Assembly (NCBI GenBank): GCA_964570565.1
Contig: CAZMYT010000004.1
Coordinates: 114,256-178,255 of the forward strand
Direction: 5' to 3'
From: an uncultured Paludibacteraceae bacterium
Lineage (GTDB): Bacteria; Bacteroidota; Bacteroidia; Bacteroidales; Paludibacteraceae
DNA: 64,000 nucleotides
In this document: piece after piece, positions 1 to 64,000 of the stretch
Layout of the letters: every line of letters starts with the position of its first letter
Numbering within the stretch: the stretch's first letter is position 1
Program-made: the position numbers and the translations under genes
Notes under the pieces: model-generated
Told to the model about the DNA's origin: nothing
The model's input: only the letters and a program-made list of their open reading frames with translations
The model's database searches: none

Positions 1-714
1 GAAAACGATTTATGTTTTGTGAGTGTTTTTGTTAATCCCACACAATTTAACGATAAAAACGATTTAGCTAACTATCCTCGCACTTTGGAAGCCGATGCTG
101 AATTATTAGCTTCTGTGGGTTGCCAATTTGTGTTTGCTCCTAATGCGGATGAAATGTATGATGCCGAAGAGATGCAAAAACCATTTGAATTCGATTTTGG
201 AGGACTTGATCAGGTGATGGAAGGTCGGTTTCGTCCAGGACATTTCAATGGCGTAGTGCAAGTAGTTAGTAAGTTATTTCAGTTGGTACAACCAACACGT
301 GCTTATTTTGGTGAAAAAGATTTCCAACAGCTCGCAATCATTCGTCGCATGGTGACTGTTCTGAATTTTCCTGTTGAAATTGTTGGCTGTCCTATTGTAC
401 GCGAAGAGAGTGGTTTGGCCTTGAGTAGTAGAAATGCGTTGTTAACCCCAGAACAACGTCAATTAGCGGTTCATATTTCTCAAGTTTTAAAGGAAAGTTG
501 CTTGTTTGCCTTGGAAACTCCTGTACACGAATTACATGATGCGGTAGTCGCAGCTGTCAATGCGCGTGAAGGATTGGAAGTAGAATATTTCGAAATTGTA
601 GATGGTAAAACCTTGCAACCGATTGAAAAATGGGAAGAAACCAATGATATTGTAGGCTGTATCACGGTATATTGTGGCAAAATCCGATTAATAGATAATA
701 TTCGCTATAAATAA
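1..714 (+). CDS. panC: pantoate--beta-alanine ligase (pantothenate synthetase), 5' end outside window
   Basis: Frame is open back to nt 1. Translation ([31 protein letters not shown]) reads as PanC. panD follows about 20 nt downstream. Confidence 0.9.
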
Positions 715-734
715 AACCAAAACATAAATTGCTC

Positions 735-1085
735 ATGTATTTAAACATTTTAAAATCAAAAATTCATCGTGTGACTGTCACGGAGTCGTGCCTCGATTAT
801 ATCGGTAGCATAACTATTGACGAGGATTTGATGGATGCTGCTAATTTGATTGCCAACGAAAAAGTTCAAATTGTAGATAATAATAATGGAAATCGTTTTG
901 AAACCTATGTGATTAAAGGCGAGCGTGGTTCGGGTGTTATTTGCTTGAATGGTGCTGCGGCTCATTTGGTGTCGGTGGGCGACGTAGTTATTATTATGGC
1001 TTATACGTGGCTCGAAGCCGAAGAAGCTCGCGTATTTAAACCTGCTGTTATTTTCCCTGATACTAAAACTAATAGATTGATTTAA
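735..1085 (+). CDS. panD: aspartate 1-decarboxylase
   Basis: [17 protein letters not shown]...YIGSITID is the PanD N-terminus, including the GS self-cleavage region. I prefer ATG at 735 over the TTG at 729 used by the ORF track. Confidence 0.9.
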
Positions 1086-1100
1086 TTGTCGTTAGATTAT

Positions 1101-1148
1101 AACAATAGCGCCTCATAACTTGTGTTGTGAGGCGCTATTGTTTTGTTT
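1101..1148. terminator. bidirectional rho-independent terminator between convergent panD and mtaB
   Basis: 15-bp stem aacaatagcgcctca / tgaggcgctattgtt followed by a T-run. Confidence 0.7.
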
Positions 1149-1154
1149 GAATGA

Positions 1155-2423
1155 CTAAATCACAATTTCTTGAATGGTGTTAATCAATTCTTTTTGATAG
1201 GGTGCTTCCACACGCACGTAATTTTCCGTAAAACCATGCATCGTGTCGCCCGCTTTGCTTGACTCCCAAAGAACCCACGCCGTACGTCCTTTTTGACTAT
1301 CGTAAAATGCTTGCGTTTTACGTTCTGAAAGTTGGTGCAACACATCATTGCGTTTTTTGCGTTCTGCGTGCGGTACATTATAATCAATGTCGAGGGCTTT
1401 GGTTCCAGCGCGTTCAGAATAGGTAAATACGTGCAGTTGTGATACAGGTAAACTATCTAAAAAGGAACGTGTTTCTTCAAAATAATCAGGCGTTTCGCCT
1501 CGTACACCAACCATCACATCTACACCAATGAATGCGTGTGGCATTAACGATTTGATTTTATGTATTTTATCGGCAAATAGTTCGCGTGTGTAGCGACGTT
1601 TCATTAATTTCAACACCTCATTGCTACCTGATTGTAACGGAATATGAAAGTGTGGCATAATGTGTTTTGAAGTCGATACGTAATCTATTATGTCATCTGT
1701 CAATAAATTTGGCTCAATACTCGAAATACGGTAACGAACGCCTTCTAACAGATCTAACGCTTTTAGTAAATCAAAGAACGTTTCTGAGGTATTATGCCCA
1801 AACTCGCCAATATTTACTCCCGTTAATACAATCTCTTTGGCACCTTCATCAATGGCTCGTTGGGCTACAGCCACAGTTTCTGCTACCGAAGTGTTTCTGC
1901 TACGTCCACGTGCAAATGGAATAGTGCAGTAGGTGCAATAATAATCGCAACCATCTTGTACTTTTAAGAAATGACGTGTCCGATCGTCGGCTGAACAGAT
2001 AGGTGTAAATTGGCGTATGTCAGCTGTTTTTACGGTATGTGATTCGCCTTTTTGTTTTTTTTCTAATTGTGTGATAAAATCGGGTAATGCACTTTTTTCG
2101 TTCGTTCCCAATACCAAATCGACACCAGGCATTTGTGTTATTTCATCGGGTTTCAATTGCGCATAACAGCCAGTCACGACTATCAAGGCATTGGGATGTC
2201 GATGTATGAGTTTATTGATGGCTTGTCGGCATTTTTTGTCGGCCGTATCGGTTACTGAACATGTATTAATAATGCAAATATCGGCATTTTCGCCCATTTT
2301 GGCACGTTGAAAACCAGCTTCGAGCAGTGAACGACCAATGGCTGAGGTTTCTGCAAAATTGAGTTTACAACCTAACGTCTGAAAAGCTACTTTTTTGCCG
2401 TTGAATTGGGAAGTATCAATCAT
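1155..2423 (-). CDS. mtaB: MiaB-like radical-SAM tRNA methylthiotransferase (MtaB type)
   Basis: MIDTSQFNGKKVAFQTLGCKLNFAETS N-terminus and a CDYYCTYC radical-SAM cluster motif. The start was trimmed to the ATG at 2423 because the 41 upstream codons of the ORF track look non-coding. Confidence 0.85.
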   Translation of the reverse strand: MIDTSQFNGKKVAFQTLGCKLNFAETSAIGRSLLEAGFQRAKMGENADICIINTCSVTDTADKKCRQAINKLIHRHPNALIVVTGCYAQLKPDEITQMPGVDLVLGTNEKSALPDFITQLEKKQKGESHTVKTADIRQFTPICSADDRTRHFLKVQDGCDYYCTYCTIPFARGRSRNTSVAETVAVAQRAIDEGAKEIVLTGVNIGEFGHNTSETFFDLLKALDLLEGVRYRISSIEPNLLTDDIIDYVSTSKHIMPHFHIPLQSGSNEVLKLMKRRYTRELFADKIHKIKSLMPHAFIGVDVMVGVRGETPDYFEETRSFLDSLPVSQLHVFTYSERAGTKALDIDYNVPHAERKKRNDVLHQLSERKTQAFYDSQKGRTAWVLWESSKAGDTMHGFTENYVRVEAPYQKELINTIQEIVI

Positions 2424-2631
2424 AATATAAAGTGAACAATTGCTCTTTAATTTGCTAATAAATAAGATATTAGAGTTTGTTTTAAAAGCTCTTTTGTTTC
2501 TGTTTTTAGTGATTACAAAAGTAGTGAAAAATATCACGTGGTACAATGGTGATGTTGTCCGTTAGTTCAAAGTGATATAGTAAAAGAACTCAGACGTGTT
2601 TTATCTGTTCGTTATCTTGGCTGTTTTTTAC

Positions 2632-2639
2632 TACTTTTG
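2632..2639 (+). promoter_or_regulatory. candidate Bacteroidota -7 box (TAnnTTTG) upstream of pabA
   Basis: TACTTTTG lies 36 nt upstream of the pabA ATG. Confidence 0.35.
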
Positions 2640-2674
2640 TACTCAATTTATAAACTTGTCTAGTTGCTCAAACC

Positions 2675-3238
2675 ATGATTCTTTTAGTAGATAACGACGA
2701 TTCGTTTACATATAATATTTTGGAGTTATTGCGGCGTACTACCAACGAACAGGTTACAGTACTCAATCATCGCGACGTGAATGTGGATATGGCAGCTTAT
2801 TACAATGCGTTGATTTTTTCTCCAGGCCCGTCGTTACCTCGCGATTTCCCCATTATGGAGCAATTGCTCGCACAGTACGACAGTTCTAAAGCCATTCTGG
2901 GAATTTGTTTGGGGTATCAAGCTATTTGCGAACATTACGGTGCACAGTTGGTGCAGAGTGACGTGGTACATCATGGCGAGCCTTCTATAATTAACTGTAA
3001 TCCTGATTCTATGCTGTTTGCTGGTATGACTAATACAGTTGTAGGGCGTTATCACTCGTGGCTGGCTACCCATATCCCATCGGAATTACGCATTACAGCA
3101 CGCGATAATTACGGTTCGGTGATGGCGGTGGAACATCTGTCTAAACGCGTGTTTGGTGTACAATTTCATCCAGAGTCGTACATTTCGGAGGCTGGTGAAC
3201 TCATACTTAAAAATTTTCTTCATGCAGCTTCAAAATAG
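2675..3238 (+). CDS. pabA: aminodeoxychorismate/anthranilate synthase glutamine amidotransferase component II
   Basis: Class-I GATase pattern (GICLGYQ, HSW, FHPES). It is followed by pabB and pabC rather than trp genes. Confidence 0.8.
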   Translation: MILLVDNDDSFTYNILELLRRTTNEQVTVLNHRDVNVDMAAYYNALIFSPGPSLPRDFPIMEQLLAQYDSSKAILGICLGYQAICEHYGAQLVQSDVVHHGEPSIINCNPDSMLFAGMTNTVVGRYHSWLATHIPSELRITARDNYGSVMAVEHLSKRVFGVQFHPESYISEAGELILKNFLHAASK

Positions 3239-4205
3239 AGAAACACTGCTTACGGCGATGAATCAATTGGGCGGCGCACGCATTCCGTTTTTGTTTTTGC
3301 TCGATTTCAAAGGCGATTCTGGCGTGGTAGTGAAGTTGTCCGATTTGTCGCAAACTGCTATTTCATGTGTCATCAAAGGCAAACAGTATGGTAAATCCGT
3401 GGTACCATCTGCCCAAAACGTATCGCTTACACCTCAACCTATTGCCGAAGCCGATTATACAACTCGGTTCGATGTTGTGAAACAGGAGATTTTACAGGGT
3501 AATTCATTTTTGTTGAATCTCACATTTCCGACTTATGTGGGTCGTAATTTGGCGTTGGACACCATTTTTTGTGAGGCATCAGCACCTTATCGTTTATTGG
3601 TGAAAGACGAGTTTCTTTGTTATTCACCAGAGTCATTTGTTACCATATCTGACAATACAATTAATACGTATCCCATGAAAGGTACTATTGATGCTCGTTT
3701 ACCTCATGCCGAACAGCTTTTATTGGACGATGAGAAAGAGTTGTTTGAACATTATACCATTGTCGATTTAATGCGTAACGATTTAGCGATGGTCTCTTCG
3801 CGCGTACAAGTGGAACGATTTAGGTATGTGGAGGCCATCGAAACGTCTCGTGGCACTATTTTGCAAACCAGTTCGCAGATTAGTGGTGATTTACCAACCG
3901 ATTGGCAGAATAATATCGGCACATTACTTTTAAAGTTGCTGCCAGCGGGTAGTATTTCGGGCGCACCAAAGCAGAAGACCGTAGAAATTATAGAGCAAGT
4001 CGAAATCACTCCGCGTGGTTTTTATACGGGTGTGATGGGCGTTTTCGATGGCGATTCGGTCGATAGTGCTGTGTTAATACGTTTTTTACGACGCGATACT
4101 GATGGTTGTTTTTATTATCATAGCGGTGGTGGCATTACCTGCAGAAGTGATGCCGCAGCGGAATATCATGAATTATTAGCCAAAATATATGTGCCAACTA
4201 TTTGA
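3222..4205 (+). CDS. pabB: aminodeoxychorismate synthase component I (short chorismate-binding form)
   Basis: Chorismate-binding C-terminal motifs (GSISGAPK, RGFYTGVMG, IRF). I prefer the start at ATG 3222, which overlaps the pabA stop by 17 nt. Confidence 0.75.
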   Translation: MQLQNRETLLTAMNQLGGARIPFLFLLDFKGDSGVVVKLSDLSQTAISCVIKGKQYGKSVVPSAQNVSLTPQPIAEADYTTRFDVVKQEILQGNSFLLNLTFPTYVGRNLALDTIFCEASAPYRLLVKDEFLCYSPESFVTISDNTINTYPMKGTIDARLPHAEQLLLDDEKELFEHYTIVDLMRNDLAMVSSRVQVERFRYVEAIETSRGTILQTSSQISGDLPTDWQNNIGTLLLKLLPAGSISGAPKQKTVEIIEQVEITPRGFYTGVMGVFDGDSVDSAVLIRFLRRDTDGCFYYHSGGGITCRSDAAAEYHELLAKIYVPTI

Positions 4206-4776
4206 AACTATTTGTATTGAAAATGGGGTGGAGCAAAACCTCGTTTATCATCAGCAACGGGTCAACCAATTGGCTTCGCATACGCTGATTGATTATATTA
4301 TACGTTTAGACTTGCCACGTGTGGGCACTCATCGTTTGCGCATCGACTATACGCCTACTCATATTGTACAACACACCATTACGCCGTATGTTCCCCGATT
4401 AATAAATTCGTTACAGCTTGTTGTGGTGGATGATAACTTTCAGTATGCGCATAAATGGGCTGATAGAAGTGCCTTGAACCGAGCTTTAGCACAAAAAAAT
4501 GATGCCGATGAAATTCTTATAGTCCGTCAAGGATTAATCACTGACACCTCTTTTAGCAATGTGTTGTTTCTGGATGGTACGCAGTGGGTAACGCCTGCCG
4601 AACCACTATTGGCTGGCACGTGTCGTGCCCGTTTAGTACATCAACGCCACATTCAAGCAACCACTATTCGACTGGAAGATTTAGCGCATTTTAGCCACTT
4701 TATGCTCATTAATGCCATGCGCGATTTTGACCTAGCACAAGCAATTCCTGTAACAGCTCAATCTATTCGTATTTAG
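4189..4776 (+). CDS. pabC: aminodeoxychorismate lyase-like class IV aminotransferase family protein
   Basis: LFETICIENG start, size and position after pabB. It overlaps the pabB stop by 17 nt. Confidence 0.6.
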   Translation: MCQLFETICIENGVEQNLVYHQQRVNQLASHTLIDYIIRLDLPRVGTHRLRIDYTPTHIVQHTITPYVPRLINSLQLVVVDDNFQYAHKWADRSALNRALAQKNDADEILIVRQGLITDTSFSNVLFLDGTQWVTPAEPLLAGTCRARLVHQRHIQATTIRLEDLAHFSHFMLINAMRDFDLAQAIPVTAQSIRI

Positions 4777-4781
4777 TTAAT

Positions 4782-4817
4782 AAAAAAACGCATTGATTTG
4801 GTTCAATGCGTTTTTTA
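4782..4817. terminator. bidirectional terminator between convergent pabC and gcvT
   Basis: acgcattga / tcaatgcgt stem flanked by an A-run and a T-run. Confidence 0.7.
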
Positions 4818-4834
4818 CGTTTATATTAGTTGGT

Positions 4835-5923
4835 TTACTTTCTAAATGGAGGTTTTACAACGATTGCTTTCAACTCTTTGTTGCGTATAGATACCGCAAT
4901 TTCGGTGCCTATTTTGGCGTATGGTGTTTGTACGTAACCTAATCCAATGCCAATTTTACGTGTTGGCGACATTGTTCCAGATGTTACGCGACCGATTACT
5001 GTTCCTTTTCCATCCGTAAGTTCGTAGTCGGCCCGTGGAATGCCGCGGTCTATCAATTCAAAGCCAATCAATTTGCGAGAAACGCCTTCGGCGCGTTGTC
5101 TGACGTATAAATCACCATCGATTAACGGTTTACCTTCGGCTGGTTTGGTAATCCATCCCAATCCTGCTTCGATAGGTGATGTCGTATCGTCAATTTCGTG
5201 TCCGTAGAGCGAATAGCCCATTTCCAAACGGAGCGTGTCGCGTGCGCCAAGTCCAATAGGTTTAATGTCGTATGGTTTTCCTGCCTCAAAAATGGCGTGC
5301 CAGAGTTGTTCGCCAAATTGTGGATAGAAGTAGAGTTCAAAACCGCCAGCTCCCGTGTAGCCAGTATTTGAAATAATTACATCGTCAACGCCAGCTAATG
5401 TACCTGTCGTAAAGGCATAATAAGGTATTTCGTTTAAATTGACGGACGTTAATTGTTGCAATAATTCCGCAGCTTTAGGTCCTTGAATGGCGAGTTGTGC
5501 CATTCTATCCGATGCATTTTCGAGTATGGCGCCTTCTGCATTATTGGCATTCACCCATTCCCAGTCTTTATCAATATTGGCAGCATTTACTACCAGTAGA
5601 TATTTTTCGGTTTCGTAGTGGTATACAATTAAATCGTCCACAATACCACCTTTACCATTTGGAAAACAGTTGTATTGCGCTTTGCCAATTGGAATTGCTG
5701 TGATATCATTGCTACACACTTTTTGTAAAAATGGAAGAGCTTGTGGTCCTTTTACCCAGAATTCGCCCATGTGCGATACATCAAACACACCGACACCGTT
5801 TACCACAGTCATGTGTTCGTCTATAATGCCAGTACTGTACTCAATAGGCATATTATACCCTGCAAATTCGTGCATTTTAGCACCTAGAGCGATGTGAATA
5901 TCTGTAAATGGAGTTGTTTTCAT
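4835..5923 (-). CDS. gcvT: glycine cleavage system aminomethyltransferase T
   Basis: Full-length GcvT-like translation (MKTTPFTD...[10 protein letters not shown]...DVSHMGEF). Confidence 0.92.
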
Positions 5924-5950
5924 AGTTTTTTATTACAACTTAAATGCTGT

Positions 5951-7168
5951 TTATTTTACCATTTTTACAATATTGAGAATAACTTCTGTTGCTTTTTCCA
6001 TCGATTGAATAGGCACAAATTCGTAACGACCGTGGAAATTATGCCCGCCTGCAAAAATATTAGGGCAGGGAAGTCCTTTAAACGATAATTGTGCGCCATC
6101 TGTGCCACCACGAATTGGTTTTACTTGAGGTTTTACGCCTGCAGCTTCCATAGCAGCAAACGCCAAGTCGATAATATGCATCACTGGTTCAATTTTTTCG
6201 CGCATGTTGTAGTATTGATCTTTCAATTCAACACTCGCCGTACCTGCTCCGAATTCGGCATTTATTTTATTTACTAAATGTTGAATTTCAGCTTTGCGGC
6301 TTTCAAAGCGAGCACGGTCATGATCGCGAATGATATAAGTAAGTGTAGAACTTTCCACATCGCCTTGCATGCCAACTAAATGATAAAAACCTTCGTAATT
6401 TTCGGTATGTTCTGGTGTTTCGTGGCGTGGTAGCATGGTGGCAAATTGGTGCGCTACACGCATGGAATTGAGCATTTTGTGTTTAGCATAGCCTGGATGC
6501 ACATTGCGTCCTTTGAATGTGATTTTAGCTGAAGCCGCGTTGAAATTTTCATATTCTAATTCGCCAATTTCGCCTCCGTCCATGGTATAAGCCCAGTCGG
6601 CACCAAATTTCTCAACATCGAAATGGTGAGGTCCTTGACCGATTTCTTCATCTGGTGTAAATGCCACACGCACTTTGCCATGTTTTATTTCAGGATGTTT
6701 TACTAAATAATCCATAGCAGTCATAATTTCAGCGATACCAGCTTTATCGTCGGCACCTAGCAATGTGCGTCCGTTGGTCACAATTAAATCTTGTCCTACA
6801 TACAGTTTGAGTTCTGGAAATTGTTCAGTCGATAAAACAATAGCGTCTTCAGCATTCAGTAAAATATCGTTGCCGTTGTATTTTTCCACAATGCGTGGTT
6901 GCACATGTTTCCCGGTCATATCAGGAGCGGTATCCAAATGCGCTATAAATCCTAGTGTTGGTAATTCTTTATCGGAATTGGCTGGTAATGTAGCCATTAC
7001 GTAACCGTTTTTATCCACTTCGGCATCTTTTAACCCAATTGCTTTGAGCTCTTCCACTAAGAAATTTGCAAAAATCATTTGTCCAGGAGTACTCGGCGTA
7101 AGTCCTGTTGTGTCGTCAGAGGTGGTGGCGAACGTTACGTATTTTAAAAAGCGTTCAGTAAGCGTCAT
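5951..7168 (-). CDS. pepT: peptidase T (tripeptide aminopeptidase, M20B)
   Basis: [11 protein letters not shown]...HLDTAPD...[11 protein letters not shown] motifs typical of PepT. Confidence 0.9.
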
Positions 7169-7259
7169 GCTAATGTTTATTTTAAGGTTGTTATTGTGCT
7201 TGCAAAGTTACTTTTTTTGCTTTGATAAAACAATTATAACTGGTCAAAAAAATGTACTC

Positions 7260-10088
7260 TTAGCGGTTACATAAATTTTTAAAATGACAATATTCACACA
7301 GTTTGGTATCTGTACATTGTGTGAATGGTTTTTCAGAATTAAAAATATCTGATAAACAGTTTGTTAAACCTGTTTCAAAAGATTCTTTGAAGTTGTTGTA
7401 ATCGTCAATAATTGTGGTTTCGTTTTTCGATGGACTGTATTTGATTTGGTAATTTTCAAGGTCTCGTAAACTATAAATACTTGGTTTTAGCTGTTTTCCT
7501 GTCTTGCAGTTTAGCTGGTACAGCATGGCGTAGAAAAATGTTTGTAGCACGGCTTTAGGTCTTTTGTCATTCGTGCTATCGAATAAATCGTCGATATTCT
7601 GAAATTCAGTGCTCGCTTTGCCTGTTTTGTAATCTACAATGTGTGTTACGTTTTGCTGTTCGTCTACGCGGTCAATTATTCCTTTTAGATTCACCGACAG
7701 TCCATTTTCTAACGTCAGTGCTGTTGTTAGCGATAATTCAGTCTCCAGATATAGAAAAGGTGCCCGTATACGTTGGTCGAATTGCAACGTTTGTATGACG
7801 TATGCTTTTATAATATTGGCAATCAGTAAATTTTCGCCCAATAGCGGCATGTTTGTTTTGTTTTTGTAAAACGTTTTATTGAATGCCGCGTGGATGTAAT
7901 TATCTAACGAAATAGTTCCTTGAATAAGTTGTTTGATAATTTCTTTAGTGACCATTTGTCCTTTGTAAGGCTTGTATACCGACTCCATGACGGCGTGAAA
8001 TAGTGTACCAAATGTGTTCGATTCTATGGTTTCACTTACAGCATCAGGCGGAGTTAAGGCTTCTATTTTAGAAAAATAAAAGCGAAGTGGACAATCAATG
8101 TAATTATTGATGTCGCTTGCAGCAATGGCTTTCCCTGAATCAGCTTGTGTGAAAAGAGCTAGTCGTTCTATAATTCGCTCATCTTTTACAACGACAATAG
8201 GCTCTGTTTTTTTTGACGATACACTATAGCTAACTGCTTTATGAACAATCGGTATTTGGTATAGATATTCCAATTGGGCCGCATAACGGCTCAATTCTCC
8301 GTGTTGCCCATCGGTGCGCGAATCGTAGAGTAGAAATACACGTTTTGCGCGGTAAATCATGCGGTAAAAATTGTATGCAAAAATAGCATCGTGATATTCG
8401 TAAGTTGGCAGCCCGAATGCACGACGTAAACTGTAGGGAATGACCGATGGATTGTTGTTCTTTCGTGGAAAAACACCTTCGTTAAAGGAGGTGATAATCA
8501 AATTGTCGAAATCTAACGCACGGGTTTCCAAAGTACCCATAAGTTGTAATCCTTGCAGAGGCTCGCCTTTAAAAGCAATGGTGATATTGCTCGTGAGTTG
8601 TTTCAATAATTTGAAAAATGTATCGGTTGAAAGGTTTACATGTGTCTGTTTTAGGTTGTCCTCTAAACGATTGATAGCTGCTTGATAATGAGCAAAATAT
8701 TCTGCATCTAATTGTCTGTTGGCATCACTGTAAGTGTGTTCCGAAAGCAATTGTGTAATGGTTGAAAAATAGGCAATGAATTCGCTTGTTTCGGTAATAG
8801 GCGCAAACAAGGCATCGAACAATTTATTCTTATTTAATTCATCGTGGCTGACTAAAAACAAATTGTCTTTGTGAATTTTTGCCGTCATTTGTTCCACGTC
8901 ATTTGCTGCATAATCCACAATGTAAGGATGGTTTAGAATTGCCAACACATGTTTGTAATAAAAATGTGTTTTTCCATCTATCAAACGACCATTTTTTTGC
9001 AAAGCTACCAAGTGATCCATGAGTGCTGCTATAGGTGTGAGCGACAAAGGATAACCCATAGTTATATTAATCGTGTCGATACTTTCGGGAATGGCATGTA
9101 ACATGGGAATTAGCAACTGTTCATCGGGCAAAACAATGGCTGTTTTGAGTCCAACTTGTTCCTGTTGTTTGCTTTGCAACTCCTCTAAAATAGTGTACAC
9201 TTGCTTGGTTTGACTAACATCTGAAGGTATGGCTATCAGTTCTACGTGACGCTCCAAATTGGTGGTTGGCTCGTCAAGATCAAATTCGGAATGAAATTTG
9301 GCTTCGTTTTCTGGTATAAATTGATTTGCCACATTGCCTACTGTTCTAATTTCAGGCGATTGATAATCAAAATAATAATCGCCAATGCCCAATTGCTGGT
9401 ATTTTTTGAAAATTTGTTCTTCGGTGGCTGTGAGGGCATTAAAACCAACAAAAATAACTCGTTTGTAGGTTACCGCTAAAGGCGTTTTACTTTCGGCCAC
9501 TTCTCTAAAAATCATGCCGTCGTAGCCAATGCCTTGTGCTCGTAAATCATCTCGGAATGTTTTGTATAGCGTAAATAAACCGCTCCACATTTCCACAAAT
9601 TGTGTTTCGAGATTGCGTCCATGTTCTTTTAAAAAATAGCCCCAAAATTGCTTGATGATTGTTTTTTGTTCATCACTCATCCAGCTTAAATCGCCCTCAA
9701 TATCTTTGATGTCGCTGATGTTTTGGAACAGTTGTTTGGCATCTATGAGGTATTTATCTATTTCATTGAAATCGGATAACAGCATATCGCCTAAAAATAG
9801 GAATGTATCGAAGGTTTCTTCGTCATTCACTACTTTCTTAAAGCTATTGTATAAGGTGAACAGTAGCGTGATTTTATCGGCTTGAAGTAAAGTGGATTCT
9901 TTTAGAAATAGATCGTTAATGGCTACAATGTCGGGAGCAAATAGAGGCTTGTTAGCCACTTTGGCCAACGCCTTACGAAAAAATAAGCCCGCCCGGCGAT
10001 TCGGAAAGACAAAGGCGAATTCACTGAGTTCCTCTCCGTAAGTGTGGTAATACCGCTGGGCTAGTTGTTCCAGAAAAGGTGTCATCAT
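7260..10088 (-). CDS. AddB-like PD-(D/E)XK nuclease family protein (942 aa)
   Basis: Size, a C-terminal nuclease region (IDRVDE...DYKTGK) and a terminal Cys cluster (C..CEYCHFKNLC) resemble the AddB Fe-S nuclease domain. No helicase partner is present in the window. Confidence 0.6.
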   Translation of the reverse strand: MMTPFLEQLAQRYYHTYGEELSEFAFVFPNRRAGLFFRKALAKVANKPLFAPDIVAINDLFLKESTLLQADKITLLFTLYNSFKKVVNDEETFDTFLFLGDMLLSDFNEIDKYLIDAKQLFQNISDIKDIEGDLSWMSDEQKTIIKQFWGYFLKEHGRNLETQFVEMWSGLFTLYKTFRDDLRAQGIGYDGMIFREVAESKTPLAVTYKRVIFVGFNALTATEEQIFKKYQQLGIGDYYFDYQSPEIRTVGNVANQFIPENEAKFHSEFDLDEPTTNLERHVELIAIPSDVSQTKQVYTILEELQSKQQEQVGLKTAIVLPDEQLLIPMLHAIPESIDTINITMGYPLSLTPIAALMDHLVALQKNGRLIDGKTHFYYKHVLAILNHPYIVDYAANDVEQMTAKIHKDNLFLVSHDELNKNKLFDALFAPITETSEFIAYFSTITQLLSEHTYSDANRQLDAEYFAHYQAAINRLEDNLKQTHVNLSTDTFFKLLKQLTSNITIAFKGEPLQGLQLMGTLETRALDFDNLIITSFNEGVFPRKNNNPSVIPYSLRRAFGLPTYEYHDAIFAYNFYRMIYRAKRVFLLYDSRTDGQHGELSRYAAQLEYLYQIPIVHKAVSYSVSSKKTEPIVVVKDERIIERLALFTQADSGKAIAASDINNYIDCPLRFYFSKIEALTPPDAVSETIESNTFGTLFHAVMESVYKPYKGQMVTKEIIKQLIQGTISLDNYIHAAFNKTFYKNKTNMPLLGENLLIANIIKAYVIQTLQFDQRIRAPFLYLETELSLTTALTLENGLSVNLKGIIDRVDEQQNVTHIVDYKTGKASTEFQNIDDLFDSTNDKRPKAVLQTFFYAMLYQLNCKTGKQLKPSIYSLRDLENYQIKYSPSKNETTIIDDYNNFKESFETGLTNCLSDIFNSEKPFTQCTDTKLCEYCHFKNLCNR

Positions 10089-10279
10089 CTGTTGCGTTGT
10101 TGTATTTTTGAAGGCACTAAATTACAAAAAAATGTGTAATGATGGTCTTTAATTTTACAAAAAATAGATATTAACATGAGTTCCACGGCTTTTTGAGGAA
10201 ATTAGTGAGTGGTCTTGCAGCGTTTTAGATTGTTAGTGCATCATCCTATTTGTAAACTCCATTTTAAATTTCATACGCT

Positions 10280-11035
10280 ATGAATAAAATTAAGTATCGT
10301 TTTGTGTCGATGTTGCTAGTAATATTCACCAGTGCAACATTTGTATCGTGTTTGAACGAGTCAGAACCTGTTGAACCATACACCATTGCGGTGTGGACAG
10401 CGCAACGTGCTCAGGACCAACAGTTGTATTTTATGGCAGATGATGATTCTACTACGTTTGTGCCTAGTTATACTTTGTCTTATCCCGACTCTTTGTTGGG
10501 AAAACGCTGTTATGTGGAATTTAATTTACGTACCCAGAAAAAAGAGGGTTACACCTATGTGGTAGATGTGCGTTATATTCAATCGGTACCAACTTGGAGT
10601 CTGTTTGATATTCGTACAGCCAATCAAAGTGATAGTTTAGGTAATGATCCCACAAACATAATGGTGGCTTGGGTGAGTGGCAATTACCTTAATATGATGT
10701 ATCAATATTACGGCACAGGAACTATTAAACACAGTTTTACCTTAGCACGTAACTATTTAAGTACTGAAACAGTACCTGATTCAGTGATTAATTTAGAATT
10801 TAGACACAATAGGAAGTTGGATCAGGCAGGACAACGCTACGATCACGTAGCATCATTTGATATCAGTTCTTTAGCCGTCGATAAAACTACTGATTTTTAC
10901 ATTAATATCAAGTATTATCATCCTAATGGTTACTACAATTCATTTAAAATTAAAGTGCCTATTGCTAACATAAAGCAACCTGTACCATTTTATATAGGCC
11001 GTCCATTTTACTTATCGGAGTGGGGACGTAGCTAA
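10280..11035 (+). CDS. lipoprotein, NigD-like (tentative)
   Basis: Lipoprotein signal ending in VSC. The size and the pattern ...YFMADDDSTTFVP...GKRCYVEFN... recall the Bacteroidales NigD family. Confidence 0.45.
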   Translation: MNKIKYRFVSMLLVIFTSATFVSCLNESEPVEPYTIAVWTAQRAQDQQLYFMADDDSTTFVPSYTLSYPDSLLGKRCYVEFNLRTQKKEGYTYVVDVRYIQSVPTWSLFDIRTANQSDSLGNDPTNIMVAWVSGNYLNMMYQYYGTGTIKHSFTLARNYLSTETVPDSVINLEFRHNRKLDQAGQRYDHVASFDISSLAVDKTTDFYINIKYYHPNGYYNSFKIKVPIANIKQPVPFYIGRPFYLSEWGRS

Positions 11036-11056
11036 CCTGTTAAAAGTGTTGTATTA

Positions 11057-11097
11057 AAAGAGAGATTGTTTGTTGAAAACTTCTCTCTTTTTTTTTG
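11057..11097 (+). terminator. rho-independent terminator
   Basis: aaaagagaga / tctctctttt stem followed by a long T-run. Confidence 0.65.
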
Positions 11098-11180
11098 ACC
11101 TCATATTAAAATAATTCTTACATTTGCATGATTTCTTCGAAAATTGGTGGAAAACCAAAACAATTTAACTTATTAAAATT

Positions 11181-12935
11181 ATGGAAGTAACACGTCTTAT
11201 CGACTTGCTGCCATACTATTTGGAGCATCATCCAAATCAAGATGCAGCATTGGCAGCCAAACGTAATGGCGAATGGATTAAAATCAGTATTCAGCAATAC
11301 GTTGAAAAAGTTAACAATTTGTCGTATGGTTTTATGGAACTTGGTATAGTTCCGGGTGACAAGGTTGCTATTATCAGTTCTAATCGCCCAGAATGGAATA
11401 TGCTCGATATGGCTGTGATGCAGTGTGGTGCTATTAGTGTACCAATTTATCCTACCATTAGTCAAGCCGACTACAAATATATTTTAAATCATGCCGAAAT
11501 TAAATTAATCTTTATCGAAGGTAAAGAACTGCGTACAAAGATTGAACCAGTTTTACCTGAAGTGAAGTCAATCAAGCATGTGTACACATTTATGGATCAA
11601 GGTGTTTATCCTTATTTCGACCAATTGGTTGAGTTAGGCAAAGCACATCCACAGCCAGAAGCGTTGAAAAAAATTATGGATGGTATCGACAAAATGGATA
11701 TGGCCACCATTATTTACACGTCAGGTACTACTGGAAATCCTAAAGGTGTAATGTTAAGCCATAATAATGTGGTTCAAAATTTCTATAATGTGCGTAATAC
11801 GCCTGCACCTTGGAATAAAACCGCTTTAAGTTTCTTGCCGTTGTGCCATGCTTACGAGCGTATGATGGTCTATTTGTATCAGTATTTGGGTATTTCGGTG
11901 TATTATGCCGAAAGTTTGGCTACCATTGCCGACAATATCAAAGAGATAAACCCAACGTTTATGACGTGCGTACCTCGTTTGCTCGAAAAAATATATGATA
12001 AATTGTATATGTCGGGTAAAAAATTGCCACTTCCACAACGTTTAATTTACTATTGGGCATTTAATTTGGCTACGCATTATAAGATTGAAAATATGTCATC
12101 TTGGTATCGTGTGCGTCATAAATTGGCTGATAAATTGATTTATTCAAAATGGCGTGCGGCACTTGGTGGTAATTTTGATATCGTTGTGTCTGGTGGTTCT
12201 GCAATTCAACCTCACATGTCGGCTTTCTTCTCGGCTATGGGTATGCCTGTGTTCGAGGGTTATGGCTTGAGTGAGTCGTCACCTATTATTGCGGTTATGG
12301 ATCGTTTGCCTGGTGGTCGTCGTTTTGGTTCAGTTGGTCATGCGTTGCCTGGCACAGAATTGAAAATTGGTCCGAATGATGAAATTTTATCACGTGGTCA
12401 CAATGTGATGATGGGATATTACAAAGATCCTGAACTTACAGCTAAAGTTATAGATGCTGATGGTTGGTTGCATACAGGTGATACTGGTCGCATCGAAAAT
12501 GGGGCTTTAATTATTACGGGTCGGTTGAAAAATATTTTTAAAACCTCATTTGGAAAATATATCAATCCGCAAGTGATTGAGGCTAAATTCTGCGAATCAG
12601 GTTTTATCGAAAACATGGTTGTTTTTGGTGAAAATAAAAAATTTGCAGCGGCTTTAATTGTACCCGATTTTATCTTTTTGAAGGCTTGGTGTAAGAAACA
12701 TAAAATCAAGTTCACGACACCTGAAGAGATGATTAAAAACAAAGAGATTATTGCACGTTATCACAAAGAGGTTAAAAAACTGAATACCAATTTTGGTGAT
12801 TGGGAACATATTAAACGCTTTGAACTGATTGCCGACGAGTGGACACAAAATAATGTGCTAACTCCTACGTTAAAAGTAAAACGCAACGTTGTCGAAAAAA
12901 TGTACGCTGAAACAATCGAAAAATTGTTTGCGTAA
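11181..12935 (+). CDS. long-chain fatty acid--CoA ligase (AMP-dependent synthetase)
   Basis: AMP-binding motif YTSGTTGNPKGV, GYGLSE and TGDTG motifs; 584 aa. Confidence 0.85.
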   Translation: MEVTRLIDLLPYYLEHHPNQDAALAAKRNGEWIKISIQQYVEKVNNLSYGFMELGIVPGDKVAIISSNRPEWNMLDMAVMQCGAISVPIYPTISQADYKYILNHAEIKLIFIEGKELRTKIEPVLPEVKSIKHVYTFMDQGVYPYFDQLVELGKAHPQPEALKKIMDGIDKMDMATIIYTSGTTGNPKGVMLSHNNVVQNFYNVRNTPAPWNKTALSFLPLCHAYERMMVYLYQYLGISVYYAESLATIADNIKEINPTFMTCVPRLLEKIYDKLYMSGKKLPLPQRLIYYWAFNLATHYKIENMSSWYRVRHKLADKLIYSKWRAALGGNFDIVVSGGSAIQPHMSAFFSAMGMPVFEGYGLSESSPIIAVMDRLPGGRRFGSVGHALPGTELKIGPNDEILSRGHNVMMGYYKDPELTAKVIDADGWLHTGDTGRIENGALIITGRLKNIFKTSFGKYINPQVIEAKFCESGFIENMVVFGENKKFAAALIVPDFIFLKAWCKKHKIKFTTPEEMIKNKEIIARYHKEVKKLNTNFGDWEHIKRFELIADEWTQNNVLTPTLKVKRNVVEKMYAETIEKLFA

Positions 12936-12950
12936 CCATTTAAATATATA

Positions 12951-12988
12951 AAGAGGCGTGCTTTTGCCTAAGGCATGCCTCTTTTTTT
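12951..12988 (+). terminator. rho-independent terminator
   Basis: agaggcgtgc / gcatgcctct stem (one G-U pair) followed by a T-run. Confidence 0.6.
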
Positions 12989-13001
12989 ACTATAACAAAT
13001 T

Positions 13002-14261
13002 ATGAAAAAACTGATTTTAGTCTGCTTGTGTTTCTTGGCTCTTGGGGTAAATGCACAATTTTCTGTGTTGTCTGATAATGCTTATTTACATAAGACCGAT
13101 GTAGCCAATTTGGATGCATTATTTATGTTTAATGGCATTTCTGCATTAACGGAAATTACTTACACGGGGACTGAAACTGTACTCGAGTGGCAAACATTTG
13201 ATGGTCAGTTTTACAGCAATTCAAAAACTATTTCGCCTGAAGATGCAACTGGTTATATTTTGAAAATCAATAATGTAGCCACTTATTTTGTTTGGGTCAT
13301 TGATTACAAAAAATATCCTATTTCTATTACGTCGTTAAACGTGGTAGAGGCTGACGATAAATGTGAGAATATTAAATTAATTCCTACTTATACGGCACCT
13401 GATTTGACTTATCAAGATAAAAATAAGGTAAGTCATACATTACCTCGCGTATTTACTTTGCGTTATCAAAATGTAGCGTTTGCTAATGACGCTTGGGGAG
13501 AACCAATGGCGAAAAGTTTTACAAAAACGCCTCCATTTACGGAGTTTGTAGTAAATGCCCCTTTTTGCGACACCAAGTACAGTCTCGAAGCCGATACTTA
13601 TGCCACAGAAATGAATATTGCCCCGCAAATGGTAGAAACTCCTTTATATAAAGCCATTGCGATAGAAGCGCATGTAAAAGGAACCGTGTCGGAACGTACC
13701 GCCAAGAACGAATTGGAACGTTCTGGCGCTGATATTTCAGGCTCGGGTCCATTGGTGGTCGATTTTGAAAGTCGTGTGAATCCAATTTCTACCAATTTTT
13801 ACGAATGGTTCATTTATAATCTTAAGTCGCCCAATAGTTATATTCGTTATACAGATCGTGATTTTCGTTATACATTCACGGAATCAGGTTCGTATCGCGT
13901 AAAATTAGTGGCGGCTTCGTCCTCGTGTGAATATGTCGATTCTTTGGACATCAAAGTGTTGGAATCGTCCTTGGATGTTCCCAATATTTTTACACCTAAT
14001 GGCGATGGAATTAATGATGAGTTTCGTGTGGTGTTTAAATCTTTGAAATCGTACAACTGCCAAGTTTTTAATCGTTGGGGACGAAAAGTATTTTCCACCG
14101 ATGATCCAGGAAAAGGCTGGGACGGTCGTATAAATGGACAAATGGCAGCTCCTGGAGCTTATTATTACGTGATTCAAGCTACTGGAACGGATTTGGATAG
14201 TAAAGGTAATCCTATCAAATACAAGTTAAGCGGTGATATCAATTTACTGCGTGGGAAATAA
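13002..14261 (+). CDS. secreted protein with T9SS type-B (gliding-motility-associated) C-terminal sorting domain
   Basis: Signal peptide (CFLALGVNAQ) and a C-terminal NIFTPNGDGINDEF...GWDG...APGAYYY motif set. Confidence 0.8.
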   Translation: MKKLILVCLCFLALGVNAQFSVLSDNAYLHKTDVANLDALFMFNGISALTEITYTGTETVLEWQTFDGQFYSNSKTISPEDATGYILKINNVATYFVWVIDYKKYPISITSLNVVEADDKCENIKLIPTYTAPDLTYQDKNKVSHTLPRVFTLRYQNVAFANDAWGEPMAKSFTKTPPFTEFVVNAPFCDTKYSLEADTYATEMNIAPQMVETPLYKAIAIEAHVKGTVSERTAKNELERSGADISGSGPLVVDFESRVNPISTNFYEWFIYNLKSPNSYIRYTDRDFRYTFTESGSYRVKLVAASSSCEYVDSLDIKVLESSLDVPNIFTPNGDGINDEFRVVFKSLKSYNCQVFNRWGRKVFSTDDPGKGWDGRINGQMAAPGAYYYVIQATGTDLDSKGNPIKYKLSGDINLLRGK

Positions 14262-14285
14262 TAGAAATGGATATTCGTGTATATA

Positions 14286-14318
14286 AAAATAGCCGCATAT
14301 AATGTGGCTATTTTTGTG
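14286..14318. terminator. bidirectional terminator between convergent genes
   Basis: aaaatagccgca / tgtggctatttt hairpin. Confidence 0.6.
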
Positions 14319-14326
14319 TTTTCTTA

Positions 14327-14857
14327 TTATTGAAAGAAACTAAAATGTACATTCCCGTAGTTTCGATGTTCAACAAAATGAGGATGTGTTTCGAATGAAT
14401 TTTTACTACCATGTTCAAGCACAAAAAGACCTCCATCTTTTAACCGTTTTTGTTTAAAAATCGCATCAGGAAGTTCTGTTATATTTGGTAATTGGTAGGG
14501 TGGGTCGGCAAAAATAAAATCAAACGATTCGTAGTTGGTGGTTAGAAAACGAAAAACGTCAGAACGATAGACTCGTAAATTGTCCACCTTCAAACTGTCC
14601 ATCGTCTTTTTAATAAATCCGATGTGTTGTTCGCTCATTTCTACGGCACTCACATGTATACAGCCGCGCGATACGCATTCCAAACTGATGCTACCAGTGC
14701 CTGAAAAAAGATCGAGTGCTGTAGTTCCTTCGAACTCCATATAGTTGGTCAGTACATTGAATAGACCTTCTTTAGCAAAATCGGTGGTTGGACGTGCAGT
14801 GATGCTTGTAGGAGGTGTGAGTCTACGTCCTTTAAATTTGCCGCTAATAATTCTCAT
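14327..14857 (-). CDS. rsmD: 16S rRNA (guanine966-N2)-methyltransferase
   Basis: MRIISGKFKGRRL start, DLFSGTGS SAM motif and ADPPY catalytic motif. Confidence 0.88.
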   Translation of the reverse strand: MRIISGKFKGRRLTPPTSITARPTTDFAKEGLFNVLTNYMEFEGTTALDLFSGTGSISLECVSRGCIHVSAVEMSEQHIGFIKKTMDSLKVDNLRVYRSDVFRFLTTNYESFDFIFADPPYQLPNITELPDAIFKQKRLKDGGLFVLEHGSKNSFETHPHFVEHRNYGNVHFSFFQ

Positions 14858-14935
14858 AGGTTTTTATATTTCAACAATAAATCCATTCGAGTAAATACCC
14901 GAATGGATTTAATATTAATGGTAGTGTGTTAGGTA

Positions 14936-15619
14936 TTATTCCCAGTTTCCAGCATTGTTGTTTGGCTCGTCTACCGAACCAACTTTCAATCCATTGTATT
15001 TTTCAAGTTTAGTTTGTTGATCTTTCAAGTTTACTAATTCTTGACGATTTAGATCGCTCAAATACGCATCGTAAGGGGCACGCGCTTCGAATAGAGGAAT
15101 CACAATTCCTGAGCTTGCATTTTTGTGCATACGTGTTTCCATTTCAAATTTTTGGCCATTTGAAAAAGGAATAACGCATAAATCTTTTACTTTGTCAAGG
15201 GTTAGAATGTCTGCAAATAAGCTTTCGTAAACACTTACATATGAAGTGTCACGGCGAAAATTTTCTAAACCATTTGCTGTAATTTCTTTTTTATTACCAG
15301 ATTTTACAATCTGCAATGCTTTCTTTTCGGTAAGACCCGCAAGTAGTTGTTCGTCTGTGAGTGTTCCTTCTTTTAGTACCAATGGCATTTTTCCATTCAG
15401 GATGAAATCAACCAAGGTATCAGTGCTTGCCGTGTAACGTCCATTTTGATTTTTAAATTCGATTTGAGCTTTGCGGATGTTTACTAAATTGTTGATGATG
15501 GCTTTTTCGCGTAGTGCTCGCTCTTCATCAAAATGAATTGGTGTTAAGATACTCATGATAGTGAGATATCCCAATACAATGATGGAAAGGATTAACGAAA
15601 TTCTAACAGCATGTTTCAT
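14936..15619 (-). CDS. membrane-anchored hypothetical protein
   Basis: Single N-terminal TM helix. I recognise no motif. Confidence 0.5.
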   Translation of the reverse strand: MKHAVRISLILSIIVLGYLTIMSILTPIHFDEERALREKAIINNLVNIRKAQIEFKNQNGRYTASTDTLVDFILNGKMPLVLKEGTLTDEQLLAGLTEKKALQIVKSGNKKEITANGLENFRRDTSYVSVYESLFADILTLDKVKDLCVIPFSNGQKFEMETRMHKNASSGIVIPLFEARAPYDAYLSDLNRQELVNLKDQQTKLEKYNGLKVGSVDEPNNNAGNWE

Positions 15620-15733
15620 ATTCTTTGATTTTAGATGATTATTTTTTGTTGATAATGGGTTGCAAATGTAATAAAAAAAGCGAATAGTCGTGTTATTTAT
15701 CTATAAAATTAGTTTTTTTGATGGTTTATCGTG

Positions 15734-16336
15734 TTAAATTAACACACCGGCACCTGCTCGTACAATAATAGGCTCATCGCCTGTGCAGTCTACTATGGTA
15801 GAAGCCACCACGCCACCGAAACCGCCGTCAATGATTAAATCGACTGATTTTCCATATTTTTCTTCTAATAATTCGGGATCCGTTTCATATTCAGTGATGT
15901 CACAGTCGTCTTTTACAGAGGCTGTAAGAATTGGATTGCCAAGTTCTTGCACTAATGCTCTGATTATATTATTATCTGGTACACGTATACCTATGGTTTT
16001 ACGGTTTTTGAATAATTTTGGTAAATTACTACTGCCATTTAGAATAAAGGTGAATGCTCCTGGCAGATTGTGTTTCAGTAATTTAAAGGTGGTGTTGTCC
16101 ACTTTGGCGTATTCACTAATATTGCTTAAGTCGTAACAGATAAGTGATAGGTTGGCTTTTTGTGGATCTATTCCTTTGAATTTACACACTTTTTCTACGG
16201 CGCGTGGTTGAAAAATATCGCATCCTATCGCATAAACGGTATCGGTAGGGTAAATTACTACACCACCATTACGTAGAATTTCGGCTACGCGTGTAATCGC
16301 TTTAGGATTTGGATTGTCGGAATAAAGTTTAAGCAT
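15734..16336 (-). CDS. tsaC: L-threonylcarbamoyladenylate synthase (YrdC/Sua5 family)
   Basis: YPTDTVYAIGCD and the overall YrdC-domain pattern; 200 aa. Confidence 0.85.
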   Translation of the reverse strand: MLKLYSDNPNPKAITRVAEILRNGGVVIYPTDTVYAIGCDIFQPRAVEKVCKFKGIDPQKANLSLICYDLSNISEYAKVDNTTFKLLKHNLPGAFTFILNGSSNLPKLFKNRKTIGIRVPDNNIIRALVQELGNPILTASVKDDCDITEYETDPELLEEKYGKSVDLIIDGGFGGVVASTIVDCTGDEPIIVRAGAGVLI

Positions 16337-16371
16337 GAATACGCTGAATGACCGCAGTCTGTCTATTTAAT

Positions 16372-17382
16372 TTATTGAAATTGTTGTAAGAAACGCACAT
16401 CATTTTCTGAGAATAAGCGTAAGTCTTTCACCTGAAATTTTAAGTTGGTGATACGTTCTACACCCATACCAAAGGCGTAACCAGAATAGATGGTGGAGTC
16501 AATGCCGCATGCTTCGAGTACATTAGGGTCCACCATGCCACAACCTAGAATTTCAACCCAACCTGTATGTTTGCAGAAATTACAACCTTTACCACCACAT
16601 AAGTTACATGAAATATCCATTTCGGCACTTGGTTCCGTGAATGGGAAATAGGATGGACGCAAACGAATTTCGGTATTTTCGCCGAACATTTCTTTGGCAA
16701 AATAGAGTAGTGCTTGTTTTAAATCCGCAAAGGATACATTTTTATCAATGTAAAGTCCTTCTACTTGATGAAAGAAGCAGTGAGCACGATAGGAAATGGC
16801 TTCGTTTCTGTATACACGACCAGGGCACAACACACGAATGGGTGGTTTTTGCGTGGTCATAATACGTGTTTGTACGCTCGAGGTGTGTGTGCGTAGCAAT
16901 ACATCAGGGTCTTTCTCAATGAAAAAAGTATCTTGCATATCACGTGCAGGATGTTCTGGTGGAAAATTAAGTGCACCAAACACATGCCAATCATCCTCAA
17001 TTTCAGGACCTTCGGCCACGGTGAATCCGATACGTGAAAAAATATCAATAATTTCGCCTTTAACTAATGACAATGGATGACGTGTGCCTAATGGAAGTGT
17101 GTCTGCACTACGTGTTAAATCCATCTTTTCGGATGCACCTTTTGTTGCTTCAAGCGCTGTTTTTAAGTCATTCAATTTGGCTTGTGCAGCATCACGCAGT
17201 TGATTTAAAAGCTGACCAATTTCACGTTTTTCCTCATTTGGAACAGTACGAAAATCGTTGAAAAGTTCTGAAATTTCTCCTTTTTTACTGAGGTATTGGA
17301 TACGTAAAGCTTCTAATTCTTCATGCGTTTTGGCAGAGAAAGCGTTGACAGCGTCTGTTAATTGAGCAATTTTTGATTTCAT
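16372..17382 (-). CDS. pheS: phenylalanine--tRNA ligase alpha subunit
   Basis: Class II aaRS motifs (HPARDMQDTF, FRNE-like RVYRNE, GMGVERI). Start trimmed to ATG at 17382 (MKSKIAQL). Confidence 0.93.
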   Translation of the reverse strand: MKSKIAQLTDAVNAFSAKTHEELEALRIQYLSKKGEISELFNDFRTVPNEEKREIGQLLNQLRDAAQAKLNDLKTALEATKGASEKMDLTRSADTLPLGTRHPLSLVKGEIIDIFSRIGFTVAEGPEIEDDWHVFGALNFPPEHPARDMQDTFFIEKDPDVLLRTHTSSVQTRIMTTQKPPIRVLCPGRVYRNEAISYRAHCFFHQVEGLYIDKNVSFADLKQALLYFAKEMFGENTEIRLRPSYFPFTEPSAEMDISCNLCGGKGCNFCKHTGWVEILGCGMVDPNVLEACGIDSTIYSGYAFGMGVERITNLKFQVKDLRLFSENDVRFLQQFQ

Positions 17383-17629
17383 ATTGTTAGTTACAAGTGT
17401 TCCTTGAAAGGGTATAATTGGTTTAAAAACAAGCCGTTTAACATGCTTGTTGAGTCTAATTTCGTTCAAAGATAAGCAAACGCACAAAGATACTATTTTT
17501 TTGTTTAAAATCCCAAGCATTTTACCACATGAATTTGATACAAAACGCTCTTTGTCAATAGTCGTAACTCGTGTTCATTATCATCGATGTTTTTTTTCTG
17601 TTAGCGCTCTATTCTTACAAGAAAATATT

Positions 17630-17637
17630 TATCTTTG
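17630..17637 (+). promoter_or_regulatory. candidate -7 box (TATCTTTG) for ligA
   Basis: TAnnTTTG match 29 nt upstream of the ligA ATG. Confidence 0.4.
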
Positions 17638-17665
17638 TAGATTGAAATAATAGGTATTTTTGAAT

Positions 17666-19675
17666 ATGACAACGCCTCGGGAACAGATAGAACAACTTAG
17701 GAATGAGCTGAATGCGCATAATTATAGCTATTATGTGTTGAACGCTCCTACCATCAGCGATTTTGAGTTTGATGCCAAGTTGCGCCAATTACAAAAGTTG
17801 GAAGCGGATTATCCCGACTATTTTGATCCAAATTCGCCATCGCAACGTGTGGGGAGCGATTTGAACGAAGCGTTTGTACAGGTGGCGCACAGCTATCCGA
17901 TGTTGTCGTTGGCAAATACCTATTCAGCTGGCGAAGTGACCGAATTTTATGAACGTGTACGCAAAGCGCTCAACGACGATTTTGAAGTGGTGTGCGAGTT
18001 AAAATATGATGGAACTTCCATATCGCTAACTTACGAAAATGGCTCTTTAGTGCGAGCTGTAACGCGTGGCGATGGTCTTCAAGGTGATGATGTAACGTCT
18101 AATGTGCGCACTATTCAAACTATTCCGCTTAAATTACAGGGCGATTATCCCCCAAAATTTGAGATTCGTGGCGAAATTCTGATGCCTTGGGACGTGTTTG
18201 AGGCTTTAAATCGTGAACGTGAAGCACAAGAAGAGCCGCTGTTTGCGAATCCACGTAATGCCGCTAGTGGAACACTGAAATTACAAAATTCAGCAGAAGT
18301 GGCGCGTCGCAAATTAGATGCGTATTTCTACTATCTGTTGGGCGATAAATTGCCCATGGATACCCATTACGATAATCTCAAGAAAGCCGCTGAATGGGGA
18401 TTTAAGGTCTCTCCGGCTATGAAAAAATGTACTTCACTCGACGAAGTGCTCGCTTATATTGACTATTGGGATAAGGAACGTAAAAATTTACCAGTAGCTA
18501 CCGATGGCATGGTGCTCAAGGTAAATAATTTATTACAACAGAAGAATTTAGGTTATACCGCTAAATCGCCACGTTGGGCTATTGCCTATAAATTTCAGGC
18601 GGAAAAAGCTTGCACTCGGCTCAATTCGGTGAGTTATCAAGTGGGACGCACGGGAGCTATTACGCCTGTAGCCAATTTAGATCCTGTTCAATTATCGGGA
18701 ACGGTTGTAAAACGTGCTTCGTTACATAATGCCGATATTATTGCTGGGCTCGATTTGCATATTGGCGACATGGTTTTTGTGGAAAAAGGTGGCGAAATTA
18801 TTCCGAAAATAACCGCGGTTGATACTGATGCACGCATTTTAATTGGCGATAAAGTGCAGTTTATTAAAACGTGTCCTGAATGTGGCTCAACTTTGGTACG
18901 AGATGATGGCGAAGCTGCTCATTACTGTCCCAATGAAGATGGCTGTTCGCCTCAGATAAAAGGCAAAATAGAGCATTTTGTTAGTCGCAAGGCGATGAAT
19001 ATTGATGGGCTTGGAACCGAAACGATTGCTTTGCTTTACGAAAAAGGTCTGTTACGCAATGTGGCTGATATTTACGATTTGAAAGTACCCGATTTGGCTC
19101 GTTTGGAACGATTAGGTACTAAATCGGCACACAATATAAAAGAGGCTATCGACGTTTCTAAACAAGTACCATTTGCGCGTGTTCTGTTTGCTTTAGGTAT
19201 TCGTTATGTAGGTGAAACTGTGGCCAAGAAATTGGCTAGTGCCTTTCATTCTATCGAGGCATTACAAGTGGCGACTGTGGAGGAATTGATTACTGTAGAT
19301 GAAATAGGCGAGCGTATTGCTCAAAGTGTGAAAGCGTATTTCGAAAAGCCAGAACACCAAGAGTTGATTGCGCGTTTGAAACAAGCAGGGCTTACCTTTG
19401 AAATGGCAGAAACTAATTTGCCTTTATCGGATACGTTAAGTGGTCTATCTATTGTGATTAGTGGTACTTTTTTACATCATTCGCGTGACGAATATAAAGT
19501 GCTGATAGAACAGCATGGTGGTAAAAATGTAGGCTCTGTATCTGCCAAAACCGATTATATTTTGGCGGGCGACAATATGGGGCCAGCCAAACTCGAAAAA
19601 GCGCAAAAATTAGGTGTGAAAATTATCAATGAAGATGATTTTCTACATTTAATTAGCCATTCCAAAAATCAATAA
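17666..19675 (+). CDS. ligA: NAD-dependent DNA ligase
   Basis: CELKYDG adenylation lysine motif, Zn-finger cysteines (CPECGS...CPN..C), HhH region and C-terminal BRCT region. Confidence 0.95.
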
Positions 19676-19698
19676 ACAAATTTGAAATTATTACATAT

Positions 19699-20286
19699 AT
19701 GTTTAATCAATTACGTCGTAAGGTTTTTGCCTATCATGTGAATCAATTCAATAAGCGAGTTGAACGTACAAAGAAATATGTCGATTATGCACATGCCAGG
19801 TCAGTGTTGGTTTTGTATGAGAGTGAACCATCCGAAAATCGTAATTTTATTTCAGAAGTGATTCGCACGCTTACGTCCGATGGGAAACGTGTGTCGGTAT
19901 ATGGTTTTGTTCCTAAAAAGATGGCCATATCTTCATCGATGAATAATTTTAATATGTTGGATATTAAAAGTTTGGACTTCTTTTACCAACCTAAAAGTTC
20001 TTTGTTACAACTATTGGAAGAAGATCAGTTTGATTTGGTGATTGACCTCACCGTTCATTTCTGTCAACCTTTACAATATCTCTTACTACACGCCAATGCG
20101 CCTTGTAAAGTGGGTGGTTCAGTCGGTGAATTTGGTTTGATTGATTTTGCCGTAAAAATGCCTGAGCCAGAGGTTTTGCTGGAAGACGATAAACCAGATA
20201 TTTCAGTTCAATTATTGTATGAGAAAGAGAAAGAACTTTGGCGTGAAATTTTGTACTATTTAAAATCTATTGTAGCCGCTAATTAA
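19699..20286 (+). CDS. hypothetical protein
   Basis: Clean 195-aa ORF between ligA and dapA. No motif recognised. Confidence 0.5.
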   Translation: MFNQLRRKVFAYHVNQFNKRVERTKKYVDYAHARSVLVLYESEPSENRNFISEVIRTLTSDGKRVSVYGFVPKKMAISSSMNNFNMLDIKSLDFFYQPKSSLLQLLEEDQFDLVIDLTVHFCQPLQYLLLHANAPCKVGGSVGEFGLIDFAVKMPEPEVLLEDDKPDISVQLLYEKEKELWREILYYLKSIVAAN

Positions 20287-20303
20287 TTACAAACTTACTG
20301 TTT

Positions 20304-21200
20304 ATGTTAACAAATAAATTGATGGGCATGGGTATTGCCCTGATTACCCCGTTTAAAAAAGATGGTTCTGTTGATTTTGATGCGTTAGAACGTTTAGTGG
20401 AGTATCAAATTGAAAATGGTACCGACTACTTGGTGATTTTAGGAACAACAGCGGAAACGCCTACATTAACCGAAGAAGAAAAAGATGAAATTGCCCGTGT
20501 GGTGATTGCCAAAACTAATAAACGTTTGCCTATCGTTATGGGCATTGGCGGTAATAATACGCGCACGGTGGTTGAGAAAATCAAGTCTACTGATTTATCG
20601 CAAGTGGATGCCGTATTGTCGGTAGTGCCATATTACAATAAACCGTCTCAGGAAGGTATTTATCAACATTATAAAGCCATTGCTCAGGCTACAAGTACGC
20701 CTATTGTGTTGTACAATGTGCCAGGTAGAACGGGTGTGAATATGAAAGCTGAAACTATTTTGCGTTTAGCCAATGAATTTCCCAATATTGTTGGGATAAA
20801 AGAAGCGTCGGGCAATTTCGCTCAAATAGATGAAATTATCAAAAATAAACCAAATCATTTTATGGTGATATCTGGTGACGATGGTATTACATTTCCGCTT
20901 ATCACTTTGGGTGCTGTAGGTGTTATTTCGGTTATCGGAAACGCATTCCCACGTGAATTCAGTCGTATGGTACGTTTGGCTATGCGTGGTGATTTGGCTG
21001 GTGCTCGTGAAATTCATTACCGTTTTACAGAATTGATGGAATTGCTCTTTGTCGATGGCAATCCCGCTGGTGTAAAAAGCATGTTATCCATGATGGGTTT
21101 TATCGAGAATGAATTACGTTTACCGTTAGTTCCAACAACTTTAAAAACGACCGAACGGATGCGCCAAATTTTGGACCAAATTAGACTATTGGAAAAATAG
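20304..21200 (+). CDS. dapA: 4-hydroxy-tetrahydrodipicolinate synthase
   Basis: GIALITPF...GTTAE...YNVPGRTG...IKEASG pattern. Confidence 0.92.
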   Translation: MLTNKLMGMGIALITPFKKDGSVDFDALERLVEYQIENGTDYLVILGTTAETPTLTEEEKDEIARVVIAKTNKRLPIVMGIGGNNTRTVVEKIKSTDLSQVDAVLSVVPYYNKPSQEGIYQHYKAIAQATSTPIVLYNVPGRTGVNMKAETILRLANEFPNIVGIKEASGNFAQIDEIIKNKPNHFMVISGDDGITFPLITLGAVGVISVIGNAFPREFSRMVRLAMRGDLAGAREIHYRFTELMELLFVDGNPAGVKSMLSMMGFIENELRLPLVPTTLKTTERMRQILDQIRLLEK

Positions 21201-21231
21201 TATTCCAGTAGTTTTTACTTAAAATCACTTT

Positions 21232-23229
21232 ATGCGTAGATACCTCCTCATTGTATTGTTTTGTATTCAAGCACTTTTGGCGATGGGGCAATTGAATACT
21301 GACCGCGTGTTGGCCATTGGGCGCAATGCGTTGTATTTTGAGGATTACGTACTGTCTATTCAATATTTCAATCAAATTATCAAGGTCAAACCGTACCTTG
21401 TAGAACCCTATTTTTACCGTGCTATTGCCAAAATTCAACTCGAGGATTATGCTGGAGCTGAGGATGATTGCAATGAGGTGATTGCGAGAAATCCTTTTAT
21501 GCCTCAAGCATTTTATGCGCGTGGTTTTGTGCGTATGCGTCTAGGCAAAGTAGAGGCGGCAAAAGAGGATTTTTCTAAAGCATTAGAATTTAGTCCAGAA
21601 AACGCCACTTATGTTCTTAATCGTGTGGAAGCCTATTTGCGATCCGAAAAATACGATGAGGCGTTGGCTGACGTGGATGTTTTATTGCGTAAAAACAAAA
21701 ATGCGACCGATTTAATGTACGAACGTGGGCGCATTTTACTACTCAAAAAGGATACGACACAAGCGTTGCAAGTTTTTGACGATTTAGTTGTAAACGATAG
21801 TTTAAATGCCGATGCTTGGGGCGCTCGCGCATTGGTAAAACTTCAACTTAACGATAATGGTGGCGCGTTGACCGACTACAATAAAGCAATTCGGTTAGGC
21901 GCACGTAATGCTGGTTATCATATCAATAGAGGTATTTTAAATTATCAGGTCAAAAATTATCGTGGTGCTTTGGCTGACTACGATCAGGCTATTGCTTTAG
22001 ACCCTACCAATGAAATGGCCTTGTTCAATAGGTCGCTTTTGCGTGCCGAAGTGGGCGATTTAAACAATGCGGTGGCCGATTTGACAGCGTTACTTAATCG
22101 CAATCCCGATTATCCGAATGCCGTTTATCAACGGGCTTTGTTATTCACAGAATTGTACGATTGGAAAGCCGCAGAAATGGATTTTTCCACTATTATAGCT
22201 AAATATCCAACGTTTGCTCCTGCTTACTACGGTCGCTCACGCGTTTATGAAAAAATGGGCAAAAAAAGAGCGGCATTTGACGATTACGACCAAGCAGAGA
22301 AGTTACTGGCCGCTGCTAAAAATAAACAACTCGATAACGTTCAAAAGCAATTGGTCATAAAGCCTACCGTGGCGCAGGATGAGTCGTTTGTGAAAGCCAA
22401 ATCACGCCTATTCAATGGTACGTCGGTGGCTACCAATTCTACGTCCGAATCGATTAGAGGTTCTATACAGAATGAAGATAGAACGGTGGTTAACGAGAAG
22501 AATTTTGTATTGTCGTACTATCAAAAAGAAGATTTGGTGCGTAAAGGCGAACGCTACAGCCCTTTAGTGGCGGCATTGAACGATACGCGCTTATTGCCCG
22601 CTAAAGTGAAATTGGTTAGTCACGAAATGCCTCTGACTTCACAGTTAATTAATTATCACTTTAAGTCAATTGATGAATTTTCCAAACGTTTGGAAGTGTA
22701 TAAAACCAATGCAGACTTGTACCTCGCTCGTGGTATTGATTATGCTTTAGTGCAGGATTTTTCGAGTGCTATTGCTGATTTTACTAGAGCTATTTACTAT
22801 CAATCAGAGAACCCGTTAGCCTATTTTTCACGGGCAAATATTCGTTTCAAAGAACTTGAATTTAAGGTCAGCGAAAGCTCAAGTGTGGATGGAACATTGG
22901 AACAACGAAAGGATTTAGAAAAAACGTATGCTCATGATTTTGAAATGATTATGCGCGATTATGATATGACTATTGATTTGGCTCCTGATTTTGCATTTGC
23001 TTGGTTCAATCGTGCCAATGTGTTATCTGTTCAGAAAGATTTTAAGGCGGCTATTCAAAATTATTCTAAAGCCATCGCTATTGATGATGAGTTTGCTGAA
23101 GCCTATTTTAATCGTGGTTTAACCTATATTTTCATCGGCGACAGTGAAAAAGGAATGGCCGATTTAAGTAAAGCGGGCGAATTGGGCATGTACCAAGCCT
23201 ATAATTATTTGAAACGTATGCGCGACTAA
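21232..23229 (+). CDS. TPR-repeat protein with signal peptide
   Basis: Many 34-aa repeats of the A..Y/F..A...P type across 665 aa. Confidence 0.8.
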   Translation: MRRYLLIVLFCIQALLAMGQLNTDRVLAIGRNALYFEDYVLSIQYFNQIIKVKPYLVEPYFYRAIAKIQLEDYAGAEDDCNEVIARNPFMPQAFYARGFVRMRLGKVEAAKEDFSKALEFSPENATYVLNRVEAYLRSEKYDEALADVDVLLRKNKNATDLMYERGRILLLKKDTTQALQVFDDLVVNDSLNADAWGARALVKLQLNDNGGALTDYNKAIRLGARNAGYHINRGILNYQVKNYRGALADYDQAIALDPTNEMALFNRSLLRAEVGDLNNAVADLTALLNRNPDYPNAVYQRALLFTELYDWKAAEMDFSTIIAKYPTFAPAYYGRSRVYEKMGKKRAAFDDYDQAEKLLAAAKNKQLDNVQKQLVIKPTVAQDESFVKAKSRLFNGTSVATNSTSESIRGSIQNEDRTVVNEKNFVLSYYQKEDLVRKGERYSPLVAALNDTRLLPAKVKLVSHEMPLTSQLINYHFKSIDEFSKRLEVYKTNADLYLARGIDYALVQDFSSAIADFTRAIYYQSENPLAYFSRANIRFKELEFKVSESSSVDGTLEQRKDLEKTYAHDFEMIMRDYDMTIDLAPDFAFAWFNRANVLSVQKDFKAAIQNYSKAIAIDDEFAEAYFNRGLTYIFIGDSEKGMADLSKAGELGMYQAYNYLKRMRD

Positions 23230-23260
23230 TTTTTATTCATTTTAATCAGTTAATCACTAG

Positions 23261-23635
23261 ATGAGAAAAATAATAAATACATCGAATGCACCGAAAGCCG
23301 TAGGGCCTTATAGCCAAGCTGTAGAGGCTAATGGAACGCTTTATATATCAGGCCAATTACCTGTTGATCCACTGACAGGCGCTATGCCCGAAGGCATTGA
23401 GGCTCAAACGCGGCAATGCTTGCAAAATGTAATTGCTATTTTGGAGGCCGCCAATTATTCGTTGTCGGATGTTGTCAAATCCGTCGTTTTATTGGCTGAT
23501 ATGGGCGATTTCCAGGCGATGAATCAGGTTTATGCGACCTATTATGCCGAGAATCAGCCAGCGCGTGTTTGCTATCAAGTGGCTAAGTTGCCTTTGGGTG
23601 CATTGGTAGAAATTGAAACTATAGCGGTTCAGTAA
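23261..23635 (+). CDS. ridA: RidA/YjgF family reactive-intermediate deaminase
   Basis: APKAVGPYSQAV...GQLP...ARV...LP.GALVEIE pattern; 124 aa. Confidence 0.88.
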   Translation: MRKIINTSNAPKAVGPYSQAVEANGTLYISGQLPVDPLTGAMPEGIEAQTRQCLQNVIAILEAANYSLSDVVKSVVLLADMGDFQAMNQVYATYYAENQPARVCYQVAKLPLGALVEIETIAVQ

Positions 23636-23668
23636 ATAGAATACTTTTTTGCTAAATATCAAGTAATT

Positions 23669-26284
23669 ATGGTTAAATTTTATGTTGTTTGTCAAACGAG
23701 TTTTGGTCAAGATTTATTTCTGTCCGTTGGCGAAACTATTGTGCCGATGCGCTATGTGGTGAATGGCTTATGGCATTGTGAATTGGACCTGACGTCTAAA
23801 TCGCCCACCGTGTATCGTTATTTTGTCCAAAATCCTGATAAATCGGTGACTGAAGAATCGCCTGTAGAGCGTTTATTGCCCGCTTTTGTTGGTAATTTAA
23901 CCGTTCACGATACGTTTCAAGCCAAAAATATTTCCTATGTATTTCGTACAACACCGTTTGTAGAAAGTCTCTGTTTTCACAAGGCTAAAAAACTACCTAA
24001 ATTATCCAAATTAGATTCGTTATTGCTTGTAAATGCACCAGCTGTAGAGTCGCATCAAGGTGTGGCGGTAATTGGTTCTCACCCGTTATTAGGCGAGTGG
24101 AATGCATCGCAATTGGTAGAAATGCAATATACCGACAATGCCAATTGGTTTGTAGTATTGAAATCGGATGAAACACTACAAGGTGCTGAATATAAGTTTG
24201 TTGTTTACGATTTGAATACGCGTGCCATTGTGCGCTGGGAAGAGGGCGAAAATAGCCGATTGCCCGAAATGGCTGTTTCTACCATGTTGACGCAAGTATT
24301 TCGACAAACATTTCAATGGAAAGGTGCTGGCGTAGCTATTCCAGTGTTTTCATTGCGTAGTGAAAACGATTGGGGCGTTGGTGAATTTTACGATTTAAAA
24401 GAGATGGTCGATTGGGCAGAGCAGACTGGACAAAAGTTGATTCAAATTTTGCCAATAAATGATACGACTAACACGAAAACAGATACTGATTCCTATCCTT
24501 ATAGTACCAATTCTGTCTACGCATTACATCCCATGTACCTTAATATGAAAGGGTTGGGCGTGCTTAAAGATAAAAAACAGTTCGCCAAGTTTGAACAAGA
24601 AGGACAACTTTTAAATGACAAGTCGTATGTGGATTACGCTGCTGTCAATCATTTGAAATGGAACTATTTGATGGCTATTTTTGCGCAGGAATCGTCCACA
24701 GTATTTGCCACTCAAGCTTATCAGGATTTCTTTAAAACGAATGAATCGTGGTTGGTTTCTTATGCTGTTTTTAGTGCTTTGCGCGACGAATTTGGAACGT
24801 CCGATTTTCGTCAGTGGCCCCATTTTTCTACCTATGATGAAAAAGCGGTGAAAGCCTTCGCTGATAAGCATTTTGATGCCATTTCCATTTATTATTTTGT
24901 CCAATATCATTTGGCACGACAACTCTCTGAAGTGCGCGATTATGCACATGCTAAAGGCGTTGTGTTTAAAGGCGATTTACCTATTGGCATCAGTCCCAAT
25001 AGTGTGGATGCGTGGATGTATCCACGTTTATTCCATTTGGATAAACAGGCTGGTGCGCCGCCCGATGATTTTTCGGTGACTGGGCAAAATTGGGGTTTCC
25101 CAACTTATAACTGGGAAGAAATGGCCAAAGATGGTTTTAGTTGGTGGAAAAATCGTTTTCAAAATATGGCTCATTATTTTGATGCATACCGTATCGATCA
25201 TATTCTAGGATTCTTCCGTATCTGGGAAATTCCAAAGTCTTCTGTGTGGGGATTGTTAGGTTATTTTAATCCTGCTTTGCCTTTGTCGGTGGCTGAAATA
25301 GAGGCTTATGGTATTCGTTTTGATGCCGATCGATTACTCACACCTTATATCACAGAAGCGTTATTGACCGAACTTTTTGGGGAACAAAAAGAGTCTGTAA
25401 TCTCACACTTTTTGGATATTAAAAGTGCTGGTGTTTATCAATTTAAACCGTTGTTTGATACGCAGCAGAAGGTACAACACTATTTTGATACGCATGATGT
25501 AACTTCAGAAGAAAAGTTGTTGTTGAATGGACTTTTGGAGTTGCATACGGAAGTGCTTTTTGTGGAAGATATCTATCACAAAAATTCCTATCATCCACGT
25601 ATTACCATTCAAAAATCGCATGTCTTTAAATCACTCGATGATGCCTTTAAAAATAAGCTAAATCGTTTGTACGAAGATTATTACTATTACCGTCATACCG
25701 AATTTTGGAAAAGGCAAGCGATGGCAAAACTTCCTGAATTACTACGTACTACGAATATGTTAGTTTGTGGAGAAGATTTGGGTATGGTACCAGCTTGTGT
25801 CCCGGCAGTGATGGAGGCGTTACAAATTTTAAGTTTAGAAATTCAGCGTATGCCTAAAAATCCTGCTACGGAATTTGTATTGCCTTCTGAAACGCCTTAT
25901 TTGTCGGTTTGTAGTACAGGAACGCACGATACGTCGCCTTTGCGAAGTTGGTGGCTCGAAAATCCAGAATCGATACAACGTTACTATACCAGTGTATTGC
26001 GTAATAAAGGCGTAGCTCCAACCGAGTGCACTACTGATTTAGCGGAACAAATTATAAGTCAACAGCTCCAAGCCAATGGCATGTGGGTGATATTACCGTT
26101 GCAAGATTATTTAGCTATGGATGGCACGTTACGTTTGGCAAATCCGTTAGCTGAACGCATCAATGATCCTAGCAATCCGCATCATTTTTGGAGTTACCGT
26201 ATGCATCTCACCCTTAATGAGTTGAATCAAGCGTCCGACTTTAATCATAAATTGTATAAACAGATAATGGCGTATCGCCATTGA
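23669..26284 (+). CDS. malQ: 4-alpha-glucanotransferase (GH77) with N-terminal starch-binding-like domain
   Basis: GH77 blocks (GVAIPVFSLRS, YPYS..S, DLPIG, RIDH..GF, GEDLG, GTHD). The roughly 200-aa N-terminal extension resembles CBM20. Confidence 0.88.
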   Translation: MVKFYVVCQTSFGQDLFLSVGETIVPMRYVVNGLWHCELDLTSKSPTVYRYFVQNPDKSVTEESPVERLLPAFVGNLTVHDTFQAKNISYVFRTTPFVESLCFHKAKKLPKLSKLDSLLLVNAPAVESHQGVAVIGSHPLLGEWNASQLVEMQYTDNANWFVVLKSDETLQGAEYKFVVYDLNTRAIVRWEEGENSRLPEMAVSTMLTQVFRQTFQWKGAGVAIPVFSLRSENDWGVGEFYDLKEMVDWAEQTGQKLIQILPINDTTNTKTDTDSYPYSTNSVYALHPMYLNMKGLGVLKDKKQFAKFEQEGQLLNDKSYVDYAAVNHLKWNYLMAIFAQESSTVFATQAYQDFFKTNESWLVSYAVFSALRDEFGTSDFRQWPHFSTYDEKAVKAFADKHFDAISIYYFVQYHLARQLSEVRDYAHAKGVVFKGDLPIGISPNSVDAWMYPRLFHLDKQAGAPPDDFSVTGQNWGFPTYNWEEMAKDGFSWWKNRFQNMAHYFDAYRIDHILGFFRIWEIPKSSVWGLLGYFNPALPLSVAEIEAYGIRFDADRLLTPYITEALLTELFGEQKESVISHFLDIKSAGVYQFKPLFDTQQKVQHYFDTHDVTSEEKLLLNGLLELHTEVLFVEDIYHKNSYHPRITIQKSHVFKSLDDAFKNKLNRLYEDYYYYRHTEFWKRQAMAKLPELLRTTNMLVCGEDLGMVPACVPAVMEALQILSLEIQRMPKNPATEFVLPSETPYLSVCSTGTHDTSPLRSWWLENPESIQRYYTSVLRNKGVAPTECTTDLAEQIISQQLQANGMWVILPLQDYLAMDGTLRLANPLAERINDPSNPHHFWSYRMHLTLNELNQASDFNHKLYKQIMAYRH

Positions 26285-26321
26285 TGACCGATTGTCGGCA
26301 TAAATCGTTTATTTTCTTACT

Positions 26322-27140
26322 ATGAATGTTATTAAAAAACAGTTGAAATTTCTACTTGTTGGTGTTTGTTTATACGCGTCTCTGGGAGTGAATGCACAAA
26401 CGCTCAATGATTATCAAACACGTTTGATGCATTTGTTTCAGGCTATTAAAACAGCGGATACGGATTCGGTACGTTTACAGTATAATGATTCTGTGAAGAC
26501 ACTGTTTTCTGAGACGTTAAATCAGAAAGAATCATTTAATTTCCCGTTCGACAGTTTGACTTACGTGGGTAAAATTACGTCTGATGATGCTAAATTGCGC
26601 CTATATACCTGGAATGTGGTTACCGATAGTGGGTTAGTCTTTAATGGTTTTTTGCAGAAACTGTCGGGCGAAGTAATACCGCTGAAACAGTCTGAAACAG
26701 CCTATAAACCGACTACGAAACAAGTTGTTCTTGCCAATAATTGGTATGGAGCATTGTATTATAGAGCAGTGGCGTATAAGTATAAAAAACAAACGGTGTA
26801 TATGCTTGTAGGTTGGAGTCAATGTGATGAACGTACGCAGTATAAAGTGTTAGATGTGCTTTCGTTCGACGAATTTGGTGTGGCTCGTTTTGGCATGCCT
26901 ATTTTGTTTGATGAAGAAAAGCAATCGTTTACGCGTGCTGTTTTTGAATATGATGCTCATATTGTGATGTTCCTTGATTATGAGCCGTCTCGCAAGCGGT
27001 TTGTATTCGACCATTTGTCGCCCATGAAATACTTTGAAGATGAGACAGTAACACTGGGTCCCGACATGTCGGTGGACAGCTATGTGCGAAAATCGAAAGG
27101 CTGGTTTTTAAAAGAAGACCTTCGCATGAGAAATCGGTAA
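26322..27140 (+). CDS. secreted hypothetical protein
   Basis: Signal peptide ...SLGVNAQ. No motif recognised. Confidence 0.5.
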   Translation: MNVIKKQLKFLLVGVCLYASLGVNAQTLNDYQTRLMHLFQAIKTADTDSVRLQYNDSVKTLFSETLNQKESFNFPFDSLTYVGKITSDDAKLRLYTWNVVTDSGLVFNGFLQKLSGEVIPLKQSETAYKPTTKQVVLANNWYGALYYRAVAYKYKKQTVYMLVGWSQCDERTQYKVLDVLSFDEFGVARFGMPILFDEEKQSFTRAVFEYDAHIVMFLDYEPSRKRFVFDHLSPMKYFEDETVTLGPDMSVDSYVRKSKGWFLKEDLRMRNR

Positions 27141-27184
27141 ATCGGTCAATTGTTAAATCCCGCATAAACTCGGAAAAACCATAC

Positions 27185-27229
27185 ATTTTTGTATTGTTTT
27201 TTCGAGTTTTTTTACGTATTTTTGCTGTT
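27185..27229 (+). repeat. 45-nt direct repeat, left copy (contains a -7 box)
   Basis: ATTTTTGTATTGTTTTTTCGAGTTTTTTTACGTATTTTTGCTGTT is 44/45 identical to 29493-29537. Confidence 0.95.
27217..27224 (+). promoter_or_regulatory. candidate -7 box TATTTTTG inside the left repeat
   Basis: TAnnTTTG match about 220 nt upstream of the 391-aa ORF. Confidence 0.4.
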
Positions 27230-27443
27230 CACCAGTAAGGGTATGCTTATTATTATATCTTATGTTTCTGTTCTCCTATTGTATTCCTATTATGAAATAA
27301 TGGTGTGTTTGGTGTATTGTAAATTTTCTTGCTTTATTTAGCTAAGGTTGAGCCAAGATGGAGCTATGATCGAGGCGTAATTTTTTATTGCTTTGGGCTA
27401 TCGTTTGCTCTCTAATTGTTTTTTATCCTATTAAACTATACTT

Positions 27444-28619
27444 ATGACTTTTACTCCAGAGTCCAATTTTAATGCCTTTGCCTATTTTGGTAGTCATCAT
27501 GATCAGTATGAACCTGATACGGTTCTTTTAATTGAGAGTTTATTAAACGCCACTATTCGCTATGATTTGAGAACCAATGCCTCCAATATGGGGAAATTGT
27601 GTCGTTGTTATTTAGATTCAGCTAAATCGATTAATCTCTTTGTCACGTACAGTCAGCAAGAGTTTGACCTGTTAAGTCCCGAAAATCTGGCTGAATGCAT
27701 TATGACGGACTCACCTGAGACCACGGAATTGGCACCCAATTTTGATGCTTTTATGGAATTGATTGGTCGCGATGCGACGTTTGTTTGTATGTATGCTGCT
27801 TTGCAAAATTTCCGTGCGAATGGTATTTTGGATTTTGAATCTATGTATGCTAAACCGCCATTCCAAGCGATATTGGCTCGCCGTGAAACTGTGCATGTTC
27901 CTTTGGAAACGTTGGTCACTCTTCATTTTGAAGAGCAGTTTGTGGTCAAATGTGTTCCTGTTGACCATGATTTAAATCATACGTTCGCTATTATTCAAAC
28001 TGGTTTATCTCTGTTTCAGTGGGCTATTCGTACCCCTAAAAGTTATTTATATGTGGTCAAGAAATGTGGACAGGATCTTTTTTTTCCAGATGATAATGAT
28101 CGTATTTTATTTTTACTGTATTTGTTGAATTTGGTACATTACTACGCACCTCGTCAGATGACCGAACGTGATCGTGCAGCTTTAGAGTTTCGATTACAAG
28201 ATATTTATTCTAGATATACGAAAGTGCCATGGGATTTGAAAGAGCTGCATGAGGTGCCAGATGAAGCTATTATAGATGCTGATTTAGAATCGCTTACTGA
28301 TTCAGATGTATCGCAGTGTTTATCGGGTATTACCCTCAATTCTGATGTGAGTAAGTTGGATTTTATACGGGTATTATATGTCTTGTACGAACTTGATTTT
28401 TTTGTCAAAGAGTCTGGTAAAAAGGTGACCAAAAAGGAGTTATTTGCTTTTTTGGCTACTTGGCTCGGTAAAGAGACATTGGCGCATTATGATAAGGATA
28501 TGACCAACAGCTGGAAATCGGATATGAGTGCTCATATCGCTATATTTGATACCATGCGGTCGAAAATGGTAGAATTGGCGACTAACAAAAATGTAGCTAA
28601 CTATAAAAAGATTGAATAA
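27444..28619 (+). CDS. orphan 391-aa protein; C-terminal ~70 aa resemble a winged-helix domain of RteC-type regulators (tentative)
   Basis: Long clean ORF. The C-terminus SKLDFIRVLYVLYELDFFVKESGKKVTKKELFAFLATWLG has the same residue pattern I remember from RteC C-termini (SK.DLVELIYAL...G...NG K...KEIA..F). This is from memory only. Confidence 0.5.
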   Translation: MTFTPESNFNAFAYFGSHHDQYEPDTVLLIESLLNATIRYDLRTNASNMGKLCRCYLDSAKSINLFVTYSQQEFDLLSPENLAECIMTDSPETTELAPNFDAFMELIGRDATFVCMYAALQNFRANGILDFESMYAKPPFQAILARRETVHVPLETLVTLHFEEQFVVKCVPVDHDLNHTFAIIQTGLSLFQWAIRTPKSYLYVVKKCGQDLFFPDDNDRILFLLYLLNLVHYYAPRQMTERDRAALEFRLQDIYSRYTKVPWDLKELHEVPDEAIIDADLESLTDSDVSQCLSGITLNSDVSKLDFIRVLYVLYELDFFVKESGKKVTKKELFAFLATWLGKETLAHYDKDMTNSWKSDMSAHIAIFDTMRSKMVELATNKNVANYKKIE

Positions 28620-28625
28620 ATGAGT

Positions 28626-28683
28626 CAAAAAGCTAGGGTAAAATCTCACCAAGGCTAGGGTTGTTGGTTCAAAAGCTAGGGTA
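28626..28683 (+). repeat. three phased direct repeats, core GCTAGGGT (iteron-like)
   Basis: GCTAGGGT at 28632, 28654 and 28675 (spacing 22 and 21 nt). Copies 1 and 3 extend to TCAAAAGCTAGGGTA. Confidence 0.8.
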
Positions 28684-28720
28684 GCGGCGATTAACCTTGT
28701 GGGTTTTGTTACTGTTTATG

Positions 28721-28757
28721 TAGAGTTTTCCTGTATGAGGGAAAACTCTATTTTTTG
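28721..28757 (+). terminator. rho-independent terminator after the 391-aa gene
   Basis: 11-bp stem tagagttttcc / ggaaaactcta followed by TTTTTT. Confidence 0.65.
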
Positions 28758-28773
28758 TTGATAATAAAGCACT

Positions 28774-28781
28774 TACCTTTG
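28774..28781 (+). promoter_or_regulatory. candidate -7 box TACCTTTG for the small two-gene unit
   Basis: TAnnTTTG match with TTTG about 16 nt upstream, 82 nt before ATG 28863. Confidence 0.35.
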
Positions 28782-28833
28782 TACTGTCAGTTTCGCAGAT
28801 GGTGTTGTGTGATTGACATTTTTATTATTAACA

Positions 28834-28846
28834 GTCGCTTAGCGAC
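28834..28846. promoter_or_regulatory. operator-like palindrome GTCGCT-T-AGCGAC
   Basis: Perfect 6+1+6 palindrome between the candidate promoter and the small ORFs. Confidence 0.35.
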
Positions 28847-28862
28847 CTAATTTATTTTAAGT

Positions 28863-28970
28863 ATGAAACAAATTCTACTTGATGTCCTTGCCAAGACTCA
28901 AAACCTGGCGAACGCCCTTATGAAAGGATGCGGAGTGTATCATTTTAGTGCTAAAGGAGGTGTACTATGA
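28863..28970 (+). CDS. 35-aa ORF (MKQILLDVLAKTQNLANALMKGCGVYHFSAKGGVL), translationally coupled to the next ORF
   Basis: Hand translation. Its stop TGA overlaps the next ATG (ATGA at 28967-28970). It is below the length cut-off of the ORF track. Confidence 0.3.
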   Translation: MKQILLDVLAKTQNLANALMKGCGVYHFSAKGGVL

Positions 28971-29302
28971 AGGTGATTGACAATTTGATTACTGAAGGGC
29001 TTTCTGGTAAAGTGGAGCAATCGAAGTATTGTTTTAGACGCCACTATGGTAGTACTTTTTTGACTCTGAAGTCGATACCTAGTGGTGAGGAAACTCCTCA
29101 GCAACGGCTGGTAAAGAGTTGGTTTACGGAGGCTCAGCGGTTAGCAAACGTGGACATGGGCGAGACTACTAAACGCCTTGAGTGGGAGCAGAAGTTGCAC
29201 AAAACGAAGTACAAAACGCCTAAAGGTAGAGCTTTTGCTTATTATTTTAAGCAGTTGAAAGCTGGTGTTATTTCTGTACCAGAGATTACAGAAGAGCCAT
29301 AG
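28967..29302 (+). CDS. hypothetical basic 111-aa protein
   Basis: ORF in the track. It is followed by a terminator hairpin. No motif recognised. Confidence 0.45.
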   Translation: MKVIDNLITEGLSGKVEQSKYCFRRHYGSTFLTLKSIPSGEETPQQRLVKSWFTEAQRLANVDMGETTKRLEWEQKLHKTKYKTPKGRAFAYYFKQLKAGVISVPEITEEP

Positions 29303-29327
29303 AGTTGTATTGAGTGGTTGAATGGAT

Positions 29328-29368
29328 GGGAGTTACCTCTGTGAATGCATTGGTAATTCCCATTTTTA
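29328..29368 (+). terminator. rho-independent terminator
   Basis: gggagttacc / ggtaattccc stem (one mismatch) followed by a T-run. Confidence 0.5.
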
Positions 29369-29492
29369 CTTTTTATGAGTCCATGCTCTGTGGATGCGTT
29401 GGCAACCTATATTGAAGGGGATGGCAGGTGTCTATTGTTAGCGTTATGCTTAATCCTCCTTGTTCAGGGCTTTTAGTGTACGAAAATAATAG

Positions 29493-29537
29493 ATTTTTGT
29501 ATTGTTTTTTCGAGTTTATTTACGTATTTTTGCTGTT
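29493..29537 (+). repeat. 45-nt direct repeat, right copy (promoter of the glycan locus)
   Basis: 44/45 identical to 27185-27229. Sequence outside the 45 nt is unrelated. Confidence 0.95.
29525..29532 (+). promoter_or_regulatory. candidate -7 box TATTTTTG upstream of wzm
   Basis: TAnnTTTG match about 160 nt upstream of the wzm ATG. Confidence 0.4.
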
Positions 29538-29694
29538 TAATAGAGATTATTTTGTTAGGCGTTGATAATCAGTGCCAAAATGTGTTAACTAGTGGGTTAT
29601 TCGTAGACATTAATGGTCTTTTGGTCGATTATAATCCTAACAAACGGTAAAAAAATAAACATAAATCGAACGATTTGTAACTAATTATGTGTGT

Positions 29695-30540
29695 ATGGAC
29701 GAAAAATACTCCACCCTAATTGAACCCAAAACATCGCTTCTGTCTGTCGATTTTAAAGAAATTTGGCGTTATCGCGATTTGTTTTCGATGTTTGTGAAAC
29801 GTGATATCATCACGCAATACAAACAAACCATATTAGGTCCAGCTTGGTTCTTTATTCAACCATTGCTTACCATGGTGATGTACATGATTGTGTTTGGAGG
29901 TATTGCCGGTATTAGTACCGATGGGCTGCCACAAGCACTTTTTTATTTAGCAGGCATTTTGTGTTGGCAGTATTTTGCCGACTGCTTGAATAAAACGTCT
30001 AGTACATTTACCACGAATCAAAATATTTTTGGTAAAGTTTATTTCCCACGTTTGATCGTGCCTTTAGCTACGGTTTCTTCTAATTTGGTACGTCTCTTTA
30101 TTCAGCTATTCTTGTTTGTGGTAGTTTATGTTTACTATTTGGTAGTTGGCGTTAATGTCGCTCCCAATTGGTATGTGCTGTTATTTCCTGTTTTGGTACT
30201 CATGTTGGCAGGTTTGGCGTTAGGCTTTGGTATTATTATTTCGTCGATGACCACCAAATATCGTGATTTGACTATTCTATTCACCTTTGTGGTGCAATTG
30301 TGGATGTATGCTACGCCTATTATTTATCCATTGAGCACGATTACCAACACAACTGTTCGTACGGTTATGCTTTTAAATCCCATTACTTCCATTGTTGAAA
30401 CGTTCAAATATGGCGCGTTGGGCATTGGCTCATTTAGCTGGGGTGCTTTAGGGTATAGTTTTGGGTTTATGGTAGTATTGTTGGCCGTTGGTATTGTGGT
30501 GTTCAATAAAGTGCAACGTAGTTTCATGGATACGGTGTAA
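29695..30540 (+). CDS. wzm: ABC-2 type polysaccharide export permease
   Basis: FKEIWRYRDLFSMFVKRDIITQYKQTILGPAWFFIQP is the classic Wzm/TagG N-terminus, followed by 6 TM segments. I prefer ATG 29695. Confidence 0.88.
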   Translation: MDEKYSTLIEPKTSLLSVDFKEIWRYRDLFSMFVKRDIITQYKQTILGPAWFFIQPLLTMVMYMIVFGGIAGISTDGLPQALFYLAGILCWQYFADCLNKTSSTFTTNQNIFGKVYFPRLIVPLATVSSNLVRLFIQLFLFVVVYVYYLVVGVNVAPNWYVLLFPVLVLMLAGLALGFGIIISSMTTKYRDLTILFTFVVQLWMYATPIIYPLSTITNTTVRTVMLLNPITSIVETFKYGALGIGSFSWGALGYSFGFMVVLLAVGIVVFNKVQRSFMDTV

Positions 30541-30585
30541 AAGGCTGTTTGAAAGAGATTTGAATATATCTATAACACACTCATT

Positions 30586-31956
30586 ATGGTAGTTAATGCA
30601 CTAGAGTTATTACTTAAACAGAAACGTTTTGATTTAATTTTTAAGTACGTTTTTCTTGCTCAACAAAATGAGTTTGCTCACAATGCGTATCTTGAGAATA
30701 TTAGAGCGTTTAATAATTTTTACGAGCTCAATCCAAGTGATGGTGTTCCTAAAAATTCAGCTGATGATTTTGTGCAAAGTTTTAATAACTTAATTCAAAA
30801 CATAAAAGATAACGGATTTAAAGCGGCTAAAGGATCGATTCCTATCGGTAAAAATGGTGACATAACCGATGGCGCACATCGCTTAGCAGCATCGGCCTAT
30901 CTTGGATTGGATGTTGAAACCGTTGATGATACGGATTATGATGAGTTGTACGATTATCGTTTTTTTCAACAACGTCAGATGAATCCTGATGTGATGGATT
31001 TTGGTGCATTGGAATATGTTAAGTTAAACAAAAACGCTTATATTGTTAATATTCATTCAGTTACAGATGCAACTAAAGATGCTGAAGTAGAGGCTGTTTT
31101 AAATAAGTATGGTTTTATATTTTATAAAAAACAGGTCGATTTAACTCAGAATGGGTATGTAAATATCAAGAAATTGTCATATGGATTTTTTTGGGATCGG
31201 GAGTCGTGGATTGGAAATGTTGATAATAAATTTGCAGGCGCACGAGCTCATGCAAAAGCTTCTATGGGTAAATCGCCTTTGCGTGCTTTTGTTTTTGTAT
31301 GCGATGATTTAGAAAAAGTTTTATTGGCAAAAAGTGAAATTAGAGCTATTTTTGATATTGGGAATTACAGTGTTCATATCAACGATTACCGCGAAGAAGC
31401 TATATGGCTTGCAGAAATTTATTTTAATAAAAACTCTTTATTCATGATCAATAATCGTCCTTTAGCATTTGAGGATGAGGAATTTGATACTTGTATAGAG
31501 TCTTTGAAACAATTGGCTAAAGAGCACAATATACCGTTAGATAACATTTGCGCATCAGGCAGTAGCCCTTTAAATGTCTTTGGAGTTAGAAAAAGCGCAG
31601 ATTTGGATTTCTTGTGTCTTAGCGACAATTTCGATATTCAAACAGAAGAATTATCAAACCATGAAGACCAACTGAAGTATTATCCATACCCGAAAGCGGA
31701 GATTATCACTAATCCTAACTACCATTTTTACTATCATGGTTTGAAGTTTATTAGTTTGGATGTGTTATATCAAATGAAGAAAAATAGAGCAGAAAAACCT
31801 AAAGATATCAATGACTGTAAGCGGATACGAAAGATATTTACTCAAAGCAAGCGTGATAAAATGCTTTCACGATTAAAGAAATACAAAAATACATACAAGA
31901 TGGTTCGATCAATAATTAAGCCCATCTATAAAACAATAAAAAAATTAATCAACTAG
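30586..31956 (+). CDS. two-domain protein: N-terminal ParB/sulfiredoxin-like domain plus C-terminal Pol-beta-type nucleotidyltransferase-like domain
   Basis: ITDGAHRLAAS (DGxHR, aa 95-99) and ASGSSPLNVFGVRKSADLDFL (G[GS]-x12-DxD, aa 324-341). It is encoded between wzm and wzt. Confidence 0.5.
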   Translation: MVVNALELLLKQKRFDLIFKYVFLAQQNEFAHNAYLENIRAFNNFYELNPSDGVPKNSADDFVQSFNNLIQNIKDNGFKAAKGSIPIGKNGDITDGAHRLAASAYLGLDVETVDDTDYDELYDYRFFQQRQMNPDVMDFGALEYVKLNKNAYIVNIHSVTDATKDAEVEAVLNKYGFIFYKKQVDLTQNGYVNIKKLSYGFFWDRESWIGNVDNKFAGARAHAKASMGKSPLRAFVFVCDDLEKVLLAKSEIRAIFDIGNYSVHINDYREEAIWLAEIYFNKNSLFMINNRPLAFEDEEFDTCIESLKQLAKEHNIPLDNICASGSSPLNVFGVRKSADLDFLCLSDNFDIQTEELSNHEDQLKYYPYPKAEIITNPNYHFYYHGLKFISLDVLYQMKKNRAEKPKDINDCKRIRKIFTQSKRDKMLSRLKKYKNTYKMVRSIIKPIYKTIKKLIN

Positions 31957-32053
31957 TTTTAACGCTAGGAACTTAATTGCGAGGTTCGCAAATGGCTTTC
32001 AAACGCCTCTAGTCGTAACCTAAATTTAAACTAACAATTTTTTACTCTCGATT

Positions 32054-33298
32054 ATGAGTGATGCAATAAAATTTGAAAATATCAGTAAACAATACCGCCT
32101 TGGTTTGGTAAGTACACAAACGTTGAGTCACGATATTAATCGATGGTGGAAGGTAAATGTCTTACGCCAGGAAGATCCTTATCTCAAAATAGGTTCCGTG
32201 AACGATCGTTCTAAAGCGGCTGATGGTGATTATGTGTGGGCTTTAAAAGATATTTCTTTTAGTGTAGCACAAGGCGATGTTATTGGCATTATTGGTAAAA
32301 ATGGTGCAGGAAAGTCGACTTTGCTTAAAATCCTATCTAAAGTGACTACGCCTACCACAGGTACTATTAAGGCCCGTGGTCGTATTGCGTCATTGCTTGA
32401 AGTGGGCACAGGCTTTCACCAAGAAATGACTGGACGTGAGAACATTTACATGAATGGTGCCATAATGGGCATGTCCAAGAATGAAATAACGCGTAAATTA
32501 GACCAAATTATTGATTTTTCGGGTTGCGAGCGTTATGTTGATACGCCAGTAAAACGTTATTCAAGTGGTATGACTGTACGTCTTGGATTTGCTATTGCAG
32601 CGCATTTGGATCCCGAAATTTTGGTAGTGGATGAAGTGTTGGCTGTTGGCGATGCTGAGTTTCAAAAGAAAGCTATTGGCAAAATGCAGGATGTGAGCCG
32701 TGGTCAAGGACGAACTGTGTTATTTGTAAGTCATCATATGCCTTCTATTCAGCAATTGTGTTCTTCTTGTGTATTGCTTGAAAACGGTATGATTTCTACT
32801 ATTGATAAGACCAATGTGGTGATTGATAAATATATAAGAGAACAGAGCATCAAAGGTAATTATGAACGTCAAGGTTCAGGCTTTGTCCGTTTTCAGTCTT
32901 TTAGTTTGACTAAAGATAGTATTGCGATAGGTGAGGATCTAGAGCTGAATCTAACCCTGAAAACCTCGGAATATATTGCAAAAGCCATTATTCATATCAA
33001 TATTTATAATGACAATGAACAATATGTCTTACAGGCGTCGAGTGAGGACAGTGAATTTATTCTAACCAACTTGGCACCTAAAGCGACCTATCATGTTAAA
33101 TGTGTATTACCACATTTGAATGCTATTCCTGGAAACTATTCTATTAATTTGTGGGTAGGTACTCCTTATGAATGGTTTGATTGGCTTAAAGGATGTCTTC
33201 AATTTTCGATTTATCAGGATCAATCGTATATTAAACGGGTTTCTCCATACCCATCTGATGCTAAATTAGTGCTTCAGTCGGAATGGAAAAATTTGTAA
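32054..33298 (+). CDS. wzt: polysaccharide ABC exporter ATP-binding protein with ~165-aa C-terminal extension (Wzt_C-like glycan-binding domain)
   Basis: Walker A GKNGAGKST, signature YSSGM and Walker B ILVVDE. The extra C-terminal beta-rich region is as in Wzt proteins that recognise capped O-chains. Confidence 0.85.
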   Translation: MSDAIKFENISKQYRLGLVSTQTLSHDINRWWKVNVLRQEDPYLKIGSVNDRSKAADGDYVWALKDISFSVAQGDVIGIIGKNGAGKSTLLKILSKVTTPTTGTIKARGRIASLLEVGTGFHQEMTGRENIYMNGAIMGMSKNEITRKLDQIIDFSGCERYVDTPVKRYSSGMTVRLGFAIAAHLDPEILVVDEVLAVGDAEFQKKAIGKMQDVSRGQGRTVLFVSHHMPSIQQLCSSCVLLENGMISTIDKTNVVIDKYIREQSIKGNYERQGSGFVRFQSFSLTKDSIAIGEDLELNLTLKTSEYIAKAIIHINIYNDNEQYVLQASSEDSEFILTNLAPKATYHVKCVLPHLNAIPGNYSINLWVGTPYEWFDWLKGCLQFSIYQDQSYIKRVSPYPSDAKLVLQSEWKNL

Positions 33299-33336
33299 TG
33301 AAAAAAAATGATGAACCAATAGAACTATAGTCTATC

Positions 33337-34410
33337 ATGGAGTTAACACTAAGTATATTAGTTATTTCTCATAATCAAAAAGAGCTTTTGCGAAGATGTA
33401 TTACATCTTTGTTGCAGCAACAACTGTCGTGTTCCTATGAGATTATAATTAGTGATGATCGCTCTAGTGATGGTACTTGGGAATTAATAGAAGCCTATCA
33501 ACAAAAATATCCAAACTTAATTTTTGGGTATCATTGTAATTCTGATGAATGTAATCCAGCTAATCGTTCGGAACGTTGTGGATGGAATAAAGCCAATGCT
33601 TATAGACACGCCAAAGGGAAATATTTTGTTAATATTGATGCCGATGATTATTTGAAAAGTGATGACATTTATCAATTACAAGTGGATGCTCTAGAAGCTC
33701 GCCCTCAATGTAGTATGTGTCAACAACAGATATTGACTGTTAATGATGGAGAAGATTTGTCAAAAGGGAGAGTTTGGCCGATTAGCCCATTGATAACATC
33801 AGGGAATATCTTGACTCCAACCGATATTATTTTGAAAGGATTGCGTGCTTTGAATCAGGGATATATGATGCGTAGAAATCCCACTGTTGATCCTATTGAA
33901 TTGTATGGAAAACATTTTGATGATACGGTGATTACATTACATCATTTGCAATATGGTAATGTGGTGGTAGTGGAACGAGCTGACTATGTATGGGTTCAAT
34001 ATGCATCCAGTATCAATTCATCACTTAAAAATATGGATCGAGATGTTGTTATAGGTTTGTTACCGATACATCATATCCTTTTTATACCAACGTTTGCAGG
34101 GTTGTTTATGAAAGATGGTCTCCGTGATTTGGTTCATTTATTTAAGCAATCTTCTTATCATACAATGATATTAACATCTGATACAACCAATTTTCTGAAC
34201 GAATTTAAAGGATTTTTGTTTCGCTATTATACTTCATCAAGTCCTTCTTTTGGGTATAAATTGCGTATGTTAATGGTTCGCTATCTGGCGTTACTAATCA
34301 AAAAATATAAAATGGATTATGCTTGGGCATATCAGCTACTATTTGCTATGATGGTTGACGTTAAAAGTGCTCATAAAATAACAAAAGAACAATGGAAAAT
34401 AAACCCATAA
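33337..34410 (+). CDS. glycosyltransferase family 2
   Basis: LSILVISHNQ...ISDDRSSDGT...DADDY GT-A motifs. Confidence 0.8.
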   Translation: MELTLSILVISHNQKELLRRCITSLLQQQLSCSYEIIISDDRSSDGTWELIEAYQQKYPNLIFGYHCNSDECNPANRSERCGWNKANAYRHAKGKYFVNIDADDYLKSDDIYQLQVDALEARPQCSMCQQQILTVNDGEDLSKGRVWPISPLITSGNILTPTDIILKGLRALNQGYMMRRNPTVDPIELYGKHFDDTVITLHHLQYGNVVVVERADYVWVQYASSINSSLKNMDRDVVIGLLPIHHILFIPTFAGLFMKDGLRDLVHLFKQSSYHTMILTSDTTNFLNEFKGFLFRYYTSSSPSFGYKLRMLMVRYLALLIKKYKMDYAWAYQLLFAMMVDVKSAHKITKEQWKINP

Positions 34411-35504
34411 CCGTTACATCGCCTTTATTACCTGATTTAGACGAATTTATTCCTTATTTAAAACAAATTTGGGATAGTAAATGGATTACCAATAATGGCG
34501 ACTTTCATCAACAGTTGGAACAGGCTTTATGTGAGTACTTGGGCGTAGACTATATCAGTGTATTTACCAATGGTACATTGCCTCTGATTACTGCTTTTCA
34601 AGCGCTTAATATGCGTAAAGGCGAGGTAATTACCACGCCTTATAGCTTTGTGGCAACCACGCATGCTATTTGGTGGAATGGTTTAACACCCGTTTTTGTG
34701 GATGTAGATCCTATTACAGGCAACATTGATCCTGACAAAATAGAAGCCGCCATTACCGAAAATACAGTAGCCATTATGCCAGTGCACGTCTATGGAAATC
34801 CATGTGATACCGAGAAAATTGAAGCCCTAGCAAAGCGCTATAATTTGAAGGTTATTTATGATGCAGCCCATGCATTTGGGGTGAAGGTAGATGGAAAAAG
34901 TATTTTACAACATGGTGATATGAGCACGTTGAGTTTTCATGCTACAAAAGTGTTTAACACCATTGAAGGAGGAGCGTTGATTTGTCACAGTGCCGAAATG
35001 AAACAACAAATTGATTACCTCAAGAATTTCGGTTTTGAAGATGAGGTTACCGTAATGGCACCTGGCATTAACTCCAAGATGGATGAAATTAGAGCGGCTT
35101 ATGGTTTTTTAAATTTACGACAAGTAGATAGAGCTATCGCTCATCGTAAACAGGTCGCCCAAGACTATCGAGAAGGTCTGAAAAATATCAAAGGAATTAC
35201 CTGCATGCACGAAATAGAGGGTGTTTCGCATAATTATAGTTATTTTCCTATATTTGTAAATGAACGTGAATACGGTATGAGTCGCGATGCGCTTTACGAA
35301 AAAATGAAAGCTGCTAATGTATTAGGGCGGAGGTATTTTTACCCACTCATTAGTACATTTTCGCCTTATTCGTCTTTGCCATCGTCTAATAGTGATAATT
35401 TGCCTATCGCCAATAATCTGGCAAATGCTGTTATTTGCTTACCAATGCATGCCGAACTAACCGATGAAGATGTTGATAGAGTCTTATCGTCGATTGTTAG
35501 GTGA
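34392..35504 (+). CDS. DegT/DnrJ/EryC1/StrS family sugar aminotransferase
   Basis: PLLPDLDEF start, DAAHAFG and SFHATKVFNTIEGG (PLP lysine present). Confidence 0.85.
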   Translation: MENKPITVTSPLLPDLDEFIPYLKQIWDSKWITNNGDFHQQLEQALCEYLGVDYISVFTNGTLPLITAFQALNMRKGEVITTPYSFVATTHAIWWNGLTPVFVDVDPITGNIDPDKIEAAITENTVAIMPVHVYGNPCDTEKIEALAKRYNLKVIYDAAHAFGVKVDGKSILQHGDMSTLSFHATKVFNTIEGGALICHSAEMKQQIDYLKNFGFEDEVTVMAPGINSKMDEIRAAYGFLNLRQVDRAIAHRKQVAQDYREGLKNIKGITCMHEIEGVSHNYSYFPIFVNEREYGMSRDALYEKMKAANVLGRRYFYPLISTFSPYSSLPSSNSDNLPIANNLANAVICLPMHAELTDEDVDRVLSSIVR

Positions 35505-35600
35505 AAGGTGAAAAGGTTAGTGGTTAATGGGGAACAAGTGAATGTTAAGAAGAGGTTAAAGGTGAAGAGTTAATGGTTAATGGGGAACAGGTTAAGAGGA
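35497..35600 (+). repeat. word-repeat array L1 (GGTGAA/GGTTAA/GGTTAATGGGGAAC words, two ~47-nt degenerate tandem units)
   Basis: Read directly. It has 12 stop triplets and closes all three frames. The DegT stop codon lies in the first word. Confidence 0.85.
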
Positions 35601-35606
35601 AATTAT

Positions 35607-35981
35607 ATGGCAGAAGCATATTCCTATAGAAAGTTGGATGTTTATATCAATGCTAAAGTGTTGGTAAAAACGGTCTATAACCATTTAAGAAAGTTTCCGA
35701 AAGAGGAAAATTATGCCTTATGCGACCAGTTACGTCGTTCTGTTATTTCAGTACCGTCTAACATTGCAGAAGGAATGGGACGTTTTTCATCCAAGGAACA
35801 AATTCATTTTTTAGAAATAGCTTTTGGTTCATTGATGGAAGTACAATGTCAACTTGACATTTCGTGTGATTTGGGATATATTACAATAGAAGAATTTGAA
35901 GTCATTAATAACGATATAAATAATATAGCAAAACAATTATCAGGGTTACGTTCGTTAAGAATACGCGCCCTTAACCTTTAA
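35607..35981 (+). CDS. four-helix-bundle protein (23S rRNA intervening-sequence protein / Avd-like family)
   Basis: YRKLDVY...QLRRSVISVPSNIAEG...EV..QL family pattern. Start at ATG 35607. The stop codon lies inside repeat R1. Confidence 0.8.
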   Translation: MAEAYSYRKLDVYINAKVLVKTVYNHLRKFPKEENYALCDQLRRSVISVPSNIAEGMGRFSSKEQIHFLEIAFGSLMEVQCQLDISCDLGYITIEEFEVINNDINNIAKQLSGLRSLRIRALNL

Positions 35982-36000
35982 CCCTTAACCCATAACCTTT
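35968..36000 (-). repeat. word-repeat arm R1 (CCCTTAACCTTTAACCCTTAACCCATAACCTTT)
   Basis: Its reverse complement matches 36735-36767 at 28/33 positions. Confidence 0.85.
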
Positions 36001-36009
36001 TTAATAATT

Positions 36010-36699
36010 ATGAAACTTGCCATCATGCAGCCCTATTTTATGCCATATATTGGTTATTTCCAGACAATGGCAGCGGTTGATACGTATGTTGTGTATGATG
36101 ATGTGCAGTATATTAAGGGCGGTTGGGTGAGCCATAATAATATCATTATTGGTGGTGAGAAAAAGATGTTTACTATTATACTTAAAGGAGCAAGTCCTAA
36201 TAAGTTGTTCAACGAGGTAGAGATTGGCGATGATTTTAAGAAATTTGAACGTATGTTGCAAAGTGCGTATGCTAAAGCGCCTTATTTTAGTGAAGTGATG
36301 CCATTATTGCATGCCATTTTTACTTATGATGAAAAATCGTTGGGGAAATTTTTGCTTCACAGTTATCAAGTTTTGTTGGATTATTGGGAAATTGGAACAC
36401 AATTGGTACTATCGTCAGAGTTAGAAAAAGATGGTACCCTGCGCGGTCAAGATAAAGTATTGAATATTTGTAAAAATCTCCAAGCCACAGAGTATTATAA
36501 TGCCATTGGTGGACAAGACTTGTATGATAAACAGACATTTGCACAACATGGGATTGAGCTTAGTTTTGTACAGACACTGGTGGTTTCCTATTCACAGTTT
36601 GCGCCTGAATTTATACCTAATTTGTCTATTATCGATGTGTTAATGCATAATGGCAAAGCCGGAACAAAGCAGTTGTTAAATGCCTATAAGTTGATATGA
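36010..36699 (+). CDS. WbqC family protein
   Basis: MKLAIMQPYFMPYIGYFQ... is the characteristic WbqC N-terminus; 229 aa. Confidence 0.8.
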   Translation: MKLAIMQPYFMPYIGYFQTMAAVDTYVVYDDVQYIKGGWVSHNNIIIGGEKKMFTIILKGASPNKLFNEVEIGDDFKKFERMLQSAYAKAPYFSEVMPLLHAIFTYDEKSLGKFLLHSYQVLLDYWEIGTQLVLSSELEKDGTLRGQDKVLNICKNLQATEYYNAIGGQDLYDKQTFAQHGIELSFVQTLVVSYSQFAPEFIPNLSIIDVLMHNGKAGTKQLLNAYKLI

Positions 36700-36730
36700 A
36701 AATAGCGTTAGATGTGGAATGTTCAAAAAA

Positions 36731-36773
36731 GGTGAAAGGTTATGGGTGAAGGGTTATGGGTTAGAGGTTAACC
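36731..36773 (+). repeat. word-repeat arm L2 (GGTGAAAGGTTATGGGTGAAGGGTTATGGGTTAGAGGTTAACC)
   Basis: Inverted partner of R1 (28/33). Confidence 0.85.
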
Positions 36774-36828
36774 GCATAGTGATGGTCTATTGCTTACTAA
36801 ACATCCTATTCGTCATTCTTGACTTATT

Positions 36829-36900
36829 AATTAACCACTCAACACTCAATAATTTTCTCCATTAACCCGTAACTATTAGCCATTAACCCAATTAAACACC
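36829..36900 (-). repeat. word-repeat arm R2 (CCATTAACCC / TTAACCACTC words)
   Basis: It is the same word family as L1 in reverse-complement orientation. Best match: TTTTCTCCATTAACCC is complementary to TGGTTAATGGGGAACA at 13/16 positions. Confidence 0.7.
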
Positions 36901-36919
36901 AAACACTAAAACAATTAAA

Positions 36920-37801
36920 ATGACGCCTTTACTTAGCATAGTAACCATAACCTACAATCATGAACCGTTTATTGCTAAAACGATAGAAGGTGTGTTGATG
37001 CAGCAAGTCAAATTTCCTATAGAATTGATTATTGCTGAAGATTGTAGTACCGATGGAACTCGTGCTATTTGCCAGCGGTATGCGGAGGAATATCCAGAAT
37101 TAATTCGTTTGATAACGTCCGATTCAAACGTGGGTGCCATAGCTAACGAGCGACGTGCCATGCTGGCTGCTCGTGGCAAATACATTGCGTTTTGCGAAGG
37201 CGACGATTATTGGACTGATCCTTTGAAATTGCAAAAACAGGTCGATTTTTTAGAATCACATCCCGATTATAGTGTTACGTTCCACCGCTGTAAGCATTAT
37301 AATGTTGAAACACAGGAAGTGGTTGACGACAATTGTGGTTACTTGTTTACCGATAATACCCAATTAGGGGTAGATATTACAACGGCTCAGTTTTTCAAAA
37401 CGTGGATTACACAGCCTTTAACGATGGTGTATCGGGTGGCTTCGTTCGATTTAGATGTTGCTTTGCAGTACACATATTATCGTGATATGCACCAAATTTA
37501 TCATCTATTACAAACAGGTAAAGGCTATTTGTTTGCTTTTGATGGCGGTGTACGAATTAGACATGAAGGTGGTATGGCAGGTAAAGCAACCTTATTAGAA
37601 CAAAGTTGGTCAGGTATGACTATAGCAGAAGAGCTTTTTCGCATAAATAAAACTCAGGACACTAAGGTGTATTACCAGAACATGTTGCAATTTTATATTT
37701 ATCAAGCACCCACTAAGTGGGATAAAATTAAAAAGTCTATCAAGTTGTTTGTATTAGATCATAATTTATTATCACTACTTAAGAATATATATAAACATTA
37801 A
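36920..37801 (+). CDS. glycosyltransferase family 2
   Basis: [11 protein letters not shown]...AEDCSTDGT...EGDDYW. Confidence 0.8.
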
Positions 37802-37812
37802 AATCACATACA

Positions 37813-38874
37813 ATGAAAAAAGCTTTAATTACTGGTATTACGGGTCAAGATGGATCCTATCTAGCTGAGTTTTTACTTGGTAAAGGTTATGAAGTACATG
37901 GTATCATTCGACGTTCATCTACGTTTAATACAGGACGTATTGAACATCTCTATTTGCACGAATGGGTACGCGATATGAAACGGGAACGTGCCATTAATTT
38001 GCACTATGGTGATATGACCGATTCCAGTTCGTTGATTCGTATTATTCAGGAAGTTCAGCCAGACGAGATTTATAATCTGGCGGCACAAAGTCATGTAAAA
38101 GTAAGTTTTGATGTTCCTGAGTATACCGCTGAAACTGATGCTGTTGGAACATTGCGTTTATTGGAAGCCATTAGAATTTTGGGCATGGAAAAACGCATTA
38201 GAGTGTATCAAGCCTCAACTTCAGAACTTTTTGGTAAAGTACAGGAAGTTCCTCAAAAAGAGACAACTCCTTTTTATCCACGTTCTCCTTATGGGGTGGC
38301 AAAACTGTATAGTTATTGGATTATTAAAAACTATCGTGAATCGTATGATATGTTTGCGGTTAATGGAATCTTATTTAATCATGAGAGTGAACGTCGTGGT
38401 GAGACTTTTGTAACACGTAAAATCACTTTAGCTGTTGCACGTATAGCTAAAGGACTTCAGGATAAATTATATATGGGAAACCTCAATGCCTTACGTGATT
38501 GGGGCTACGCCAAAGACTATGTAGAATGTATGTGGTTGATGTTGCAACATTCGACACCCGAAGATTTTGTAATTGCCACTGGTGAATACCATACTGTACG
38601 CGAATTTTGCTTATTGGCTTTTGCTGAAGCAGGCATTGATTTGGTATTTGAAGGTGAAGGTGTTGAAGAAAAAGGTATTGATAAAAAATCTGGCAAGGTG
38701 TTACTTGAAATTGACCCTAAATATTTTAGACCATCCGAAGTAGAACAATTACTAGGTGATCCAACTAAAGCAAGAACATTATTAGGATGGAATCCACGCA
38801 AAACATCTTTTCAACAATTGGTTAAATTGATGGTTAAATCTGATATGGCACTGGTGGAAAAGGAAAATAGCTAA
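37813..38874 (+). CDS. gmd: GDP-mannose 4,6-dehydratase
   Basis: [19 protein letters not shown]...SSTFNT.RI.HLY...YGVAKLY pattern. Confidence 0.92.
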
Positions 38875-38886
38875 TTTAATTTATGT

Positions 38887-39816
38887 ATGGATAAAAATGC
38901 CAAAATATACATAGCAGGACATACAGGATTGGTAGGGTCTGCTATTTGGCGCTATTTAGAGCGTGCTGGATTTCATAATCTAGTAGGTAAAACACATGGT
39001 GAAGTTGATCTAAGAGATGCTCAAGCCGTTAAGCACTTTTTTGATTCAGAAAAACCAGTTTACGTATTTTTAGCTGCAGGAAGAGTTGGCGGCATACAAG
39101 CAAATATAGCGCAGCCAGCCTCTTTTTTATATGATAACGTTATGATGCAAGTGAATGTTATTCATCAAGCATATCTATCGAACGTAAAAAAAATAGTTGT
39201 TTTAGGTTCTTCTTGTATTTATCCTAAAGCATCTCCACAACCCATGAAAGAAGACTATTTACTCGATGGTAAATTGGAACCAACGAATGAAGGTTATGCA
39301 CTTTCTAAGATTGTAGCCTTAAAAATGGCAGAAGTCTATAAACAGCAATATAAATTTGATGCTATTGCTATTATGCCTCCCAATTTGTATGGTTTTAATG
39401 ACAGTTTTGATCCTATACATTCGCATGTATTATCTGCAACAGTTAAAAAGTTTGTTGATGCTGTAGATCAGGGGCTATCACAGGTAACCATGTGGGGAAC
39501 AGGAAATGCGCGGCGTGAATTTATGCATGTTGATGATATGGCTGCTGCAGCTTTTTACATGATGGAGCAATATAATGGCGATACCTTTATAAATGTGGGT
39601 TGGGGCGAAGATATTTCAATCAAATCGTTAGCCGAATTAGTAGCCGATATGGTTGGTTATAATGGATCTATCGTTTGGGATACTTCTAAACCAGATGGTA
39701 TGATGCGTAAATGTATGGATGTAACTCGCATGAAAGAAATAGGATTTTATCCTAAAATAGAGATAAAAGAAGGGATTAGAGAAATGATTAATTATTATAA
39801 CACAATCAAACAATGA
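38887..39816 (+). CDS. GDP-L-fucose synthase family epimerase/reductase (Fcl/WcaG); in this context possibly GDP-L-colitose synthase (ColC-like)
   Basis: IYIAGHTGLVGSA, SSCIYP, Y..SK. It is flanked by gmd and a ColD-type dehydratase. Confidence 0.8.
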   Translation: MDKNAKIYIAGHTGLVGSAIWRYLERAGFHNLVGKTHGEVDLRDAQAVKHFFDSEKPVYVFLAAGRVGGIQANIAQPASFLYDNVMMQVNVIHQAYLSNVKKIVVLGSSCIYPKASPQPMKEDYLLDGKLEPTNEGYALSKIVALKMAEVYKQQYKFDAIAIMPPNLYGFNDSFDPIHSHVLSATVKKFVDAVDQGLSQVTMWGTGNARREFMHVDDMAAAAFYMMEQYNGDTFINVGWGEDISIKSLAELVADMVGYNGSIVWDTSKPDGMMRKCMDVTRMKEIGFYPKIEIKEGIREMINYYNTIKQ

Positions 39817-40985
39817 GAATTCCATTAATGAAAAATGCGTTTCTAAGAGAAAAAGAAACGAAGCAAGCATTGTCAGAATTTATATTAAATACGAATCAAT
39901 TTTCCATGGGACAGGAGTGTGAAAAGTTTGAACATAAATTTTCACGCTATCAACGTCGAACCTATTCTTTGTTATTCAATAGTGGTGGTAGTGCAAATTT
40001 AGCTTTACTGCAAGCACTTAAAAGTTTAGGACGTTTAAAAGATGGAGATAAAATAGGCTTTTCCTCACTTACGTGGTCAACCAACGTGATGCCTATTATT
40101 CAAATGGGTTTTATTCCGGTGCCTATTGATTGTGAGATTAACACCATTAACGTGATGTCTAAAAATCTCATTCAACGTATAAAAGAGGTGAAATTATCGG
40201 CTTTTTTTGCTACAAATGTATTAGGTTATTCTGGTGATTTAGATATCATTAAAACCTTATGTGCTGATAACGACATCCTATTTTTGGAAGATAATTGTGA
40301 ATCATTAGGTGCTGAAATGCCAACGGATAAGGTTGGTAATTTTAGTTTAGCTTCAACCTTTTCTTTTTATGTAGCTCACCACATGTCTACTATCGAAGGT
40401 GGTATGCTATGTACAGATGATGACGAGTTATATCAGGTTTTGAAAATGACACGTGCTAATGGTTGGGATCGTAATTTGACCGAAACTCAACAAACCAAAT
40501 TACGTGAGCCCTACAATATTTCACCATTCAATTCTAAATACAGTTTTTTTGAATTGGGTTTTAATTTAAGACCAACTGAAATTACAGGTTTTTTAGGACA
40601 ACATCAAATGCAGTATTTGGAAGAAAATATAGCTATTCGCAATAATAATCATCGAAGATTTGAAACCGTCATTTCACAAAATGATGATTTGTTGTTAGTA
40701 AAACATGATCACATGCATCAAATATCTCCGTTTGGTTTGGTGGTGCTTTGCAAAACGCCCGAATTACGTGAGAAATACTTAACAAGGTTCATTGCTGCAG
40801 AGATTGAAGTTCGTCCTGTGATCGCAGGAAATATGCAAAATCAACCTTTTTATAGTAAGTATGTAGAAGTTATGTATGACTTACCTAATACTGATTTTAT
40901 TCATAATAATGGATTTTATTGTGGTAATTATCCAGAGTTAAGCGATGCTGATATTGACGTGATTTGTAACTGTTTGAAAAAATAA
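39813..40985 (+). CDS. colD: PLP/PMP-dependent 3-dehydratase of the DegT superfamily (ColD/E1 type, His replaces the Schiff-base Lys)
   Basis: SFYVAHHMSTIEGG aligns with SFHATKVFNTIEGG of the neighbouring DegT, so His189 occupies the Lys position. gmd is adjacent, which points to a GDP-linked substrate. Confidence 0.65.
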   Translation: MRIPLMKNAFLREKETKQALSEFILNTNQFSMGQECEKFEHKFSRYQRRTYSLLFNSGGSANLALLQALKSLGRLKDGDKIGFSSLTWSTNVMPIIQMGFIPVPIDCEINTINVMSKNLIQRIKEVKLSAFFATNVLGYSGDLDIIKTLCADNDILFLEDNCESLGAEMPTDKVGNFSLASTFSFYVAHHMSTIEGGMLCTDDDELYQVLKMTRANGWDRNLTETQQTKLREPYNISPFNSKYSFFELGFNLRPTEITGFLGQHQMQYLEENIAIRNNNHRRFETVISQNDDLLLVKHDHMHQISPFGLVVLCKTPELREKYLTRFIAAEIEVRPVIAGNMQNQPFYSKYVEVMYDLPNTDFIHNNGFYCGNYPELSDADIDVICNCLKK

Positions 40986-40990
40986 ATCGT

Positions 40991-41812
40991 ATGTACATTT
41001 TTTATCCATTGTATGGTTTGGCCAATCGTATGCGAGTAATTGATTCAGCCTATCGCTTTTGTAAAACCTACAATAAAAAGTTTGTAATATGTTGGGAACG
41101 TGACCAGGTAGTTAATTGTCCATTCAATAAATTATTCAATCCGTTAGCGTATCTTAAAGAGTCGCACTCTTATCGCTATGTTCGCTTGTTGCATAAATTA
41201 GAACGCCATTTTGGATTGGTTCGTTGGTTTGTGCAAGTGCTTGAAAGATGTCATATATTAAAAATATTTAAAGAAGAACAATACGAAGAGTTACGGGCGT
41301 TTACTAAAAAGGGAGGCAATAAATTTCTTTGGGTAATTGTCGAAAGTTATTCGGTTTTTTATAGAACAGATGAAGATGATTTTTTTCGCGATTTATTTCA
41401 ATTAAATGATTTGATGTCACAACGGTTAAAAAATGAAACCAAAGCATTTAAAACTAACGTTATTGGTGTTCATGTCCGTAGAACTGATAATAAGGATTCT
41501 ATTGAGCGAAGCCCTTTGGAATTATTTATTGCGCGAATGCAAGAGGAAATAGTCAAAGACCCTGAAGTTCAGTTTTATGTAGCCTCCGATGATCCGTTAG
41601 TTAAAGAACAATTGTTACACATGTTTGGTGCTCAACGTATAATTATTCCAACTGGTGTTATAGGGCGCGATTCAGAAGAGGGTATACGTCAAGCGTTGAT
41701 TGAAATGTATGCACTTTCTAAAACAAAACGTATTTTGGGTTCTTATTATAGTTCATTTTCAGAAATTGCATCATCCTTAGCTAGTGTTGAACTTCAAATA
41801 ATAATGAAATAA
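40991..41812 (+). CDS. putative GDP-sugar (fucosyl/colitosyl-type) transferase, GT11/GT23/POFUT-like fold (tentative)
   Basis: N-terminal YGLANRM (compare GGLGNQM) and GVHVRRTDN (compare HxRRGD of alpha-1,2-fucosyltransferases). It sits right after the GDP-deoxyhexose genes. Confidence 0.4.
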   Translation: MYIFYPLYGLANRMRVIDSAYRFCKTYNKKFVICWERDQVVNCPFNKLFNPLAYLKESHSYRYVRLLHKLERHFGLVRWFVQVLERCHILKIFKEEQYEELRAFTKKGGNKFLWVIVESYSVFYRTDEDDFFRDLFQLNDLMSQRLKNETKAFKTNVIGVHVRRTDNKDSIERSPLELFIARMQEEIVKDPEVQFYVASDDPLVKEQLLHMFGAQRIIIPTGVIGRDSEEGIRQALIEMYALSKTKRILGSYYSSFSEIASSLASVELQIIMK

Positions 41813-41883
41813 CACGCATCATTTTATATATTACAATTATATATGTTATTTCATTCATTAGAATTTGCTTAATACAAAATAGT

Positions 41884-42807
41884 ATGTTTTCAATTGTCAT
41901 TCCACTATATAATAAAGCTAAGAGCGTGGCTGATACCATTCAAAGTATTCTCGGTCAATCTTTTGCCGACTTTGAATTGATTATTGTAGACGATGGCTCT
42001 AGCGATGACAGTGTGCGGGTGGTGAACCAATTTACTGACAAGCGTATTCGCCTCATTCATAAAGAGAATGGAGGCGTTTGTTCTGCTCGTAATGTGGGCA
42101 TTTTGCACGCTCAATACGATTATATCGCTCTGCTCGATGCCGATGATCAGTGGGATACCGATTATTTATTGGAGCAACAGAAGTTAATTAACGAGTTTCC
42201 CCAAGCTTCGATGTGGGGCATTAATTTTGCCGAACTATTCGATGGTAAACTCATTCATGAACTAGAAACCGCTTTGCCTAAAGGCTATCGTGGTGTAGTG
42301 GAAAACTATTTTAGTATGAAAGGGCGTGTGTCCGATTTGTTTTGTTCGTCGTCGGTAGTCATTCGTAAGTCGGCTTTCGATGTGGCGGGTTTGTTCGATG
42401 AGCGGTTGAAATATAGTGAAGACATTGATATGTGGTATCGTATTATTATCCATTTTCCAGTGGTTTTTTACGATCGTTATATGGCTTTTTACCAATACGA
42501 TGCGGAGAATAGAGCGATGAATACTGCGCGAAAATTGCGTTATTTTTTACCCTATTACGTCGATAAATACAGCATTTATAAATCGCATACCGATTTTTAT
42601 ACATTTATACAGCGTTGGAGTGCTGTACATATTAGACCCTATTATTTTGGGAGCGATAAAACGCAAAGATCGGATGCTAAAGTGGCGGTTCGCAAATTGG
42701 ATTATTCGGTGTTGCCAACTAAATACAGGTATTTGTTCAAAACACCTCATTGGTTGGGTAGTCTAGTGTATGTTATTTCTAACTTAAAACAACGTTTACT
42801 TAAATGA
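41884..42807 (+). CDS. glycosyltransferase family 2
   Basis: FSIVIPLYNK...VDDGSSDDS...LDADDQW. Confidence 0.8.
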   Translation: MFSIVIPLYNKAKSVADTIQSILGQSFADFELIIVDDGSSDDSVRVVNQFTDKRIRLIHKENGGVCSARNVGILHAQYDYIALLDADDQWDTDYLLEQQKLINEFPQASMWGINFAELFDGKLIHELETALPKGYRGVVENYFSMKGRVSDLFCSSSVVIRKSAFDVAGLFDERLKYSEDIDMWYRIIIHFPVVFYDRYMAFYQYDAENRAMNTARKLRYFLPYYVDKYSIYKSHTDFYTFIQRWSAVHIRPYYFGSDKTQRSDAKVAVRKLDYSVLPTKYRYLFKTPHWLGSLVYVISNLKQRLLK

Positions 42808-43691
42808 TATCTATTGTCATTCCATTATATAACAAAGCACAAAGTATTGCCAATACCATTCGCTGTATTCAACAGCAAACGTATCAAGACTTTGAAGTCG
42901 TGGTGATCGAAGGTTGGTCAACCGACGGTAGTACCGAGCTGATACACCAATTGGCGGCGCAGGATACGCGTATTCGTGTGCTGATGCAACAAAATCGTAA
43001 AGGAGTGACGCCAGCGCGTAATGAAGGCGTACAAGCAGCTAATTATGAACATGTTGCGTTTATTGATGCGGATGATTATTGGGAGCCTACCTATTTGGAA
43101 ACCTTAGTTAAACTGATGCATGATTTTCCAACGGCTGGTATTTGGGGGTTTAGTTATGGTATTATGACTGGCACTGATAAAACGCTCAATAAAGCGATTA
43201 TACCAGCGCAATTCAGAGGTGTTTTGGAAAATCCTTGGGTGTATGGCTGTCCTTATTGGACTGGTGCAACGGGCGTTTCCAAATCGGCTGTTGAACGAAT
43301 CGGCGGATTTGACAATCAAATTATTTATGGCGAAGATTTAGATTTGTGGTATCGTTTGATGTTGAACTGTCCAGCCGTGTACGAAGATAAGGTGCTGGCG
43401 TATTATCGTGTTGATGCTGAAAATAGGGCGATGAACAATGTAATCCCGTTTGAAAAACATTTACCGTTTTTCATCGAAAAATATGAAACGTACCGAGTTG
43501 AAAACGCCGATTTTCGCCGTTATTTCGATTTGCAATGTTTGTACCGTCTTTATCCGTATGTGTTGATGCCACAGTATCGCGCTGATTTACGTCGCGTATT
43601 ACGACAAATCGATTTTTCGCAACAGAAATTATCGATGCGATTACGTTTTTGGTGCCCACGGTTGTATAATTTTTATTTGAACCTGAAATAA
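42804..43691 (+). CDS. glycosyltransferase family 2 (tandem paralog of the previous gene)
   Basis: ISIVIPLYNK...IDADDYW...YYRVDAENRAMN parallels FYQYDAENRAMN in the upstream gene. 4-nt overlap with it. Confidence 0.8.
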   Translation: MISIVIPLYNKAQSIANTIRCIQQQTYQDFEVVVIEGWSTDGSTELIHQLAAQDTRIRVLMQQNRKGVTPARNEGVQAANYEHVAFIDADDYWEPTYLETLVKLMHDFPTAGIWGFSYGIMTGTDKTLNKAIIPAQFRGVLENPWVYGCPYWTGATGVSKSAVERIGGFDNQIIYGEDLDLWYRLMLNCPAVYEDKVLAYYRVDAENRAMNNVIPFEKHLPFFIEKYETYRVENADFRRYFDLQCLYRLYPYVLMPQYRADLRRVLRQIDFSQQKLSMRLRFWCPRLYNFYLNLK

Positions 43692-43775
43692 AAACCATCA
43701 TATTATAAAACATTGATTTATAAATAATTAAAATTTTATTAGTAAGTAATTTGAGAATAACCATAATATATATCC

Positions 43776-44783
43776 ATGACATCAAAAACAAAAATACAAG
43801 CTATTCAAGGATGGCGATTTATTTTCGCTCTATTTGTTGTGGCAGCACACTTACATTTGACAGGTGATTATACGTTAAGTGCTGCTGCTGTATCATTTTT
43901 TCTCGTGTTATCAGGTTTCTTGGCAGCTCATTCCAATACGTCCAATATTGGAAGTTTTTATAGTAAAAAGTTTTGGAGTTTCTATCCATTACATTGGTTT
44001 GCTCTAATTTTATTAGCACCTATGTACTTCATATTGTCTAAATATCAAACAGTTGATTTTGTCTTACGGTATTTATTTAATTCAACTTTGTTGCAGGCAT
44101 TTATTCCTCCCAGTTTTTCATGGTCAGTGTCTGGTGGCCCAACTCTGAACGGTCCATCTTGGTTTTTAAGTATCTTGTTGTTGTTTTTCTTGTTATTACC
44201 AATTATACAAAAAATACGCCAACGATCGCGCAAATTATTTTATGGTTTAGTTATATTATGGTGTGCAGTTGGTGTTATCTTTCCTTATCTAGTGGCTAAT
44301 AGTGAATGGTATGTCTATTTTTTCCCTCCCATTAGAATGTCAGAATGTTTGTTGGGCTTATGTTTAGCTGATATATCGTTCTCAAAAAAGCCAATCGGAA
44401 CTAAGTATGAATTCTTTGTCGTAGGTTTATTGTTGTTGGCATTGATTAGTTCTGCTCATATTTCATGGGTTATTACATCTACGTATTTGTGGATACCAGT
44501 AGTGTCTTTAGTGGTTTGGGTGTTTAGCCAATCACAAGGAGTCATCAGTAAAGTGTTATCTTCTAAATATATGGTGTGGTTAGGCGGTATCAGCTTTGAA
44601 ATTTATATGTTTCATTGGGTAATGAAACGATTTGTAATTTCAATTCAAGAAATTATAAAAATGGAGTTTTCAACCTCGCTGTTTGTTACTTTAGTAATCT
44701 TATTTACAGGAATAGTTGCTCTTATTTATCATTATTGGTTTGAACCGCACATCATAAACAAACTTCGAAAGATTAATAATTGA
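43776..44783 (+). CDS. acyltransferase family 3 (membrane O-acyltransferase)
   Basis: About 10 TM segments and the N-terminal ..GWRFIFALFVV..H pattern. Confidence 0.75.
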   Translation: MTSKTKIQAIQGWRFIFALFVVAAHLHLTGDYTLSAAAVSFFLVLSGFLAAHSNTSNIGSFYSKKFWSFYPLHWFALILLAPMYFILSKYQTVDFVLRYLFNSTLLQAFIPPSFSWSVSGGPTLNGPSWFLSILLLFFLLLPIIQKIRQRSRKLFYGLVILWCAVGVIFPYLVANSEWYVYFFPPIRMSECLLGLCLADISFSKKPIGTKYEFFVVGLLLLALISSAHISWVITSTYLWIPVVSLVVWVFSQSQGVISKVLSSKYMVWLGGISFEIYMFHWVMKRFVISIQEIIKMEFSTSLFVTLVILFTGIVALIYHYWFEPHIINKLRKINN

Positions 44784-44866
44784 TAAGTTGGTAACACCCC
44801 TTTTTTGCTAATGTAGTTTGCAAATGTACGTTTTGTGTATAGATTTAAATTTTTAAATATTATAGG

Positions 44867-45961
44867 ATGAGTAATAAACCAATACATCTTTCGGGATTGA
44901 ATGGATTAAGAGCTTTGGCAGCTTTAGCTGTTGTTTGGGGTCATACGTTACAAGGAGTAACTGGTGATTGGGGTATACCAGCATTTCGATTACCTATATT
45001 TTCAGGTGGCGTTACACTTTTTTTTGTTCTAAGTGGCTTTTTAATAACGTATTTATTGTTGCAAGAAAAACGAATAAGTGATACTGTGAGGATAAAAGCC
45101 TTTTATATGCGTCGTATCCTTAGAATCTGGCCTATCTATTATGCTTACATTGCTATTTGTGCCGTTGTATTTATGGTGGCTGGTATTTCAGATTCTATCT
45201 ATAACGACAAGCTATGGTATTATCTTTTATTTTTTGCCAATATACCTTTTATTTCCGCTACATTTATTCCGATTATTGGTCATTTTTGGAGTATTGGTGT
45301 TGAAGAGCAGTTTTATTTGTTTTGGCCTTGGTTAGTAAAATATACTAGGAAATACCTCTTGTCAACTATCATTATTGTTGGAGGGTTCTGGTTTGGGTTA
45401 AAATTATTAGCTTGGTTGTATTTGGGAAACAACTCTTGGCTGTATGAGTTTTTTAATGTAACACGTTTCCATTGCATGATGTTAGGTGCCATAGGTGCGG
45501 TGCTTTACGAACGAAAAATCAAGTGGTTTATGCAAGGTCTAACTCACTGGTCAACCCAAACGCTAATTTGGGGGTTGTTTATATTCGCGGGTTGGTGGCC
45601 CTATTTGCTCCCAGCAGTTATACGTGAAGAGTCTATAGCTGTAATGTCATTAGTTATGATTGTTGGTCAAGTTCATGGAAAATTTATTGTTAATTTGGAA
45701 ACTAGGGTATTTGACTTTATAGGCAAAATTTCTTATGGTATTTATGTAATTCATCCGTTATTAATTTATTTATTATCAATCTTATATAGACAATTACATG
45801 TTGATTTACCATTAACATTGCAGTATATTTTAATTTACGCAAATGTAACGTTCTTAACTATATTAATAGCGTGGTTATCATATACCTATTTTGAAAAACC
45901 ATTTTTAAAATTAAAAGATCGTTTTGCTGTTGTGAAAAGTCGTAATACGTTTCGAATATAG
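44867..45961 (+). CDS. acyltransferase family 3 (membrane O-acyltransferase)
   Basis: LNGLRALAALAVVWGH, RRILRIWP.YY and FWSIGVEEQFY motifs. Confidence 0.85.
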   Translation: MSNKPIHLSGLNGLRALAALAVVWGHTLQGVTGDWGIPAFRLPIFSGGVTLFFVLSGFLITYLLLQEKRISDTVRIKAFYMRRILRIWPIYYAYIAICAVVFMVAGISDSIYNDKLWYYLLFFANIPFISATFIPIIGHFWSIGVEEQFYLFWPWLVKYTRKYLLSTIIIVGGFWFGLKLLAWLYLGNNSWLYEFFNVTRFHCMMLGAIGAVLYERKIKWFMQGLTHWSTQTLIWGLFIFAGWWPYLLPAVIREESIAVMSLVMIVGQVHGKFIVNLETRVFDFIGKISYGIYVIHPLLIYLLSILYRQLHVDLPLTLQYILIYANVTFLTILIAWLSYTYFEKPFLKLKDRFAVVKSRNTFRI

Positions 45962-45981
45962 TTATATAAGATTATCAAATT

Positions 45982-46968
45982 ATGCTTTTATCCATCATCA
46001 TACCCGTTTACAATGTAGCGCCTTACGTTGAGAAATGTTTGGCGAGTTTATTGTGTCAAGGGCTGGCGCCGTCTGACTATGAATTGATTGTGGTCAACGA
46101 TGGTTCCACCGATGAGTCGTACACGATAGCTAAAACATTTTTGGAGCATCAAGCTAGCCTTGCGCCTTTCACCTTTCACCTGATTTCCCAACCCAATGGT
46201 GGATTGAGTGCTGCTCGCAACACAGGTATTCGTCACGCTAAAGGAAAATACATCCAGTTTGTCGATTCCGACGATTATTTAGAACCGCATGTATTGGGTG
46301 CGTTGGTTCAAAAGATGGAGCGAGAACAGTTGGATGTTTTGCGATTCAACTATCAAAATGTGAACGAACAGTACCACGTGTTTGAGCCGTATAAAGCCAT
46401 GAAACCATTTGTCGATTACCGCGATGAGATATGCGATGGTTTAACTTTTCTCACAGAGCGCTTGGGCTACGGCTGTTATGCGGTGCAGTTTATGATACGC
46501 GCTACACTGTTGCAAGCCGAAGTACATCACTTTAAAGCGGGCATCTATTTTGAAGATACCGAATGGACGCCTCGTTTATTGGTGCGTGCACAGCGTGTAA
46601 CTTCCGTAGATACGATGGTGTACAACTATTTGATGCGCACAGGTTCCATTACGCAAAGTGTGGATCCTGAAAAAACTAAAAAGTTGCTGAACGATAAATT
46701 GTTACTTATCGACTCTATGAAACAGCAAGCCCAACAACAGCCCGATAAACGTTGGTTTTTTGGCATGATAGCAGCCACCGTTATTTCGCTGCTTGGTTAT
46801 GTAGGAGCCGACTTTTATCCTCACAGGGCTTTTTATTTCAAAGCGTTACGCGAAAAAATGATTTATCCATTGTCTATGTATCATAGTTCTAAAGTAGCAA
46901 AGCGCAAAATACGGGTTATAAATCTGTCGCCTGCCTTGTTTTGTTGGCTGTTACGCGTTAAACGTTAA
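45982..46968 (+). CDS. glycosyltransferase family 2
   Basis: LSIIIPVYNV...VNDGSTDES...VDSDDY. Its stop codon lies in the first word of the following repeat array. Confidence 0.8.
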   Translation: MLLSIIIPVYNVAPYVEKCLASLLCQGLAPSDYELIVVNDGSTDESYTIAKTFLEHQASLAPFTFHLISQPNGGLSAARNTGIRHAKGKYIQFVDSDDYLEPHVLGALVQKMEREQLDVLRFNYQNVNEQYHVFEPYKAMKPFVDYRDEICDGLTFLTERLGYGCYAVQFMIRATLLQAEVHHFKAGIYFEDTEWTPRLLVRAQRVTSVDTMVYNYLMRTGSITQSVDPEKTKKLLNDKLLLIDSMKQQAQQQPDKRWFFGMIAATVISLLGYVGADFYPHRAFYFKALREKMIYPLSMYHSSKVAKRKIRVINLSPALFCWLLRVKR

Positions 46969-47165
46969 GGGTTAGGGATGAAGGGTTAAACGTTGAACGT
47001 TTAGCGTATAGCGTGAAGAAACTACGTTTAGCGAATAACGAGCAACGTTAAGGGTGAGGGATGAAGGGTTAAAGGTTAAGGGTTTAAAGAACGACATTAA
47101 ACGTTGAACGTTTAGCGTTTAGCGTGCAGTAACTACGAGCAACGATTAACGAGCAACGATAAAAC
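46962..47165 (+). repeat. tandem composite repeat (unit 1 about 83 nt, unit 2 about 121 nt): GGGTTA-type words followed by AACGTT/TAGCG words
   Basis: ACGTTAAGGGT(T/G)AGGGATGAAGGGTTAAA and AAACGTTGAACGTTTAGCGT(A/T)TAGCGTG each occur twice. The perfect palindrome AAACGTT-G-AACGTTT is at 46988-47002 and 47099-47113. Confidence 0.85.
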
Positions 47166-47167
47166 GT

Positions 47168-47194
47168 ACATGAAAGTAGCATATTTATTAGGTT
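47168..47194 (+). repeat. 27-nt direct repeat, left copy (copy of the 5' end of the GT4 gene at 48765)
   Basis: ACATGAAAGTAGCATATTTATTAGGTT is 26/27 identical to 48763-48789. Confidence 0.95.
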
Positions 47195-47202
47195 TACACT
47201 AA
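47170..47202 (+). pseudogene. orphaned 5' fragment of the GT4 gene (MKVAYLLG then out of homology, stop after 10 codons)
   Basis: The first 8 codons are identical in amino-acid sequence to the gene starting at 48765. Confidence 0.55.
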
Positions 47203-47272
47203 AAAAATATTTTTTTAGCAAAATTTTGAACAGATAATTGAATTAATTAGTAGTATCTATTCCTATTTTTAC

Positions 47273-47280
47273 TATTTTTG
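47273..47280 (+). promoter_or_regulatory. candidate -7 box TATTTTTG for abiEi
   Basis: TAnnTTTG match 20 nt upstream of ATG 47301. Confidence 0.4.
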
Positions 47281-47300
47281 TAAACTAATTTGAATATTTT

Positions 47301-47927
47301 ATGAATACACTCTCAGAAATAGGAGCGGTTCCAGTTGATTTTTCGCTACTGAAGGCGATGTATCCTAATCACAAATCGATACATAATAAAATCAGTGAGT
47401 TAGAAAATGCAGGAAAACTTATTCGCTTGAAAAAAGGTTTGTATGTGGTTGCTCCCCAAGAGAGTGGCATGCTGTTATCGTCAGAGTTGATAGCCAATCA
47501 TTTATATGGTCCATCTTATGTTTCCAAAGAGTCTGCTTTACGTTATTATGGCTTAATTCCTGAACAGGTTTATACGCTGTATTCAATGACCACAAAACAT
47601 GCTAGAAGTTTTACAAATGCATTAGGCACATTTGATTATACACACTGTTCGAACGATTATTTTACCATAGGTATTAGGCAAGAATCGAAAGAAGGTTTGT
47701 TTTTTTTAATGGCAACTCCAGAGAAAGCTTTGTGCGACTTAATTATAAACACACCCAACCTAAATCTCCGTTATCAAAAGGAAATCAGAACCTATTTAGA
47801 AGAGGATATACGGTTTGACATGCAGGCATTTTTTAAGATGGATGTGGAAATTCTAAAACAATGTCTGTTGTATGGTAAAAAAAAGCCTATCATTACCAAT
47901 TTAATTCACCTCATCAGAAAATCATGA
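47301..47927 (+). CDS. abiEi: type IV toxin-antitoxin system AbiEi family antitoxin
   Basis: N-terminal wHTH-like ...ISELENAGKLIRLKKGLYV... and ...YVSKESALRYYGLIPE... patterns typical of AbiEi. ATGA overlap with the next gene. Confidence 0.75.
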   Translation: MNTLSEIGAVPVDFSLLKAMYPNHKSIHNKISELENAGKLIRLKKGLYVVAPQESGMLLSSELIANHLYGPSYVSKESALRYYGLIPEQVYTLYSMTTKHARSFTNALGTFDYTHCSNDYFTIGIRQESKEGLFFLMATPEKALCDLIINTPNLNLRYQKEIRTYLEEDIRFDMQAFFKMDVEILKQCLLYGKKKPIITNLIHLIRKS

Positions 47928-48748
47928 ATCCAATGTTTGAACAAATGGTTTCGTCCTATCAAATGGTGACCGATAAGGATAGACGAAATGCCATGTATGA
48001 AGTTATGCAAAAAATAACGTTAGCTGGACTTTATCGAGGAGGTTTTTTCGATAAAGCTGCGTTTTATGGCGGAACTTGCTTACGGATTTTTCATAACATG
48101 GAGCGATTTTCAGAAGATATGGATTTTTCTCTTTTGGTGGCCGATGAGTCGTTTAAAATTGAACACTATTTTCCCGCTATTATCGAAGAGTTTCATTTGG
48201 TAGGCCGAGAGGTGGAGATTACTAAAAAAGATAAAACGCAGTTCAGTAAAGTTGATTCAGCCTTCTTAAAGGACGATACAGATGTGTATGATGTGGTATT
48301 TAAGACTGAGAAAAGTTTGAAAATAAAAATAGAGGTGGATACCCAACCTCCGTTGCAATTTCAAACTGAACATAAATTGTTATTGCGTCCCTATTCGTTT
48401 ATGACACGCTGTTTTACACTACCTAATTTATATGCGGGGAAAATGCACGCATTAGTTTTTAGAACCTGGAAAAATCGTGTAAAAGGCCGTGATTGGTATG
48501 ACTTTGAATGGTACGTTCGCCATGAAGTTCCCTTAAATTTTACTCATCTACAAGAACGTATTAGGGTTTTAAATGGCTTGGAGATGGATGAAAACCAATT
48601 CTTACAACTCCTTAAGGAGCGGTTAGCTTCCACTGATATCAAACAGGTGAAACAGGATGTGGCACCTTTTATAAAAAAACCTAAAGCATTGGAAATTTGG
48701 ACTAATAACTATTTTTTGCAGTTGGCTGACCTGATTAAATTTGAATAA
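47924..48748 (+). CDS. abiEii: AbiEii/AbiGii family nucleotidyltransferase toxin
   Basis: FYGGTCLRIFHNMERFSEDMDFSL (GGT.L...R.SEDxDF) motif and KIEVDT block; 274 aa. Confidence 0.8.
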   Translation: MNPMFEQMVSSYQMVTDKDRRNAMYEVMQKITLAGLYRGGFFDKAAFYGGTCLRIFHNMERFSEDMDFSLLVADESFKIEHYFPAIIEEFHLVGREVEITKKDKTQFSKVDSAFLKDDTDVYDVVFKTEKSLKIKIEVDTQPPLQFQTEHKLLLRPYSFMTRCFTLPNLYAGKMHALVFRTWKNRVKGRDWYDFEWYVRHEVPLNFTHLQERIRVLNGLEMDENQFLQLLKERLASTDIKQVKQDVAPFIKKPKALEIWTNNYFLQLADLIKFE

Positions 48749-48762
48749 ATAAAACTAAACAC

Positions 48763-48789
48763 ACATGAAAGTAGCGTATTTATTAGGTT
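48763..48789 (+). repeat. 27-nt direct repeat, right copy (true 5' end of the GT4 gene)
   Basis: See 47168-47194. Confidence 0.95.
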
Positions 48790-49871
48790 CATTAAATCGG
48801 GGCGGTACCGAAACGTTGGTGTTAGATGTGTTTAAAAAAGCATCGCAAGCACCATTTCAAGTGGTTGGCATCCATCGTAAAAGTGGTGCTTATTTGCCCG
48901 GTTTTAAAGCGACTGGTGAAAAAATGATAGCTTTAGCACCGCGGTTCGTGGGTGATGTGAGTTATTTTGTCAAACTGCGTCGTTTATTGCAACGTGAACG
49001 CGTAGATGTAGTGCATGCGCAACAGTCTTTGGATGCGGTGTATGCTCGTATAGCGTGTGTTGGAACGGATATTAAAGTGGTGCAAACGTTTCATGGATAC
49101 GATTTTAATGCTGGAAAACTGATGCGGCGTTTTATGCGTTTTAGTGCTCATTGGGTGGATGCTAATTTTTTTGTAAGTGCATCACAACGAGATTATTATA
49201 TTAAATCTTATCAATTAAAAGACCACCATAAACAGCACGTAGTTTATAATGGCGTTAATTTCGATAAATTAGACCAACAGGTAGCGCAAGTTGATTTACC
49301 AATTGGTGGCGACCCTGCTTCGCAGGGACTCAAATTGGCGATGGTCGGCAATTTTGTTCGCGGACGCGAACAAAATACCGTTTGTCAATTTCTGAAGTTA
49401 TTAAAAGAGGCTGGTGTGCCGTTCGATTTCTATTTTGTTGGTCGCAAAAGTGAATCAGAGCCTTGGTTGTATGACGATTGTGTTGCCTATTGTCAAGAAC
49501 ATCAGTTGCTCAATTGTGTTCATTTTCTGGGTGGGCGTGGCGATGTTCCAGCCATTTTAAAACAGTTGGATGCTTTTATTTATAGTACCGACCACGATAC
49601 GTTTGGTATAGCTGTCATCGAAGCGATTGCGGCTGGCGTGCCAACCTTTGTAAACGATTGGGAGGTTATGGTAGAAATTACGCAACAAGGTAGATGGGCA
49701 ACTATCTATAAAACCAAGGATGCAGCCGATTTATTCAATAAATTTATTACTTTTGTAGACCATAAAGAACACTATAAACAACAAGCGTGTTCGCATGCGC
49801 AGGAAGTACGTAGTACCTACAGCATTGAACAGCATATGTTGGCGTTGTCAAATTTGTATAATACACTGTAA
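48765..49871 (+). CDS. glycosyltransferase family 4 (GT-B)
   Basis: MKVAYLLGSLNRGGTE start and a C-terminal E..FGIAVIEA.AAG.P block. Confidence 0.8.
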   Translation: MKVAYLLGSLNRGGTETLVLDVFKKASQAPFQVVGIHRKSGAYLPGFKATGEKMIALAPRFVGDVSYFVKLRRLLQRERVDVVHAQQSLDAVYARIACVGTDIKVVQTFHGYDFNAGKLMRRFMRFSAHWVDANFFVSASQRDYYIKSYQLKDHHKQHVVYNGVNFDKLDQQVAQVDLPIGGDPASQGLKLAMVGNFVRGREQNTVCQFLKLLKEAGVPFDFYFVGRKSESEPWLYDDCVAYCQEHQLLNCVHFLGGRGDVPAILKQLDAFIYSTDHDTFGIAVIEAIAAGVPTFVNDWEVMVEITQQGRWATIYKTKDAADLFNKFITFVDHKEHYKQQACSHAQEVRSTYSIEQHMLALSNLYNTL

Positions 49872-49873
49872 AG

Positions 49874-50003
49874 CATTGATTATTGATAATAGATTATTGA
49901 TGTACAAAACACAATGCCATTGATTATTGATAATAGATTATTGATTTATCCATAATCCATTTATCCATAATCTATATATTGATTTATCTATAATTTTAAT
50001 ATT
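49874..50003 (+). repeat. upstream repeat module of four-helix-bundle gene 2 (CATTGATTATTGATAATAGATTATTGAT x2, then ATCCATAATC words)
   Basis: A 44-nt unit at 49874 is repeated from 49918. The tail TTATCCATAATCCATTTATCCATAATCTATATAT recurs downstream of the gene. Confidence 0.85.
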
Positions 50004-50375
50004 TTGAATGACAAACAAATAGCGTTTCGTGACAAGTGTATGGCGTTTGCTGTGTGTGTGGTGAAGTTGCGTAGTTATTTGTGTGAGCAAAAGCATGAAC
50101 ACGATATATCTCGACAATTATTGCGGAGTGGAACAGCCATTGGAGCTTTACAACGAGAGGCTTATCATGCTGAAAGTGATGCCGATTTAGTTCATAAATT
50201 AGCGATAGCTCAAAAAGAGTGTAACGAATCTCTGTATTGGATTGAATTACTGTATCTTACAAATTATATAACCAAAGCAGAATCGGAAAGTTTATCGAAT
50301 GATGCATTAGAGCTCTTAAAAATGCTTACAGCCAGTATTCAAACCCTGAAAAAACGTATAAAACAAAAACAATAA
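50004..50375 (+). CDS. four-helix-bundle protein (23S rRNA IVS protein / Avd-like family), probable TTG start
   Basis: QLLRSGTAIGALQREAYHAES..D..HKLAIAQKECNESLYWIELL family pattern. There is no in-frame ATG before Met12. Confidence 0.75.
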   Translation: MNDKQIAFRDKCMAFAVCVVKLRSYLCEQKHEHDISRQLLRSGTAIGALQREAYHAESDADLVHKLAIAQKECNESLYWIELLYLTNYITKAESESLSNDALELLKMLTASIQTLKKRIKQKQ

Positions 50376-50580
50376 TATTGATTATTGATAATAGATTATC
50401 GATGTACAAAACACAAAAACAATATTGATTATTGATAATAGATTATCGATGTACAAAACACAATAACAACATTGATTATTGATTTATCTATAATCCATTC
50501 ATCCATAATCTATATATCAATTCATCCATAATCAATTATCTATATATCCATAATCCATTTTTCTATATTTTTAATTAATT
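50375..50580 (+). repeat. downstream repeat module of four-helix-bundle gene 2 (two 47-nt tandem units, a partial unit, then ATCCATAATC tail)
   Basis: ATATTGATTATTGATAATAGATTATCGATGTACAAAACACAA occurs at 50375 and 50422. The partial unit and tail are a direct repeat of the upstream module. Confidence 0.85.
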
Positions 50581-51993
50581 TTGCTTAATTACTTTCCTAA
50601 ATATATCGCCAATAAAGCAGTAACCTTTTATGTTGTTGCTCTTATATTGGTGTCTGTATTGTTCTTTAATAATGCCATGTCTTTCCTATGGATGGTATTT
50701 GGCTTGGTAGAGGTTGTTGCCTTTTTCTATGTGAGTAATCGATTAACTCGTAATTGGATTAATTATTCGCCTCGCTTATTTGAGAAAAAGGTATTTTTTA
50801 CAGCCTTGATTATTCGTGTTGTGTATGTGTTGTTTTCTTATCTATTTTACAATCTGATGACTGGACAACCTTTTGAATATGGTACAGCTGATGCTATAGG
50901 GTATCATCAATCTGCTTTATGGGTGCGCGAGTTGTTATTGAGTGGTAAAATACAAACTTATTTTAGTTATATTGCAGGTCGTTATTCCGACATGGGATAT
51001 CCCTTTAGTTTGGGAGTACAATATGTTCTCACCTTTGGTAGTATTTTAGTGGCTCGTTTGGTCAAAGCAGCCTTAAGTGCTTATATGTGCTTATTAATAT
51101 ACCGCTTGGCAAAACGTAATTTTGGTGAGTATGTGGGGCGTATGGCTGCGGTGTTTACCCTAGTTATGCCCCATTTTATTTACTATTGTGGGTTGCATTT
51201 AAAAGAAACAGAGATGGTGTTTTTATCTGTTTGGTTTTTGGAACGCATAGATTTTGTGATACGTACCAAACACCTCTCGTTAAAAGTATTGATATTACCC
51301 GTGTTATTGTTAGTCTCTTTATTCTTTTTTCGTACCGTATTGGGTGTGACGGCTATTTTTGCTGTGGGTACGGCGGTCTTATTTTCTGAAGCAAATGTGT
51401 TGAATAGGCATAAACGTATGGTCTTATTATTGTGGGGGACTTCCGCTGTGTTAGTGTTTTTAGGGGGCAGTATTTCTACAGAAATAGAAGAGGTGTGGCA
51501 AAAAAGTGGATCTGAAGAACAATCGAAAAATATGGAGTGGCGTTCACAAAGGGAAGGTGGTAATCAGTTTGCTAAATATGCGGGTGCTGCCGTCTTTGCT
51601 CCGTTGATTTTTACTATACCGTTCCCCACCATGGTGCATGTGGATTATCAAGAAAATCAAATGATGGTGAATGGTAATAATTATGTGAAGAATATTTTAT
51701 CGTTTTTTGTTATTTTGGCATTTTACCTAATTATAAAACGCAAATTATGGCGTAAACATACCTTATTAATCGCTTACATTTTGACTTATCTAGGAATTTT
51801 GGCGCTGAGTCATTTCGCACAGTCTGAACGTTTTCATTTACCCGCCTTACCTGTTGCTTTAATTTTTGCCGCCTATGGTATTTCGGAGATGACAAATCAA
51901 TATAAAAAGCTTTTTGATTATTGGACCGTATTTATTTTGGTTGTTATCATTGGTTGGTGTTGGTTTAAATTAGCAGGTAGAGGGTTGGTTTAA
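50581..51993 (+). CDS. multi-pass membrane protein, possible GT-C-type glycosyltransferase or polymerase (TTG start in the ORF track)
   Basis: At least 10 hydrophobic segments and one central soluble loop (WQKSGSEEQSKNMEWRSQREGG). No firm motif. Confidence 0.4.
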   Translation: MLNYFPKYIANKAVTFYVVALILVSVLFFNNAMSFLWMVFGLVEVVAFFYVSNRLTRNWINYSPRLFEKKVFFTALIIRVVYVLFSYLFYNLMTGQPFEYGTADAIGYHQSALWVRELLLSGKIQTYFSYIAGRYSDMGYPFSLGVQYVLTFGSILVARLVKAALSAYMCLLIYRLAKRNFGEYVGRMAAVFTLVMPHFIYYCGLHLKETEMVFLSVWFLERIDFVIRTKHLSLKVLILPVLLLVSLFFFRTVLGVTAIFAVGTAVLFSEANVLNRHKRMVLLLWGTSAVLVFLGGSISTEIEEVWQKSGSEEQSKNMEWRSQREGGNQFAKYAGAAVFAPLIFTIPFPTMVHVDYQENQMMVNGNNYVKNILSFFVILAFYLIIKRKLWRKHTLLIAYILTYLGILALSHFAQSERFHLPALPVALIFAAYGISEMTNQYKKLFDYWTVFILVVIIGWCWFKLAGRGLV

Positions 51994-52025
51994 TGCAAAT
52001 GAACTTTTAAATAAATGGTTAGAGC

Positions 52026-52943
52026 ATGAAGATTTTAATTGTTGCTAGTTTTAATAAAGGGTTTTTTGCCCCCTTTATTCTTGAGCAATCAGCCGCTTTA
52101 GAGCAGTTAGGGCATACTGTTCACTTTTTCGGTATTCAGGGGCGAGGTATATGGGGTTATGTGAGTAATTATAAAGGGTTAAAGCGTATTATACAAGACT
52201 ATAAACCCGATGTTATTCATGCTCATTATGGTCTTTCTGGTTTGTTGTCTGTATTACAAAGACGAGTTCCTGTGGTAACAACGTTTCATGGGAGTGATAT
52301 TAATAACCGTAAGGTATTGCCTTTTTCAAAAATTGCCATGAGATTATCGGCATATACCATTTTTGTATCACAAAAAAATGTCGATATTGCTCGCCCAACT
52401 AAGAAGTTTGCTTTACTTCCTTGCGGAGTTAATTCCGACAATTTTAGAATGCTGTCCAAGCACAATGCTCGATTGCAATTGCACCTTGATACCACAAAAA
52501 CGTATGTGCTATTTGCTGGCTCATTTTCTAATCGAGTTAAAAATCCAGAATTAGCCGAAAAAGCTATTGCTTTGTTGAACAATGTAGAACTTCTTGAGTT
52601 AAAAGGCTATTCTAGAGTGGAGGTTAATTATCTGATGCATGCAGTTGATGCTGCTTTAATGACTTCTCATAGCGAAGGTTCTCCACAATTTATTAAAGAA
52701 GTGATGGCGTGTGGATGTCCATTGGTAAGCGTTGATGTGGGTGATGTAAAAGAGATAACATCGGGTGTGGATGGTTGCTATCTCGTAAGTCGCGACCCGA
52801 AGCAAATAGCCGAAAAATTACAATTGGCCATCGATTTTAAGGAGCGTACCCAAGGACGTCAACGCATCGTTGAGTTGGGACTAGAAAACCAAAAGGTAGC
52901 TGAAAAAATTGTAGCCATTTATACAAATGTAGTCAAATCATGA
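52026..52943 (+). CDS. glycosyltransferase family 4-like (short GT-B)
   Basis: MKILIVASF..., HAHYGLSG, and a C-terminal SEGSPQFIKEVMACGCPLVS block. Confidence 0.7.
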   Translation: MKILIVASFNKGFFAPFILEQSAALEQLGHTVHFFGIQGRGIWGYVSNYKGLKRIIQDYKPDVIHAHYGLSGLLSVLQRRVPVVTTFHGSDINNRKVLPFSKIAMRLSAYTIFVSQKNVDIARPTKKFALLPCGVNSDNFRMLSKHNARLQLHLDTTKTYVLFAGSFSNRVKNPELAEKAIALLNNVELLELKGYSRVEVNYLMHAVDAALMTSHSEGSPQFIKEVMACGCPLVSVDVGDVKEITSGVDGCYLVSRDPKQIAEKLQLAIDFKERTQGRQRIVELGLENQKVAEKIVAIYTNVVKS

Positions 52944-53971
52944 AGCGTGTAATTTTAACGAGTCAAAGTGATTATCGATCACAATGGCAATCCTTTGTGT
53001 TGAACCATCCACATGGTGAAGTATTTCATTTACCCGAAATGGTAGACGTGTATGAGAAAACGCCTTTATATGAACCTTTTGCTTGTGCGATTATTGATGA
53101 TAACGGCGTTTTCTTAGGTGTTTTGGTAGCTTGTATTCAACGTGAGTTTAAAGGAATTTTAGGTACGTTTACAGCGCGTTCGGTACTTATGGGATGTCCG
53201 TTGGTTCAGGATAATGACGCCACTGTTGGTGCTCAATTATTAGCCACTTACGAACAGTATGTGTCTAAACGAGTTATTTATTCGCAAGTCCGCAATTTGT
53301 ATGATATGACTTGGTTACGAACAGCTTTTGACCAATTAAATTACCGTTACGAAGAGCATCTTGATATTTTACACGATTTAACACAGTCGGAAGAGTTTAT
53401 TAGGCACGGTATTAGTAAAAATAAACGTGCCAATATTTCAAAATCGTTAAACAAAGGTGTAACGTTTGAAGAAGTAACCGATTACGAATCGTTTGATGTG
53501 TCTGTCAAGCAGATATTTGATACCTATAAACGTATTGGATTGCCAGCTCCATCCCGTCATTTTTTTGATAATGCTTTTTTGCAATTGGCGCCCGCTGGTT
53601 TTTTAAAACTGTTTGTAGCCAAATTAGATGGTCACATTATAGGTTCTCGTATGGAACTGTCAACTGGTAAACATTTGTACGATTGGTATGCTGGAGCCGA
53701 CGATGATTATAAAAATCGCTATCCAAACGATTTTATTCCTTATCATATGCTGTTTTGGGCTAAAAATGCCGCGTACGAACTGTTTGATTTTGGCGGTGCA
53801 GGTAAGCCTGACATACCTTACGGTGTGCGCGAACACAAGTTGAAATTTGGCGGAACATTAGTGAATTATGGTCGTTACGAAAAAGTACATAAACCACTTC
53901 TGATGATCGTCGGGCGAGTTGGATTTACGTTCTACAAATGGGTTAAAAAAGCCTTTTCCGTAGTGCGTTGA
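52940..53971 (+). CDS. FemAB-family / GNAT-fold aminoacyl(peptidyl)transferase-like protein
   Basis: Size (343 aa) and the ...YDWYAGA...FDFGGAGKP...GV.E.K.KFGG pattern of FemAB-like (BioF2-like acetyltransferase) proteins. Confidence 0.6.
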   Translation: MKRVILTSQSDYRSQWQSFVLNHPHGEVFHLPEMVDVYEKTPLYEPFACAIIDDNGVFLGVLVACIQREFKGILGTFTARSVLMGCPLVQDNDATVGAQLLATYEQYVSKRVIYSQVRNLYDMTWLRTAFDQLNYRYEEHLDILHDLTQSEEFIRHGISKNKRANISKSLNKGVTFEEVTDYESFDVSVKQIFDTYKRIGLPAPSRHFFDNAFLQLAPAGFLKLFVAKLDGHIIGSRMELSTGKHLYDWYAGADDDYKNRYPNDFIPYHMLFWAKNAAYELFDFGGAGKPDIPYGVREHKLKFGGTLVNYGRYEKVHKPLLMIVGRVGFTFYKWVKKAFSVVR

Positions 53972-54026
53972 AAAGCCAATCTAAAAAACTTTAATAAATA
54001 GTCAAAATAGGTGTAAAAAAAATAGT

Positions 54027-54034
54027 TATCTTTG
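54027..54034 (+). promoter_or_regulatory. candidate internal -7 box TATCTTTG
   Basis: It lies in the 138-nt gap before the 54110 gene. Confidence 0.35.
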
Positions 54035-54109
54035 TTTCCAATATTGTGCTACACACTCACTAAAATGGGGAATAGCGCCACAAAAAAATAAAAATAAAAA
54101 ACGAATGAT

Positions 54110-54589
54110 ATGGCTATGAATTGGTTAAAACTTAAACGAAAATTCTTGCTTTCCTACATTTTGCCATCCTCTTACAGTAAGTGTCGTGTGTGGGCATTAC
54201 GTCATAGCGGTTTCAATATTGGTAAAGGAGTTTATATTGGCAATGGGCTCACTGTTACAGTTGGTTATGCCGATAAATCAATGAATTTAACGATTGGCAA
54301 TAGAGTGAGTTTTGGACCAAATGTAACCCTTGTTGTAGCTTCTCAACCTAATAACAGTCGATTAAAACCTGTTTTATCCTATCCTAAGCGCTCTATCATT
54401 ATTCACGAGGATGCTTGGATTGGAGCTGGAGCTATTATTATGCCGAATGTCGAAATTGGAACGTGTAGTGTGGTTGGGTCGGGTAGTGTTGTTACGCACG
54501 ATGTTGCGCCATACACAATTGTTGCTGGAAATCCAGCGAAACTAATAAAAACCATTGACAAAGCGTTAGTGGATCAACTTGCAGAGTGA
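54110..54589 (+). CDS. hexapeptide-repeat (LbH) acetyltransferase
   Basis: IG..V.IG...V repeats and WIGAGAIIMPNVEIG...VGSGSVV. Confidence 0.8.
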   Translation: MAMNWLKLKRKFLLSYILPSSYSKCRVWALRHSGFNIGKGVYIGNGLTVTVGYADKSMNLTIGNRVSFGPNVTLVVASQPNNSRLKPVLSYPKRSIIIHEDAWIGAGAIIMPNVEIGTCSVVGSGSVVTHDVAPYTIVAGNPAKLIKTIDKALVDQLAE

Positions 54590-54627
54590 GGTCTGTTAGT
54601 TTTACATATCATAACTGATTGATTTAA

Positions 54628-55692
54628 ATGATACCACGATTAGAAATACGCTATCGATTTTCCGATTTTTACCAATCGTTGAAAGGGTTGTTTAGTACAA
54701 CGGCCGTTGTTCCAATCGGAGATGTGTTCTATTGTAACCATTCTCGTACAGCTTTGCGTGTAGCTTTGTCTTCATTACAGCTTCCAGCTAATGCAAAAGT
54801 AGGCATTATGGCTTTCAATTGTCATACCGTGATGAATGCCGTTATTCAAGCTGGTTATAACATCGAATTTATTGATGTTACGGACGATTTAAGACTTGAT
54901 ACGAACGATTTGAAATTAAAAGGTCAGAATCTATCGGCTTTGGTGGTAACTCATCTATTTGGTTTGCAAAACGATGTGATGGCTATTCGTTCTATTTGTC
55001 CTCAAATCCCGATTATTGAAGATTGCGCGCACGCTTACTTGTCCGAATTAAATCATCACCAAGCTGGTTCCTTGGGTGATTTAGCCACATTTTCTATTGG
55101 GGTGGCCAAGTTCCCATCGATAGGCGATGGTGGTTATCTGCGTGTGAATAACGCTTCTTACTTACCTGCTATTAAATTGACATATAATGATTTAAAATCT
55201 CCTACGTGGATTGGAGAAGTTAAACAATTGATTAGAGGTGTTGTGTATGGATGGATGTATACGCCATTATTGTACGCTTGGATAACATTACCATTAAAGC
55301 AGAAAAAGAATGCGTCGCTTGAAGTTACACGTAAGGAAACAGAAACGCGGATGTGTCGTGTCAATTATTCCCGATTTAAACATCAAATAACCAATGTTCC
55401 TGCTATTAAACAAATTAGATTACAACGTATTACCGAATTAGCTTCGACACTGCATGAAAGGTATCCAACACTTTTTATTCCTAATTTGGATGGTAGTAAT
55501 GGCTTTATGCTTCCTACATTATCAACTCAGCGTGATTCGGTAATCATTGGTTTTGCCTCCAAAAATATAGAAGTGGCTCCTCATTTTTCGAACGCCATTC
55601 AATGGGCTCAACAATTTGGATATGTATTGGGTACGTGTAAAAATGCAGAAACAATCGTTCACAGAATTGTTGTATTTCCTACTTATTATTAG
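54628..55692 (+). CDS. DegT/DnrJ/EryC1-like aminotransferase family protein (divergent)
   Basis: EDCAHA and FSIGVAKFPSIGDGG (Lys present); shorter than usual. Confidence 0.6.
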   Translation: MIPRLEIRYRFSDFYQSLKGLFSTTAVVPIGDVFYCNHSRTALRVALSSLQLPANAKVGIMAFNCHTVMNAVIQAGYNIEFIDVTDDLRLDTNDLKLKGQNLSALVVTHLFGLQNDVMAIRSICPQIPIIEDCAHAYLSELNHHQAGSLGDLATFSIGVAKFPSIGDGGYLRVNNASYLPAIKLTYNDLKSPTWIGEVKQLIRGVVYGWMYTPLLYAWITLPLKQKKNASLEVTRKETETRMCRVNYSRFKHQITNVPAIKQIRLQRITELASTLHERYPTLFIPNLDGSNGFMLPTLSTQRDSVIIGFASKNIEVAPHFSNAIQWAQQFGYVLGTCKNAETIVHRIVVFPTYY

Positions 55693-55699
55693 TGATACT

Positions 55700-56776
55700 A
55701 TGAATATACTTTTTGTTACAGGACATCCCGCTCAAGTACATAACTTTAGATTGGTACGAGAAGAATTGATTAAAAAAGGACACCAAGTCTATTGGCTAAC
55801 AACCAATAAAGATATTTGTGTACAACTACTTAATACATATGGTATTCCTCATCAAGTACTCAAAAAACCACAAAAAACTTTTTCGTCTAGATCTAAAACG
55901 TTGCTCGTTAATACCTTTTTTGTATTGAAATTCTTGTGCAAACACAAAATTAATATAGCTATTACGCGTACAGATCCTTATACGTCAGTGGCGGCTTTTC
56001 TATTACGTAAAAAGCATATAATTTTAGACGACACGGAACATGCAGCCAAAATGAGTCGCCCCTTTGCGGTTTTGTCGTCAGCTATTATTTTGCCTCGCTG
56101 TTATACTGAATTATTACGTAAAGACCAACTCTATTTTGCTGGCAATATTGAGTTATTCTATTTGCATAAAAAAAGATTTACACCTTCCGAGCCCTATTCG
56201 TTATTGGGTATACAGCCAAATGAAAAATATGCGATTGTACGATTTGTAAAGTGGGATGCGTACCATGATAAAGGGTTAGCCGGCGGTTTTTCTACTGAGA
56301 ATAAGATTGAGTTAGCACAAAGGTTGTCCCAGCATGTAAAAGTTTTTATTACGTCCGAAGATAAAATCCCTGAGGCTTTGGAGCCCTATCAAATTCATAT
56401 TCCTATCGAACGTATGCACGATGTGTTGGCTGGTGCTTCTTTGTTTATTGGTGAAAGCGCAACCATGGCTTCCGAAAGTGTTGTGTTGGGAACTCCTGCT
56501 GTGTATATTGATGAAGTTGGTCGTGGGTACACCGACGAAGAATGTGAAAACGGTCTTTTGTATATGTTTCGACCAAATGAACAATTAGCCTCTATTGACA
56601 AGGCTGTTCAAGTCGTTTCGTCCGCTTTTAATCGGATTGAATTTGATGTTCATTATCAGGATTTTATATCACAAAAGATAGATCCGACAGCTTTCTTAAC
56701 TTGGTTTATCGAAAACTATCCACAAAGCAAACACATAATGATTAAAAATCCCGATTATCAATATACTTTCAAATAA
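55700..56776 (+). CDS. DUF354-family protein (GT-B/epimerase-like)
   Basis: MNILFVTGHPAQVHNFR... is the typical DUF354 N-terminus. Start trimmed to ATG 55700. Confidence 0.65.
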   Translation: MNILFVTGHPAQVHNFRLVREELIKKGHQVYWLTTNKDICVQLLNTYGIPHQVLKKPQKTFSSRSKTLLVNTFFVLKFLCKHKINIAITRTDPYTSVAAFLLRKKHIILDDTEHAAKMSRPFAVLSSAIILPRCYTELLRKDQLYFAGNIELFYLHKKRFTPSEPYSLLGIQPNEKYAIVRFVKWDAYHDKGLAGGFSTENKIELAQRLSQHVKVFITSEDKIPEALEPYQIHIPIERMHDVLAGASLFIGESATMASESVVLGTPAVYIDEVGRGYTDEECENGLLYMFRPNEQLASIDKAVQVVSSAFNRIEFDVHYQDFISQKIDPTAFLTWFIENYPQSKHIMIKNPDYQYTFK

Positions 56777-56816
56777 TGGATATTTATTGCTAATTTTGAC
56801 ACTATAATAGAACTAT

Positions 56817-58064
56817 ATGAAAGTAGTAATAATAGCTGGTGGTAAAGGCACACGTATAGCGTCGGTAGCTGCCGATATTCCTAAATCGATGATTCCGATA
56901 GCAGGCAAGCCTGTGGTCGAATATCAAATTGAGTTGGCTAAACGTTATGGTTTTACCGATATCTTATTTGTCGTTGGTCATTTAGGCGATCAGATTGAAA
57001 CGTATTTTGGCGATGGAAGTCGCTGGGGCGTTACTATTAGCTATTTTCATGAACAGGAACCACTTGGCACTTCGGGCGCTTTGCCTTTATTGGTCGACCA
57101 GTTGACTGATGAGTTTTGGGTGTTCTATGGCGATACCATGATGGATTTTGATATGGAAGCTATGCTGCAAGCTCACCAACAACGTGGTGCTAAAGCAACG
57201 CTGTTTTTACATCCAAACGATCATCCGTACGATTCTGATTTGGTAGAAATCGACGAACAGGGTATGGTCAAAGCGTTTATTTCGAAGCCACACGACCCAG
57301 CACAGGATTATCGTAATCTGGTGAATGCGGCATTGTATATTTTAAATAAGGATTGCGTCTCTTATATTCCCGAGGGAAAAAGTGATTTTGGAAAACATAT
57401 TTTTCCGAGCTTATTGACGCATCAGTTACCATTGGCAGGTTATGTATCGTCTGAATACATTAAAGATATGGGCACGCCCGATCGCTGGGCGAAAGTAGAA
57501 AAAGATGTACTGTCGGGTAAAGTAGCTCGATTGAATCGTAAATATCCACGTCCTGCAGTCTTTTTAGATCGCGATGGCGTGATTTGCAAAGAGGTTAATT
57601 TGTTGTCGCAAAAGCAACAGGTAGAATTATTACCTGGTGCAGCAGCAGCTATCAAACAGATTAATGCGGCTGGTTATTTGGCTATTATTGTGACTAATCA
57701 ACCTGTGATTGCGCGTAATCTCTGTTCATTGGAAGATTTAGCCGATATACATAAACGCCTAGAAACACGTTTGGGCGAGGAGCATGCGTTTGTTGACGCC
57801 ATCTATTTTTGTCCACATCACCCCGACAAAGGATATCCAGAAGAGCGTGTCGAATATAAAATAGAATGCACGTGTCGTAAACCTAAACCAGGTATGTTGC
57901 TCCAAGCAGCCAGCGATTGGAACATTGATTTACAACAATCGTATATGATTGGTGATAGACAATGGGATGTGATGGCTGGCGAAGCGGCTGGTGTTAAGAA
58001 GAGTGTATTAATTGAAACCAATAGGGCGGATGCATTATTGCACGCCATAAATGAATTACTATGA
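56817..58064 (+). CDS. fusion: sugar-1-phosphate nucleotidyltransferase (HddC-like) + D,D-heptose 1,7-bisphosphate phosphatase (GmhB, HAD-IIIA)
   Basis: N-terminus: IIAGGKGTRI. C-terminus: FLDRDGV, TNQP, and Zn-site cysteines (CPHHP...CTCRKPKPGM). Confidence 0.8.
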   Translation: MKVVIIAGGKGTRIASVAADIPKSMIPIAGKPVVEYQIELAKRYGFTDILFVVGHLGDQIETYFGDGSRWGVTISYFHEQEPLGTSGALPLLVDQLTDEFWVFYGDTMMDFDMEAMLQAHQQRGAKATLFLHPNDHPYDSDLVEIDEQGMVKAFISKPHDPAQDYRNLVNAALYILNKDCVSYIPEGKSDFGKHIFPSLLTHQLPLAGYVSSEYIKDMGTPDRWAKVEKDVLSGKVARLNRKYPRPAVFLDRDGVICKEVNLLSQKQQVELLPGAAAAIKQINAAGYLAIIVTNQPVIARNLCSLEDLADIHKRLETRLGEEHAFVDAIYFCPHHPDKGYPEERVEYKIECTCRKPKPGMLLQAASDWNIDLQQSYMIGDRQWDVMAGEAAGVKKSVLIETNRADALLHAINELL

Positions 58065-59035
58065 TAATTTCACGTACGCCACTTAGAATTTCGTTTGCAG
58101 GAGGCGGTTCCGACCTTCCTAGTTTTTACGAGCAAGAATCTGGTGCTGTATTGAGTACCACTATCGATAAATACGTCTATTTGGCGGTGCATGAGTTCTT
58201 TTTCCCAAATCAAACGTTGTTGAAATATTCAAAAACAGAGTTGATACACACTTTTGAAGAGATCAAACATCCTATTTTTAGAGAATGTCTCTCCATGTTG
58301 AATGTTTCTGGTTTGGATATTAACTCCATCGCCGATGTACCTGCTGGTACAGGATTGGGCTCAAGTAGTTCGTTTACAGTGTGTTTGTTACACGTTTTGA
58401 ATGCGTGGAAACGTCAATTTGTATCGGCTGAATATTTAGCTTCTACGGCTTGTGATATTGAAATTGGGAGATTAGGCGAACCTATTGGCAAACAAGATCA
58501 ATATGCAGCAGCTTATGGTGGTTTGAATTTTATTAAGTTCAATGCCGATTCGGTTGATGTGGAAAAGGTGATTATGAGCGCTGATGCTAAACGTCAGTTG
58601 GATAAGAATTTGATTATGATTTATACGGGCGAAACGCGTTCGGCTAGTGGCATTCTTGAACAGCAAAATAAAGAGATGGGGCATGCCGATAAACGCCAAA
58701 TTGTGCGCGATATGGTACAAATGGCGTACGAATTAAAACATGTATTGGAACGTAATCAAATTGACGACTTTGGACGGATTTTGCACGAAGGTTGGTTACT
58801 CAAACAATCTATCATGAGTGGTATTTCGAACGATCATATTTCGGAATTATATCAAAAAGGCTTAGATGCAGGCGCATTAGGAGGCAAGTTATTAGGCGCG
58901 GGTGGTAGTGGTTTTATTTTATTTTATTGCCCAGAACATAAACAAGAAAAATTCCGTCGCGAAATGCAACACGCTCGTGAATTACCATTCCAATTTGAGA
59001 ATTATGGCTCCAAAATTATTTATATAGCCGATTAA
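58061..59035 (+). CDS. hddA: GHMP kinase, D-glycero-alpha-D-manno-heptose 7-phosphate kinase type
   Basis: ISRTPLRISFAGGGSD and PAGTGLGSSSS motifs. Gene context with gmhA/gmhB/hddC. Confidence 0.8.
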   Translation: MIISRTPLRISFAGGGSDLPSFYEQESGAVLSTTIDKYVYLAVHEFFFPNQTLLKYSKTELIHTFEEIKHPIFRECLSMLNVSGLDINSIADVPAGTGLGSSSSFTVCLLHVLNAWKRQFVSAEYLASTACDIEIGRLGEPIGKQDQYAAAYGGLNFIKFNADSVDVEKVIMSADAKRQLDKNLIMIYTGETRSASGILEQQNKEMGHADKRQIVRDMVQMAYELKHVLERNQIDDFGRILHEGWLLKQSIMSGISNDHISELYQKGLDAGALGGKLLGAGGSGFILFYCPEHKQEKFRREMQHARELPFQFENYGSKIIYIAD

Positions 59036-59039
59036 ATCT

Positions 59040-59615
59040 ATGGCACACAATTTTATACCAAACATACAGCACTATTTTCAAACCTTGAAAGCAACGATTG
59101 ACAAAATCAATGTAGAGGATTTGAATAATTTGATGAACTTATTACTAAGTGCACAAGACCAAGGGAAACAGGTTTTTGTATTTGGTAATGGTGGCTCTGC
59201 TGCTACGGCGTCACACTATGTGTGCGATTTCAATAAAGGGTTGTCGTATGGTAAGGAAAAACGGTTCAAATTTATCTGTTTGAACGATAATTTACCAACT
59301 ATGATGGCGTATGCCAACGATATGTCATACGATGATATCTTTTGGGAACCTTTAAAAAATTACTTTCAGCCAGGCGATTTTGTGATTGGAATTTCAGGTT
59401 CTGGTAATTCTAAAAATGTACTCAAAGCTGTTGAATGGGCTGGCGAAAATGGTGGTGTGACTATCGGATTAACGGGTTATGACGGTGGCAAATTGAAACA
59501 AATAGCACACCACGGTGTTCATATTCCTGTGAACGATATGCAAATAACGGAAGATTTGCACATGGTGCTCGATCATTGTATCATGAGCGTGTTGACACAT
59601 CATCCGGATTATTAA
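59040..59615 (+). CDS. gmhA: phosphoheptose isomerase (SIS domain)
   Basis: FGNGGSAATASH and ISGSGNS motifs. Confidence 0.85.
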   Translation: MAHNFIPNIQHYFQTLKATIDKINVEDLNNLMNLLLSAQDQGKQVFVFGNGGSAATASHYVCDFNKGLSYGKEKRFKFICLNDNLPTMMAYANDMSYDDIFWEPLKNYFQPGDFVIGISGSGNSKNVLKAVEWAGENGGVTIGLTGYDGGKLKQIAHHGVHIPVNDMQITEDLHMVLDHCIMSVLTHHPDY

Positions 59616-59637
59616 TTAATTGCTAATAACTGCGTGT

Positions 59638-60447
59638 ATGAGAGATTTTACACTTCAAACTTATAATCGTCTCTTGCTGGCTTTACAGAAAGCGGGCTAT
59701 CAGTTTTACACGCTTGAACATTACTACCAACACCTAGCGAGCGGATCTGGACAGAGTCGGTTTGTGTTATTACGCCACGATGTCGATTTGTATGCTGAAT
59801 GTTCATTGGCTACGGCACTTATTGAGGCTGAGTTAGGCATTCGTGCTAGTTATTATTTTAGAGTGGTGCCACAAAGTAATCAACCTGCTATTATTAAAGC
59901 TATTTCCGATTTGGGTCACGAAATTGGTTATCACTACGAAGATATGGCTATTTGTGGAGGTGATGTAGTAAAAGCAAAAAAGCATTTTGAGACGCAATTG
60001 GCCTATTTCCGCAACTATTATCCTGTAAAAACTATCTGTATGCATGGCGCGCCACAAAGCCAATTTGATGGAAAAGAACTCTGGAAAACATGCGATTACC
60101 GTACTTACGGCATTATTGGTGAACCGTATTTTGATATTGACTATAGTCAAGTATTTTATTTGACCGATACCGGGCGTCGTTGGGATGGCTTTCATGTGAG
60201 CGTACGCGATAAAATTCCTGTATATCAAGACCAATGGATTAAACAAGGTTTGATTTTTCATACCACGGATAATATCATAAAGGCTATTGAGAGTGGTCAA
60301 TTACCAGAAAAGGTGTTAATTACCACTCACCCTCAACGTTGGACTGATAATCGTGGGGCTTGGGTGAAAGAATATGTTGCACAAACCATTAAAAATCAAG
60401 TGAAACGCACATTAATTAGGTTGAGAGGGATAGCTCAACGTAGGTGA
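59638..60447 (+). CDS. polysaccharide deacetylase-like (CE4-related) protein
   Basis: LLRHDVD...GIRASYYF...GHEIGYHYE pattern. I prefer ATG 59638. Confidence 0.6.
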   Translation: MRDFTLQTYNRLLLALQKAGYQFYTLEHYYQHLASGSGQSRFVLLRHDVDLYAECSLATALIEAELGIRASYYFRVVPQSNQPAIIKAISDLGHEIGYHYEDMAICGGDVVKAKKHFETQLAYFRNYYPVKTICMHGAPQSQFDGKELWKTCDYRTYGIIGEPYFDIDYSQVFYLTDTGRRWDGFHVSVRDKIPVYQDQWIKQGLIFHTTDNIIKAIESGQLPEKVLITTHPQRWTDNRGAWVKEYVAQTIKNQVKRTLIRLRGIAQRR

Positions 60448-60571
60448 GCGCAAGGGAGCGTATCTCCCTTGTTAAAAATGGTGGAATTGGCGAAAGCGAT
60501 TCATACGAACAACGTGAGTATGCTGGATGATGATTTAGTTTTGATTAATAAACACACACTAAAACGTGTAT

Positions 60572-62119
60572 ATGCACTATAACCGATTATTATATAAGTT
60601 ACGTCGAGTTATTTATAAACCAATGCTCAAATTGGTTATACTTGACCTATTCTTTTTTCTAGTTTCAATAGGAGCCTTCTTTGTGACAAAAGGATATGCT
60701 GTTGAGTTCTTTGTTTTTCGGTATAGTATCCCATTGGCTTTTGTTACTACGGTTTGGCTTTTAGTTGGTTATACATTCAAAAAATATAGAGGATTACATC
60801 ATAATCGCTATCGTGACTCGTCGTTTCAAGTATTTGCTACCACACTTTTGACTTTGGTTATTGTGCATCCATGCATTTATTTGGGATGGGTTCATTTATC
60901 GGTGTTACAATCTTTAGTGTTGGTCTTCACGGTATTTTTTCAGAATTTAGTGGTGGTTGCACTGCTTCATACGGTATTTTATGCGGTATATCTCGACGAA
61001 GAACCTAAAACGTTTGATGAACGTGAGCCCGTTTCGTTAGTTAAACCTGCTTATCCGCTCGAACCAGAAGCTGTAAAAGGCATTGAAAAAGCTATTGAAC
61101 AACAAACATCTTTGGATGTGCTTAATTTTTTACGTCAGAAAGTCGATTTAGGTAGTTCTAGTACCTTGGTTTTGGCTACTACGACATTGTTTAATGTGGT
61201 TTCTTTGCGTCCTTATCGGTACGATATGATTATCAATTTGGTACGTTTAAACGATATACGTGGTATTAATAAATTATTTTGTGCAGCCAACGATAAATTA
61301 CCTGATCATGGTGGTTTGGTCTGTTGCTTTGAGGCAAAATCTACTCATAAACAACGTTTGTTGAAAAAGTTTCCTGTGGGCATTAATTGGCTATTGTATA
61401 TAGGTCATTTTATTTACAGACGTATTATCCCTAAGTTATTTATAACCAGTCGTTTGTATTATGATATAACACAAGGTAAAAATCGTGTTTTATCAAATAC
61501 AGAAGTGTTGGGACGGTTGTATTATTGCGGATTTGAAGTGTTAGAGGAACAACTGATAGGTGATACTACATTTGTGATAGCACGTCGTAAACAACAACCA
61601 GAACGACAACTTAAAAAACGTTATGGTCCATTGATTAAACTACGTCGTATTGGTAAAAATAAAAAGTTCTTTAACGTGTTTAAAATGCGTACGATGCATC
61701 CATATGCCGAATATCTGCAAGCTTATATGTTTGAGAAAAATAGTTTGCAGGAAGGCGGCAAAATTTCCAACGATATACGTGTGACAACGGTTGGTAAGTT
61801 TATGCGCAAATATTGGCTCGATGAGGTACCTATGTTTATCAATGTGTTGCGTGGTGATATGAAATTGGTAGGTGTTCGCCCATTGAGTAATCACTACTTC
61901 AGCCTTTATTCTCAAGAATTACAAGAAAAACGCACGAAGTTTCGTCCAGGCTTATTGCCACCTTTTTATGCCGATATGCCTAAAACATTGGATGAAATCC
62001 AAGATTCCGAGATGCGTTATTTAGAAGCCTGTGAAAAACATGGTTGTTTTATAACTGATTGTGTTTACGCTTGGAAGATTGTAGTCAACATTCTTTTAAA
62101 AAAGGCACGAAGCAATTAA
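60572..62119 (+). CDS. polyprenyl-phosphate glycosyl-1-phosphate transferase (bacterial sugar transferase family)
   Basis: N-terminal TM segments and a C-terminal catalytic block (FKMRTM...D.R.T.VGKFMRK..LDE.P...NVL.GDM.LVG.RP). The exact start is uncertain (60566 GTG, 60572 ATG or a later Met). Confidence 0.85.
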   Translation: MHYNRLLYKLRRVIYKPMLKLVILDLFFFLVSIGAFFVTKGYAVEFFVFRYSIPLAFVTTVWLLVGYTFKKYRGLHHNRYRDSSFQVFATTLLTLVIVHPCIYLGWVHLSVLQSLVLVFTVFFQNLVVVALLHTVFYAVYLDEEPKTFDEREPVSLVKPAYPLEPEAVKGIEKAIEQQTSLDVLNFLRQKVDLGSSSTLVLATTTLFNVVSLRPYRYDMIINLVRLNDIRGINKLFCAANDKLPDHGGLVCCFEAKSTHKQRLLKKFPVGINWLLYIGHFIYRRIIPKLFITSRLYYDITQGKNRVLSNTEVLGRLYYCGFEVLEEQLIGDTTFVIARRKQQPERQLKKRYGPLIKLRRIGKNKKFFNVFKMRTMHPYAEYLQAYMFEKNSLQEGGKISNDIRVTTVGKFMRKYWLDEVPMFINVLRGDMKLVGVRPLSNHYFSLYSQELQEKRTKFRPGLLPPFYADMPKTLDEIQDSEMRYLEACEKHGCFITDCVYAWKIVVNILLKKARSN

Positions 62120-62186
62120 ATGTAACATGGTGAACACGCTTTTATAGTGTGAATTAGATGAAAGAACAGATTTTTAAGAGATACAA

Positions 62187-64000
62187 ATGAGCACAGAACC
62201 CAAAATAACTCCGATGATGCAACAGTTCTACGACATCAAGAATCAATATCCTGATGCTGTATTGTTGTTTCGTTGTGGTGACTTTTACGAAACATACGCA
62301 AAAGACGCTGTTTTAGCTTCCGAAATTTTAGGAATTACGTTAACGAAACGTTCCAATAAAAATGCTGATGCCATTGAAATGGCAGGTTTCCCACATCACG
62401 CCTTAGATACCTATTTGCCTAAATTGGTACGTGCAGGGTTACGCGTGGCTATTTGTGACCAGCTTGAAGATCCAAAATTGGTAAAAGGTCTTGTAAAACG
62501 TGGCATCACAGAGCTCGTTACGCCTGGTGTTTCTACCAATGATACCATCCTTGATATCAAAGAAAATAACTTTTTAGCGGCTGTTCACATCACCAAAAAT
62601 CAAGCCGGCATTTCGTTACTCGATATTTCTACGGGGGAATTTTTGGTAGCAGAAGGTGCGTTGGATTATGTCGAAAAGTTATTGAATAGCTTTGCTCCTA
62701 AAGAAGTGCTTTATGAACATGGTAAACGTAAGGAATTTGAATTGGCTTTTGGAAGCAAATTTCACACACAAGAACAGGACGATTGGGTGTTTACCTTGGA
62801 AGCCGCCAATGATCGGTTGCTGAAACATTTTGAAGTACAAAATCTCAAAGGATTTGGTGTTGATAGTTTGAGTTTAGGCATCATTGCATCGGCTGCTATT
62901 TTATATTACCTCGATTTAACGCATCATAAACAAATAAGTCACATCACCCATTTGGCACGTATTGAGGCTGAACGGTATGTGTGGCTCGATAAATTTACGG
63001 TGCGCAATTTAGAGTTGTTTGGTTCGTACAACGAAAATGCACGTACATTGTGTTCGGTTATCGATAAAACCATTACACCAATGGGAAGTCGTTTGTTACG
63101 TCGTTGGTTGGCTTTTCCACTCAAAGACGTGGAACCGATAAATGATCGTTTAAGCGTGGTTTCGCATTTCTTTAAATATCCCGATCAAAAGCTAGTGTTG
63201 AGTGATTGGTTGGCTACTATTGGCGATTTGGAACGTTTACTGTCGAAAGTAGCTGTAGGGCGTATTACACCTCGTGAAGTAGGGCAGTTGCGTATTGCTT
63301 TGTCCGCTATCGAACCAATCAAAAAGAGTTGCTCTGAATCCGATAATTTGGTGTTACAACGTTTTGGTGAACAGTTGAACGCCTGTGCTATCATTCGTGA
63401 TCGTATTGCGCGTCAATTATCCGATAATCCGCCCATGTTGTTGAATCGTGGTAATGTAATTGCTGAAGGCGTGAATGAAGAGTTGGATGAACTGCGTCGT
63501 ATTGCTTATTCGGGTAAAGATTATTTGCTACATATTCAGCAACGCGAAAGTGAACAAACGGGTATCCCAAGTCTCAAAATTAGCTACAATAATGTGTTTG
63601 GTTACTACATCGAAGTACGTAATACGCACAAAGATAAGGTGCCTGATACGTGGATACGTAAACAAACGCTTGTAAACGCGGAACGCTATATTACACAAGA
63701 ACTTAAGATATACGAAGAAAAGATATTAGGAGCCGAAGACCGTATATTCGCAATAGAGGCGAAGTTGTTTACCGATTTAGTGACGGCTATTATGGAATAT
63801 ATTCCAGCCATTCAATTGAATTGCAGTATTTTGGCACAATTGGATTGTCTATTGTCGTTTACGCGCGTGTCAGAAGAGAATAAATATCAGTGTCCAGTTG
63901 TTACCGACAGCGATGTGATAGATATCAAACAAGGCCGTCATCCGGTGATTGAAAAACAGTTGCCCATAGGTGAAAGTTACGTGCCTAATGATGTGTATTT
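62187..64000 (+). CDS. mutS: DNA mismatch repair protein MutS, 3' end outside window
   Basis: Hand translation from ATG 62187: [37 protein letters not shown]... I assume the frame stays open to the window end, because the ORF track lists no complete + strand ORF for this gene. I did not read every codon. Confidence 0.92.

Follow-up and report, generated by a model that had tools for sequence, protein, structure and literature searches.

The window analysed here, a stretch of 64,000 nucleotides from an uncultured Paludibacteraceae bacterium, contains a glycan operon in which an AbiE toxin-antitoxin pair lies between two direct repeats that copy the start of the next gene, a glycosyltransferase. 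This arrangement raises the question of how so small a unit came to occupy the operon, and why the sequence on both of its sides belongs to its neighbour. The features of this locus described below are on the forward (+) strand.

The AbiE cassette and its direct repeats

The inserted unit (approximately 47195-48752; 1.56 kb) consists of a promoter/operator region, abiEi and abiEii only, with no mobility-related gene. As the original prediction held, the pair is intact, the antitoxin gene comes first and the two genes overlap by ATGA. The left end of the inserted DNA (47195-47300) contains an A/T palindrome (47199-47218); a putative AbiEi operator in the form of an inverted repeat matching at 8 of 9 positions (GAACAGATA at 47228-47236 and TATCTATTC at 47254-47262); and, downstream of the operator, the -7 box placed at 47273 by the original prediction (TATTTTTG, 47273-47280), which is of the type TAnnTTTG. 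Other members of the family possess an equivalent inverted repeat, stronger and in the same place, together with TAnnTTTG upstream of abiEi, and homology with diverged cassettes begins near 47214-47228. The abiEi gene (47301-47927) encodes a protein of 208 aa that is by homology a type IV antitoxin and autorepressor (AbiEi family, COG5340). It matches PADLOC PDLC02230 (2.8e-72, residues 10-207) and, below the cutoff of 150, NCBIfam NF047376 (TAA_AbiEi; 2.8e-13, 49.9 bits), with no Pfam match at 1e-3; by these profile scores it is classed as a family member at the HMM level and not as an equivalog. The abiEii gene (47924-48748) encodes a protein of 274 aa that is by homology a DUF1814 nucleotidyltransferase toxin (Pfam PF08843, 3.9e-30; PADLOC, 2.4e-114). 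The motifs of such toxins, hG[GS]x~15DhD with Arg for I-II, K..R for III and +DxxD for IV (PMC3985639), are all intact: YGG (48-50) followed by R..DMD (65-67), KMHALVFR (173-180) and RDWYD (189-193). A sequence search of the PDB returned spurious matches only. The spacer after the abiEii stop (48749-48756) contains the right end of the inserted DNA, as located by alignment of occupied with empty sites.

The claimed 27-nt direct repeat, ACATGAAAGTAGCATATTTATTAGGTT at 47168-47194 and ACATGAAAGTAGCGTATTTATTAGGTT at 48763-48789 (26/27 identical), is extended by repeat search to 33 nt with 91% identity (47162-47194 and 48757-48789). The duplicated target amounts to approximately 33-37 nt, or approximately 37 nt after alignment with empty sites; in that alignment the looser upstream extension that had also been noticed (ATAAAAC...ACATG) is borne out, approximately 8-12 nt 5' of the ATG being target-derived on both sides. 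No further copies occur in the window with up to 3 mismatches allowed, 0 of 100 shuffles yielded any repeat match, and the repeat is not multicopy, since in the genome to which the window belongs a query made of the joined flanks has matches at these two places and nowhere else.

The right repeat (48757-48789) runs from the native upstream tail of the GT4 glycosyltransferase gene (48765-49871; 368 aa; Pfam Glyco_transf_4, 5.6e-21, and Glycos_transf_1, 6.2e-16) to nt 25 of the gene. It is the native start of this gene, as predicted: AbiE-free orthologs also open with MK(V/I)AYLLGS. The left repeat (47162-47194) is an orphan copy of the upstream tail and GT4 nt 1-25; similarity breaks off at GT4 nt 25, so that the copy encodes, as had been proposed, an orphan 10-codon stub (47170-47202, MKVAYLLGLH*), the ATG of which is ATA in several sister loci. 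Among orthologs the first 25 nt of GT4 match at 21-25 of 25 positions, versus 46-53 of 75 for the next 75 nt, and they are the best-conserved patch of this GT4 family. Three other readings of the repeats were discarded. The left copy is not a decayed GT4 paralog, because its similarity stops where it does and empty sites are single-copy; the repeat is not intrinsic to the cassette and donated by it to GT4, because the same start is found in the AbiE-free orthologs; and two AbiE-free GT4 starts identical at 25/25 positions (L112 and L136) are not excision scars, because every ortholog conserves the first 25 nt.

Empty sites at the GT2-GT4 junction

Upstream of the left repeat lie a GT2 glycosyltransferase gene (45982-46968), which in empty sites is directly 5' of GT4, and an intergenic array of short word repeats (46961-47161), which is target-side DNA. 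The uninterrupted GT2-repeat-GT4 junction that an insertion predicts exists on two metagenome contigs (L133 and L139), each with GT2, a related, shorter array directly upstream of the GT4 ATG, a single repeat copy, a GT4 that is 82-91% identical, and no AbiE. Because of these empty sites, the cassette can be defined as a discrete insertion or deletion of approximately 1.56 kb with a target duplication of approximately 33-37 nt. No empty site was found among 40 relatives and 200 family genomes, and the sole left-flank match in that set (G012) was rejected as one, the cassette there being truncated. No terminator-like site was found between abiEii and the GT4 ATG, and transcription of GT4 probably now starts, together with that of the pair, at the promoter that AbiEi is predicted to repress.

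One repeat-bearing unit in many contexts

The repeat-cassette-repeat unit recurs in Paludibacteraceae assemblies at 96-98% identity, with at least five left flanks and four right flanks in at least eight combinations. The left flank may be the native intergenic array (A), an epimerase stub with an abiEii tail (B), AT-rich DNA (C), an acetyltransferase gene with an intergenic region (D) or a different GT2 gene with an intergenic region (E); the right flank is either an intact GT4 (a) or a GT4 stub followed by other genes (b, c and d). The view of the repeats as a local insertion scar therefore holds in one respect, that a target-derived duplication lies at the junction, but not in another: the presence of the same repeat-bearing unit in so many combinations points to a single duplication event, after which the duplicated sequence moved or recombined together with the cassette. 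In five assemblies, 60 nt of flank B duplicate the abiEii tail, the spacer and the repeat (93-97% identical) and are the fossil of a tandem cassette copy. Flank D was considered as a second fossil of this kind and rejected, because TTGAATAA there belongs to the stop region of an acetyltransferase gene found naturally upstream of GT4 in other loci. Right flanks b, c and d all break inside GT4 nt 25-41, a clustering that simple homologous exchange does not predict and that hints at a hotspot or another process. A search for carriers found no near-identical cassette on plasmids or phages. The idea that the toxin-antitoxin pair stabilises the locus is weakened by two genomes, one with a neighbouring GT4 that has become a pseudogene (G014) and one that has lost abiEi together with all that follows it (G012).

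These contexts bear on the direction of events. AbiE might be an old resident upstream of GT4, in which case the left repeat would derive from a local partial tandem duplication of the cassette and the GT4 start, by unequal crossing-over or slippage, with subsequent loss of most of the upstream copy, and the empty sites would be later deletions. Deletion between short direct repeats is common (PMC2884548), and the B-type flanks are the proof of a former tandem copy that such a history needs. However, flanks A, D and E adjoin the left repeat with native GT4-upstream intergenic DNA of three different locus types rather than with remnants of a cassette; independent deletions would all have to end within approximately 35 nt of the repeat; across contexts the cassette (96-98% identity) varies less than its flanks (82-97%; GT4 82-97%, GT2 88-96%); and in most relatives the GT4 orthologs stand without AbiE. 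We consider an old residence rather unlikely. A distant relative (L034, approximately 71% DNA identity) has GT2-AbiE-GT4 without the left repeat; the linkage of AbiE to GT4 may thus predate the repeat, which may be secondary, an observation in keeping with old residence that counts against insertion.

Flanking repeats at other AbiE loci of Bacteroidales

Flanking repeats are also present around AbiE cassettes at other loci: 20 of 107 related Bacteroidales cassettes have their own, differing repeats of 22-181 nt. Flanking repeats of at least 20 nt occur at 17 of 67 AbiE loci compared to 3 of 344 shifted windows and 7 of 166 other gene units (p = 7e-6), counts that ignore kinship among loci that are not phylogenetically independent; the frequency of repeats in these controls is 1-4%, and gene-boundary controls in the same loci give 4% versus 19-25% for AbiE. 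In the larger set (n = 107) there are no repeats between 19 and 22 nt and none shorter than 22 nt above background, a lower bound of 22 nt that fits a minimal length of homology. The second cassette of the window to which the same signature had been attributed does possess it (55-nt repeat, 27175/29483).

Pairs of this kind could for the most part reflect chance placement of AbiE between pre-existing repeats, such as multicopy gene ends and intergenic word arrays, with the window as a one-off. Furuta et al. recognise such cases as a separate class (PMC2853133); one repeat in our set (L105) is an intergenic word array, and at least one repeat class, that of Segatella copri, consists of a multicopy acetyltransferase gene's 3' end and so is no clean target duplication. 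The excess of AbiE over the gene-boundary controls argues against chance, as do three loci (L079, L098 and the window) in each of which one of the two repeats belongs to a complete flanking gene and its counterpart is orphaned, and the window repeat has only two copies in its genome; we give chance placement little credence. A search for an empty site of the L079 cassette among relatives of its genome found none close enough.

Two kinds of enzyme acting in trans have also to be weighed. The repeats might form the attL/attR core in a CIME-like integrative element that is not autonomous and depends for its mobilisation on a tyrosine or serine recombinase from another part of the genome or from a conjugative element: the same 25-33-nt repeat is present at both ends in every context, outer borders recur, and six tyrosine recombinases are encoded elsewhere in the genome. 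Yet the repeat is simply the conserved GT4 start, a coding sequence without dyad or arm-type structure; in other lineages of the cassette the repeats, 22-181 nt long, are unrelated and have no motif in common; the position of the right border ranges over nt 25-41; and no tyrosine recombinase (PF00589) is encoded on the contig of 268 kb, in agreement with the earlier claim that no recombinase is local. Such an element is improbable here. A transposase making long, variable staggered cuts, as in Mycoplasma IS1630/IS1634, would produce a true target-site duplication, and elements of this type are known for long, variable duplications (PMC2853133), just as repeat lengths vary among AbiE cassettes. 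The cassette, however, has no terminal inverted repeats, termini conserved across lineages were not found, cassette boundaries differ between lineages, and the background level of repeats shorter than 22 nt also speaks against this enzyme, which we think very improbable.

Proposed insertion by host recombination

The explanation that we favour, and hold to be probable, is that a foreign AbiE unit of 1.56 kb entered the GT2-GT4 junction by insertion with long target duplication, through host recombination. Such an insertion would require two joints: one illegitimate, between GT4 nt 25 and TACAC, and one homologous, by exchange within the approximately 35 nt that make up the GT4 upstream tail and the first 25 nt of GT4. 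Either a Campbell-type single crossover of a circularised fragment or homology-facilitated illegitimate recombination with overlap could supply them, and the product would keep GT4 intact and leave an orphan GT4 stub upstream. Thereafter, the GT4-start homology on both sides would allow host recombination to delete the cassette, to duplicate it in tandem or to move it into other loci with this GT4 start; because both sides carry this conserved homology, an element-encoded recombinase would be unneeded. What the data show directly is the anatomy of the locus, its empty sites, the variety of contexts, the tandem fossil and the enrichment of flanking repeats across the AbiE family; the recombination route, its dependence on RecA and the direction of events are what we infer from the arrangement of these loci. 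Two points count against the proposed mechanism: a homology of 25-37 nt has only the minimum length for RecA-mediated exchange, and neither an excision circle nor a tandem dimer nor an empty site from the same strain was directly seen.

More tentatively, AbiE cassettes, and perhaps toxin-antitoxin modules generally, might be self-propagating "homology-armed" elements that are amplified, excised and re-inserted by host recombination wherever sequence is shared, a generalisation that we regard as possible though doubtful. If it is true, the virus-like life cycle proposed by Kobayashi extends from restriction-modification to a toxin that does not cut DNA; the movement of minimal toxin-antitoxin cassettes without a recombinase is explained; and, the arms being a conserved glycosyltransferase start, the defence module would home to surface-glycan loci in this lineage. 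It has long been an unsettled point how minimal toxin-antitoxin and defence cassettes spread when they lack mobility genes. For this question the locus provides a clean, multiply sampled and testable example, in which sites with and without the cassette, a tandem fossil and several combinations of flanks are all represented. The insertion is predicted to place the downstream half of the glycan operon behind an antitoxin-repressed promoter, and expression of capsule or glycan could thereby be linked to the state of the defence module; the defence module may also be connected with a phage-receptor glycan.

Comparison with known systems

According to Touzain et al. (2010; PMC2884548), 10-18% of small variable segments have direct repeats, mostly shorter than 30 bp and pre-existing. 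The window cassette is likewise a presence/absence segment bounded by short direct repeats and explained by recombination between them, but one of its repeat copies is clearly a new duplicate of the start of a gene, left there as an orphan. The AbiE systems of Lactococcus lactis and Streptococcus agalactiae, which are type IV toxin-antitoxin and abortive infection systems (Dy et al. 2014, PMC3985639), share with it two overlapping genes in a bicistronic unit, an AbiEi-type antitoxin, a DUF1814 toxin with motifs I-IV and an inverted repeat in the promoter, which here is a putative operator. In contrast, the window pair is distant from them, being matched at the HMM level only, has a promoter with a Bacteroidetes-type -7 box, and is chromosomal, inside a glycan operon.

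Unlike an IME/CIME or an integron cassette, the window cassette has no tyrosine recombinase on its contig, no att/attC dyad, and relatives in other lineages with unrelated repeats; a slight chance is left for a recombinase acting on the repeats in trans. Campbell-type integration, merodiploid formation and homology-facilitated illegitimate recombination were reportedly described by de Vries and Wackernagel and by Prudhomme and co-workers, both in 2002. In those processes, too, one homologous exchange and one illegitimate joint insert foreign DNA and can leave a duplicated segment of homology, but they are experimental, with longer anchors and in naturally transformable species, whereas the present case is read from the sequences of uncultured Paludibacteraceae.

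The closest known phenomenon is the insertion with long target duplication of restriction-modification gene complexes (Nobusato et al. 2000, Gene 259:99; Furuta, Abe and Kobayashi 2010, PMC2853133), in which systems without mobility genes are surrounded by long, variable target duplications and are amplified through the repeats (PMC2853133; PMC3874152). Furuta et al. collected inserts of less than 20 kb without a mobility gene, flanked by direct repeats of more than 30 bp that are present as one copy in the empty site and are not multicopy. The window cassette agrees in insert size, mobility genes, repeats and copy number, its 33 nt lying just above the 30-bp threshold, and departs in that its cargo is AbiE rather than restriction-modification. 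In both cases a small addiction or defence unit without a mobility gene is bounded by long, variable direct repeats that collapse onto a single copy when aligned with a genome having the empty site and in many cases reach into the start or end of the adjacent gene, and amplification through the repeats has its counterpart here in the tandem-copy fossil. The differences are that the repeat, with 33-37 nt, lies near the bottom of their range, that the host belongs to the Bacteroidales, that the same repeat-bearing unit is found in many flank combinations, and that the cargo is a type IV system with a nucleotidyltransferase toxin instead of a DNA-cutting enzyme. Insertion driven by the element's own double-strand breakage cannot apply to AbiE, because its toxin does not cut DNA; the same signature with a cargo that does not break DNA thus argues for host recombination together with selection or addiction, and not for an element nuclease. 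The original interpretation is upheld as to an AbiE insertion with a duplicated target and without a recombinase on the contig, but the signature was already known from restriction-modification systems, and we read AbiE as a new class of cargo, a variant outside the restriction-modification set of Kobayashi's insertion with long target duplication.

Repeat-flanked AbiE cassette upstream of a glycosyltransferase gene

Direct reading of the sequence finds the 27-mer at 47168-47194 again at 48763-48789 with one mismatch and intact open reading frames between the copies, so that the original prediction of a repeat-bracketed AbiE pair before the glycosyltransferase gene GT4 was correct. No third copy occurs in the window at three or fewer mismatches (0 in 100 shuffles), and ungapped extension gives a 33-nt repeat pair of 91% identity (47162-47194 and 48757-48789). 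The enclosed genes, which share an ATGA overlap, are abiEi (47301-47927; PADLOC AbiEi, 2.8e-72; NCBIfam TAA_AbiEi, 2.8e-13, under its cutoff; no match of the product in a Pfam search) and abiEii (47924-48748; Pfam PF08843, 3.9e-30; PADLOC, 2.4e-114). AbiEii retains all four motifs (YGG48-50 ... R..DMD65-67, KMHALVFR173-180, RDWYD189-193) that are required for toxicity and GTP binding (Dy et al., PMC3985639). Upstream of abiEi are an inverted repeat (8/9; 47228-47236 and 47254-47262), which is stronger at the equivalent position in relatives, and a Bacteroidetes -7 box (47273). The flanking genes are GT2 (45982-46968) and GT4 (48765-49871); no terminator-like site was seen between abiEii and the GT4 ATG 16 nt downstream.

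GT4 orthologs without AbiE in the same genus and family start with MK(V/I)AYLLGSL(N/S)RGGTE, encoded by closely similar DNA, so that the right copy is the genuine start of GT4. The left copy, reading MKVAYLLGLH*, passes directly into cassette DNA, ruling out that it is a piece of a longer decayed GT4 paralog. In GT4 orthologs that are 60-70% identical overall, nucleotides 1-25 match at 21-25 of 25 positions and the following 75 at 46-53, which identifies the repeat as the best-conserved patch of GT4.

The original prediction had proposed a search for uninterrupted GT2-repeat-GT4 junctions; a degenerate 25-mer pattern, scanned across genome and metagenome collections, located them in two metagenome contigs (L133 and L139) in which the 3' end of GT2 is followed by a short intergenic array of word repeats, a single copy of the repeat and GT4, and AbiE is absent (88-90% identity to the window in GT2, 82-91% in GT4). 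According to their alignment with the window, the insert runs from 47195 to about 48752, starting 106 nt 5' of the abiEi ATG and stopping a few bases beyond the abiEii stop, and the target duplication is ~33-37 nt long, comprising GT4 nucleotides 1-25 and the final 8-12 nt of the array. Five nucleotides in from the insert's left end is a perfect 20-nt A/T palindrome (47199-47218), which is probably not a conserved site, because it is imperfect and variable in length in sister cassettes (L027, L029). Comparison of window positions 49872-50580 with L139 shows the GT4 end almost directly abutting the next membrane-protein gene (50569 onward); L139 therefore lacks the small gene of the 23S-rRNA-IVS family (PF05635; 50004-50375) and its repeat arms, which form another presence/absence cassette of this operon, independent of AbiE.

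Spread of the repeat-bearing unit

The cassette is present once in the window's own genome, and at least a dozen further assemblies carry cassettes 96-98% identical to it, with both repeats in every one that spans both cassette ends. The left flank is (A) the native GT2 with its intergenic array (window, genomes G014 and G012, loci L028, L135, L141, L143-145); (B) a 5' stub of a WecB-like epimerase gene that meets, at CCTGAT, a 60-nt copy spanning abiEii tail, spacer and repeat (G011, L110, L134, L138, L142); (C) AT-rich non-coding DNA (L029); (D) an acetyltransferase gene and a 17-nt intergenic region (L131); or (E) a different GT2 with an intergenic region (L140). The right flank is (a) intact GT4 (for example in the window, G014, there with stop codons in GT4, L131, L135, L140 and L144); (b) the repeat, 65 nt and a different GT4, with the original GT4's final 200 nt persisting further on (L028, L137); (c) the repeat, about 100 nt and a full epimerase gene (G011, L029); or (d) about 40 nt of GT4 followed by unrelated DNA (L110, L143). 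The combinations observed are A-a, A-b, A-d, B-c, B-d, C-c, D-a and E-a.

Left flanks D and E each represent what natively precedes GT4 in another type of locus, an acetyltransferase gene next to GT4 being found also in L112 without AbiE, and look like one AbiE unit placed at the GT4 starts of different loci. Left flank B is the fossil of a tandem cassette copy, the upstream unit having later been deleted at a 6-nt microhomology. In G011 (C53; L025), the stub comprises 57 codons of a WecB-like UDP-GlcNAc 2-epimerase gene (6760-6935) upstream of the cassette, a full-length epimerase gene about 75% identical to it lies downstream (8692-9849), and stub and abiEii tail meet at the common hexamer CCTGAT. 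Variants at polymorphic repeat sites (ATG/ATA, GCA/GCG, GGTT/GGCT) are distributed over left and right copies in shuffled fashion from one lineage to the next, which is suggestive, not proof, of repeated exchange.

Decay and age of the association

G012, of the same genus, still has GT2 with its intergenic array, as well as the left repeat and abiE promoter (L123, C115, minus strand, about 2690-2950); its abiEi breaks off after the first ~130 nt, beyond which lie unrelated DNA and a tRNA gene, a deletion that took abiEii, most of abiEi, and the DNA from GT4 on. In metagenome contig L134 (about 1900-2157), an internal deletion joins window position 47330 to 48615, removing most of both abiE genes and retaining the B-type left flank. 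The sister genome G014 (L026, C12, 2950-4053) has a GT4 pseudogene with several stop codons behind a 99% identical cassette, and GT4 of L141 is chimeric. A Paludibacter contig (L034) has the order GT2-AbiE-GT4 with AbiE of about 71% DNA identity, equally tight abiEii-GT4 spacing and no left repeat; the association of AbiE with GT4 may accordingly be older than the duplication in the window. This arrangement is the main reason for retaining the rival, unlikely explanation that AbiE is an old resident neighbour upstream of GT4 and the left repeat is secondary.

Proposed mechanism of insertion

With respect to insertion, the reading that we prefer, no dedicated enzyme is indicated: the 268-kb contig encodes no tyrosine recombinase, the cassette has no terminal inverted repeats, the repeat borders share no common motif, and no near-identical cassette was found on known plasmids or phages. 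The varying length of the repeats above a lower limit near 22 nt, the variable cassette ends, the preservation of a neighbouring gene by one repeat copy, the tandem fossil, and the placement in different loci at the same conserved 25-nt patch point to host recombination by one illegitimate joint and one homologous exchange. The exchange could proceed by Campbell-type integration of a circularised fragment or by homology-facilitated illegitimate recombination with overlap, after which repeat-mediated deletion, tandem duplication and re-insertion of the cassette would follow. Host recombination leaves unexplained that all breakpoints of right flanks b, c and d fall within GT4 nucleotides 25-41.

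A second cassette in the window (27175-29537) has the same architecture as the AbiE cassette, with a 55-nt repeat of 93% identity (27175-27229 and 29483-29537) that contains a TAnnTTTG promoter, which is thereby duplicated. Its open reading frames (27444-28619, 391 aa; 28967-29302, 111 aa) have no match in a Pfam search.

Flanking repeats at other Bacteroidales AbiE loci

Among Bacteroidales loci with AbiEii relatives of 65-76% identity, which are non-independent and represent about 13 distinct repeat classes, a flanking direct repeat of at least 20 nt was found in 17 of 67 in a first set and, after a second scan restricted to unique loci, in 20 of 107; controls gave 3 of 344 for windows shifted by 1.8-2.8 kb and 7 of 166 for other one- or two-gene units of the same loci (Fisher p = 7e-6 against the first set). 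Repeats in the larger set are 22-181 nt long, with none between 19 and 22 nt; their sequences are unrelated, and the surveyed cassettes share no conserved ends beyond operator/promoter and stop codon. At L079 the 60-nt repeat straddles a gene end and the following gene start, which leaves both genes intact; at L098 the upstream gene is completed by the left repeat copy, and the right one is an orphan. The cassettes of L098 and L062 are 87% identical in unrelated contexts, with homology confined to the stretch that starts 65 nt 5' of abiEi and ends just short of the abiEii stop, boundaries that show a tightly trimmed, putatively mobile unit. In L090 (4908-5300), a perfect 81-nt AbiE-flanking repeat doubles the promoter of a HipB/HipA-like module together with the module's first 12 nt; one toxin-antitoxin cassette is thus inserted immediately before another. 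The L105 repeat is an intergenic word array, and that of Segatella copri corresponds to the 3' end of an acetyltransferase gene present in multiple copies. In S. copri and relatives (L227-L262), this acetyltransferase-like gene end (...QLVGGDKDMVKVFKYKG*) occurs in several copies per genome with differing downstream genes, and short stubs of it flank an AbiE cassette in some strains.

Comparison with known systems

The original interpretation of a captured AbiE module was largely right and needs recasting as a toxin-antitoxin cargo of a known recombinase-free insertion mode; we infer that the cassette might serve defence and stabilise the locus, and that glycan and phage may be linked here. 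Repeat-flanked segments make up 10-18% of small variable segments (Touzain et al., PMC2884548), and some background of this pattern is therefore expected. The AbiE insertion agrees with the "insertion with long target duplication" of restriction-modification systems, for which amplification via the repeats, a proposed cycle of invasion, amplification and release, and element-made double-strand breaks as a suggested driver have been described (Furuta et al., PMC2853133; PMC3874152). Unlike those systems, the toxin AbiEii is a nucleotidyltransferase, so the break-driven explanation cannot hold for the AbiE cassette. New here are the spread of a repeat-bearing AbiE unit among loci and the commonness of the flanking-repeat signature in this AbiE family.

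Follow-up and report, generated by a model that had tools for sequence, protein, structure and literature searches.

The 709-nt gap at positions 49872–50580 of the window (the whole 64,000-nt stretch of DNA analysed) contains a small cassette that belongs to a widespread class, in which a gene of the TIGR02436/PF05635 family lies between short-period tandem arrays, usually of 7 nt. In this class, the 5′ array is rich in G and poor in C, the 3′ array is its reverse complement, and the cassette is located between the genes of an operon in the orientation of that operon. The arrays extend from the stop codon of the neighbouring gene to the start of the cassette gene, and from the stop codon of the latter to the next start. 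The unit composed of the gene and complementary heptamer arms recurs in many phyla and closely resembles the intervening sequences (IVSs) of 23S rRNA. Judging from the analysis below, the locus would be a mobile cassette similar to an IVS and located in an mRNA operon; its arms would pair and would probably be cut by RNase III; we give this reading a probability of about 0.55.

According to the Pfam matches of the neighbouring genes, the host locus is a surface-polysaccharide (sugar-coat) operon. The following features were identified in it:

48765..49871, + strand: GT4 glycosyltransferase gene (Pfam Glyco_transf_4, Glycos_transf_1), the upstream operon neighbour
49875..49901, + strand: G-type heptamer array G1 (ATTGATT ATTGATA ATAGATT ATTGAT); TRF period 7, 3.9 copies
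49902..49918, + strand: spacer S (GTACAAAACACAATGCC), 17 nt; G1 and S make up a 44-nt unit of variable copy number
49919..49945, + strand: G-type heptamer array G2, identical to G1; TRF period 7, 4.0 copies
49946..49994, + strand: C-type array C1 (ATCCATA/ATCTATA words), complement of G1 and G2; TRF periods 7, 15, and 23
50004..50375, + strand: four-helix-bundle gene, 123 aa, TTG start (TIGR02436/PF05635)
50356..50483, + strand: tandem 47-nt unit, 2.7 copies; TRF score 212, 92% matches
50377–50403, 50424–50450, and 50471–50483, + strand: G-type arrays G3, G4, and G5 in the 47-nt units; coordinates verified on the sequence
50484..50560, + strand: C-type array C2 (ATCCATAATC-type tail); TRF periods 15 and 22, inverted pairs I4–I12
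50581..51993, + strand: polytopic membrane protein gene (weak PMT_2 match), the downstream operon neighbour

The sequence-only reading had described the gap as holding only a 123-aa four-helix-bundle gene, and among the ORFs of 60 aa or more, only the one at 50004–50375 indeed matches a family. In the composite repeat around it, a G-type heptamer array (ATTGATT…) precedes its complement (ATCCATA…). TRF detected period-7 arrays of about four copies at 49875, 49919, 49948, 50376, and 50423; the first array begins 3 nt after the stop codon of the GT4 gene, and both flanks stop just short of a TTG start codon. The repeat layout described earlier, with an upstream G-array that is duplicated and then followed by a C-tail, and with downstream 47-nt units running into the ATCCATAATC-type tail, was found to be correct. 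In each 47-nt unit, a stretch of about 20 nt similar to the ORF 3′ end is joined to one G-type array, and the array of these units starts within the last 21 nt of the four-helix-bundle ORF. Spacer S is homologous to the downstream spacers, which are themselves similar to the ORF 3′ end. C1, with 92% complementarity in the inverted pairs I13 and I14, forms the upstream hairpin with G2, while C2 is complementary to G3–G5 locally and to G1/G2 across the gene. In a direct alignment, the two flanks share about 90% identity over about 110 nt, the non-array spacer included. The flanks are direct repeats, as had been stated, but the accompanying statement that they are not inverted is incomplete: given the inverted pairs I4–I11, they are inverted repeats of each other as well. 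Each flank is a quasi-palindrome of a G-array and its complement, and this makes the pair direct and inverted at the same time.

The repeats stand out against their surroundings. With no more than one mismatch, GATTATTGAT occurs 37 times in the window compared with 11.5 ± 3.3 times in shuffled sequence (none of 100 shuffles reached this count), and 16 of the 37 matches fall in 49878–50555. In 42-nt windows, strong periodicity was found for period 7 only, and only at 36730, 46957–47090, and 49918; within the 64-kb window, the heptamer word clusters at the target locus alone. No known RNA family (Rfam, rRNA included) was detected in the 64-kb window. A sigma-70 and terminator scan revealed no promoter or terminator above chance in the flanks, which likewise contain no match to the Bacteroidetes-type TTTG…TAnnTTTG promoter. 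Over about 21 kb around the gene, the Pfam lists include polysaccharide-synthesis genes and AbiE only, with no integrase or transposase.

In the minimum-free-energy fold of 49860–50590, the upstream G-arrays pair with the downstream C-tail around the gene; the fold of this whole 731-nt region is not better than that of shuffles (z = −0.97), and the arms at this locus are AT-rich and weak. The suggestion that each flank can fold on itself was borne out for the downstream flank, whose self-fold is significant (z = −3.46), but not for the upstream one, whose self-fold is not better than shuffles (z = −0.98). The locus is a derived “double hairpin” form with both arm types, G and then C, in each flank; therefore, its flanks are direct repeats, each with a predicted self-fold, which is weak upstream. 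They may also pair mutually, looping the gene out, as in the predicted fold.

The 123-aa protein scores above both curated cut-offs of the 23S rRNA IVS protein family: 86.9 bits for TIGR02436 (cut-off 24) and 75.8 bits for PF05635 (cut-off 33.8). A solved relative, PDB 2RLD, matches residues 6–117 with E = 8.6e-28, and the protein has the invariant family residues (Q38, R41, S42, E52, H64, I68, and E75). The alignment of homologues starts at residue 1, and related strains have GTG or ATG at the position of the TTG codon, which agrees with its earlier designation as the probable start. The pN/pS values in comparison with L100, L134, and L144 are 0.05–0.13; the gene is intact and under purifying selection. 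Among homologues, the protein core is conserved, with 50–60% identity and invariant motifs. PADLOC gave no defence-system match, and the models of the accessory protein of diversity-generating retroelements (Avd) did not match the target protein.

To place the locus among its relatives, four-helix-bundle genes and their flanks were catalogued in 79 GTDB loci from many phyla, each containing a relative of the target gene. A tandem array lies within 250 nt of the gene in 77 of the 79 loci and on both sides of it in 63, so that genes lacking such flanks, which the sequence-only reading had considered as a possible majority, are the exception. Period 7 predominates (71 arrays upstream and 74 downstream), and the arrays have about 4.5 copies and a length of about 31 nt. 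They cover 17% of flanking bases versus 2% elsewhere, and 74% of the gaps adjoining the gene contain an array versus 12% of the remaining gaps of these loci (odds ratio 20, p = 2e-40); 48% of four-helix-bundle genes have an array on both sides compared with 1.3% of other small ORFs. In 51 of 55 loci, the words on the two sides of the gene are reverse complements, versus 20% between unrelated loci. The polarity of the arms can also be noted: G exceeds C in the upstream word in 50 of 59 loci, and C exceeds G in the downstream word in 48 of 65. The gene and both its neighbours are co-oriented in 64 of the 79 loci, with gaps of about 40 nt, and the median distance from the array is 2 nt to the start codon and −1 nt to the stop codon. 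A stop codon is found inside the upstream word in 53 of 59 loci, with about 55% expected. The commonest layout in the family is G-arm, gene, C-arm, without direct repeats. The double-hairpin layout recurs in L020 and L039, where whole intergenic gaps are G+C hairpins on either side of the gene. The same architecture is present in restriction-modification and housekeeping operons of other phyla.

The words are shared by 90% of protein pairs with at least 80% identity and by 19% of pairs with 55–65% identity. In the pairs L087/L089 and L040/L067, homology is limited to the arrays and the gene (from −34 to about +15–23), and in L021/L042 and L077/L082, it stops within or short of the arrays. Since homology between unrelated genomes ends at the outer array edges, the cassette is a discrete unit that moves horizontally. 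The idea of a family of cassettes with fast-changing words and a constant syntax is supported by the arrays in 77 of 79 loci, by the complementarity in 51 of 55, and by the similar organisation of a second subfamily. The heptamer arrays also occur without these genes, as solo hairpins, beside an AbiE module, and in the 12% of other gaps, and are therefore not exclusive to the gene; the presence/absence breakpoints of the AbiE module coincide with array boundaries. No sense-strand RNA signature (G·U bias) was detected in the 79 loci: the sense duplex is the more stable one in 45 loci versus 34 (p = 0.37), a test that does not separate an RNA function from a DNA function. Since the sense duplex is no more stable than the antisense one, the pairing could act in DNA and not in RNA.

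Across related strains, the number of upstream G-arrays ranges from 2 to 7, and the gene is retained in all of them. One full 44-nt unit is present in the window and six in L001, and the C2 tail is longer by 15 or 53 nt in L001 and L134. The presence/absence polymorphism proposed for checking at this gap was not seen; the readable strains all keep the gene, and only the number of repeats varies. Recombination between the flanks could plausibly delete the gene, but no such event was seen in related strains with readable sequence. The assembly breaks off 53 nt past the GT4 stop codon, inside a GATTATT-type array, in the 10 listed Logan contigs of related strains. An empty allele of this exact gap was not found in related strains; strains of the P0155 type break off at the repeat. 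In L143, a protein from the 90%-identity cluster of the membrane gene directly follows a Caps_synth glycosyltransferase, with neither a four-helix-bundle gene nor an array. This was rejected as a clean empty site, the membrane gene there being located in a different cluster, which indicates mosaicism. A dispersed REP-like repeat was rejected as well: in the metagenome scan, the 20-nt unit core is multi-copy only at this locus in L100 and L134, and the other 46 matches are all single (the scan did not return the source contig). An assembly artefact was rejected because the structure was found again in independent JGI, ENA, NCBI, and Logan assemblies. A phage vector was also discarded, just 3 relatives of the gene being present among 2.9 million viral contigs.

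The window contains another four-helix-bundle gene (gene 1) and a solo hairpin:

35505..35606, + strand: G-type arrays (GGTTAAN/GGTGAAN words) 5′ of gene 1; TRF, sequence
35607..35981, + strand: four-helix-bundle gene 1 (TIGR02436, 112 bits); likely true start ATG at 35607
35966..35997, + strand: C-type array (CCCTTAA, 4.3 copies), complement of the upstream GGTTAAG words; TRF, sequence
36731..36900, + strand: solo heptamer hairpin with no gene inside (TRF); G-arm 36731–36772, loop, C-arm 36839–36900

The predicted fold of gene 1 pairs both arms around the ORF. As had been noted from the sequence, gene 1 and the target have the same repeat syntax and different words, namely GGTTAA-type arms and ATTGATT/ATCCATA arms. 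The ORF call of 133 aa from 35580 extends into the array. The region of the upstream arrays of gene 1 is 178 nt long in L151 and L152 versus 75 nt; no empty/filled polymorphism was found for gene 1, which both L151 and L152 retain. Its relatives, which constitute the second subfamily, have the same arm layout and exhibit strain-level changes in copy number. The match of gene 1 to the Avd model is sub-threshold (36.9 bits, cut-off 80). The solo hairpin at 36731–36900 is located between the WbqC and GT2 genes and has a fold z of −2.73; three different hairpins occupy the WbqC–GT2 gap in three strains. Solo hairpins were rejected as deletion scars, since their loops contain no recognisable remnant of a four-helix-bundle gene.

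Among known systems, the closest similarity is with the 23S rRNA IVSs of Coxiella burnetii and Leptospira. They contain an ORF of the S23p/PF05635 family, heptamers that reach the start codon and vary in number between strains, and complementary termini that form a stem of about 28–32 bp round the ORF. In Coxiella, the S23p ORF is preceded by 3–4 tandem GACAGAT heptamers, their number being strain-variable, and the IVS termini form a 28-bp stem that is cut by RNase III in vitro; excision from the transcript by RNase III has been shown only for Coxiella and other rRNA IVSs (PMC4990558). Unlike these elements, the target is located in the mRNA of a polysaccharide operon, between the GT4 and membrane protein genes, and not in a 23S rRNA helix; its ORF is under purifying selection, whereas the Coxiella ORF is decaying; and both arm types are present in each of its flanks.

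The STRR and TAACTGA repeats (MacGregor 2015, PMC4679880) are also 7-nt tandem intergenic arrays that often end at a start codon, carry stops in all three frames, differ between strains by indels in 7-nt steps, and break assemblies. However, they are described as one word in high copy number genome-wide, direct and unpartnered, whereas the target word is locus-specific, paired with its complement across or beside the gene, and co-inherited with the four-helix-bundle gene, a protein family that is nowhere mentioned in that paper. The paired “global regulator binding sites” of Geobacter metallireducens (PMC2700814), compared here by their description, are similar in comprising opposite-strand pairs at variable distance, with 3–5 tandem units of 7–9 nt, inside operons such as proB–proA; they differ in being read as IHF/HU sites, and the text and supplements of that work contain no link to four-helix-bundle genes. 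Like integron cassettes with their attC sites, the target is a small promoterless ORF co-oriented with its array or operon, with imperfect palindromes that keep their structure as the sequence diverges. Unlike them, it has no integron integrase or attI in the Pfam lists for about 21 kb, it has arms on both sides of the ORF, the arms of its class are periodic heptamers, and the cargo is essentially one protein family. With Avd, the target protein shares a homologous four-helix-bundle fold, and gene 1 falls below the threshold of the Avd models; in contrast to diversity-generating retroelements, the Pfam lists for about 21 kb contain no reverse transcriptase, in addition to the lack of an Avd match of the target protein. 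REP/BIME palindromes are likewise intercistronic, foldable, repeated, and found inside operons. REPs, by contrast, are units of 20–40 bp with one consensus, present in hundreds of copies, without tandem heptamers or a cargo gene.

If the locus is an IVS-like cassette, the arms in the polycistronic transcript would form an imperfect duplex of about 30 bp, which RNase III would cut by analogy with the in vitro processing of the Coxiella IVS. The cut would part the flanking cistrons without harming them and would release or limit the four-helix-bundle mRNA; we propose that the insertion is tolerated because cleavage separates the cistrons unharmed. A stop or start codon in the word would be displayed in all three frames, since the 7-nt period is not divisible by 3, and translation would thereby be insulated. 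Slippage of the arrays at the DNA level would cause the variation in copy number. As for the mobility of the cassette, we infer that the arrays could act as portable homology for exchange between loci; no recombinase or insertion mechanism for the cassette was found. The Coxiella ORF is decaying and apparently untranslated, in contrast to the conserved ORF described here, and the protein must therefore do something beyond the IVS-like model. In the literature searched, we found no paper linking four-helix-bundle genes to heptamer arrays outside Coxiella.

Several of these observations can be read differently. The arrays might be generic intergenic heptamer repeats of the STRR/TAACTGA kind, acting on translation initiation or mRNA stability of the next gene, e.g., via S1, Csp, or another factor, with the four-helix-bundle gene as a passenger landing in the same hypervariable loci. 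This is in line with the heptamers abutting start codons in Beggiatoaceae, cyanobacteria, and Bacteroidetes including Paludibacter (PMC4679880), and also in Nostoc, with the target flanks stopping just before TTG, and with the arrays in gaps not adjoining the gene, the solo hairpins elsewhere in the loci, and the whole-gap hairpins of L020 and L039. However, generic repeats would hardly be enriched 20-fold beside one gene, flank it so often on both sides, be complementary across it, follow the protein phylogeny across host phyla, or delimit the homology of unrelated genomes, and the target word is confined to this locus in the window and in the metagenome scan; we regard this explanation as rather unlikely. 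A role at the DNA level appears unlikely as well. The hairpin would then be a recombination site or portable homology, and the layout would have arisen from a Campbell-type single crossover of a circular gene-plus-hairpin with a chromosomal solo hairpin, the direct copies then recombining to excise the gene. The long direct identity of the flanks, which includes the non-array spacer, solo hairpins at equivalent operon positions such as 36731–36900, the hairpin–gene–hairpin layout of L020 and L039, the duplex stability without strand bias, and the AbiE breakpoints all fit this, and the copy of the ORF 3′ end in the repeat unit indicates duplication and unequal exchange. Yet neither an empty allele nor a circular form was seen, all related strains keep the gene, integrases and transposases are absent from the Pfam list for about 21 kb, the commonest layout of the family offers no direct repeats to recombine, and symmetrical DNA recombination does not predict the strict arm polarity relative to the gene.

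It is improbable that the arrays are binding sites, either for the encoded four-helix-bundle pentamer (which would regulate itself or package its own RNA or DNA) or for a nucleoid protein such as IHF/HU. The word and the protein do co-vary, but co-inheritance explains this equally well, and the words are wholly different despite the highly conserved protein core; one genome contains two very different words. Avd, a homologue, is a nucleic-acid binder, and gene 1 matches it weakly. In the Geobacter genome paper, tandem repeats in inverted pairs, among them a 5x heptanucleotide, are taken to be regulator sites (PMC2700814), and the Nostoc study postulates a heptamer-binding partner. Phase variation, in which the downstream membrane protein would be switched or tuned in its expression by the unit number, with a changed surface polysaccharide as the result, is highly improbable. 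The changes in array number and tail length between close strains and the location in a surface-polysaccharide cluster are consistent with it; against it, the variable units are intergenic and therefore cannot shift a reading frame, the flanks contain no promoter- or terminator-like signal above chance, and the same architecture occurs in restriction-modification and housekeeping operons of other phyla.

A broader extension of the IVS-like reading is offered tentatively, and we consider it doubtful. Four-helix-bundle genes with complementary heptamer arms might be a single ancient and self-contained “intervening” element class that has colonised transcribed DNA, both rRNA helices and operon spacers, in many phyla. 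The Avd-like pentamer might be the element's own factor, recognising the cognate word in RNA or single-stranded DNA and promoting processing, protection, or copying, possibly via an RNA intermediate, with solo hairpins and STRR/TAACTGA-type repeats as footprints or landing pads. This would possibly link three unexplained things: the 23S IVS with its S23p ORF, the multi-copy “four helix bundle protein” genes of Bacteroidota, cyanobacteria, and others, and the heptamer repeats (STRR, TAACTGA, and the Geobacter pairs). To our knowledge, intergenic heptamer repeats have lacked an explained function since 1990; should the three prove to be facets of one element class, direct tests of the repeats as well as of the protein would become possible. 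In practical terms, the arrays mark recombination boundaries in hypervariable surface-glycan and defence loci, break short-read assemblies within polysaccharide loci, and lead gene callers to overextend ORFs, as in gene 1, which is called at 133 aa instead of 124 aa.

The window is part of a 1.21-Mb metagenomic contig (JGI 3300010348), and the counterparts of its proteins in NCBI MAGs are labelled Paludibacteraceae or Prevotellaceae. A surface-polysaccharide cluster with co-directional genes occupies 34-60 kb. As the sequence-only reading had it, the 709-nt gap between the GT4 and membrane-protein genes of this cluster contains a single ORF with a family match. This target ORF scores 86.9 bits with TIGR02436 (cut-off 24) and 75.8 bits with PF05635 (cut-off 33.8), and the nearest solved structure is 2RLD from Bacteroides thetaiotaomicron (E = 8.6e-28). 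The alignment of its homologues begins at residue 1, and related strains have GTG or ATG at the position of the presumed TTG start, which indicates that TTG is the genuine start codon. Given a pN/pS of 0.05-0.13 against three strains, the protein is conserved and must be made.

Features of the target gap (G-array, tandem array of G-type heptamers; C-array, complementary C-type array)
48765-49871: GT4 gene, upstream neighbour of the gap
49875-49901: G1 array (ATTGATT ATTGATA ATAGATT ATTGAT)
Between G1 and G2: spacer S, 17 nt
After spacer S: G2 array, identical to G1
49946-49994: C1 array, ATCCATA-type words complementing the G words
50004-50375: four-helix-bundle gene
Downstream of the gene: 47-nt unit, 2.7 copies (TRF score 212)
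50484-50560: C2 array, after the 47-nt units
50581-51993: polytopic membrane-protein gene, downstream neighbour of the gap

Each 47-nt unit combines a stretch of about 20 nt, similar to the final codons of the ORF, with a G-array (G3, G4 and the short G5). The ORF's 3' end is copied in every repeat unit, which shows that duplication and unequal exchange have taken place at this locus. The heptamer word has 37 matches in the window against 11.5 ± 3.3 expected, 16 of them at the target locus; window-wide, strong short-period repetition is restricted to period 7 and to a few gaps of the polysaccharide cluster. Direct alignment of the two flanks gave about 90% identity across about 110 nt, so their description as direct repeats is correct, but not the exclusion of inverted ones: each direct copy is a G-array followed by its own complement, and this quasi-palindromic structure makes the flanks inverted copies of one another as well. 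In the predicted fold of 49860-50590, G1 and G2 pair with C2 and the gene is looped out. The proposed folding of each flank on itself agrees with the z-score of the downstream flank (-3.46), but not with that of the upstream flank (-0.98); the whole region gives -0.97. Being AT-rich, the arms at the target lend modest predicted thermodynamic support to pairing.

The flanks of the family were catalogued in one genome per GTDB species, searched with an alignment of 26 relatives. The best 80 loci, 79 of them usable, span Bacteroidota, Cyanobacteria, Chlorobiota, Verrucomicrobiota, Planctomycetota, Leptospirales, Gammaproteobacteria and other groups. A tandem array was found within 250 nt of the gene in 77 of the 79 loci and on both sides in 63; arrays cover 17% of the flanking bases and 2% elsewhere. 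The commonest period is 7 (71 arrays upstream, 74 downstream). Within these loci, heptamer arrays occur in 74% of gene-adjacent gaps versus 12% of other gaps (odds ratio 20, p = 2e-40), and 48% of four-helix-bundle genes are flanked on both sides versus 1.3% of other ORFs of 90-160 aa. In 51 of 55 loci the upstream word matches the reverse complement of its downstream counterpart with at most one mismatch, compared with 20% between unrelated loci. Together with the arrays of the 77 loci, this bears out the idea of a cassette family in which words change and syntax stays. A typical array has about 4.5 copies (about 31 nt) and lies a median of 2 nt from the start codon and -1 nt from the stop codon. 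The 5' arm has more G than C in 50 of 59 loci, the 3' arm less G than C in 48 of 65, and the reversed layout on its own was found at none of the surveyed loci. The gene shares its orientation with both neighbours in 64 of the 79 loci, and the gaps measure about 40 nt. Relatives of gene 1 (35607..35981), the other four-helix-bundle gene of the window, which is 23% identical to the target, form a second subfamily with the same layout, in polysaccharide clusters; one of its cases has 8-mers, and its copy number differs from strain to strain.

The word is shared by 90% of protein pairs with at least 80% identity and by 19% of pairs with 55-65% identity; judging by sequence, words vary between loci yet track the protein. 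In genomes with unrelated surroundings, nucleotide homology is restricted to the arrays and the gene (-34 to +16/+23 in the locus pair L087/L089, -34 to +15 in L040/L067, with a similar pattern in L021/L042, L077/L082 and L030/L086), which implies that gene and arms are inherited and transferred jointly. The hairpin-gene-hairpin form of the target is a recurrent layout variant: L020 (Anaerolineales) and L039 (Bacteroidales) have it too, each of their two gaps being made up of a G-array plus a C-array that fill the space from stop codon to next start codon.

At the target gap, where a check for presence/absence polymorphism had been suggested, the variation seen was in repeat number. The gene is retained in independent assemblies of close relatives, and no allele with exactly this site empty was found among related-strain assemblies. 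Upstream G-arrays number two in the window and seven in the related strain L001, while L134 has at least five upstream unit-core matches; the C2 tail is extended by 15 nt in L001 and by 53 nt in L134. In another strain, a protein of the same 90%-identity cluster as the membrane protein of the window directly follows a different glycosyltransferase, with neither cassette nor array. The ten listed Logan contigs with a 95%-identical GT4 (L004-L013) each end 53 nt past the stop codon, inside a GATTATT array; the arrays systematically break k-mer assemblies of polysaccharide loci.

Arrays also occur without the gene. A solo hairpin is present at 36731-36900 (fold z = -2.73), and others were found at further loci. 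In the orthologous WbqC-GT2 gap, each of three strains has a different heptamer hairpin (window 36700-36919; L151 6378-6511; L150 801-993), differing in arm words, arm lengths and loop, between genes about 90% or more identical. At 46957-48764, about 210 nt of internally duplicated G-type arrays (GTTAAGG, GGTTAAA, CGTTTAG) lie ahead of an AbiEi/AbiEii toxin-antitoxin pair, behind which comes a short C-type stretch; G-type arrays and gene pair lie within 46964-48756. Related strains (L004 and others) have 24 nt of C-type words in place of this whole 1.8-kb segment, so the defence module, too, seems to be carried as cargo by the same array syntax. Thus, the tie between arrays and gene is strong, but not exclusive.

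Heptamer direct repeats are known in Beggiatoaceae, cyanobacteria and Bacteroidetes (PMC4679880), heptamer repeats near start codons in Nostoc, and inverted pairs of tandem-repeat sites in Geobacter metallireducens (PMC2700814); these descriptions do not tie them to the four-helix-bundle family. A full-text search, covering few subscription journals, found no description of non-rRNA four-helix-bundle genes bracketed by complementary heptamer arrays. [quoted passage not shown] Three to four tandem GACAGAT heptamers, strain-variable in number, precede its ORF, and its termini form a 28-bp stem. RNase III cuts this stem in vitro, and the RNA released by the excision is labile (PMC4990558).

By analogy, the arms of operon-borne cassettes would pair within the polycistronic mRNA and be processed by RNase III, whereby the inserted gene would be tolerated in the operon without polar damage; processing would also set the mRNA level of the cassette gene itself. 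The upstream word contains a stop codon in 53 of 59 loci, and these stops appear in all three frames because 7 is not a multiple of 3. No sense-strand G·U bias was detected (p = 0.37), so the arrays may act at the DNA level, through slippage, template switching or homologous exchange via portable homology of about 30 nt. A gene-plus-hairpin circle that recombined with a solo hairpin in a single crossover would produce the direct-repeat layout seen at the target. The flank pattern first noticed is real, and its interpretation as a cassette is supported; the description that fits the target best is an IVS-like four-helix-bundle cassette within an mRNA operon, with a double hairpin and variable copy number.

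Several cassettes of the target subfamily reside in restriction-modification operons (L023, L039, L058, L069, L086), beside HsdS-like, type III res/mod and methyltransferase genes, which suggests that hypervariable loci are favoured generally, not glycan clusters alone. In a Candidatus Colicola equi MAG (L085 4709-6229), a homologue of the window's GT4 gene again stands directly before a four-helix-bundle gene with heptamer arrays, whose identity to the target is 48%; this adjacency may be old, or GT4 and cassette may have been co-transferred. In GCA_020636695.1 (L144 2950-6600), the neighbouring GT4 and membrane genes are broken into several short ORFs around an intact four-helix-bundle gene, which could reflect gene decay or assembly frameshift errors. 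The longest-ORF call of gene 1 (133 aa, from 35580) begins within its upstream heptamer array (35580-35606), whereas homologues and the comparison of strains point to ATG 35607 as the start (124 aa). Array-encoded N-terminal extensions may likewise be present in several database homologues of 126-147 aa. The arrays of a Leptonemataceae MAG (L078 7747-8600) reach about 250 nt on each side of the gene, with 38.6 copies of AATTGAG upstream and 35.9 of ATAATTG downstream. One cassette lineage (L156-L165, around 1960-2410) has 8-nt words, GGATTAGT in 4-6 copies upstream and CCTCTAAC in 4-5 copies downstream, so the period is not strictly 7; their copy number varies between samples.
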